27,638 bases of DNA from Candidatus Bathyarchaeia archaeon (GTDB taxonomy: Archaea > Thermoproteota > Bathyarchaeia > TCS64). A program made the position numbers and the translations under genes. Shown one piece after another: positions 1 through 27,638 of the stretch. The stretch is taken from the NCBI GenBank assembly GCA_050014495.1, contig JBEKDF010000038.1, forward strand, positions 1 through 27,638, in the 5' to 3' direction. Every line of letters starts with the position of its first letter. The stretch's first letter is position 1. Under the pieces are notes generated by a model. The model was not told the origin of the DNA and made no database searches. It saw nothing but the letters and a program-made list of their open reading frames with translations.

Positions 1-88
1 TCTTTATGGGTCTCTCAGCGGGTTTATGATCCTTCTCGTCAATAAGCTCCATTATTGGCTGAAAACGGGAATGTGGATTTAAAACCAT
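1..88 (-). CDS. Possible 5' end of a gene running off the window, divergent from aor
   Basis: ATG at 88 opens a frame (MVLNPHSRFQPIMELIDEKDHKPAERPIK...) with no stop before the window edge; too short to assign a family. Confidence 0.3.
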   Translation of the reverse strand, partial: MVLNPHSRFQPIMELIDEKDHKPAERPIK

Positions 89-273
89 TTTACACCAATA
101 ACGGGACAAGCCAGCGCGCGCAATTTTGTAAAAAATTTTTTGGTGCGAGTAAATAATTTCATAGTTTATGAATCTACTCTGAAGTTATGTCTTGGAGCGA
201 GAAATTTTTAACTGATCATATTGAAATCGAGTACGCATAAAATTATATGAGGATTTATTCTCATAGGTTCATG

Positions 274-2130
274 ATGTATGGATTTAACGGTAAAGTATTG
301 AAGGTAAATTTAGACACGCAAAAAAATGATGTAGAATTATTAGATGAAAAAATCTATAGAAAATATCTTGGAGGCCGCAACCTAGGGTTATACTACCTTA
401 ACAAGGAGATGAGTAGCGGCGTCGACCCGCTCTCACCTGAAAACACCCTAGTCTTCGCAACGGGTGTCACAACCGGCGTCCCCCTAACAGGTTTCTGTCG
501 ACACAGCGTTGTAGCGAAATCACCCCTAACAAACGGCTTCGGCGAAGCCGAAGCGGGCGGCTTCTGGGGAGCCGAGCTCAAATTCACCGGCTACGACGCG
601 GTTGTGATCAAGGGCAGATCACCTAAGCCAACCTACCTATGGGTCCACGATGGCGAAGCCGAGCTAAAGGATGCCTCAGCCATCTGGGGTCTACAGACGC
701 TAGAGTCACAGGAGGCAATCCGCGAAGAATTGAAGGACAAGCTAGTGAGGATCGCCCAGATAGGTCCAGCCGGGGAGAGACTTGTCAGATACGCATGCAT
801 CTTAAACGATCTAAAATACGCCAATGGCAGGAGCGGCCTCGGAGCAGTCATGGGCTCGAAAAACCTCAAGGCCATAGCTGTACGCGGACACAACAGACTG
901 GAGTTCAAGGATCCCGAAAAGATAAAGGAGCTCGGAAAGTGGTTTAGCGAAAACTGGCAGAAGTACCCGGGCGCCCTCTCAAGAAGCAGGCTGGGGACAG
1001 CAGACGCGTTGCTCGCTTCAAATGCTGACGGTATTCTGCCCACGAGGAACTTCTTGAAAGGAACATTTGATCACGCCGAGGACATCTCAGGCGATAGGAT
1101 GAAGGACACGATCCTCATGGGAACAGAGGGCTGTTACGCCTGCTCAATAAGATGCAAACGCGTCGTGAAAGCCAAACCACCATACGAGACGAATCCAGCC
1201 TATGGAGGTCCAGAGTATGAGACACTCGCAGCGTTCGGCTCCCTCTGCGAGGTCAGCGACATAAGCGCCATATCATACGCCAATCAACTCTGCAACGCAT
1301 ACGGACTAGACACCATAAGCACCGGTGTCACCATCGCCTTCACCATGGAGTGTTTCGAGAATGGCATACTTATGAGGGACCAAATAGGCCTTGAGCCCAG
1401 ATTCGGAAACACTGAAGCCATGGTCAAACTGGTTGACATGATAGCCAAGCGAGAGGGCTTTGGCGACATCTTAGCAGAAGGTTCGATGAGAGCATCTCAA
1501 AAAATCGGAAAAGGTTCAGAAAAGTATGCCATGCATGTGAAGGGAAAGGAACTCCCAATGCACGAGCCAAGAGGAAAGACAGGCCTCGCGCTGCAGTATA
1601 CACTATCACCATCAGGCGCAGACCACATGCAGGCAGCACATGACCCGGTCTTCCAATCAAACGTCGAGAACATCAAACCGTTGGGTATCCTTGAGCCGGT
1701 TGATAGGCTGAGCCTCGGACCAGATAAGGTGAGGTTATTCAAATACCTGCAGTTGTGGTGGAACCTCCTCGACTGCCTATGCGTCTGTAAGTTCGTCATA
1801 GTTCCACACGGAGCAGGGGTCTTCAAGATCAATCACATGACCGACATCGTCAACGCTGTGACGGGTTGGAACACTAGCCTCCTCGAACTCATGCTATCCT
1901 CTGAGCGTTCAATCAACTTAGCTAGGGAATTCAATCTAAGGGAGGGAATAACCGAGGCAGATGATCGACTCCCCAACCGATTCTTCGAACCACTCGAATC
2001 AGGTCCCAGAAAAGGAGCCAAGATATCTGAAAGCGAGCTACAGCAGGCAATTAAAACCTACTATGAGATGATGGGGTGGGATGAAGCAGGCAAACCTGAG
2101 ACAGCTAAGCTCCTAGACCTCAATATTTAA
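274..2130 (+). CDS. aor: Aldehyde:ferredoxin oxidoreductase (tungstopterin AOR family)
   Basis: N-terminus MYGFNGKVLKVNL, KSPLT, GPAGE, GRSGLGAVMGSKNLKAI, Fe-S cysteines CYACSIRC, EYET, GLDTIS, CVCKF, YYEMMGWD. The ORF track starts at 247; the family-like N-terminus begins at ATG 271/274. Confidence 0.93.
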   Translation: MYGFNGKVLKVNLDTQKNDVELLDEKIYRKYLGGRNLGLYYLNKEMSSGVDPLSPENTLVFATGVTTGVPLTGFCRHSVVAKSPLTNGFGEAEAGGFWGAELKFTGYDAVVIKGRSPKPTYLWVHDGEAELKDASAIWGLQTLESQEAIREELKDKLVRIAQIGPAGERLVRYACILNDLKYANGRSGLGAVMGSKNLKAIAVRGHNRLEFKDPEKIKELGKWFSENWQKYPGALSRSRLGTADALLASNADGILPTRNFLKGTFDHAEDISGDRMKDTILMGTEGCYACSIRCKRVVKAKPPYETNPAYGGPEYETLAAFGSLCEVSDISAISYANQLCNAYGLDTISTGVTIAFTMECFENGILMRDQIGLEPRFGNTEAMVKLVDMIAKREGFGDILAEGSMRASQKIGKGSEKYAMHVKGKELPMHEPRGKTGLALQYTLSPSGADHMQAAHDPVFQSNVENIKPLGILEPVDRLSLGPDKVRLFKYLQLWWNLLDCLCVCKFVIVPHGAGVFKINHMTDIVNAVTGWNTSLLELMLSSERSINLAREFNLREGITEADDRLPNRFFEPLESGPRKGAKISESELQQAIKTYYEMMGWDEAGKPETAKLLDLNI

Positions 2131-2268
2131 TACAATTTATGCGTAAACATCAAGCGAGAAAAAAGGAAGGCGTCTCGATCTAAATGCGCACGCACAAACG
2201 GTTCACCGAAATTACATCTACCGCATAATCGTCTCGAATAAAATTGTTGGTTGCAGGTTACTGATTAG

Positions 2269-3240
2269 CTATACATTCCTCGCCGTGAAGAAGGCTACGA
2301 GGTCCAGACCTTTCGGGAGCTTTTTCTCTTTTATATAGTAAGTGAGTGTGGCGAGGGAGGCACAAGATGCGGGGAGAACCAAGAGGCCCTCCTCGCGCGC
2401 TAGGATGTCCGAGTACCGGATCATCTCACCATCAGTTACATGAGCTGCCCAGCCTCCACTCGCCCATAGAGCGTCGAGAGCCTCTTGCCCGTCGAGACTC
2501 ATCCAACTAACGAGAGGCTCGTTGATGGTTGTTTCATTGATCCCTTCGGGCCTTAGGTTCTCGATACTTCTCTTCCCAGCGAGGAAACTGGAGACTATCG
2601 GGTTCCCCCCGCTCGTGCTCGCGGCGATGATCATAGTGTTTTTCTTTGTCTTACCGCTCTTTCGGAGACTCTGAAGGCCGAAGTTAATCCCAGCGAGGGT
2701 TGTGCCATTACTTGTTGGAACAGCCACAACATCGGGGGCTCGTCCCATCCTCTCAACTATTTCGTAGGCTATTGTTGCGTATGCCTCAAAAGATGCGGCT
2801 CTGTTCTCTGATGTGCCGGGGTTAGCATTGTACCATCCTCTCTTACCCGCTTCGATCCCGGAATACTCAACAACTTCCTCGTAGGTCCCTGGAGCGCGAT
2901 GAATCACGCCACCTTGCTTCTCCATCTCCTCTATCCGTGGAGTATGATACTTCTCAGGGATGTAGACGTGTGTCGTGATTCCGAAGATGCGAGAGAGGTG
3001 GACGAAGCTAGCGCCGAAGTTACCACAAGAGGCTATGACGAGTTCTCCGAAGCCTTTTTCCTTCGCAAGCTTGAGGCACGCGTAAGCGGCGCGGTCCTTC
3101 ATCGTCCCAGTTGGGTTCCCTCCCTCAAATTTTATGTAAATGTTGCTATATCCAAGCAACTGTTCGAGATTGCGGGAATGTGTGAATATCGTGTCGCCAA
3201 TGCCGTGTGCGATTAATTCTCCTTGCAACATTGCCGTCAA
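2269..3240 (-). CDS. PLP-dependent enzyme, fold type II (threonine synthase/Trp synthase beta-like), divergent
   Basis: KFEGGNPTGTMKDR (PLP lysine), ASCGNFGAS, VPTSNGTTLAG phosphate-binding loop, LAREEG. TTG start; ATG at 3231 is an alternative. Confidence 0.85.
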   Translation of the reverse strand: MTAMLQGELIAHGIGDTIFTHSRNLEQLLGYSNIYIKFEGGNPTGTMKDRAAYACLKLAKEKGFGELVIASCGNFGASFVHLSRIFGITTHVYIPEKYHTPRIEEMEKQGGVIHRAPGTYEEVVEYSGIEAGKRGWYNANPGTSENRAASFEAYATIAYEIVERMGRAPDVVAVPTSNGTTLAGINFGLQSLRKSGKTKKNTMIIAASTSGGNPIVSSFLAGKRSIENLRPEGINETTINEPLVSWMSLDGQEALDALWASGGWAAHVTDGEMIRYSDILAREEGLLVLPASCASLATLTYYIKEKKLPKGLDLVAFFTARNV

Positions 3241-3328
3241 GTTCTGAGTCTAACCTGATAGTAAGCAATAATAAGTAGGATTAATGATTATCGACTCCGG
3301 ATACAAAGTCCACGCAGGTATGTAAATA

Positions 3329-4687
3329 GTGTCGAGCCTCTCTATAGAAGCGAGACAGATCGAGACGGGTTATGAAATAAATCTCCGCGGTTCGCGGTAT
3401 GTCGTAAAGTACCCCAACGGCTTCTGGAAGAATTATCCCCAGGAGGCGAAGGATGTGCTATTCGACAATCTCGTCTACGCAGAGACCGTCCATCTACCCC
3501 TTACCCTAAGGAAGAGCGAGTTGAGGTACAATACCTCTGCTCCCTTTTTCCAGACCCAGTTCTTCCAGAACCTCCTGATGGACCTGCCGAGCTGTGCAGA
3601 TGTAGACGGAACTAGGACGTCGGAACTGATTAAAGATTTCATGAATCTTAATATCAAGTTCAATGACTATAACGTCAAGTTTCCAACCTATAAGCAGCCA
3701 AGCAGGGACGACAGCAGCGTTGTTGCACTCAGCTTCGGTAAAGACAGCCTACTCACTTGGGCAGTCTGCCGCGAGCTCGGCCTCAACCCACAGGCTGCGT
3801 ACGTCGTTGAGCCCCTCCTCCTATACGAGGAGAAGCACAAAGATGTACTCGCCAAGGAGTTCGAGAGCGAGTTCAAGGTGAAGCTAAACAAGATCATACA
3901 CACAACTGGCCACTTACGCGACGGTATACGCCTCGGCGTTGGTAAAACAGAGATTGGTTGGGGACTTCAGAATACACAATACGCGATGATGTTACTCCCC
4001 ATTGCCAACACCTTCCAGGCGAAGTACATTCTCTTCGGCAATGAGCAAAGCTGCAGCGAGTACTACTACGATAAAGAGGGTTTCATTTGCTACCCAGCCT
4101 ATGACCAGAGCCACAAATGGACGATAAACATCGACATCATAACTCGTCTACTAACTAATGGTGGTGTGCGCACGATGAGCGTCATCGAGCCTCTTAATGA
4201 CATCGCGGTCGTCTACAGCCTGTACAAGAGGTACCCTGAGGTAGCCAAGTACCATATGAGTTGCTTCGTCGAGACCGAAGCGGGTCGAGACACAAGGTGG
4301 TGCATGAGTTGCAGCGTCTGTAGCAAGATGTATCTCTTAATCAAGGCGTGTGGCTTCGATCCCAAGACCGTTGGGCTAACGAAGAACATGCTCACAGAGG
4401 ATTGCAAGGACTACTTCAGCCTCTTCGGTGGAAGTGACGTCAACACCTACGCCCTAACAGGCAGGGGTCGCGACGAGCAACTCTTCGCCTTCTACCTTGC
4501 ATGGAAGAACGGTGACAGAAGCCCACTCACACAAGAGTTCGAGCAGAGGTTCCTCGATGAGGCAAAGGGTAGGGAGGATGAGCTCTACAAGCTCTTCTTC
4601 GGCGTCCACGAGGCGATCACAATGCCCGAGAAGATCAAAAACGAAGCCCTCAGCATCTATAAGGAGGTCCTCACGGACGTCCCCTAA
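3329..4687 (+). CDS. PP-loop (adenine nucleotide alpha-hydrolase-like) protein resembling the MurL peptide epimerase family
   Basis: VVALSFGKDSLLT PP-loop, then GNEQS, EPLNDIAV, HMSC and RWCMSCSVC cysteine cluster, in the motif order I recall for MurL (GKDS...SNExSA...LRPxSEL...SSCN...WCxxCxKC). The family match is from motif recall, not a search. Confidence 0.6.
   Translation: MSSLSIEARQIETGYEINLRGSRYVVKYPNGFWKNYPQEAKDVLFDNLVYAETVHLPLTLRKSELRYNTSAPFFQTQFFQNLLMDLPSCADVDGTRTSELIKDFMNLNIKFNDYNVKFPTYKQPSRDDSSVVALSFGKDSLLTWAVCRELGLNPQAAYVVEPLLLYEEKHKDVLAKEFESEFKVKLNKIIHTTGHLRDGIRLGVGKTEIGWGLQNTQYAMMLLPIANTFQAKYILFGNEQSCSEYYYDKEGFICYPAYDQSHKWTINIDIITRLLTNGGVRTMSVIEPLNDIAVVYSLYKRYPEVAKYHMSCFVETEAGRDTRWCMSCSVCSKMYLLIKACGFDPKTVGLTKNMLTEDCKDYFSLFGGSDVNTYALTGRGRDEQLFAFYLAWKNGDRSPLTQEFEQRFLDEAKGREDELYKLFFGVHEAITMPEKIKNEALSIYKEVLTDVP
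4661..4668 (+). promoter_or_regulatory. Shine-Dalgarno AAGGAGGT inside the 3' end of the PP-loop gene
   Basis: AAGGAGGT at 4661-4668, 8 nt before an ACG (4677) that is in frame with the Ddl-like ORF. Confidence 0.6.
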
Positions 4688-5696
4688 CCAGAAGAAACTG
4701 AGAATCGCTTTTTGTTGTAACACGCGCCAAAATAAGGGTGAGTTTCAGGTCGAGTACGAGCCGGGGCACACAATTGATCTTGTAAAGCACGCAATCGAAA
4801 CCGCTGGGTGGGAGTATTTACAAATAGAGGCGGACGAGACTTGCTTCGAGACACTCAACAGGGAGAGACCTGACCTCGTCCTAAATAGAGCAGAGGGTGT
4901 CAGGGGCGAGAGTAGAGAGAGCCAGATCCCTGCCTTCTGTGAGATGCTCGGCATTCCATACACGGGAGCAGGCATCATGGCGACGGCCATTTGCCTCGAC
5001 AAACCCACTACGAAGAAGGTGCTCGAGTGGCATGGTATCAAGACTGCGCCATTCACTGTGCTCTTTGAGGAGAGCGACCCAGTTGACTCAAAGCTTAGAT
5101 ACCCTCTCATTCTCAAGCCCAGCCACGAGGGCAGCAGCATAGGCATAAACATAGACAACGTCGTTCACGACGAGAAGCAGCTCCGCAGAAAACTCAGTGA
5201 GATGCTGAATGTTTACAAGCAGGGCATCCTAGCCGAGGAGTTCATTGATGGTCGCGAGTTTAGTGTCGGGATAGTAGGCAATTTCATCGGTGAGGAGAAG
5301 CCTCGTGTCCTCCCAATCTTCGAGATGGATTTCAGCAAGTTCGCTCCCGAGCTTGGCACCGTCCTAGGCCAGAAGGCTAAGACAATCTATGACACATCAG
5401 CCAACTATATCTGTCCCACTAAGCTCCCAGAGAAGCTGATGAAGGAGATAGAGGAGACGACACTAAAGGCGGTGAAGGTTCTCCAGTGCTATGACTGGGG
5501 TCGCCTTGACTACAGGTACAATAGTCGTGGCGAGCTCTACTTCCTCGAAATTAATCCGCTACCAGGCATCGACTGCGACGCCTCGATTGACGATTTCAGC
5601 TTCTACCCCTTCATGTGGCTTAGGGGCAGCTGGAGCTTCGACGATATGATCCGTGAGGTAGTGGGCGCAGGTCTTAAGCGATACGGGATCAAATAG
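4677..5696 (+). CDS. D-alanine--D-alanine ligase-like ATP-grasp enzyme (divergent subfamily); probable non-canonical start
   Basis: EMLGIPYTG, CLDKPTTK, YPLILKPSHEGSSIGI, EEFIDGREFSVGI, WGRLDYR, FLEINPLPG. The canonical HGxxGEDG is replaced by AEGVRGESRE. The track start at 4497 adds an S/R-rich stretch overlapping the upstream gene; start placed at ACG 4677 (CTG 4698 alternative). Confidence 0.85.
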   Translation, partial: TSPNQKKLRIAFCCNTRQNKGEFQVEYEPGHTIDLVKHAIETAGWEYLQIEADETCFETLNRERPDLVLNRAEGVRGESRESQIPAFCEMLGIPYTGAGIMATAICLDKPTTKKVLEWHGIKTAPFTVLFEESDPVDSKLRYPLILKPSHEGSSIGINIDNVVHDEKQLRRKLSEMLNVYKQGILAEEFIDGREFSVGIVGNFIGEEKPRVLPIFEMDFSKFAPELGTVLGQKAKTIYDTSANYICPTKLPEKLMKEIEETTLKAVKVLQCYDWGRLDYRYNSRGELYFLEINPLPGIDCDASIDDFSFYPFMWLRGSWSFDDMIREVVGAGLKRYGIK

Positions 5697-5700
5697 ATTC

Positions 5701-6294
5701 ATGATGAGCGAAGAGCCACCTTTTTTCGAGGAAGCATCAAAACTGGTCGAGGATAGGCTAAGTAATCTACTCGGGGAGTCCATCAAAATAAACGTTCACG
5801 TCTCCCTTGACAAAAATCTGATCGAAGAAATAATTAGTATAGAGTCCAGCATGTTCAGGGAAGAGCTTAGATACAGCTTCGAGGAGCTGATGGCTAGAAG
5901 TGAAAAGCCTGGTTTCGTCCTCATCAAGCTTATACGAGGTTGTGAGACTCTTGCCTTCTTCTTCGGGTATGAAGACCCGGATCTCCCAGGTAGTTACTAT
6001 GGGGATACACTCGCGAGCCTCATTGAGGGTAAGGGAGTTGGGAGCAACCTCTTTGCACTCGTCCACATTTACTGCTACGAAAAGGGGTATAGCCACTTCA
6101 CCTGCCACACCGAAGAGGTAGATGAAAAAGGGAGGAAGCTCAGGGACTGGTATATCGCCATGGAGATGAAGCATATTAACACAACCAATGAGTATGGTGA
6201 CCAGATGAGGGTGACCCTATCAAAACCGCACATAAACTGGATGTACCATCGCTATATCCTTGGTGAGAAGCAGTATAGGCGAGTCCCAGATTGA
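5701..6294 (+). CDS. GNAT-fold acetyltransferase-like protein
   Basis: LASLIEGKGVGSNLF resembles the acetyl-CoA-binding motif A (xxGxGxG), followed by a beta-strand (FTCHTE) and WY; starts 4 nt after the ligase stop. Confidence 0.6.
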   Translation: MMSEEPPFFEEASKLVEDRLSNLLGESIKINVHVSLDKNLIEEIISIESSMFREELRYSFEELMARSEKPGFVLIKLIRGCETLAFFFGYEDPDLPGSYYGDTLASLIEGKGVGSNLFALVHIYCYEKGYSHFTCHTEEVDEKGRKLRDWYIAMEMKHINTTNEYGDQMRVTLSKPHINWMYHRYILGEKQYRRVPD

Positions 6295-6320
6295 GTCAGC
6301 CATCACATCATTAGGCAAGC

Positions 6321-6326
6321 TTTTAA
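6321..6326 (+). promoter_or_regulatory. Putative archaeal TATA box for the GGCT gene (leaderless spacing)
   Basis: TTTTAA ends 24 nt before ATG 6350. Confidence 0.45.
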
Positions 6327-6349
6327 CTGAATCAATATCCTTCAGCTCC

Positions 6350-6796
6350 ATGCTATACTTTTCATACGGTTCCTTCCTGGACTCAGAGACACTGATGAGA
6401 CATTGCCCGAGGGCGGTTTACAGTGGGAAAGCCATGCTCCCAAACTGGGAGGTTCAGTTCAACTTCCTCAGCCGAACTTATAATGGAGGTGTTACTGGTA
6501 TCGAGCCCGCAGTGGCTAAGCTAGTCAAAGGGGTACTCTATGAGGTTAGCGACGAGGAGATTCTCCACCTTGATTCGATAGAGGGAGTTCCTGAGGGCAT
6601 CTACTACAGGCAGACAATCTATGTGGTCGATGAGTCGGGTAAGGCGGTGAAAGCGGCAACTTATAGAACCACTAACCCGAAAGGTCCCTTCAATCCAACT
6701 AAGAAGTATGTCGGGCTCATGATTAGTGGAGCAAAGGAACATGGTCTCGACCCCGAATATATTAATGAGTTAGAGTCTATCAAGACCGTCGATTAA
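6350..6796 (+). CDS. Gamma-glutamylcyclotransferase (GGCT/AIG2-like)
   Basis: MLYFSYGS N-terminal motif, VKGVLYEV, LDSIEG (catalytic Glu), YYR, P...Y...GAKEHGL. Start placed at ATG 6350. Confidence 0.88.
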   Translation: MLYFSYGSFLDSETLMRHCPRAVYSGKAMLPNWEVQFNFLSRTYNGGVTGIEPAVAKLVKGVLYEVSDEEILHLDSIEGVPEGIYYRQTIYVVDESGKAVKAATYRTTNPKGPFNPTKKYVGLMISGAKEHGLDPEYINELESIKTVD

Positions 6797-7036
6797 TTGA
6801 TATTGTTAGATTATTTGTTTTTTAAAGTTTTATCTCACAACTAGATATTTGGTAATAAACGGATAATCAAAGATATGTGAGAAATAGACGTTAACCTTCT
6901 TTTCAGACAGTAATAGTTACCGGATTAATATGGCTATTTTCTAAAACATTTTCATATGTGTGATTTTTGTGACAACATATATAATTTTATACAAAATGAG
7001 GAGCTAAAGCTTATTTGCCAGTTAAAAAAAATTGGA

Positions 7037-8680
7037 TTAAAGGCCTTTGTGATATAGGATCTTTCCATTTACTATCGTCATGTAGACCTTTGCGTCTCTG
7101 ATGTTCTCCGCTTTTGTTTCAACTAAGTCACGATCAATTACCGTCACATCAGCAAGCTTCCCCGGCTCGATGCTACCCTTGAGGTCCTCCTCGAAACTGG
7201 CGTAGGCACCGTTCAGTGTGTAGCATTTTATTGCTTCGGTCAACTTGATCCGCGCATCCTTTATTCCGTGGTTGAGCGCGCTCCAGATACCATAAATAGG
7301 ATGGAATGGCATCCCATCACTTCCGAAGGCTATGGTGATTCCTTCATCGATCATAATCCTATAGGGGTTGTTCAGGCGGTTTCTTTCCTCACCCAGCCGC
7401 TGCTCATACATGCTTCCAGGACCCGCCCATTCACCTACGAAATTGGGTTGCACTGCGGGAATGATACCGAGTTCCTTGATGCGCTCAATCTGTCCCGCCG
7501 TTAGAATCTCACAGTGTTCGATGCGGTGACGGTGATTCTTCCTAGGACTATCTTTGATCGCGGCCTGAATACTATTGATTACACACTCTATCGCGTAGTC
7601 ACCAATTGCATGGATCGCGAGTTGATTTCCATGCCTATGCGCCATTTTCGCCTTTTCATCAAGCGTCTCCGGTGGCATGCTGAGGAGGCCCTTTGTCGTG
7701 GGCTCATCTGTGTATGGTTCGAAGAGAGCGGCTGTATGTGCTCCGAGGCTCCCATCCATCAGAAGCTTAGATGGTCCAATTTTGATCATGTCGTTCCCAA
7801 AACCAGTGCGTATACCTGTCTCGTAGCTCTGCTTCTGAATCGTCTGGTCGAGGAAGAGGTAAGCACGCACCTTCAAGTATCCCTTGGCTAGCGCCGTCTG
7901 GTAAGCCTTTATGGCGTTTTTTCCTAGTCCTGCGTCACCTATACTAGTGCAGCCTAAACTAAGGGCGTAATCGGAGGCGATTTTTATTCCTTCTACAGCA
8001 GTCTCTTCACTGACTGAAGGTATGCTTGACTCGATTAGTTGACTGCAGTCTCTGAGAATACCTGTTAGCTCACCATCCGAGCTTAGGTCAATATGCCCTC
8101 CCTCCGGCTGGGGCGTCTTCTTTGTAATACCAGCTATGTTGAGTGCCACTGTGTTTAAGGTTAGAAGATGACCACAGATACGAACAGCTATGATCGGGTG
8201 CGTTTTGCTAACAGCGTCAAGGTCCTTCTTCGTAGGGTACCTGTTTTCAGGCCACTTGGACTCGTCCCAACCCTTACCGAGTATCCACTCACCACTCTTG
8301 GTTGTCTTGGATTTCTCCTTCAGACGCTTCATGGCATCCTCGAGGGTAGAAGTGTCTCGAAGTTGGACGTCCCGAATCATCGAAATGCCCATATCGTAGA
8401 AGTGGCAGTGGCTATCGATGAATCCGGGCACTACAGTCATGCCAGTGACGTCGTAGACCTCAGCTCCCTTCGGGATATCGATTTTTCCCTTCTTTCCCGC
8501 GTATATGATATAGTCGCCTTGCATCAAAACGATGCTGTTTTTGATTGGTGGGTGGCCCGTTCCATCTATTAGTGTGCCGCCCATCAGAACTCTTGGACAA
8601 GGTTCCAGGGACAATACTGTCGTTGGACTCCTTGAGGATAGCGCGTGGGTTTTAGAATATAAATCATTGTGGGAAAACAC
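7037..8680 (-). CDS. Metal-dependent amidohydrolase (YtcJ-like, amidohydrolase 3)
   Basis: PGFIDSHCH (HxH), GKGWDE, KLLMDGSLG, IHAIGD, RIEHC, GSD, GSIEPGKLAD. Confidence 0.9.
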   Translation of the reverse strand: MFSHNDLYSKTHALSSRSPTTVLSLEPCPRVLMGGTLIDGTGHPPIKNSIVLMQGDYIIYAGKKGKIDIPKGAEVYDVTGMTVVPGFIDSHCHFYDMGISMIRDVQLRDTSTLEDAMKRLKEKSKTTKSGEWILGKGWDESKWPENRYPTKKDLDAVSKTHPIIAVRICGHLLTLNTVALNIAGITKKTPQPEGGHIDLSSDGELTGILRDCSQLIESSIPSVSEETAVEGIKIASDYALSLGCTSIGDAGLGKNAIKAYQTALAKGYLKVRAYLFLDQTIQKQSYETGIRTGFGNDMIKIGPSKLLMDGSLGAHTAALFEPYTDEPTTKGLLSMPPETLDEKAKMAHRHGNQLAIHAIGDYAIECVINSIQAAIKDSPRKNHRHRIEHCEILTAGQIERIKELGIIPAVQPNFVGEWAGPGSMYEQRLGEERNRLNNPYRIMIDEGITIAFGSDGMPFHPIYGIWSALNHGIKDARIKLTEAIKCYTLNGAYASFEEDLKGSIEPGKLADVTVIDRDLVETKAENIRDAKVYMTIVNGKILYHKGL

Positions 8681-8734
8681 ATCAGTTTATCCCTCGAAGA
8701 ATGGCACACATCTCTCAATGGCTAGAGTACATTT

Positions 8735-9636
8735 CTACCTTGCAGTCAGGTAACCGTTTAGCATCAGATTCAATGTCTGAACAATCGCTACTACGACGAA
8801 GTCCTTCGCTAGCACCTTACCTAGCGCCAGTAATCTATTGACTTCTCCAGAGCCCAGGATCATTCGGCTAAACCAGAGGCGCATAGAGACGAACGCAGTG
8901 AGCCCAAACAGAATAATGTAGAATATAAGAGGTAAACCGAACATTACACCAACGAGAAACATTAAAGGCACCAGGGCATAGCCCAGAGCTATTGTTAATA
9001 GAAGCCCTCGTCCAGGCCCTAGTACTATAGGAATGGTCCTAGCGCCATTTTCGAGGTCGGGGGTATAATCCGCCAAATCCTCCCATAAGCTGTTCACTGC
9101 CGTTGTAGTTCCTATTACTACCACAAGAACCAGAACACGAGTAAATGAAGCGCCAGCGAAGGCAGAAACGATCAGCACCGGAACTGCACCCACGGTAAAG
9201 TTCACTACCGGCTTCCAGAGAGTCTGTCTCAGCCTGAAAGGTGGCACTGAATAGAGCACACCAAAAAAATACCAACAACGACCCAAAAAACTACATAAAA
9301 TGAAGTCGTCAGCGCCCCAAGTAAGGAGGAAAGGACACAAAGCCCCAGAGCCACAGGCAGCCCCAGCTCACCAATCTGTCTCGTAAACTCTGCACAAGAT
9401 TTATGAGATAGGGCATCAAGTTCTTCATCGAAGACGTTGTTTAAGGCATCCACACCACTCCACCCGAGAAACACAATAACACCAAGATAGGAGACCTGAT
9501 TCCACGCTACAGAGTCAAGCATAAGGAAAGCGACTCCGACTGCGATGGCGAAGACCATCACACCCCTCTCTGCGGAGATAAAGTTAGCAAACCCCCGCAA
9601 TTCACGGAGCATATGCACTGATTCTACTCTACTCAT
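8735..9636 (-). pseudogene. UbiA-family prenyltransferase split by a single frameshift at a T7 run (9263-9269)
   Basis: The 5' ORF (9636-9229) has NNVFDEELD. The 3' ORF (9340-8735) has YSVPPFRL and EDLADYTPDLENGARTIP. Adding one T to the run gives GIFFGVLYS and a continuous 300-aa membrane protein. Confidence 0.8.
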
Positions 9637-9681
9637 TTAAAAACCATGGCTGAATATATGTCCTAGGCGTAAAGATGGATT

Positions 9682-10815
9682 CTAACCGACGGTGACGATT
9701 CCAGTCGTGTACTTCTTTATTGCTACCTCGTTTATCTCAAACCCGAGCCCGGGCCCTTTTGGAGATGCGATATAGCCCTTCTCGAGATTCACGGGCTCCT
9801 TTATCACATCCTCATCGAACCACTCCGGGTAACCAGAGAGCTCACACTTCTGGGTTATAGCCTTACCACACCCAGCTATGATGTGAGACGCTGCGGAAAG
9901 GCTCACACCCATCTCCAGGTCATCGTGCATCAGTGTCGGGATGTTCATGACTCTCGCCATGTCGAGAATCCTCTTCGCGTTGGTTATGCCGCCGGCTGGG
10001 CGATAGGTCTTGAGTCCCAATACACCGATAGCTCCCATATCGATGAGGGTCTTTACGTCTGCCATAGAGAACAGGGACTCGTGTGGCATGATGGGCGTAT
10101 CGACAGACCCAGCCACCTTCGCGATGGAGGCAAAGTCCCACCATACTGTAGGCTGCTCAACAAGCTCAACGTCGAACTGTTCTATGTCTCTGATCATTTT
10201 GATAGCATCAGTAGTGTTGTAGCCCTGGTTACAGTCGACACGTAACGTCACTTCGGCACCAATCGCTTCCCTCATCGCCTTCACACACACAAAATCTCTC
10301 TTAGGCCCAATCTTGAGACGGATACCAGTGTAGCCCTCCTTGACTAGGCGCTTTCCCTCCGATGCCACTTTGGCGGGAGTGTCGATACCGATAAGGGCGA
10401 CATTGGGTATCTTCGAGGGATTCGAGCCGCCTCCAAGGAGCTTATAAACGGGGGCATTGAGGCTCCTGCCCATTATATCCCAGAGGGCCATGTCTATCGC
10501 AGCCTTTGCCATGGGGTAGGTTGGGGCCCAGTAGTCCATCTTCTCCCATACTCCCTCTAGGTCGAAGGGGTCCAAACCGAGTATATTTGGGGCTATCCAA
10601 CGCCGAATCATCTCTGTTACAACGCCCTGGTTTTCTGGTGACAGCGGGGGTAGTGGTGGACATTCACCTACTCCAATGACACCCTCGTCTGTGTGGATGC
10701 GTGTCAGGATAAACTCAAAGGGCGTCCCCTCTCCCAGTTTACCATATCTCGAAAGAGCTAACACCTTCTTCTTTTGCAGGTTAACCGGAATTATCTCAAC
10801 CTTAGTTATCTTCAA
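9682..10815 (-). CDS. Enolase superfamily enzyme, muconate cycloisomerase/dipeptide epimerase/N-acylamino acid racemase subgroup
   Basis: MKITKVE N-terminus, GVGEC, AKAAIDMALWDI, PVYKLLGG, RLKIG, RVDCNQG, VEQP, PKGPGLG; TTG start. Confidence 0.88.
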   Translation of the reverse strand: MKITKVEIIPVNLQKKKVLALSRYGKLGEGTPFEFILTRIHTDEGVIGVGECPPLPPLSPENQGVVTEMIRRWIAPNILGLDPFDLEGVWEKMDYWAPTYPMAKAAIDMALWDIMGRSLNAPVYKLLGGGSNPSKIPNVALIGIDTPAKVASEGKRLVKEGYTGIRLKIGPKRDFVCVKAMREAIGAEVTLRVDCNQGYNTTDAIKMIRDIEQFDVELVEQPTVWWDFASIAKVAGSVDTPIMPHESLFSMADVKTLIDMGAIGVLGLKTYRPAGGITNAKRILDMARVMNIPTLMHDDLEMGVSLSAASHIIAGCGKAITQKCELSGYPEWFDEDVIKEPVNLEKGYIASPKGPGLGFEINEVAIKKYTTGIVTVG

Positions 10816-10865
10816 GCAGGAAACACCGACCGGATCAATGTCGATTCACGAGTTGATGAGGTTTA

Positions 10866-11573
10866 TCAGTGTTCTAGACTTAGAAAGTTAGAAACGAGAA
10901 GATCAGCCAATCGCTTCATATCAGGCTCGCGGGCTTCACAATCGCTTAAGACCTCCTCTCTTGTTTTACCTACAGTGTCGAGCTCTTCGGGGTAGGCTGA
11001 AGCCCATCTACTTGCTTCAATGTGGTTAATCTCAAGGTGAAAAATTATGCCTCTAATATTCTTACATGCGTAGGCCTGGATTGGGCAGGGATCTCCTTGT
11101 GCCAATAGTTTGCCACCGGATGGAACAAGGAACATTTCACTGTGCCAATGGAATACGGGTATCTCACGCGGGAATCCTTTGAATAGTTGGTCGGCTACTC
11201 CATCATCGGTTAGGGTAACCGTGTAAACTCCTACCTCCTTCTTCGGGCTTCTAATGACATTGGCCCCGAGTAACTTTGCGAGTATCTGTCCTCCACAGCA
11301 GACACCAAGCACTGGCTTACCGCTCTTAATTACCTCCGAGAGGTACTTCCACTCCTTTTTGAGGAATTGATGTTTACCGATATCGTTAGCAGAAATGGGT
11401 GTCGGGCCAACGATGAATGAAGAGTAGTTCTCGATCAGAGGAAACTCCTTTCCACTATCCATAGAGTAGGCTTTGATCACATCGACTTTCGAGTGTTCTC
11501 TGACGAACTCCTCGTAGAGTCCGAGGTTCTCCGTAACATCGTTTTGAATTATTAGTACACTGCTCGACTTCAT
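10866..11573 (-). CDS. Class I glutamine amidotransferase-like protein (stand-alone)
   Basis: LGVCCGGQ nucleophile elbow, FHWHSE, FHLE (His-Glu of the triad). Start placed at ATG 11573 (MKSSSVLIIQN). Confidence 0.85.
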   Translation of the reverse strand: MKSSSVLIIQNDVTENLGLYEEFVREHSKVDVIKAYSMDSGKEFPLIENYSSFIVGPTPISANDIGKHQFLKKEWKYLSEVIKSGKPVLGVCCGGQILAKLLGANVIRSPKKEVGVYTVTLTDDGVADQLFKGFPREIPVFHWHSEMFLVPSGGKLLAQGDPCPIQAYACKNIRGIIFHLEINHIEASRWASAYPEELDTVGKTREEVLSDCEAREPDMKRLADLLVSNFLSLEH

Positions 11574-11583
11574 GCATATTGAT

Positions 11584-11603
11584 CGTTTCAAACGTTTAAA
11601 ACG
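11584..11603. promoter_or_regulatory. 20-bp near-palindrome overlapping a TATA-like box in the divergent GATase/alr intergenic region
   Basis: CGTTTCAAACGTTTAAAACG has one mismatched pair against its own reverse complement; minus-strand TTTTAAA (11601-11595) lies 22-28 nt upstream of the GATase ATG. Confidence 0.45.
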
Positions 11604-11652
11604 GGCTCGGGGGAGGGAACCGATATTTAGAAGAAGCACAGGAGTCTCAGGT

Positions 11653-12819
11653 ATGGACCCACGAAATATTAGGCCTGCCTGGGCTGAGGTCAAGCTTGAG
11701 GCCCTTGCTCACAATATTCGAGAGGTCAGACGACTTATTCACAAGGACTCCATGATCCTTGCTGTAGTCAAGGCGGACGCCTATGGTCACGGGGCAGTAA
11801 AATCGTCCAAGATCTTACTCGAGAATGGCGCAGATATGTTTGGTGTAGCTAGACTTAACGAGGCCTTAGAACTTAGGAATGCGGGAATTGATGCACCTAT
11901 CCTTAATCTCGGTTATACACCTGAGGACCAATATGAGAATCTCATCAGAAGGGACATAACCGCGACAATCTATACTCTCAATCAGGCTCTTTCCCTCGAT
12001 AAGACTGCCGCTGAAATTGGTTCCAAAGCAGTTGTTCATATTAAAATCGACTCAGGAATGAACCGCATCGGGTTCCAGCCTAACAATGATACTATTAGGG
12101 CGATTACTAGGATCAGTTCACTACCTAACATAGAACTGGAGGGTATCTTCACACATTTCGCTGTCTCAGACGTAGTTGACAAGACATACACGCATAAGCA
12201 GTTTGAGCTGTTTATGTGGGTTCTAGATGAACTTAAAGCAAGAGGGGTCGAGCCACACATTAGGCACGTTTCAAACAGCGCCGCGATAATAGACCTCCCC
12301 GAGTACTCGCTGGACATGGTCCGACCTGGAATCATGCTCTACGGTTACGAGCCTAGTGAGGAGGTTGATCTTAGTCGAGTGAGTCTTAAACCTGCGATGG
12401 CGCTTAAGGCTAGTATTTCAAATGTCAAAGTCGTACCCGAGGGTATAGGAATCAGCTATGGACTCACTTACAAGACAAAGCGCCCAAGCATCATTGGTAC
12501 AATCCCTATCGGCTACGCTGATGGCTATAGGAGAGCATTATCCAATAGAGGTTGGGTTGACTTCCATGGTGAGGTAGCTCCGATAGTTGGGCGTGTTTGT
12601 ATGGACCAGTGCATGATTGATTTGACAGATGTCGATGGAGCAGAGATTGGTGAGGAGGTCACACTATTTGGAGGTGGATGCGCGCCAAGCGTTGAGGAGA
12701 TGGCCAGAATGCTTGACACTATACCAGACGAAGTTATAAGTGCCATAGCCCGCCGTGTCCCCCGAGTATATCTCAAATCGGGTAAGATAATCGAGACACG
12801 AGACTATTTAGAAGGATAG
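11653..12819 (+). CDS. alr: Alanine racemase, bacterial type (PLP fold III)
   Basis: RPAWAEV, AVVKADAYGHG (PLP Lys), HIKIDSGMNRIG, GIFTHF, SNSAA, VRPGIMLYG, ISYG (catalytic Tyr), GYADG, IVGRVCMDQ, RVPRVY. Start placed at ATG 11653. Confidence 0.96.
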   Translation: MDPRNIRPAWAEVKLEALAHNIREVRRLIHKDSMILAVVKADAYGHGAVKSSKILLENGADMFGVARLNEALELRNAGIDAPILNLGYTPEDQYENLIRRDITATIYTLNQALSLDKTAAEIGSKAVVHIKIDSGMNRIGFQPNNDTIRAITRISSLPNIELEGIFTHFAVSDVVDKTYTHKQFELFMWVLDELKARGVEPHIRHVSNSAAIIDLPEYSLDMVRPGIMLYGYEPSEEVDLSRVSLKPAMALKASISNVKVVPEGIGISYGLTYKTKRPSIIGTIPIGYADGYRRALSNRGWVDFHGEVAPIVGRVCMDQCMIDLTDVDGAEIGEEVTLFGGGCAPSVEEMARMLDTIPDEVISAIARRVPRVYLKSGKIIETRDYLEG

Positions 12820-12839
12820 AGTTAGTCCCATCTCCTGGT

Positions 12840-13112
12840 CTAACGTCTTTTATCTCTGCTTCTCTCCTCTACGAAGAGTTCAACACCAACGAAGCTGGCA
12901 GGGTCACCATGGGGTTTCACAGCTATGTATGGAGCCTCGGCGGGGCCGAAGAAATCGAAAACTACTCCAACTCGTTTTCTCTTTGAGTCGTAAACGAAGT
13001 CCCCAATGCTAGCCTCCTCTTTGGCCCTAATTATCATCTGCCCAGTACTCTTGGAGACATGCATAACGGTGCCTATGCTGTGTGGTTTTTGGCGTTCCTC
13101 TCTGTGGGGCAC
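12840..13112 (-). CDS. gar1: H/ACA RNP protein Gar1
   Basis: IGTVMHVSKS, IGDFVYD, VGVVFDFFGP, PYIAVKP; lies downstream of srp19. Confidence 0.85.
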   Translation of the reverse strand: MPHREERQKPHSIGTVMHVSKSTGQMIIRAKEEASIGDFVYDSKRKRVGVVFDFFGPAEAPYIAVKPHGDPASFVGVELFVEERSRDKRR

Positions 13113-13153
13113 GCGTTAAGCGATGTATGGGAGACTTATATTCGTTGGGTGGC

Positions 13154-13435
13154 TCAGTTGCCGCGTGGTAGCTTAGAAGCGATGAGTCTTAGAACTTTGG
13201 CCTTAGACTCCTTCGTCTCTACCAATACATATCCAGTCTTGATCCATGGATAACGTGGGTGAGCCACTGAGGGTTGCAGCTCCGCTTTGAGTCCAGCTAA
13301 GATGGCTGCCTTAACAATATCCTCAGTCTTCGGCATCCTGATAGCCATGCCCTTGGGTACGCGGCGCCCACCACCCCAAGTAAGAGCCGAGTCAAAGTAG
13401 ATAGGCCAAAGAACAATCATGGCCTTTGATCTCAA
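13154..13435 (-). CDS. srp19: Signal recognition particle protein SRP19
   Basis: VLWPIYFDS...GRRVPK...HPRYPW...G. Confidence 0.92.
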   Translation of the reverse strand: MRSKAMIVLWPIYFDSALTWGGGRRVPKGMAIRMPKTEDIVKAAILAGLKAELQPSVAHPRYPWIKTGYVLVETKESKAKVLRLIASKLPRGN

Positions 13436-13481
13436 TTAAAGTACACCATAATCCTCTTAGAGGGGTTTGTGTGAAAAAGGT

Positions 13482-13865
13482 TTACTCCTTGTGTATAACA
13501 GCGCTGAGGGCGCCGCTCTGACCGGGACGAGAGATGATTCTGGCTAGGCCTTTTTCGGTCCTTACGATTGTACCCTTTGTAATCACACCGCGGCGATTAT
13601 AATCAGCGTTGGCTGGGTTGCTTATGACATCGAGTATCTCCAGTTTCTCCGTCTTCCCTGTCTCGGGGTTAGAGACATTGACAATGTTTGCGCGGACTAT
13701 CTTTACCTTCTCGATACCAGCACGCCCGCTGACCTTCTTGAGTTTTTGCTCACCCTCGATGGTCTCGACGGGGTGCCTACCGACGTCGAATATCCTGTGA
13801 GCCCTGTAAGCTTTTTTCTTTCCGCCCGTCGGCTTCCTTTTCTTTAGAGTGTCATTCCAGACCAT
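13482..13865 (-). CDS. rps8e: 30S ribosomal protein S8e
   Basis: KRKPTGGK, NPANADYNRRGVITKGTIV, SRPGQSG; AAGGAG upstream on the minus strand. Confidence 0.96.
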   Translation of the reverse strand: MVWNDTLKKRKPTGGKKKAYRAHRIFDVGRHPVETIEGEQKLKKVSGRAGIEKVKIVRANIVNVSNPETGKTEKLEILDVISNPANADYNRRGVITKGTIVRTEKGLARIISRPGQSGALSAVIHKE

Positions 13866-14019
13866 AGCTTGCTACTCCTTGTAGAGCTCGAGTTGCTATA
13901 GCCGTAAAAGAGGACGGGGTATAAAAAAGGTGTGGTTTTCGTCTACTCTACACCCTGATTTAGTCACTCTTTTGGATAGATATATCTCTCAACGCTCTAC
14001 AATAGGCTGGGAACAAGGT

Positions 14020-15045
14020 TTGGCTGGCGATGAGTATGTGAAGCTCTCCCATGGTGCGGGGGGGACAGCGATGGACGCTCTCATCAAGGAGTTATTTATA
14101 GGAGGATTCACGAGGAGGCAAGCCCTAGGGGGCATTGCCCTTGACGCGCTCGACGATGGAGCATCCATCAAGGTGGGAGACAGAGAGGTAATACTCACAA
14201 TCGATGGTCACACAGTTGACCCACTATTTTTCCCGGGTGGCGACCTAGGTAAGCTAGCTGTCTGTGGTGCAGTAAATGACACGGCTGTGATGGGAGCCGA
14301 TCCCATCGCGATACTTGATTCAATAATCGTCGAGGAGGGCTTCCCGATGAAAGATCTGAAGCGGCTTGTCGCTTCCATGAACGAAGTTGCTGAGGAGGCT
14401 AAAGTCGCGGTAATCAGCGGTGACTTTAAGGTGATGCCGGTAGGCACTTTGGATGGCATTGTCATATCCACGGCGGGAGTAGGATTACTGCGCGGTCCTA
14501 GAGTACTCGACAGCCTCGCCAAAACCGGTGACAAGGTCATAATAACGGGCACTGTCGGGGACCATGGCATCGCCCTGATGAGTGTACGTGAAGGACTAAG
14601 TTTCAAAACGGAACTCATCTCCGATGTCGCGCCCATAACCGAGATAGTCAGTGCTGCTTTGCATGTTGGAGGAGTTCATGCCATGAAGGATGCCACAAGA
14701 GGTGGCCTGTCATCCGCCTTAAACGAGTTCGCTGAAAAGTCACACGTCAGTATTTGGCTAGAAGACGGCAAGGTCCCGGTTAAGAGAGCGGTGCGTACTG
14801 CGTCGGATATGCTCGGCCTCGATCCTTACGAGGTCACATGTGAGGGAAAAGCGGTCATCTGCGTCGCTCCTTATAATGCGGATGCCGTGTTAAGCGCCAT
14901 AAAAGCCACTAAATATGGAGAAGATGCTGCCATAATCGGTGAGGTTAGAGAGGACCACCCAGGTATGGTTCTCATGAAGACCCTAGTCGGTGGCACTAGG
15001 ATACTTAGAAAGCCGATTGGGGAGCCGATCCCGCGCGTCTGCTAA
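14020..15045 (+). CDS. hypE: Hydrogenase maturation protein HypE
   Basis: LSHGAGG, DGHTVDPLFFPGGDLGKLAVCGAVND, GDFKV, MKDATRGG, C-terminal PRVC. Start placed at TTG 14020. Confidence 0.95.
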   Translation: MAGDEYVKLSHGAGGTAMDALIKELFIGGFTRRQALGGIALDALDDGASIKVGDREVILTIDGHTVDPLFFPGGDLGKLAVCGAVNDTAVMGADPIAILDSIIVEEGFPMKDLKRLVASMNEVAEEAKVAVISGDFKVMPVGTLDGIVISTAGVGLLRGPRVLDSLAKTGDKVIITGTVGDHGIALMSVREGLSFKTELISDVAPITEIVSAALHVGGVHAMKDATRGGLSSALNEFAEKSHVSIWLEDGKVPVKRAVRTASDMLGLDPYEVTCEGKAVICVAPYNADAVLSAIKATKYGEDAAIIGEVREDHPGMVLMKTLVGGTRILRKPIGEPIPRVC

Positions 15046-15596
15046 TCTCCTGTAACTAGTTCGGGGTGTAGACTGCTGAAAAGTTCAATTATCTGTAGCT
15101 TATTTTTCTCTGGATCTTGGCTGAGGTCGAAATAGTCGGCGAAGAATGATGTTGTCTTTATTATTATTCCCCTCTCTGTACGTTCTCTGCTTATTAGGGC
15201 CATATCCTCTAGGAGTCGAAGTTGACTATAGATATGGACGCCACGGTAATCGAGGACTTGCGACTGCTCTATAGGCTGGTTATAGGCGATGTATCCGAGG
15301 GTCTTGAGGGGCCCGAGGGTGAGCAGTGGTCTATTGGTGAATTGAAATACCATCTTCTCATATTCCTGACTGAGTTGCATCACAACTCTGTTGCCAGGAA
15401 GGGACTTGACTTCTAATGCCCCACCACGCATTTTTAGTTTCTTTGCGAGCTCATCGACGTATCGTAGAACAATCTTCTCCGACCTGCTACCTATGGCCTG
15501 CATTAGATCTTCTATGCCCAATGGATGCCCAGCTGAGTATAACGCAGCTTCAAGTTCTGTCAGTTTAACCTGTCTCCTATCAGATGTTGTCATCAA
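15042..15596 (-). CDS. scpB: Segregation and condensation protein ScpB
   Basis: LEAALYSAGHPL, LKTLGYIAYNQPI, TTSFFADYF; start overlaps the scpA stop. Confidence 0.9.
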   Translation of the reverse strand: MMTTSDRRQVKLTELEAALYSAGHPLGIEDLMQAIGSRSEKIVLRYVDELAKKLKMRGGALEVKSLPGNRVVMQLSQEYEKMVFQFTNRPLLTLGPLKTLGYIAYNQPIEQSQVLDYRGVHIYSQLRLLEDMALISRERTERGIIIKTTSFFADYFDLSQDPEKNKLQIIELFSSLHPELVTGD

Positions 15597-16255
15597 AGAG
15601 TCTTCGTCCTCACTTTGATTGTGATTTCTGTTTCATCCTCGTCTTGGTCGAGATCTATATCCATTCTCTGTGCGAGGAAGAGAAGCATCATAAAGAGTCT
15701 AACTGACTCGAGCCAACTTTTCCCTCGGATCATCCTGCTCAGTCTTAGCTCAGCGTCAGTCGATATCTTCATTTTCTCAAGAAACTCGTCGCTACGCGCC
15801 TCAATCTCTAGGAGGTACTGCTCGAAGTCTAGGAAGTTAGGTACTGGGATTGGTAGAGTCGGTAACCTAGGTGCCTCACCATGGTTACTTTCCTCCTGGA
15901 GAGCACGTTCTAGGGCATTTATCAGGTCCTGCACTGATGTCGTGGTGAATTCGAACCGGAATGGGAGGGGAACAGGAGGGGGTAGATAGATGTCGCCCTG
16001 AACCTCCTGATGCATGGGGGGTTCCTCCATTGCAAGCAGGAGCTCAGCTTTCTTCAGGTAGATGTAGACGGAGCTATTTACTGCTGTCCCTGCGATCCTG
16101 TAATCTATTCCTACACGTTCCATTTCTTCGATTAGACTCGCGAGGAGCTGTACGAGGTTGATATCCCAAGGGCTAACTTTTTCAAGTTTATTCTCCTTGA
16201 AGAGGATGTCCCAGGGCTGACGGAGATAATACGGCTTTTCTTTTCTCTCAGTCAA
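15593..16255 (-). CDS. scpA: Kleisin ScpA
   Basis: PWDINLVQL, YLKKAELL, FMMLLFLA...Q; TTG start overlaps the smc TGA stop. Confidence 0.88.
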   Translation of the reverse strand: MTERKEKPYYLRQPWDILFKENKLEKVSPWDINLVQLLASLIEEMERVGIDYRIAGTAVNSSVYIYLKKAELLLAMEEPPMHQEVQGDIYLPPPVPLPFRFEFTTTSVQDLINALERALQEESNHGEAPRLPTLPIPVPNFLDFEQYLLEIEARSDEFLEKMKISTDAELRLSRMIRGKSWLESVRLFMMLLFLAQRMDIDLDQDEDETEITIKVRTKTL

Positions 16256-19200
16256 GGCGCGGTCTCCTCTACCTTCTGGGGTCCCTTCATTGGAAGGGCT
16301 AAAACACGGCTCCTACCACCCTGAGCGAAGACACCATAGATCCTGTCGGCCTTATGGACCATCACATCTTTTAGGCTGACCATGAGGAACTGGGCCTCGA
16401 AGCTGTTGTCCTTGAGGAGCTCGGCGAGTCTGCTAATGTTATAGTCATCAAGGTGAGCGTCTATCTCATCGAAGAGGTAGAAGGGAGCTTTGAGGAACTT
16501 CTGTATAGCTAGCAGGTAAGCGATGGCTGCTACGGATCTCTCTCCGCCTGAAGCTCCGCTTCCAAGTCTCATGGGTTTACCGGGAAATTGGAGATAGAGG
16601 TCGACGCCACCGCTGAAGGGATCCTCAGGTTTCTGTAGCTCGAGTCTGCCATCGCCTCCACCAGTTACACGCCCGAATAAGGCATTGAAGTTCTCGCATA
16701 CCTCGTTGAAAGCCGCCATAAAGTGTAGGGTTTTATCCTTCTCCACCTGCTCGATGAATTTGAGGATGCTCGCTTTCTCCTCCTCAAGTTCGTTGATCCT
16801 TGTACTCTGGTTCTTGTAGTTGTTCATATATTCGTTATAGTGTTCAAGGGCGAGTTGGTTAACAGCGCCGAGGCTGTTCTTTTCCTGCCTCACAAGCTGA
16901 AGGCGCCCATCGATTCGCTCGGGTTCGATCCCAGTGATATCTACTATATCTTCATATCCATTAGTGGCGAGCTCGTCTAGGCGCTGCTCACTTTGCAGTT
17001 TTAGGCGCTCTATGTCGAGGTTGAGCTGGTTCATTCTCTTGTCCTCAGCCTCGCGACGCCTTTCGAGGTCCTCCATTCTCTGATTGACCATTCTGAGTGT
17101 CTTCTGATGTTGGTCGAGGACTTTACTAGTCGCCTCTACTTCGGTGGAAACAGCGTCTAGGTCTCGTTCGACGGATTCTATCTCTTTGTTGACTTCGACT
17201 ACACGCTGGTTGGATTGTATTTGCTCGTCTTCGAGAGCTTTGACCTCTTCGAGCATTCTTCGTCTCTGCTCTGAGGCTTCTGAGAGACGGAGGGCAAGTA
17301 TGCGCTCTATATAGCTTCTTTGAACTGCGATCTCGTTCTGGATTTTGTTTAATTGCTCCTGCTGCTCGGAGATGAATTTTGATAATGAAGCATTTTTAAT
17401 CTCAAGGTCTGTGAGGTCGCTGGGCTTGAACTCCTTTAGATGTGTTATCTCCTTCTTTGTATCCTCGATTTGTTGGAGTATACGTTGCTTCCTTTCATCG
17501 AGGGCGATGATGAGTCCTTCCTCACGTTCTGTCTCTGCCTTGAACTTTGTTATCGTCTCGTTGGCTTGTGTGATATTTTTCTGGAGGCGCTCGATCCTCT
17601 CATTCGTATCGACTACCTCGACATCAATCTTCGCCATCGTCTCCTTTGAGCCATCCATAAAGGAGTTGAATCCGCGAAGACTGCCCCCACTTGATTTTAG
17701 CTCAGCCATTCGAGTTTTGAGTTTTTGACGGAGGTCCTTGATTGTCTTCGATAGACTATCTATCGACTCCTCGGTTGGGATGAGTTTTGAGTAGTCGGGG
17801 GGTCTCCTATAGAATCCGCCCTTAATGCCTCCGCCTGGTTCGTAGACATCGCCTGAGACAGTTACGGCTCTGTGACCAGTGGCCACGACCTTGAGTGCAG
17901 CAGAGTCATCTTTGACTAGATATGTGTCTCCCCAAATTAGATGGATGACAGAGCTGTAAGTTTCATCATATCGAATGAGTTGGTTTAATGGGCCTATGAC
18001 TCCATCCTCAATGATATCAGGAAGGATCTCCGGTTTACCTAGTTGATCAAGGGGGATGAACTTGGTCATCCCGAGTTTCGTTTTCTTGAGTCTCTCGACA
18101 CAGTCGAGAACCGTAGTGACGTCGTCGACGACGACTGCATTTATCCACCCCTCTGCTGCCGAGTAGACAGCGCGTTGGTTTGGTAGGTCGACTTTTATTA
18201 GGCTGCGAAGTGGACCATGATAACCTGTTAGGGCTCCTGCTTCACCGATCTCTCTGATTCTCTCGAGTGAGCGCTCCTCGACGACTATATGTCTCCATAG
18301 GTCTCGCTTCGCCGAGAACTCAGTTATTGTGGATTCTGCTTCTTTAGCGAGGTTGTTAGCACTCTCGATTGTATTTCTTAGGTCACGTTGACGTTTTATC
18401 TGGTCCTCTATGTTGCTGAGCATCTCCTCGAGATGTCCTGCCTCCTGAGATTTTAGGGAGGCATACTCAGCGAGTTTCGCCTGTAGACTCTCAACTGTTT
18501 TACCGTATTCGAGTTTACGGCTTTCTATATCTATTATCTTGTCTCCGGATGTGTTGATGCTCGATCTGTGACTGTTAATCTCGATCTCCATCCCACTGAG
18601 GCTTTCCTGCATGGGGACTAGACTCTCAGTGAGCTCTTCGTTTCTCCGTTGATTCTCACCTGCAGATTCTCTTACATCGTTGATAGTCTGGCGATAGTCT
18701 TCGAGTTCTCGTCTATTGGTTCCGAGCTCCCCAATAAGTTGGGTCTCAGAGGACTGAAGTGATTCAAGGGAATTCCTCCGCTCGGTTATCTCCGCCTCTG
18801 TGGCCTTCGTCTCTCGCTCTTTCTGGGCGATGAGGTTATTTAGTTGGCTGTTGCGGGTCTCAATTTCTCTGAGGCGGTTACTGAGGCTTGTGCATAAGGT
18901 CTGCCGGCTTACAAGGTCAGACTTGAGCATGGGTAATCGCGTGTTACCGCGTTCGGATGCCTCACGGTTGAATTCTTCTATCCTGTTACGTGCGGCTTCT
19001 CTTTCCTCTCTGAGTTGAGTCTTCTCCTCATCAAGCTTTGAAGCCTCTTCCTCGCGCTCCCTCATCTGTGTCATGAGGACGCTGAGTTTCTCCTCGAGTT
19101 GTTTGATTTGGAAGCTGAGCTTAATAGCTGTAAGCTTTTTTTCTTCTCTAGTAAGATGGTTGAATCTTAAGGCGTCGTTCCTTTGTCGCTCCAACTCAGA

Positions 19201-19815
19201 GACACGTTTTTTGACCTCATCGATGCGTGCGGCGGAGACCTCGATCTTTCTCTCTGCTTCGGTTAGGCGTCCCTTTGCTTCCGCTTTCTTCTCATCGTAT
19301 TCTTTGATTCCGATGAGGTCTTCGAGCGCGTCCATACGCTCGCTGGGAGACAAGTCACTCAGTCGAGTCGCAGTTCCTTGGAGGACTATATTGTATCCAC
19401 CGGGTGTAATGCCAGCTAGGTGGAGGAGATCGAGAACTGCTTTACGGCTTGTGCGTTTTCCATTTAGGTAATAGTCGCTCTTTCCCTCTCTATCCACTTT
19501 TCTACCGATGCTGACCTGCCCTCTGTCTGAGGCGAGGCCACGGTCGTTGTTGTCGAAGTAGATAGTAACCTGGGAGATCTGGGGCTTGTTCTGGTCCTCC
19601 TCGCCAGCGCCATCGTAGATGAGTCCCGAAAAGTCTGTGACTCTCATTCTTTTTGAGGCGAGTTCACCGAGAACGAACTGGACCGCGTCTATGATGTTGC
19701 TCTTTCCGCTCCCATTGGGGCCGGTTATAACATTGAACCCGGGTTGAAAATTTAGCTTGATCTGGCCGCCGAATGATTTGAAGTTCTTGACCAGTATCTT
19801 GCTGATGTATACCGT
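16252..19815 (-). CDS. smc: Chromosome segregation protein SMC (1187 aa if started at ACG 19815)
   Basis: The frame stays open 56 codons upstream of the track ATG (19647) and encodes VYISKILVKNFKSF...ITGPNGSGKSNIIDA (Walker A). Also VLQG Q-loop, hinge GGGIKGG, SGGERS signature and YLFDEIDAHLD Walker B. Confidence 0.96.
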   Translation of the reverse strand, partial: TVYISKILVKNFKSFGGQIKLNFQPGFNVITGPNGSGKSNIIDAVQFVLGELASKRMRVTDFSGLIYDGAGEEDQNKPQISQVTIYFDNNDRGLASDRGQVSIGRKVDREGKSDYYLNGKRTSRKAVLDLLHLAGITPGGYNIVLQGTATRLSDLSPSERMDALEDLIGIKEYDEKKAEAKGRLTEAERKIEVSAARIDEVKKRVSELERQRNDALRFNHLTREEKKLTAIKLSFQIKQLEEKLSVLMTQMREREEEASKLDEEKTQLREEREAARNRIEEFNREASERGNTRLPMLKSDLVSRQTLCTSLSNRLREIETRNSQLNNLIAQKERETKATEAEITERRNSLESLQSSETQLIGELGTNRRELEDYRQTINDVRESAGENQRRNEELTESLVPMQESLSGMEIEINSHRSSINTSGDKIIDIESRKLEYGKTVESLQAKLAEYASLKSQEAGHLEEMLSNIEDQIKRQRDLRNTIESANNLAKEAESTITEFSAKRDLWRHIVVEERSLERIREIGEAGALTGYHGPLRSLIKVDLPNQRAVYSAAEGWINAVVVDDVTTVLDCVERLKKTKLGMTKFIPLDQLGKPEILPDIIEDGVIGPLNQLIRYDETYSSVIHLIWGDTYLVKDDSAALKVVATGHRAVTVSGDVYEPGGGIKGGFYRRPPDYSKLIPTEESIDSLSKTIKDLRQKLKTRMAELKSSGGSLRGFNSFMDGSKETMAKIDVEVVDTNERIERLQKNITQANETITKFKAETEREEGLIIALDERKQRILQQIEDTKKEITHLKEFKPSDLTDLEIKNASLSKFISEQQEQLNKIQNEIAVQRSYIERILALRLSEASEQRRRMLEEVKALEDEQIQSNQRVVEVNKEIESVERDLDAVSTEVEATSKVLDQHQKTLRMVNQRMEDLERRREAEDKRMNQLNLDIERLKLQSEQRLDELATNGYEDIVDITGIEPERIDGRLQLVRQEKNSLGAVNQLALEHYNEYMNNYKNQSTRINELEEEKASILKFIEQVEKDKTLHFMAAFNEVCENFNALFGRVTGGGDGRLELQKPEDPFSGGVDLYLQFPGKPMRLGSGASGGERSVAAIAYLLAIQKFLKAPFYLFDEIDAHLDDYNISRLAELLKDNSFEAQFLMVSLKDVMVHKADRIYGVFAQGGRSRVLALPMKGPQKVEETAP

Positions 19816-19887
19816 GTTCAGTTCCCTCGTGTGGCTAGTTATTTCCTCATTTGACTAGGGCAACTACCCTCAGGCGATCGCTGGAAT

Positions 19888-19976
19888 TACCATAATCCTG
19901 TAAATGATTCAAGTCTGATGTTCGGGATGGGCTTATTTGTGGCAGTATTATTACGTATTACTCGGGGATTATGGTA
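19888..19976. repeat. 11-bp perfect inverted repeat (TACCATAATCC / GGATTATGGTA) in the smc-peptidase intergenic region
   Basis: Arms at 19888-19898 and 19966-19976, separated by 67 nt. Confidence 0.6.
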
Positions 19977-20036
19977 GATGTTCATCGTCTCCCGTGGGGT
20001 TGCTCTCATCAGTTGAGAACATCATACTCGTCGCTT

Positions 20037-20043
20037 TTTTAAA
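20037..20043 (+). promoter_or_regulatory. Putative TATA box for the peptidase gene
   Basis: TTTTAAA ends 23 nt before ATG 20066. Confidence 0.5.
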
Positions 20044-20065
20044 CCTTCCCCACCAGAATTAATCT

Positions 20066-21136
20066 ATGCCTAACAGGATCACAAAACTTGAAGATAAATT
20101 AGTCGAGAAGGGATTTGATGCCTACATTGTCGCGAGGCCTCAGAACATTCGGTATTATACGGGTAGTGTTGGGGGGAGTTTCCTTTTTGTTACCCCTGAT
20201 TCGGATCCTATCCTGCTCGTGACTGTACTCGATGAGAATGTTGCTAGAGATCAGTCTAGGGACTGTCACATCGAGCTGTTTGCTCAGGAGGGTCTTCTTC
20301 ATTGGTTCGCTGATTTACTTAGGGGGGAGCATTGTCGTTCTGTTGGATTTGATGATTTATCATTGTCCGTCGTCGAACGGGTTGGGATGAGGCTTCCTGA
20401 GATTGGCTTTAAGCAAGATCAGGATGTTGTTTGGGCTCAAAGAATTGTGAAAGATGCGGGGGAGGTGAAGCTTATGGGTGAGGCGGGAAGGCTTGCGGAC
20501 GTTGCTATGGAGGCGTTATGGGGTAAGCTGGCTGTCGGGGTTACTGAACACCAGCTTGCTGCGGAGGCATCGTATGCGATGATGATGGGGGGTGCTGAGG
20601 CACATGCCTTTGAGTTCACGGTTGGCTCAGGACCGAGGTCGGCTTATCCTCATGCTTCGAGTACGGGGAGGAAGATCTCAGCGGGTGACCTCATAGTCGT
20701 GGACATTGGGGTCTCATACCAGGGGTATTGCTCGGATATTACGAGGACGTTCATGGCGGGTAAGCCTGAGGGGAAGAGGGCTGAGTTGTATGATACGGTT
20801 TTGAGATCCCACGACGCCTCTTTCGCTTCGATGAAGTCAGGTATCAGTTGTAGGGAGGTGGATGCAATCTCTCGGAGGGTCATCGAGAATGCTGGGTATG
20901 GGAGTAACTACACACACTCCCTTGGCCACGGGGTAGGCCTCGAGATACATGAGCCACCATCCGTGAGTCAGAGGAGTAATGAGACTCTTTTGGCTGGCAA
21001 CGTAGTGTCAAATGAGCCTGGTATCTATTTACATGGTTTCGGTGGTGTTAGAATTGAGGATACGGTCTTTATAACCAGGAGTGGGCCTCGAAGACTCACC
21101 GACTTTCCAAGGGAAATCGATAAGGCTACGTTTTAG
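20066..21136 (+). CDS. Xaa-Pro aminopeptidase/prolidase (M24B)
   Basis: YPH, VDIG, YCSDITRT, HSLGHGVGLEIHE, EPGIY, GVRIED metal-ligand motifs. Confidence 0.93.
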   Translation: MPNRITKLEDKLVEKGFDAYIVARPQNIRYYTGSVGGSFLFVTPDSDPILLVTVLDENVARDQSRDCHIELFAQEGLLHWFADLLRGEHCRSVGFDDLSLSVVERVGMRLPEIGFKQDQDVVWAQRIVKDAGEVKLMGEAGRLADVAMEALWGKLAVGVTEHQLAAEASYAMMMGGAEAHAFEFTVGSGPRSAYPHASSTGRKISAGDLIVVDIGVSYQGYCSDITRTFMAGKPEGKRAELYDTVLRSHDASFASMKSGISCREVDAISRRVIENAGYGSNYTHSLGHGVGLEIHEPPSVSQRSNETLLAGNVVSNEPGIYLHGFGGVRIEDTVFITRSGPRRLTDFPREIDKATF

Positions 21137-21919
21137 CTACTTTCCATAGCGCCTGTTCCGTAGCTGGTAGTTTCTGATTACCCTCTGGAGGTCTATCTCT
21201 CTGAATTCCGGCCAGTACACGTCCACGATGAAGAGCTCGCTGTATGCAGCTTGCCATAGTAGAAAGTTGCTGAGTCGAGACTCGTTTCCGGTTCTTATTA
21301 TGAGGTCTGGCTCTTGTTGTGGGAGATCCTTCGTGTAGAGGTGCTTCTCGATGAGTTCTTCGTCTATCTCTTCTGGTTTGAGCTTTCCCTCTTTTACTAG
21401 CTCAGCTAATTCTCTCGTAGCGTCAACTATTTCGGCTCGTCCACCGTAGGCGAGTGCGATGCTGAGGTAGAATTTATCGTATCCCTTCGTCTGCTGCTCC
21501 ACTTCAGCGATGAGTTTTTGAATGTTCTCGGGGAGGAGGTTTCGACGGCCTATCGCTGTGACTCGTACCTGGTATTTGTTTACGACATCTGAGGCTAGGA
21601 CGTCTCGGAGCGCTTTTTCGTATACTTTCATCAGTTCCTCGACCTCCTTCTCGCTGCGTTTGAAGTTCTCGGTGGAGAAGGCGTAGAGTGTGACCGTGCT
21701 AATGTTGAGGTTGATGCACCACTCGAGGAAGGCTTTGACGTGCTCTCCACCCGCCCAGTGTCCCTCCCAGGGGTCCATGTTTTGTCCCCGAGCCCATCTC
21801 CGGTTCCCATCGAGGATAATGCCTATGTGGCGGGGCATCTCGGAGCTTTTGACCTGGCTCTTCAACCAACGCCCGTAGATTTTGTAGACGCCGAGCGAGG
21901 TGAGGAGGTCTTTGAGCAT
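21137..21919 (-). CDS. uppS: cis-prenyltransferase (polyprenyl diphosphate synthase, UppS family)
   Basis: PRHIGIILDGNRRWA, YAFSTENFKR, AYGGRAEI, PDLIIRTG...RLSNFLLWQ, RRYG. Confidence 0.96.
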   Translation of the reverse strand: MLKDLLTSLGVYKIYGRWLKSQVKSSEMPRHIGIILDGNRRWARGQNMDPWEGHWAGGEHVKAFLEWCINLNISTVTLYAFSTENFKRSEKEVEELMKVYEKALRDVLASDVVNKYQVRVTAIGRRNLLPENIQKLIAEVEQQTKGYDKFYLSIALAYGGRAEIVDATRELAELVKEGKLKPEEIDEELIEKHLYTKDLPQQEPDLIIRTGNESRLSNFLLWQAAYSELFIVDVYWPEFREIDLQRVIRNYQLRNRRYGK

Positions 21920-21974
21920 AACTCTTCAAGGTAGGGATGTGGTCCGACGATAAAACATTGACTGAGGTTTCTAA

Positions 21975-23102
21975 CTAGGTGAAGGGTAAGCGTTTGTATC
22001 GTCGATAGAGCAAGTACACTAGGATTATCGTCGTGAGGACACTAGCGAAGGTGTAGAAGATTATGGGGGAGAGGACACTGAGTTGCTCTTCTGGGTTCTG
22101 TAGTATCTGGGCGGACTCGATGAGGATGAACCTTACCCATATGGACAAGTTTAGGCTGACTATGCTCTGGCCTAGGTGTTCATCTTTACTTAGGTAGTGA
22201 TATACAGCACCACCTGTCAATGCGACCATGACACCCAGGATTATAAGGTCTATACCCTTCAGGAGGAACACAGATATGAAGATCGGGAGAACGCCCGCCC
22301 ACCAAGCGAAGTTCCAAAGAGGCTCAATAGGTTTAGGGACTAGTATAGCTGCTGAGCTAGCTCCCTGGTAGGCACCGATGATGGCGACTAGGATACCGAT
22401 GACTCTGGATACGAATACTATCTGTTCTTCAGGTGGTGGTAGCTTGGGTTTAATGGTGGTTAATCTGTCGTATATGCCGAAGCCTTTGAGCAATAATACG
22501 AATCCGACGACGAAGACTACGGCGAGACCGGCGTTCTGTAGTTGATTTGAGGCTATGAGGAAACCGAAGATTAGTAGTAAAACTCCGGGTACTCCGAGGG
22601 CGAAGCGGGAGTAATATGGGTCGTCGATTATCATCCTCAGGTATTTTCCGAATACAGCGTAGGTCTCTTCGATCCTCTGGCTATGCTTCACAACAACATG
22701 GCGGACGCTAATTATCGGTACCCTGGTCTGGATTATGGGTTTTAAGACGTCGTCAGCGAAGCCGTCGGTAACAAGGACTATCGCGGTGGCAGGAAAGCTA
22801 CTCAATACGGTTTGTAGCTCCTCGACCATTCTCCTGTCGGCCTCCACTCCACCTGTTGAAGCACCTGCGACTGTGGCGACTTGAAATTCTTCATCGGGGT
22901 GCTTAGCGGTGAGTTCCTTGTAGAGTTTAACGGCGCCGAACATTGCATTAGAATCCGCTTCCTCGGGGTCAGCTATAGCGAGGTTCGCGGCGGCCTCCTT
23001 GTTTTGTTCAACACCGATTACTGGTGTCTCTACTGTGGCCTTCCTTCCAATGTCGTCGTCCTGATCGATGCAAAGGATCAGGGTCTTGGCCTTCACCGCC
23101 AT
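21975..23102 (-). CDS. Conserved archaeal membrane protein (DUF373-like)
   Basis: LCIDQDDDIG, ADPEEADSN, VTDGFADD, VVKHS, followed by several hydrophobic TM segments; adjacent to uppS. Confidence 0.8.
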   Translation of the reverse strand: MAVKAKTLILCIDQDDDIGRKATVETPVIGVEQNKEAAANLAIADPEEADSNAMFGAVKLYKELTAKHPDEEFQVATVAGASTGGVEADRRMVEELQTVLSSFPATAIVLVTDGFADDVLKPIIQTRVPIISVRHVVVKHSQRIEETYAVFGKYLRMIIDDPYYSRFALGVPGVLLLIFGFLIASNQLQNAGLAVVFVVGFVLLLKGFGIYDRLTTIKPKLPPPEEQIVFVSRVIGILVAIIGAYQGASSAAILVPKPIEPLWNFAWWAGVLPIFISVFLLKGIDLIILGVMVALTGGAVYHYLSKDEHLGQSIVSLNLSIWVRFILIESAQILQNPEEQLSVLSPIIFYTFASVLTTIILVYLLYRRYKRLPFT

Positions 23103-23165
23103 ACAGTCTCTCTCAACCGATTACGCATCGAGGATATATATGATTCTTCAATTTTTGTTAGGCGT

Positions 23166-24101
23166 TTAGACATCTAGGCCGAGGGATTCCTTTAGCCCCT
23201 TGTACCTGTTGCGGATTGTCACCTCGGTAACCCCGGCTGCGTCGGCGATTACCTTCTGTGTGCGTTTCTCGTTGTTGATGACGCAGGCTATGTAGAGGGC
23301 AGCTGCGGCGAGCCCCATCGGGTCTTTGCCTGCGGTTGTGCGTATCTTCTCGGCTTTGCGGAGTATGTCGACGGCAGTTTGCTGAGTCTTTTCACCTACG
23401 CCAACCTTTGCGGCTATCTTTGGGACCCTGAGCTGTGCGTCGGGTTTCGGCATCTGGATGCCTAGATCCTTGAGCATCAGTCGATAGCAGCGAGCTATGT
23501 CCTTCTTATCTATGGGACTCTGGTAAGTTATCTCCCTGAGTGTACGGGGAGTCTGTGTAATCCTACAGGCTGCGTACAGGGAAGCAGCGGCTATCGCGGA
23601 TATGCTTCGCCCGCGGACGAGACCACTGTCCAATGCTTTATGGTATATTACAGCGGCTCGCTCCTTGATGTTTGCGGGTATGTGGAGTTTGTCGCAGAGT
23701 CGGTCTAATTCGGCCATTGCCTGCGCTAGGTTGCGATCGTTTGAGCTGTGAACCCGTGACCTTATCTGCCACTTTCTCAGTCGCAGCATCTGTAGTTTGG
23801 TGTTGAGGGGGATGCTTCTACCGTAGGCGTCCTTGCCGATTCTACCTATGACTGTTGTTAGGCCTTTATCGTGTACAGCGAAGCTGAGGGGAATACCTAC
23901 CCTGCTTCTGCTCTCCTTTTCACCTGGTGTGAAGGCACGCCACTCGGGGCCATTGCTAATCATTGACTCTTTTAGGACTAGGCCGCACCCGCCGCATATT
24001 ATTTCCCCTGAGTCCTCATCTTGGATCAGGTTCCCACTACCGCATTCGGGGCAGTGGTCTTCACCGTTTCGACGGTTTTTTTGGCGGGGGTTGATAGTCA
24101 T
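23166..24101 (-). CDS. tfb: Transcription initiation factor IIB (TFB)
   Basis: Zn ribbon CPECG...CGGCG, GPEWRAF, HDKGLTT, LRLRKWQ, RGRS, GKDPMGLAAAALY, GVTEVTIRNRY. Start at ATG 24101 or GTG 24104. Confidence 0.96.
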   Translation of the reverse strand: MTINPRQKNRRNGEDHCPECGSGNLIQDEDSGEIICGGCGLVLKESMISNGPEWRAFTPGEKESRSRVGIPLSFAVHDKGLTTVIGRIGKDAYGRSIPLNTKLQMLRLRKWQIRSRVHSSNDRNLAQAMAELDRLCDKLHIPANIKERAAVIYHKALDSGLVRGRSISAIAAASLYAACRITQTPRTLREITYQSPIDKKDIARCYRLMLKDLGIQMPKPDAQLRVPKIAAKVGVGEKTQQTAVDILRKAEKIRTTAGKDPMGLAAAALYIACVINNEKRTQKVIADAAGVTEVTIRNRYKGLKESLGLDV

Positions 24102-24275
24102 CACTCCGTTTTTTTCTCCATTACAGTGGCTACGCTGTCTCGTAGTGTTAGAACTGATCACTTGGAGCATAGAAATTCTTATAAACTGATCATTTAATCT
24201 TTTTGCTTTCACTTTAAGTTACATAAAGAGGATTATCGATTTTATTTTGGGGCTCAGCTCATCTAATATCTCTAT

Positions 24276-24695
24276 TTATCGGATTTTATTGCTTTGCTTG
24301 GATACAGCAGCTCTGATCTTATTTGTTAGTACATTGTAGTGGATGAGATCAGGTTCTTTGCGAACGTAGTCGTCGATGCATGCACTGAATAAGTCCTCGG
24401 TTATATCCTCGCTTTCTCTGCCAGAGTATAGTATGAATGGAATGTTAAGAAAGGATTTTATCTCCTTGCAGAGCTGGATCCCGCTCATTCCAGGTAGAAT
24501 TAAATCTGAAACGACGCAATCGATCCGTTGTTCTCTGAGGATCTTTAGAGCCTCCTTCGGTGTCGAAGCGTTGACTATGTCGAAGCTTCGATTGGTTCGT
24601 TTTAGGTTATAAGTGGTCAGCTCGGTCTGGTTTGGATCGTCATCTATTAGCATGATACGTATTACTTCCTCGGTGGAATGGGGAGGCTTGTTCAA
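24276..24695 (-). CDS. Single-domain response regulator (receiver only)
   Basis: LIDDD, VVSDLILPGMSG (phospho-acceptor Asp), LYSG, YVRK. Confidence 0.88.
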   Translation of the reverse strand: MNKPPHSTEEVIRIMLIDDDPNQTELTTYNLKRTNRSFDIVNASTPKEALKILREQRIDCVVSDLILPGMSGIQLCKEIKSFLNIPFILYSGRESEDITEDLFSACIDDYVRKEPDLIHYNVLTNKIRAAVSKQSNKIR

Positions 24696-24835
24696 TACGC
24701 GTCGGTGTAGACTCGATGTAATTGGACATTTATAGTTTAATAGGTGTGTAAATGGAATCTCTTAATTCATTTGAAATTATGTGCGCGACTGGAGTGTGAA
24801 GTTTAGTTTTTAAAATGTGTGTAATTGATATACAT

Positions 24836-25132
24836 CTAATTGACGTTGGATTCGACGCATCTTGGGCATAGGAGAATGTCATGATACCCATGAGGGTAGC
24901 TCAACTGGTATCCATGTTGGGGGCAGTTGATGATATAGAAGGGAAGGCTCTTTTTCCAACCATCAAAACGAGCCCAGTCAATTAATACGGAACCACGTAA
25001 TCTTAGCACTATAAATTGTAGCAGGCTTAGGCTCGAGATGATCTTTAGCATTGTTTCCGCGTTAATTTGGCTCAGACTAATAACGCTCATGAGACCGAGT
25101 CCGGCTAGAAGTTTGCTGTCTATTCGGTCCAT
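24836..25132 (-). CDS. Small hypothetical protein with CxxH...CxxC putative zinc site
   Basis: CPQHG...YPHGY...LLCPRC; ATG start with an AT-rich TATA-like stretch about 30 nt upstream. Confidence 0.6.
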   Translation of the reverse strand: MDRIDSKLLAGLGLMSVISLSQINAETMLKIISSLSLLQFIVLRLRGSVLIDWARFDGWKKSLPFYIINCPQHGYQLSYPHGYHDILLCPRCVESNVN

Positions 25133-25579
25133 GTTTACTGTTCACGTATCACTATTATGGGGGATATATTAATTTTTAGTAAATCGGGCACGTTAATATT
25201 GATTTAATGGATCACGTTCGGGATATCATCCCCACTTCGTATCGCGGGGGTCATCAGGTTATTTCTACACTTTCTGGAACTTGCCAGTGGGAGATATTCC
25301 GAGCGCGCTGTCGTCGATACGATTCAACACTCTACTACATGACAGATATAGATACGTCTGAAATTTGGTAGTCTTCACCTAATCTCATCATAGAATAATA
25401 TTGTTTAATAAAAAATCTATTGTGCATCTTAATAAAATAAATACATATTAATCATAATTCATGAGCATAAAATTAAATTAAATAGATACACATCACTGAT
25501 ACACACTTATAATATTTTATTCATATCAATAATCCATAACTCTTTTTTATATTCGTTAGTAGTTCTTTTCAGTGCTACA

Positions 25580-26071
25580 ATGGACAAAATAAAATATGCA
25601 TTGATTATTATTGCCCTTTGCTTGGCGACTTCCGGCGTAGTCTTAACTTCGGGTGTATTGACTATGAGAAAAACTGTCACAGGCTTAGGTACTATTTCTA
25701 CAATTACAGGAGGTGGCGGCGGAGGCTCGGTTGGAGGAACTAATTCTTCGATAAATATCAATCTTTACAGCGACTCCGCTTGTACGACACCGCTCACATC
25801 GATTTCTTGGGGAGCTTTAGCCCCTGGAGGAATAATGACTCAGACAATCTACATAAAGAACAGTGGAAATGTTCCTGTTACCCTAAGTATGGTCCCTGAC
25901 GGCTGGTCACCGAACCAAGCAACAACCTATCTTTCAGTTACATGGAACAAGGAGAATTCTTCACTGGCAGTTGGCCAAATTGCTTCTGCTACGGTTACGT
26001 TAACCGTAAATTCGAATATCACGGGCATTACTAGTTTTTCTTGTAACATCAACATTGTGGCTACAGGATAA
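25580..26071 (+). CDS. Secreted or membrane-anchored beta-rich (Ig-like) cell-surface protein
   Basis: Basic N-terminus plus hydrophobic segment, Gly6 linker, S/T-rich beta pattern (WGALAPG, YIKNSGNVPVTL), two Cys in the mature domain. Confidence 0.7.
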   Translation: MDKIKYALIIIALCLATSGVVLTSGVLTMRKTVTGLGTISTITGGGGGGSVGGTNSSININLYSDSACTTPLTSISWGALAPGGIMTQTIYIKNSGNVPVTLSMVPDGWSPNQATTYLSVTWNKENSSLAVGQIASATVTLTVNSNITGITSFSCNINIVATG

Positions 26072-26342
26072 TTCGCTTACAATATACGCAAGATAAAACT
26101 ACCCACCGCTGCTCGCATATCTGATGATCATGCGCGCGCGTCGAAGACAGCGCGAGATAGTTTAAAATTGATTTCTTAATAGTTCGCGTTATCCAAAATG
26201 TGTGGATAGTTATTAGTTCTTTATATTAGAGTCTTCGTTTCATGGCCATTTATTATTTAGTAAAATTTATTATAATGATGTGTGATTTTTTTATAATATT
26301 TAGAAATAATTCATTTTAACTGAGTGTTTGCGTTTTTCATGA

Positions 26343-27563
26343 CTACCTCGTGTCAATCAGCCTCAGCAGACTCCTCGTCGAATCATCCGACTCCCGCAGC
26401 CTGTGAATGAACCCATGCATCGCCTTCCTCCGCACCCTGAACCCATGCATCGCCTTCCTCCGCACCCACTCAACCACCCCCTCCAAGGACAAAAGACCAC
26501 CAGTGACCGAATACCTCAGAAGCCTACGCCTCAAAACATCGAGGAGAGCACAGGCCAGAGAGACTAGGTGCGCGTGTATAAGCGCCGCTTCGCTCCCCCT
26601 GAACCTGTACTCCCCAAACCCCAATGCCTTAGCATCCTTATAAAAATCCTCCACCCGATGCCTCTCCAACGCATGCCCCAGCAGCTCACCGACTCCGCAT
26701 CCCACCATGTCACTGCAGAGGAGATGAACATCATTGGATCCAACCTTCACGTTCACCAGGACCGAGACCTCTCCCACCTTCGGCATAGTCACCTCCACCT
26801 TACACGCTTGGTAGAGCTCCCCACCCACCTCCACGTCGTTGAAACACCCCGTACTGCACATCTCCTCGACGAGATCACGCAGGTGGATCCGCTTATCCTC
26901 AACGAAGGCTATTCTGTTGCCCTTGATCTCACCGATCCAGCTGTACCCGCGGGCACGGCACTCATCGATCAGATCCTGACAGGTGAACCACGAGTCCCAG
27001 AGACAGATGGTACGCCTCGCCCGCGGGACGTGGTCCCTGATCAGGTCGCATGCGAGCTGCACCCGGGTCCTGAACGGGACACCCTTCTCCATGCACCTCC
27101 TCTCGCTCCCGTAGAGCTTCAGGCCGTCCGTGACGGCGACTCCATTGTTTACGTATAGCGATGAGACGTAGTCGTGGCTCAGCACGGTTCCCATGGTTGA
27201 GCTGTGGTTGTAGCAGACCATCTCGGTTCGCTGGCTGTACTTCCTGCAGACCGTGTCGTCGATTATCTCGTACTCGATCTCAGGGTCCCGCTCAGCCTCG
27301 CTGAGGAGCAGTTCTCTGCCCTCCCTGGTTACGGCTTGGATGTCCCATTTTGATTCGGTGATGAATCTGTTCAGGCTGCTCTGGTCCTTCTTGTCGATGA
27401 AGAGCTCGTTTATGCTCTTGACGTCGTGTTCTCCCTCTCCTGCGACGATGAGCCCGAGGATGGTTCTGCAGAAGTTTCGGTACTGTGGTTTGGTGAAGTG
27501 CTTCTTGAATCTGGAGAGTAGGTGCCTTACTCTGTGTGGGATGCCTGCTATGAAGCCGAACAC
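26343..27563 (-). CDS. IS701-family DDE transposase
   Basis: DQSSLNRF, IIDDT (D1), WDSWF (D2), RHRVEDFYKDAK (E), LGF. Confidence 0.9.
   Translation of the reverse strand: MFGFIAGIPHRVRHLLSRFKKHFTKPQYRNFCRTILGLIVAGEGEHDVKSINELFIDKKDQSSLNRFITESKWDIQAVTREGRELLLSEAERDPEIEYEIIDDTVCRKYSQRTEMVCYNHSSTMGTVLSHDYVSSLYVNNGVAVTDGLKLYGSERRCMEKGVPFRTRVQLACDLIRDHVPRARRTICLWDSWFTCQDLIDECRARGYSWIGEIKGNRIAFVEDKRIHLRDLVEEMCSTGCFNDVEVGGELYQACKVEVTMPKVGEVSVLVNVKVGSNDVHLLCSDMVGCGVGELLGHALERHRVEDFYKDAKALGFGEYRFRGSEAALIHAHLVSLACALLDVLRRRLLRYSVTGGLLSLEGVVEWVRRKAMHGFRVRRKAMHGFIHRLRESDDSTRSLLRLIDTR
26408..26467. repeat. Exact 30-bp tandem duplication within the transposase 3' end
   Basis: TGAACCCATGCATCGCCTTCCTCCGCACCC at 26408-26437 and 26438-26467; translates as a repeated VRRKAMHGF. 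Confidence 0.95.
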
Positions 27564-27638
27564 GGGTTGATGTAGGTGAATTTAAAAGATAAGCTTTGGA
27601 CACGGTTATGCCTGAAAACGCAAACAGTCAGTTAATTT

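Follow-up and report, generated by a model that had tools for sequence, protein, structure and literature searches.

A four-gene unit of a PLP enzyme, a MurL-like PP-loop ATPase, a Ddl-like ligase and a GNAT-fold acetyltransferase recurring in Bathyarchaeia and Asgard archaea

The chemistry known for QueC and Cap9 comprises amide and nitrile formation and protein modification, and Cap9 and QatC are known to tag a protein. The PFRN and Y-x-DCR segments of QueC have a role in substrate handling. Characterised MurL is described as acting on the product of a ligase, using ATP with release of AMP and converting L to D in one direction only (PMC8788868). For the Ngg/AsnO route to NAGGN the published account places acetylation, formation of a non-ribosomal peptide bond and a carboxyl-activating enzyme in genes that are encoded together (PMC8070244). 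In a racemisation route for acidic D-amino acids that runs irreversibly, dgcN is presented as the key gene (PMC12363236).

In the current analysis we have identified a unit of four genes in a window of 27,638 nucleotides, the whole stretch of DNA analysed, from a member of the Bathyarchaeia, which are described as one of the predominant archaeal groups in anoxic sediments (PMC9534799). The unit comprises a PLP enzyme of the PRK06381 family, a MurL-like ATPase with a PP-loop and a four-cysteine site, a Ddl-like ligase and a GNAT. It is found in 47 of the 63 sampled genomes of the family to which the window belongs and, within the Asgard phylum, in 17 of 151 genomes. The four genes are co-inherited in four gene orders and the arrangement persists in relatives with as little as about 43% identity, a recurrence far beyond chance. 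The ligase gene directly follows the ATPase gene in all 71 evaluable loci and the GNAT gene comes next in 67 of them, being absent in the remaining 4. In 75 of 80 loci, these being the best 80 of 123 and biased to close kin, the PLP gene and the MurL-like gene occur together, and 49 of the 51 genomes carrying the PLP family, among 251 genomes of the class, also have a MurL-like gene. In two genomes retaining the PLP gene the ATPase-ligase-GNAT triad is absent en bloc.

The original prediction was of a three-gene operon forming the core of a biosynthetic cluster. The triad is indeed kept elsewhere, and the conserved unit extends to four genes with the inclusion of the PLP enzyme. The surrounding genes occur in only 6-13 of the 80 loci (best 80 of 123), and the label of core therefore fits just the four genes. 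It is quite probable that these four act in a shared small-molecule pathway. No description of the unit was found in the literature searched, which was mostly open-access and may lack newer papers on the structure and mechanism of MurL, and a cluster look-up with 10 representatives returned no informative names. A plasmid search with the ATPase gave no match; the same search with the PLP enzyme gave one, whose neighbours differ (ppk2 and a gene of the desuccinylase family).

The MurL-like PP-loop ATPase (3329..4687, + strand) is a protein of 452 residues with a QueC-type core at residues 127-345. As predicted, it has an SFGKDS PP-loop (residues 135-140; 3731..3748, + strand) and an SC...WCxxCxxC cluster (C312, C325, C328 and C331; 4253..4321, + strand), made up of HMSC at residue 309 and WCMSCSVC at residue 324. 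Among 102 full-length representatives G137 is conserved in all 102, K138 in 100 and S140 in 99, while three of the cysteines are invariant and C331 is present in 101. The cluster aligns to the cysteine pattern of QueC and is likely a QueC-like zinc site. The GNEQ...YDQSH segment (4037..4114, + strand), in which N238, E239 and Q260 occur in 88, 92 and 96 of the same 102 sequences, has been aligned by HHalign with SNE...NHQxSK of murD-linked MurL proteins. A paralogue of 36% identity is encoded alone elsewhere in the genome.

The MurL-like assignment made earlier holds at the level of remote kinship. NF041275 (MurL) is the sole family match of the protein, scoring 24 bits where the cut-off is 700, and the identity to MurL is 16-22%. 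The ESM Atlas returns MurL clusters at 0.97, and HHalign against seven murD-linked MurL proteins gives probabilities of 95.7-98.2%; in an alignment of P 98.7% over residues 126-357 the PP-loop, NE, Q-S and SC/WCxxCxxC motifs are in register with MurL. In the tree the family and MurL fall in separate groups, with MurL on a branch of length 3.2 and QueC weakly beside the family of the window; the tree does not show MurL as its sister and gives neither the placement of QueC nor the rooting. A sequence search of solved structures yielded nothing useful, and no MurL entry is among the matches listed in the fold searches.

The best solved-structure matches are QueC (Z 14.8, rmsd 3.0, 189 aligned) and Cap9, with ThiI, LarE and NcsA also among them, and phmmer picks up TtuA weakly, over the PP-loop alone (E 0.08). 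These matches would fit a protein that is itself a QueC or a tRNA thiolase in an incidental neighbourhood, a reading that we regard as extremely improbable, as the QueC family models of Pfam and NCBIfam do not match the protein, HHalign against the QueC of the same genome gives P=5.8%, and that canonical QueC is encoded elsewhere (E 3e-60). The protein is also twice the length of QueC and its gene linkage persists through the four gene orders. QueC is the best structural match, which answers only half of the outcome that the original prediction named as its refutation. The sequence is closer to MurL; the protein has a QueC-type core and belongs to neither family.

The QueC-type core bears also on the main rival to epimerisation, in which the ligase and GNAT would form an N-acetyl-dipeptide as a NAGGN-like osmolyte and the PP-loop enzyme would adenylate and amidate its carboxyl group, with ammonia possibly coming from a dehydratase activity of the PLP enzyme. 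The Ngg/AsnO architecture, described as pairing GNAT/peptide-forming and amidating functions (PMC8070244), and the PLP enzyme as the most constant partner are consistent with such a route, as are the MscS and GT4 genes seen near some bacterial loci. We nevertheless consider amidation the less probable reading, though one to be taken seriously, for the ATPase has no asparagine-synthase or glutaminase domain by Pfam and NCBIfam, its sequence motifs align with MurL and not with QueC, a GATase neighbour is found in just 9 of the 80 loci (best 80 of 123), and the epimerase-family and DgcN-like partners described below are hard to place in a plain amidation route.

The second gene encodes a Ddl-like ATP-grasp ligase of 332 residues (4698..5696, + strand). 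It falls short of the TIGR01205 cut-off (154 against 246 bits), and the assignment is upheld by the ATP-grasp motifs KPSHEGSS, GRLD and LEIN, which align with solved Ddl and leave the catalytic and ATP-binding motifs intact. R10 and R64 are invariant and suggest that the substrates are possibly acidic.

The first two genes had been said to overlap. The mechanical open reading frame of the ligase, from TTG 4497, overlaps the ATPase gene by 191 nt. This start was rejected, since the 67-residue extension is not conserved and the frames of relatives are closed 5-15 codons upstream at the fewest. The conserved N-terminus (MRIA...) maps to CTG 4698, 10 nt past the ATPase stop, where the ligase probably starts; an in-frame ACG at 4677 is an alternative that would leave an 11-nt overlap. 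With either start the two genes are tightly coupled, and only the overlap is in doubt. The codon at this position in the 12 closest loci is TTG in 5, CTG in 5 and ATG in 2, with no other Leu codon, and CTGA overlaps in this genome number 15 of 159, the controls giving 11 of 223 and 9 of 209, which lends modest support to CTG starts.

In all 42 close-clade loci the ligase frame is +1 relative to the ATPase stop, often at CCN-TAR, and 16 of the 42 have no in-frame ATG, GTG or TTG for the ligase; three loci end in Ile/Leu-stop. Weak start codons are the probable reason for the missing start, and a programmed +1 frameshift joining the MurL-like protein and the ligase appears quite unlikely. Of 484 long Ddl homologues the best 120, at 32-41% identity and with lengths of about 670-780 aa, include no close MurL-Ddl fusion, and the best 150 representatives include none. 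An apparent fusion of 803 aa (L210) spans an N gap and was rejected as an assembly artefact.

The GNAT gene (5701..6294, + strand) begins with ATG 5701, 4 nt beyond the ligase stop at 5696 as had been noticed. Its product has no Pfam or NCBIfam match. The GNAT label is sustained by the predicted model, which has the GNAT fold (Foldseek RimI E 5e-8), and by an orthologue (L087) that passes PF00583; the EGKGVG motif is presumably that of the acetyl-CoA loop. With RimI as the top match of the GNAT, and with Cap9-CdnD (Z 14.2) and QatC ranking high in the fold search of the ATPase, a role in modification of proteins or other macromolecules may be considered, where the QueC-fold enzyme and the ligase would tag a protein and the GNAT would be a RimI-like protein acetyltransferase. 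We hold this to be highly unlikely, as no conserved target gene adjoins the unit, the ligase is of Ddl type and not of RimK type, and the PLP and epimerase partners point to amino acids in free form.

The PLP enzyme (2269..3240, - strand) is transcribed divergently from the MurL-like gene as predicted, across an intergenic region of 88 nt (3241..3328). A conserved AGGT lies about 10 nt ahead of the start codon of the MurL-like gene; this codon is GTG in 33 of 33 aligned sequences and AGGT is found in at least 85%. The enzyme is of fold-type II and ThrC-like, and is not a canonical ThrC. It matches PRK06381 of NCBIfam (331.8 bits, cut-off 266), which NCBI labels threonine synthase, and does not reach the cut-off of TIGR00260 (72.8 against 167.1 bits). 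The ThrC motif NSxNPxR is replaced, and a canonical ThrC is encoded elsewhere in the same genome. The Schiff-base lysine is K48, and Cys72 lies in an xxCGN motif whose cysteine is invariant in 129 of 129 homologues. Human serine racemase is described as using S84, two residues before N86, as its re-face base (PMC6424897). The cysteine likewise sits two residues before the conserved Asn, the S84 position being deduced from the S84-x-N86 numbering. Other fold-type II proteins of the genome, including ThrC, have Ser/Thr at this position, and Cys72 is therefore not diagnostic of a racemase. The enzyme may be a racemase, a suggestion of somewhat less than even probability. A complex prediction for the MurL-like protein and the PLP enzyme scored 0.01 and was counted neither for nor against.

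The pairing of the PLP enzyme with a MurL-like protein is the most stable one across domains. In bacteria the same PLP family adjoins another MurL-like subfamily, where DUF1611, creatininase and enolase-family epimerase proteins can replace the ligase/GNAT set. After the PLP gene a DUF1611/DgcN-like gene is present in 60 of 80 metagenome loci and an enolase-family epimerase in 30 of 80, and DUF1611 is sometimes fused to the MurL-like domain. The DgcN-like and epimerase partners point to a stereochemical role as well. No DUF1611 was found in the genome of the window, which is 96% complete.

This bacterial variant would suit a salvage role, in which environmental D-amino acids or D-peptides are returned to L by acylation, ATP-driven inversion and hydrolysis, as for DgcN/DgcA. 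So would the three Alr-like genes of the genome and the neighbours in the window, namely an amidohydrolase, an enolase-family protein, an alanine racemase, an aldehyde oxidoreductase and an accessory gamma-glutamylcyclotransferase-like (GGCT) gene (6350..6796, + strand; ATG 6350; PF06094/PF13772). The GGCT gene is found in 13 of the 80 loci (best 80 of 123), in close relatives only; the GGCT, amidohydrolase, enolase-family, GATase and Alr neighbours are nearly all confined to the closest relatives. No conserved hydrolase or transporter lies beside the Ddl-type loci, where catabolic neighbours reach at most those 13, and two ATP-consuming enzymes would be costly for catabolism. Salvage is rather improbable.

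We infer the chemistry, the substrates, the order of steps and the role of the product as follows. A D-amino acid would come from the PLP enzyme, working as a two-base racemase with Lys and Cys. The Ddl-like ligase would couple two amino acids, and the MurL-like enzyme would activate the carboxyl group of the C-terminal residue by adenylation and invert the configuration of this residue. The GNAT would place an acetyl group on the free amine. The product would be a small N-acetylated dipeptide with a D-amino acid, perhaps serving as an osmolyte or as a protease-resistant store. Epimerisation by the MurL-like enzyme has an even chance; the pathway as a whole is put forward tentatively, at slightly below that level. 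Against it stand the partial redundancy of a racemase and an epimerase, the remoteness of the MurL kinship, the solved-structure matches to QueC and Cap9, the loci and genomes with an incomplete unit and the lone paralogue of the ATPase.

A pathway of the proposed kind is not known from organisms that lack a bacterial cell wall. If a peptide residue is inverted, the MurL family would be at work outside peptidoglycan, archaea would have a source of D-amino-acid metabolites, and a function would be assigned to three families with no annotation or a wrong one (the MurL-like ATPase, PRK06381 and the Ddl-like clade). As the four enzymes are soluble, the unit is testable in vitro. A wider proposal, which we consider unlikely, would be that a dedicated D-amino-acid dipeptide is produced in Bathyarchaeia and Asgard archaea by a new type of Lys/Cys PLP racemase, a Ddl put to a new use and an epimerase of the MurL family acting outside peptidoglycan, PRK06381 being a misannotated racemase family and the PLP enzyme and MurL-like ATPase a cross-domain chirality module with interchangeable acylating partners.

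Compared with MurL/MurD, the unit likewise has a ligase gene directly after a PP-loop protein of about 450 residues, and the GKDS, [G/S]NE, Q-S, SC and WCxxCxxC motifs are common to both ATPases. The ligase, however, is of Ddl type and the neighbour is not murD2, and the PLP enzyme and GNAT are additional. A Mur pathway that would supply UDP-MurNAc-Ala-Glu is not seen here: no MurC-F ligase was found in the genome, and its two Mur_ligase_M matches are, judged by motif, presumably FolC. With QueC, Cap9 and QatC the ATPase has in common the core fold, the PP-loop and the four-cysteine pattern, but it carries about 125 extra residues before the core and about 105 after it, and the PFRN and Y-x-DCR segments of QueC are not kept. 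The ligase has the ATP-grasp motifs of solved Ddl, whereas the first-substrate motif LHG...GEDG is changed to NRAEG...RESRE and the omega-loop YxAKY to GQxAKT. Like the Ngg/AsnO route as described, the unit encodes acetylating, peptide-bond-forming and carboxyl-activating enzymes together; AsnO, in contrast, is an asparagine-synthase homologue, which the 452-residue protein does not match, and here a PLP enzyme is added and two distinct proteins serve as ligase and GNAT. The variant resembling the DgcN/DgcA D-glutamate route (NF041892, NF042940) has the PLP family and the MurL-like gene in common with the unit, DUF1611/DgcN-like and enolase-family genes replacing the ligase set; its partner scores 156 bits against a cut-off of 480.

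The four-gene unit of the window, which is contig C38, is encoded in a genome of 3.1 Mb that is 96% complete, and comprises a PLP enzyme (2269-3240, minus strand) and, on the plus strand, a MurL-like ATPase of 452 residues (3329-4687), a Ddl-like ligase ending at 5696 and a GNAT protein (5701-6294). Records named Bathyarchaeota contain proteins that share 97% identity with the 452-aa product, which makes a bathyarchaeal host very likely. The 452-aa ORF and the motifs in it, the spacing of 4 nt between ligase and GNAT genes and the divergent PLP gene are all as originally described. The overlap proposed for the first two plus-strand genes depends on the start codon chosen. The conserved N-terminus of the ligase corresponds to CTG 4698, 10 nt past the upstream stop. 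The codon at this position is solely TTG, CTG or ATG in the 12 closest loci. In clade members farther off an ATG 4-8 codons upstream is common, homologous to ACG 4677 of the window. Neither the window (4677-4700) nor 16 of the 42 loci of the close clade have an ordinary start. The ligase is thus probably translationally coupled to the MurL-like gene through a weak start. Less likely, it is reached by a +1 frameshift from the upstream gene: in the window and the compared loci (L001-L039, L043, L045, L076, L079) its frame is always +1 relative to the upstream stop, and the same overlapping position is ATG, ACG or ATC depending on the locus. Searches for a fused or frameshifted product, however, gave no support. 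The MurL-like gene itself starts with GTG in all 33 aligned sequences, preceded by a conserved AGGT (window 3241-3331).

The model of the 452-aa protein has a confident fold (pLDDT 94). Structure comparison aligned its residues 127-345 with QueC (Z 14.8, rmsd 3.0, 189 aligned) and with Cap9 (Z 14.2); QatC ranked high in Foldseek. The sole family match is NF041275 (MurL; E 1.2e-5, 24 against a cut-off of 700 bits), and MurL clusters are found at 0.97 in the Atlas. Compared one by one with seven actinobacterial proteins of MurL type, the more distant L204 being excluded, the family profile gives P 95.7-98.2%, versus P 5.8% against the QueC of the window's own genome. Most of the seven have a neighbouring gene that we take to be murD-like. 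The family comprises 178 clusters at 50% identity (E < 1e-30); across 102 full-length members the PP-loop and the four Cys are almost invariant. In a tree built from 46 core domains, MurL, the window family and a subfamily linked to DUF1611/creatininase form separate groups, and QueC could not be placed. In sequence the protein is closer to MurL than to QueC, its fold core matches QueC, and it is a separate family within the QueC/MurL group. That it is a plain QueC is highly improbable. A solitary paralogue of the gene, 36% identical, is encoded at C3:84674-86062 (L081); such paralogues are common in the genus, and one adjoins the operon in L029 (L029/L092).

The conservation of the unit was mapped in the 80 best matches out of 123 genome loci. 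The ligase lies downstream of the ATPase in all 71 loci with enough flank, and the GNAT gene follows in 67 (64 by script, L037-L039 by tblastn); it is missing at L018, L021, L035 and L040. The PLP gene is present at 75/80 loci; four of the other five reach a contig edge or stop close to one, and the fifth (L077) is devoid of it. Four gene orders have been identified: divergent as in the window, co-directional with PLP first, convergent, and ATPase-PLP-ligase-GNAT (L211, L212). Accessory neighbours in these 80 loci include GGCT (13), amidohydrolase (12), enolase-family (11), GATase (9) and Alr (6) genes. Among 251 genomes of the class, kin not being independent, the MurL-like gene occurs in 57, the PLP family in 51 and both in 49. 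In two PLP-only genomes (L206, L207) the other three genes are absent as a block and the PLP gene is kept between its usual flanking genes. The ATPase is also encoded in 17/151 genomes of the Asgard phylum. The four genes are a genuine, conserved and uncharacterised unit, most likely a pathway of the ligate-then-activate type; no description of the cluster was found in the literature searched, mostly outside subscription journals. The window also encodes a UbiA-family prenyltransferase (8735-9636, minus strand), split by a frameshift here and a single open frame in L001 and L002, and at the contig end a 406-aa ORF (26343-27563), presumably an IS701-type transposase.

The ligase keeps the ATP-grasp motifs, lacks the Ddl first-substrate motif and has invariant R10 and R64. 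The third product has a GNAT fold in its structure model; two solitary GNAT paralogues occur elsewhere in the genome. The PLP enzyme scores above the PRK06381 cut-off and below that of TIGR00260, is devoid of the ThrC motif NSxNPxR, and a canonical ThrC is encoded elsewhere in the genome. The Cys of its xxCGN motif is present in 50/50 sequences of the archaeal-type alignment and 79/79 of the bacterial-type set. It appears to stand at the position of S84, which serves human serine racemase as re-face base (PMC6424897); since other fold-type II enzymes carry Ser or Thr there, this is considered a lead.

We tentatively propose, somewhat short of even likelihood, that the product is a small N-acetylated dipeptide with a D-amino acid in it, which may act as an osmolyte. 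An amino acid would be racemised and ligated into a dipeptide, the 452-aa protein would adenylate a carboxylate, the residue would then be inverted, and acetylation would come last. The route is modelled on MurD2/MurL (PMC8788868, PMC5808125). Adenylation could alternatively serve an amidation like that of NAGGN (PMC8070244), which is possible though unlikely, and inversion could serve D-to-L salvage (PMC12363236), which is less probable still; modification of a protein is more doubtful again. Known peptidoglycan chemistry is ruled out because the genome, at 96% completeness, yielded only two Mur-domain genes, both FolC-like. No MurC-F ligase was found in it, and it has three alanine-racemase-like genes (window 11572-12819, C23:30110-31303 and C13:25748-26965), the window copy being above the TIGR00492 cut-off.

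The PLP enzyme is found with other partners as well. Other Bathyarchaeia encode PLP, DUF1611, MurL-like and RimI-like GNAT proteins. The PLP family occurs in 10/251 genomes of the phylum to which a Spirochaetales record belongs; nine of the 10 loci were taken, with gene content covering eight (one an incomplete locus), and 6/9 have PLP, a DUF1611-MurL-like fusion, creatininase and an enolase-family protein, and 1/9 PLP and DUF1611 only. Metagenome loci of the bacterial-type PLP enzyme (best 80 of 325, many short) have DUF1611 in 60/80, a MurL-like protein, mostly creatininase-fused, in 53/80 and an enolase-family protein in 30/80. GT4 glycosyltransferases flank several DUF1611-type loci (L107, L110, L082, L083), together with what we take to be polyamine-type genes (deoxyhypusine-synthase-like, arginine decarboxylase, agmatinase). 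A third context, on a Chondrinema plasmid (L093:9887-13501), has a PRK06381-type PLP gene followed by ppk2, a desuccinylase-family gene and a 2OG-Fe(II) oxygenase, and no MurL-like gene at this locus. As the pairing recurs in archaeal and bacterial loci with differing partners, the PLP enzyme and the MurL-like ATPase form a cross-domain core. The DUF1611 protein is DgcN-like (156 against a cut-off of 480 bits), and both accessory sets, ligase/GNAT and DUF1611-type, are drawn from families with known D-amino-acid chemistry.
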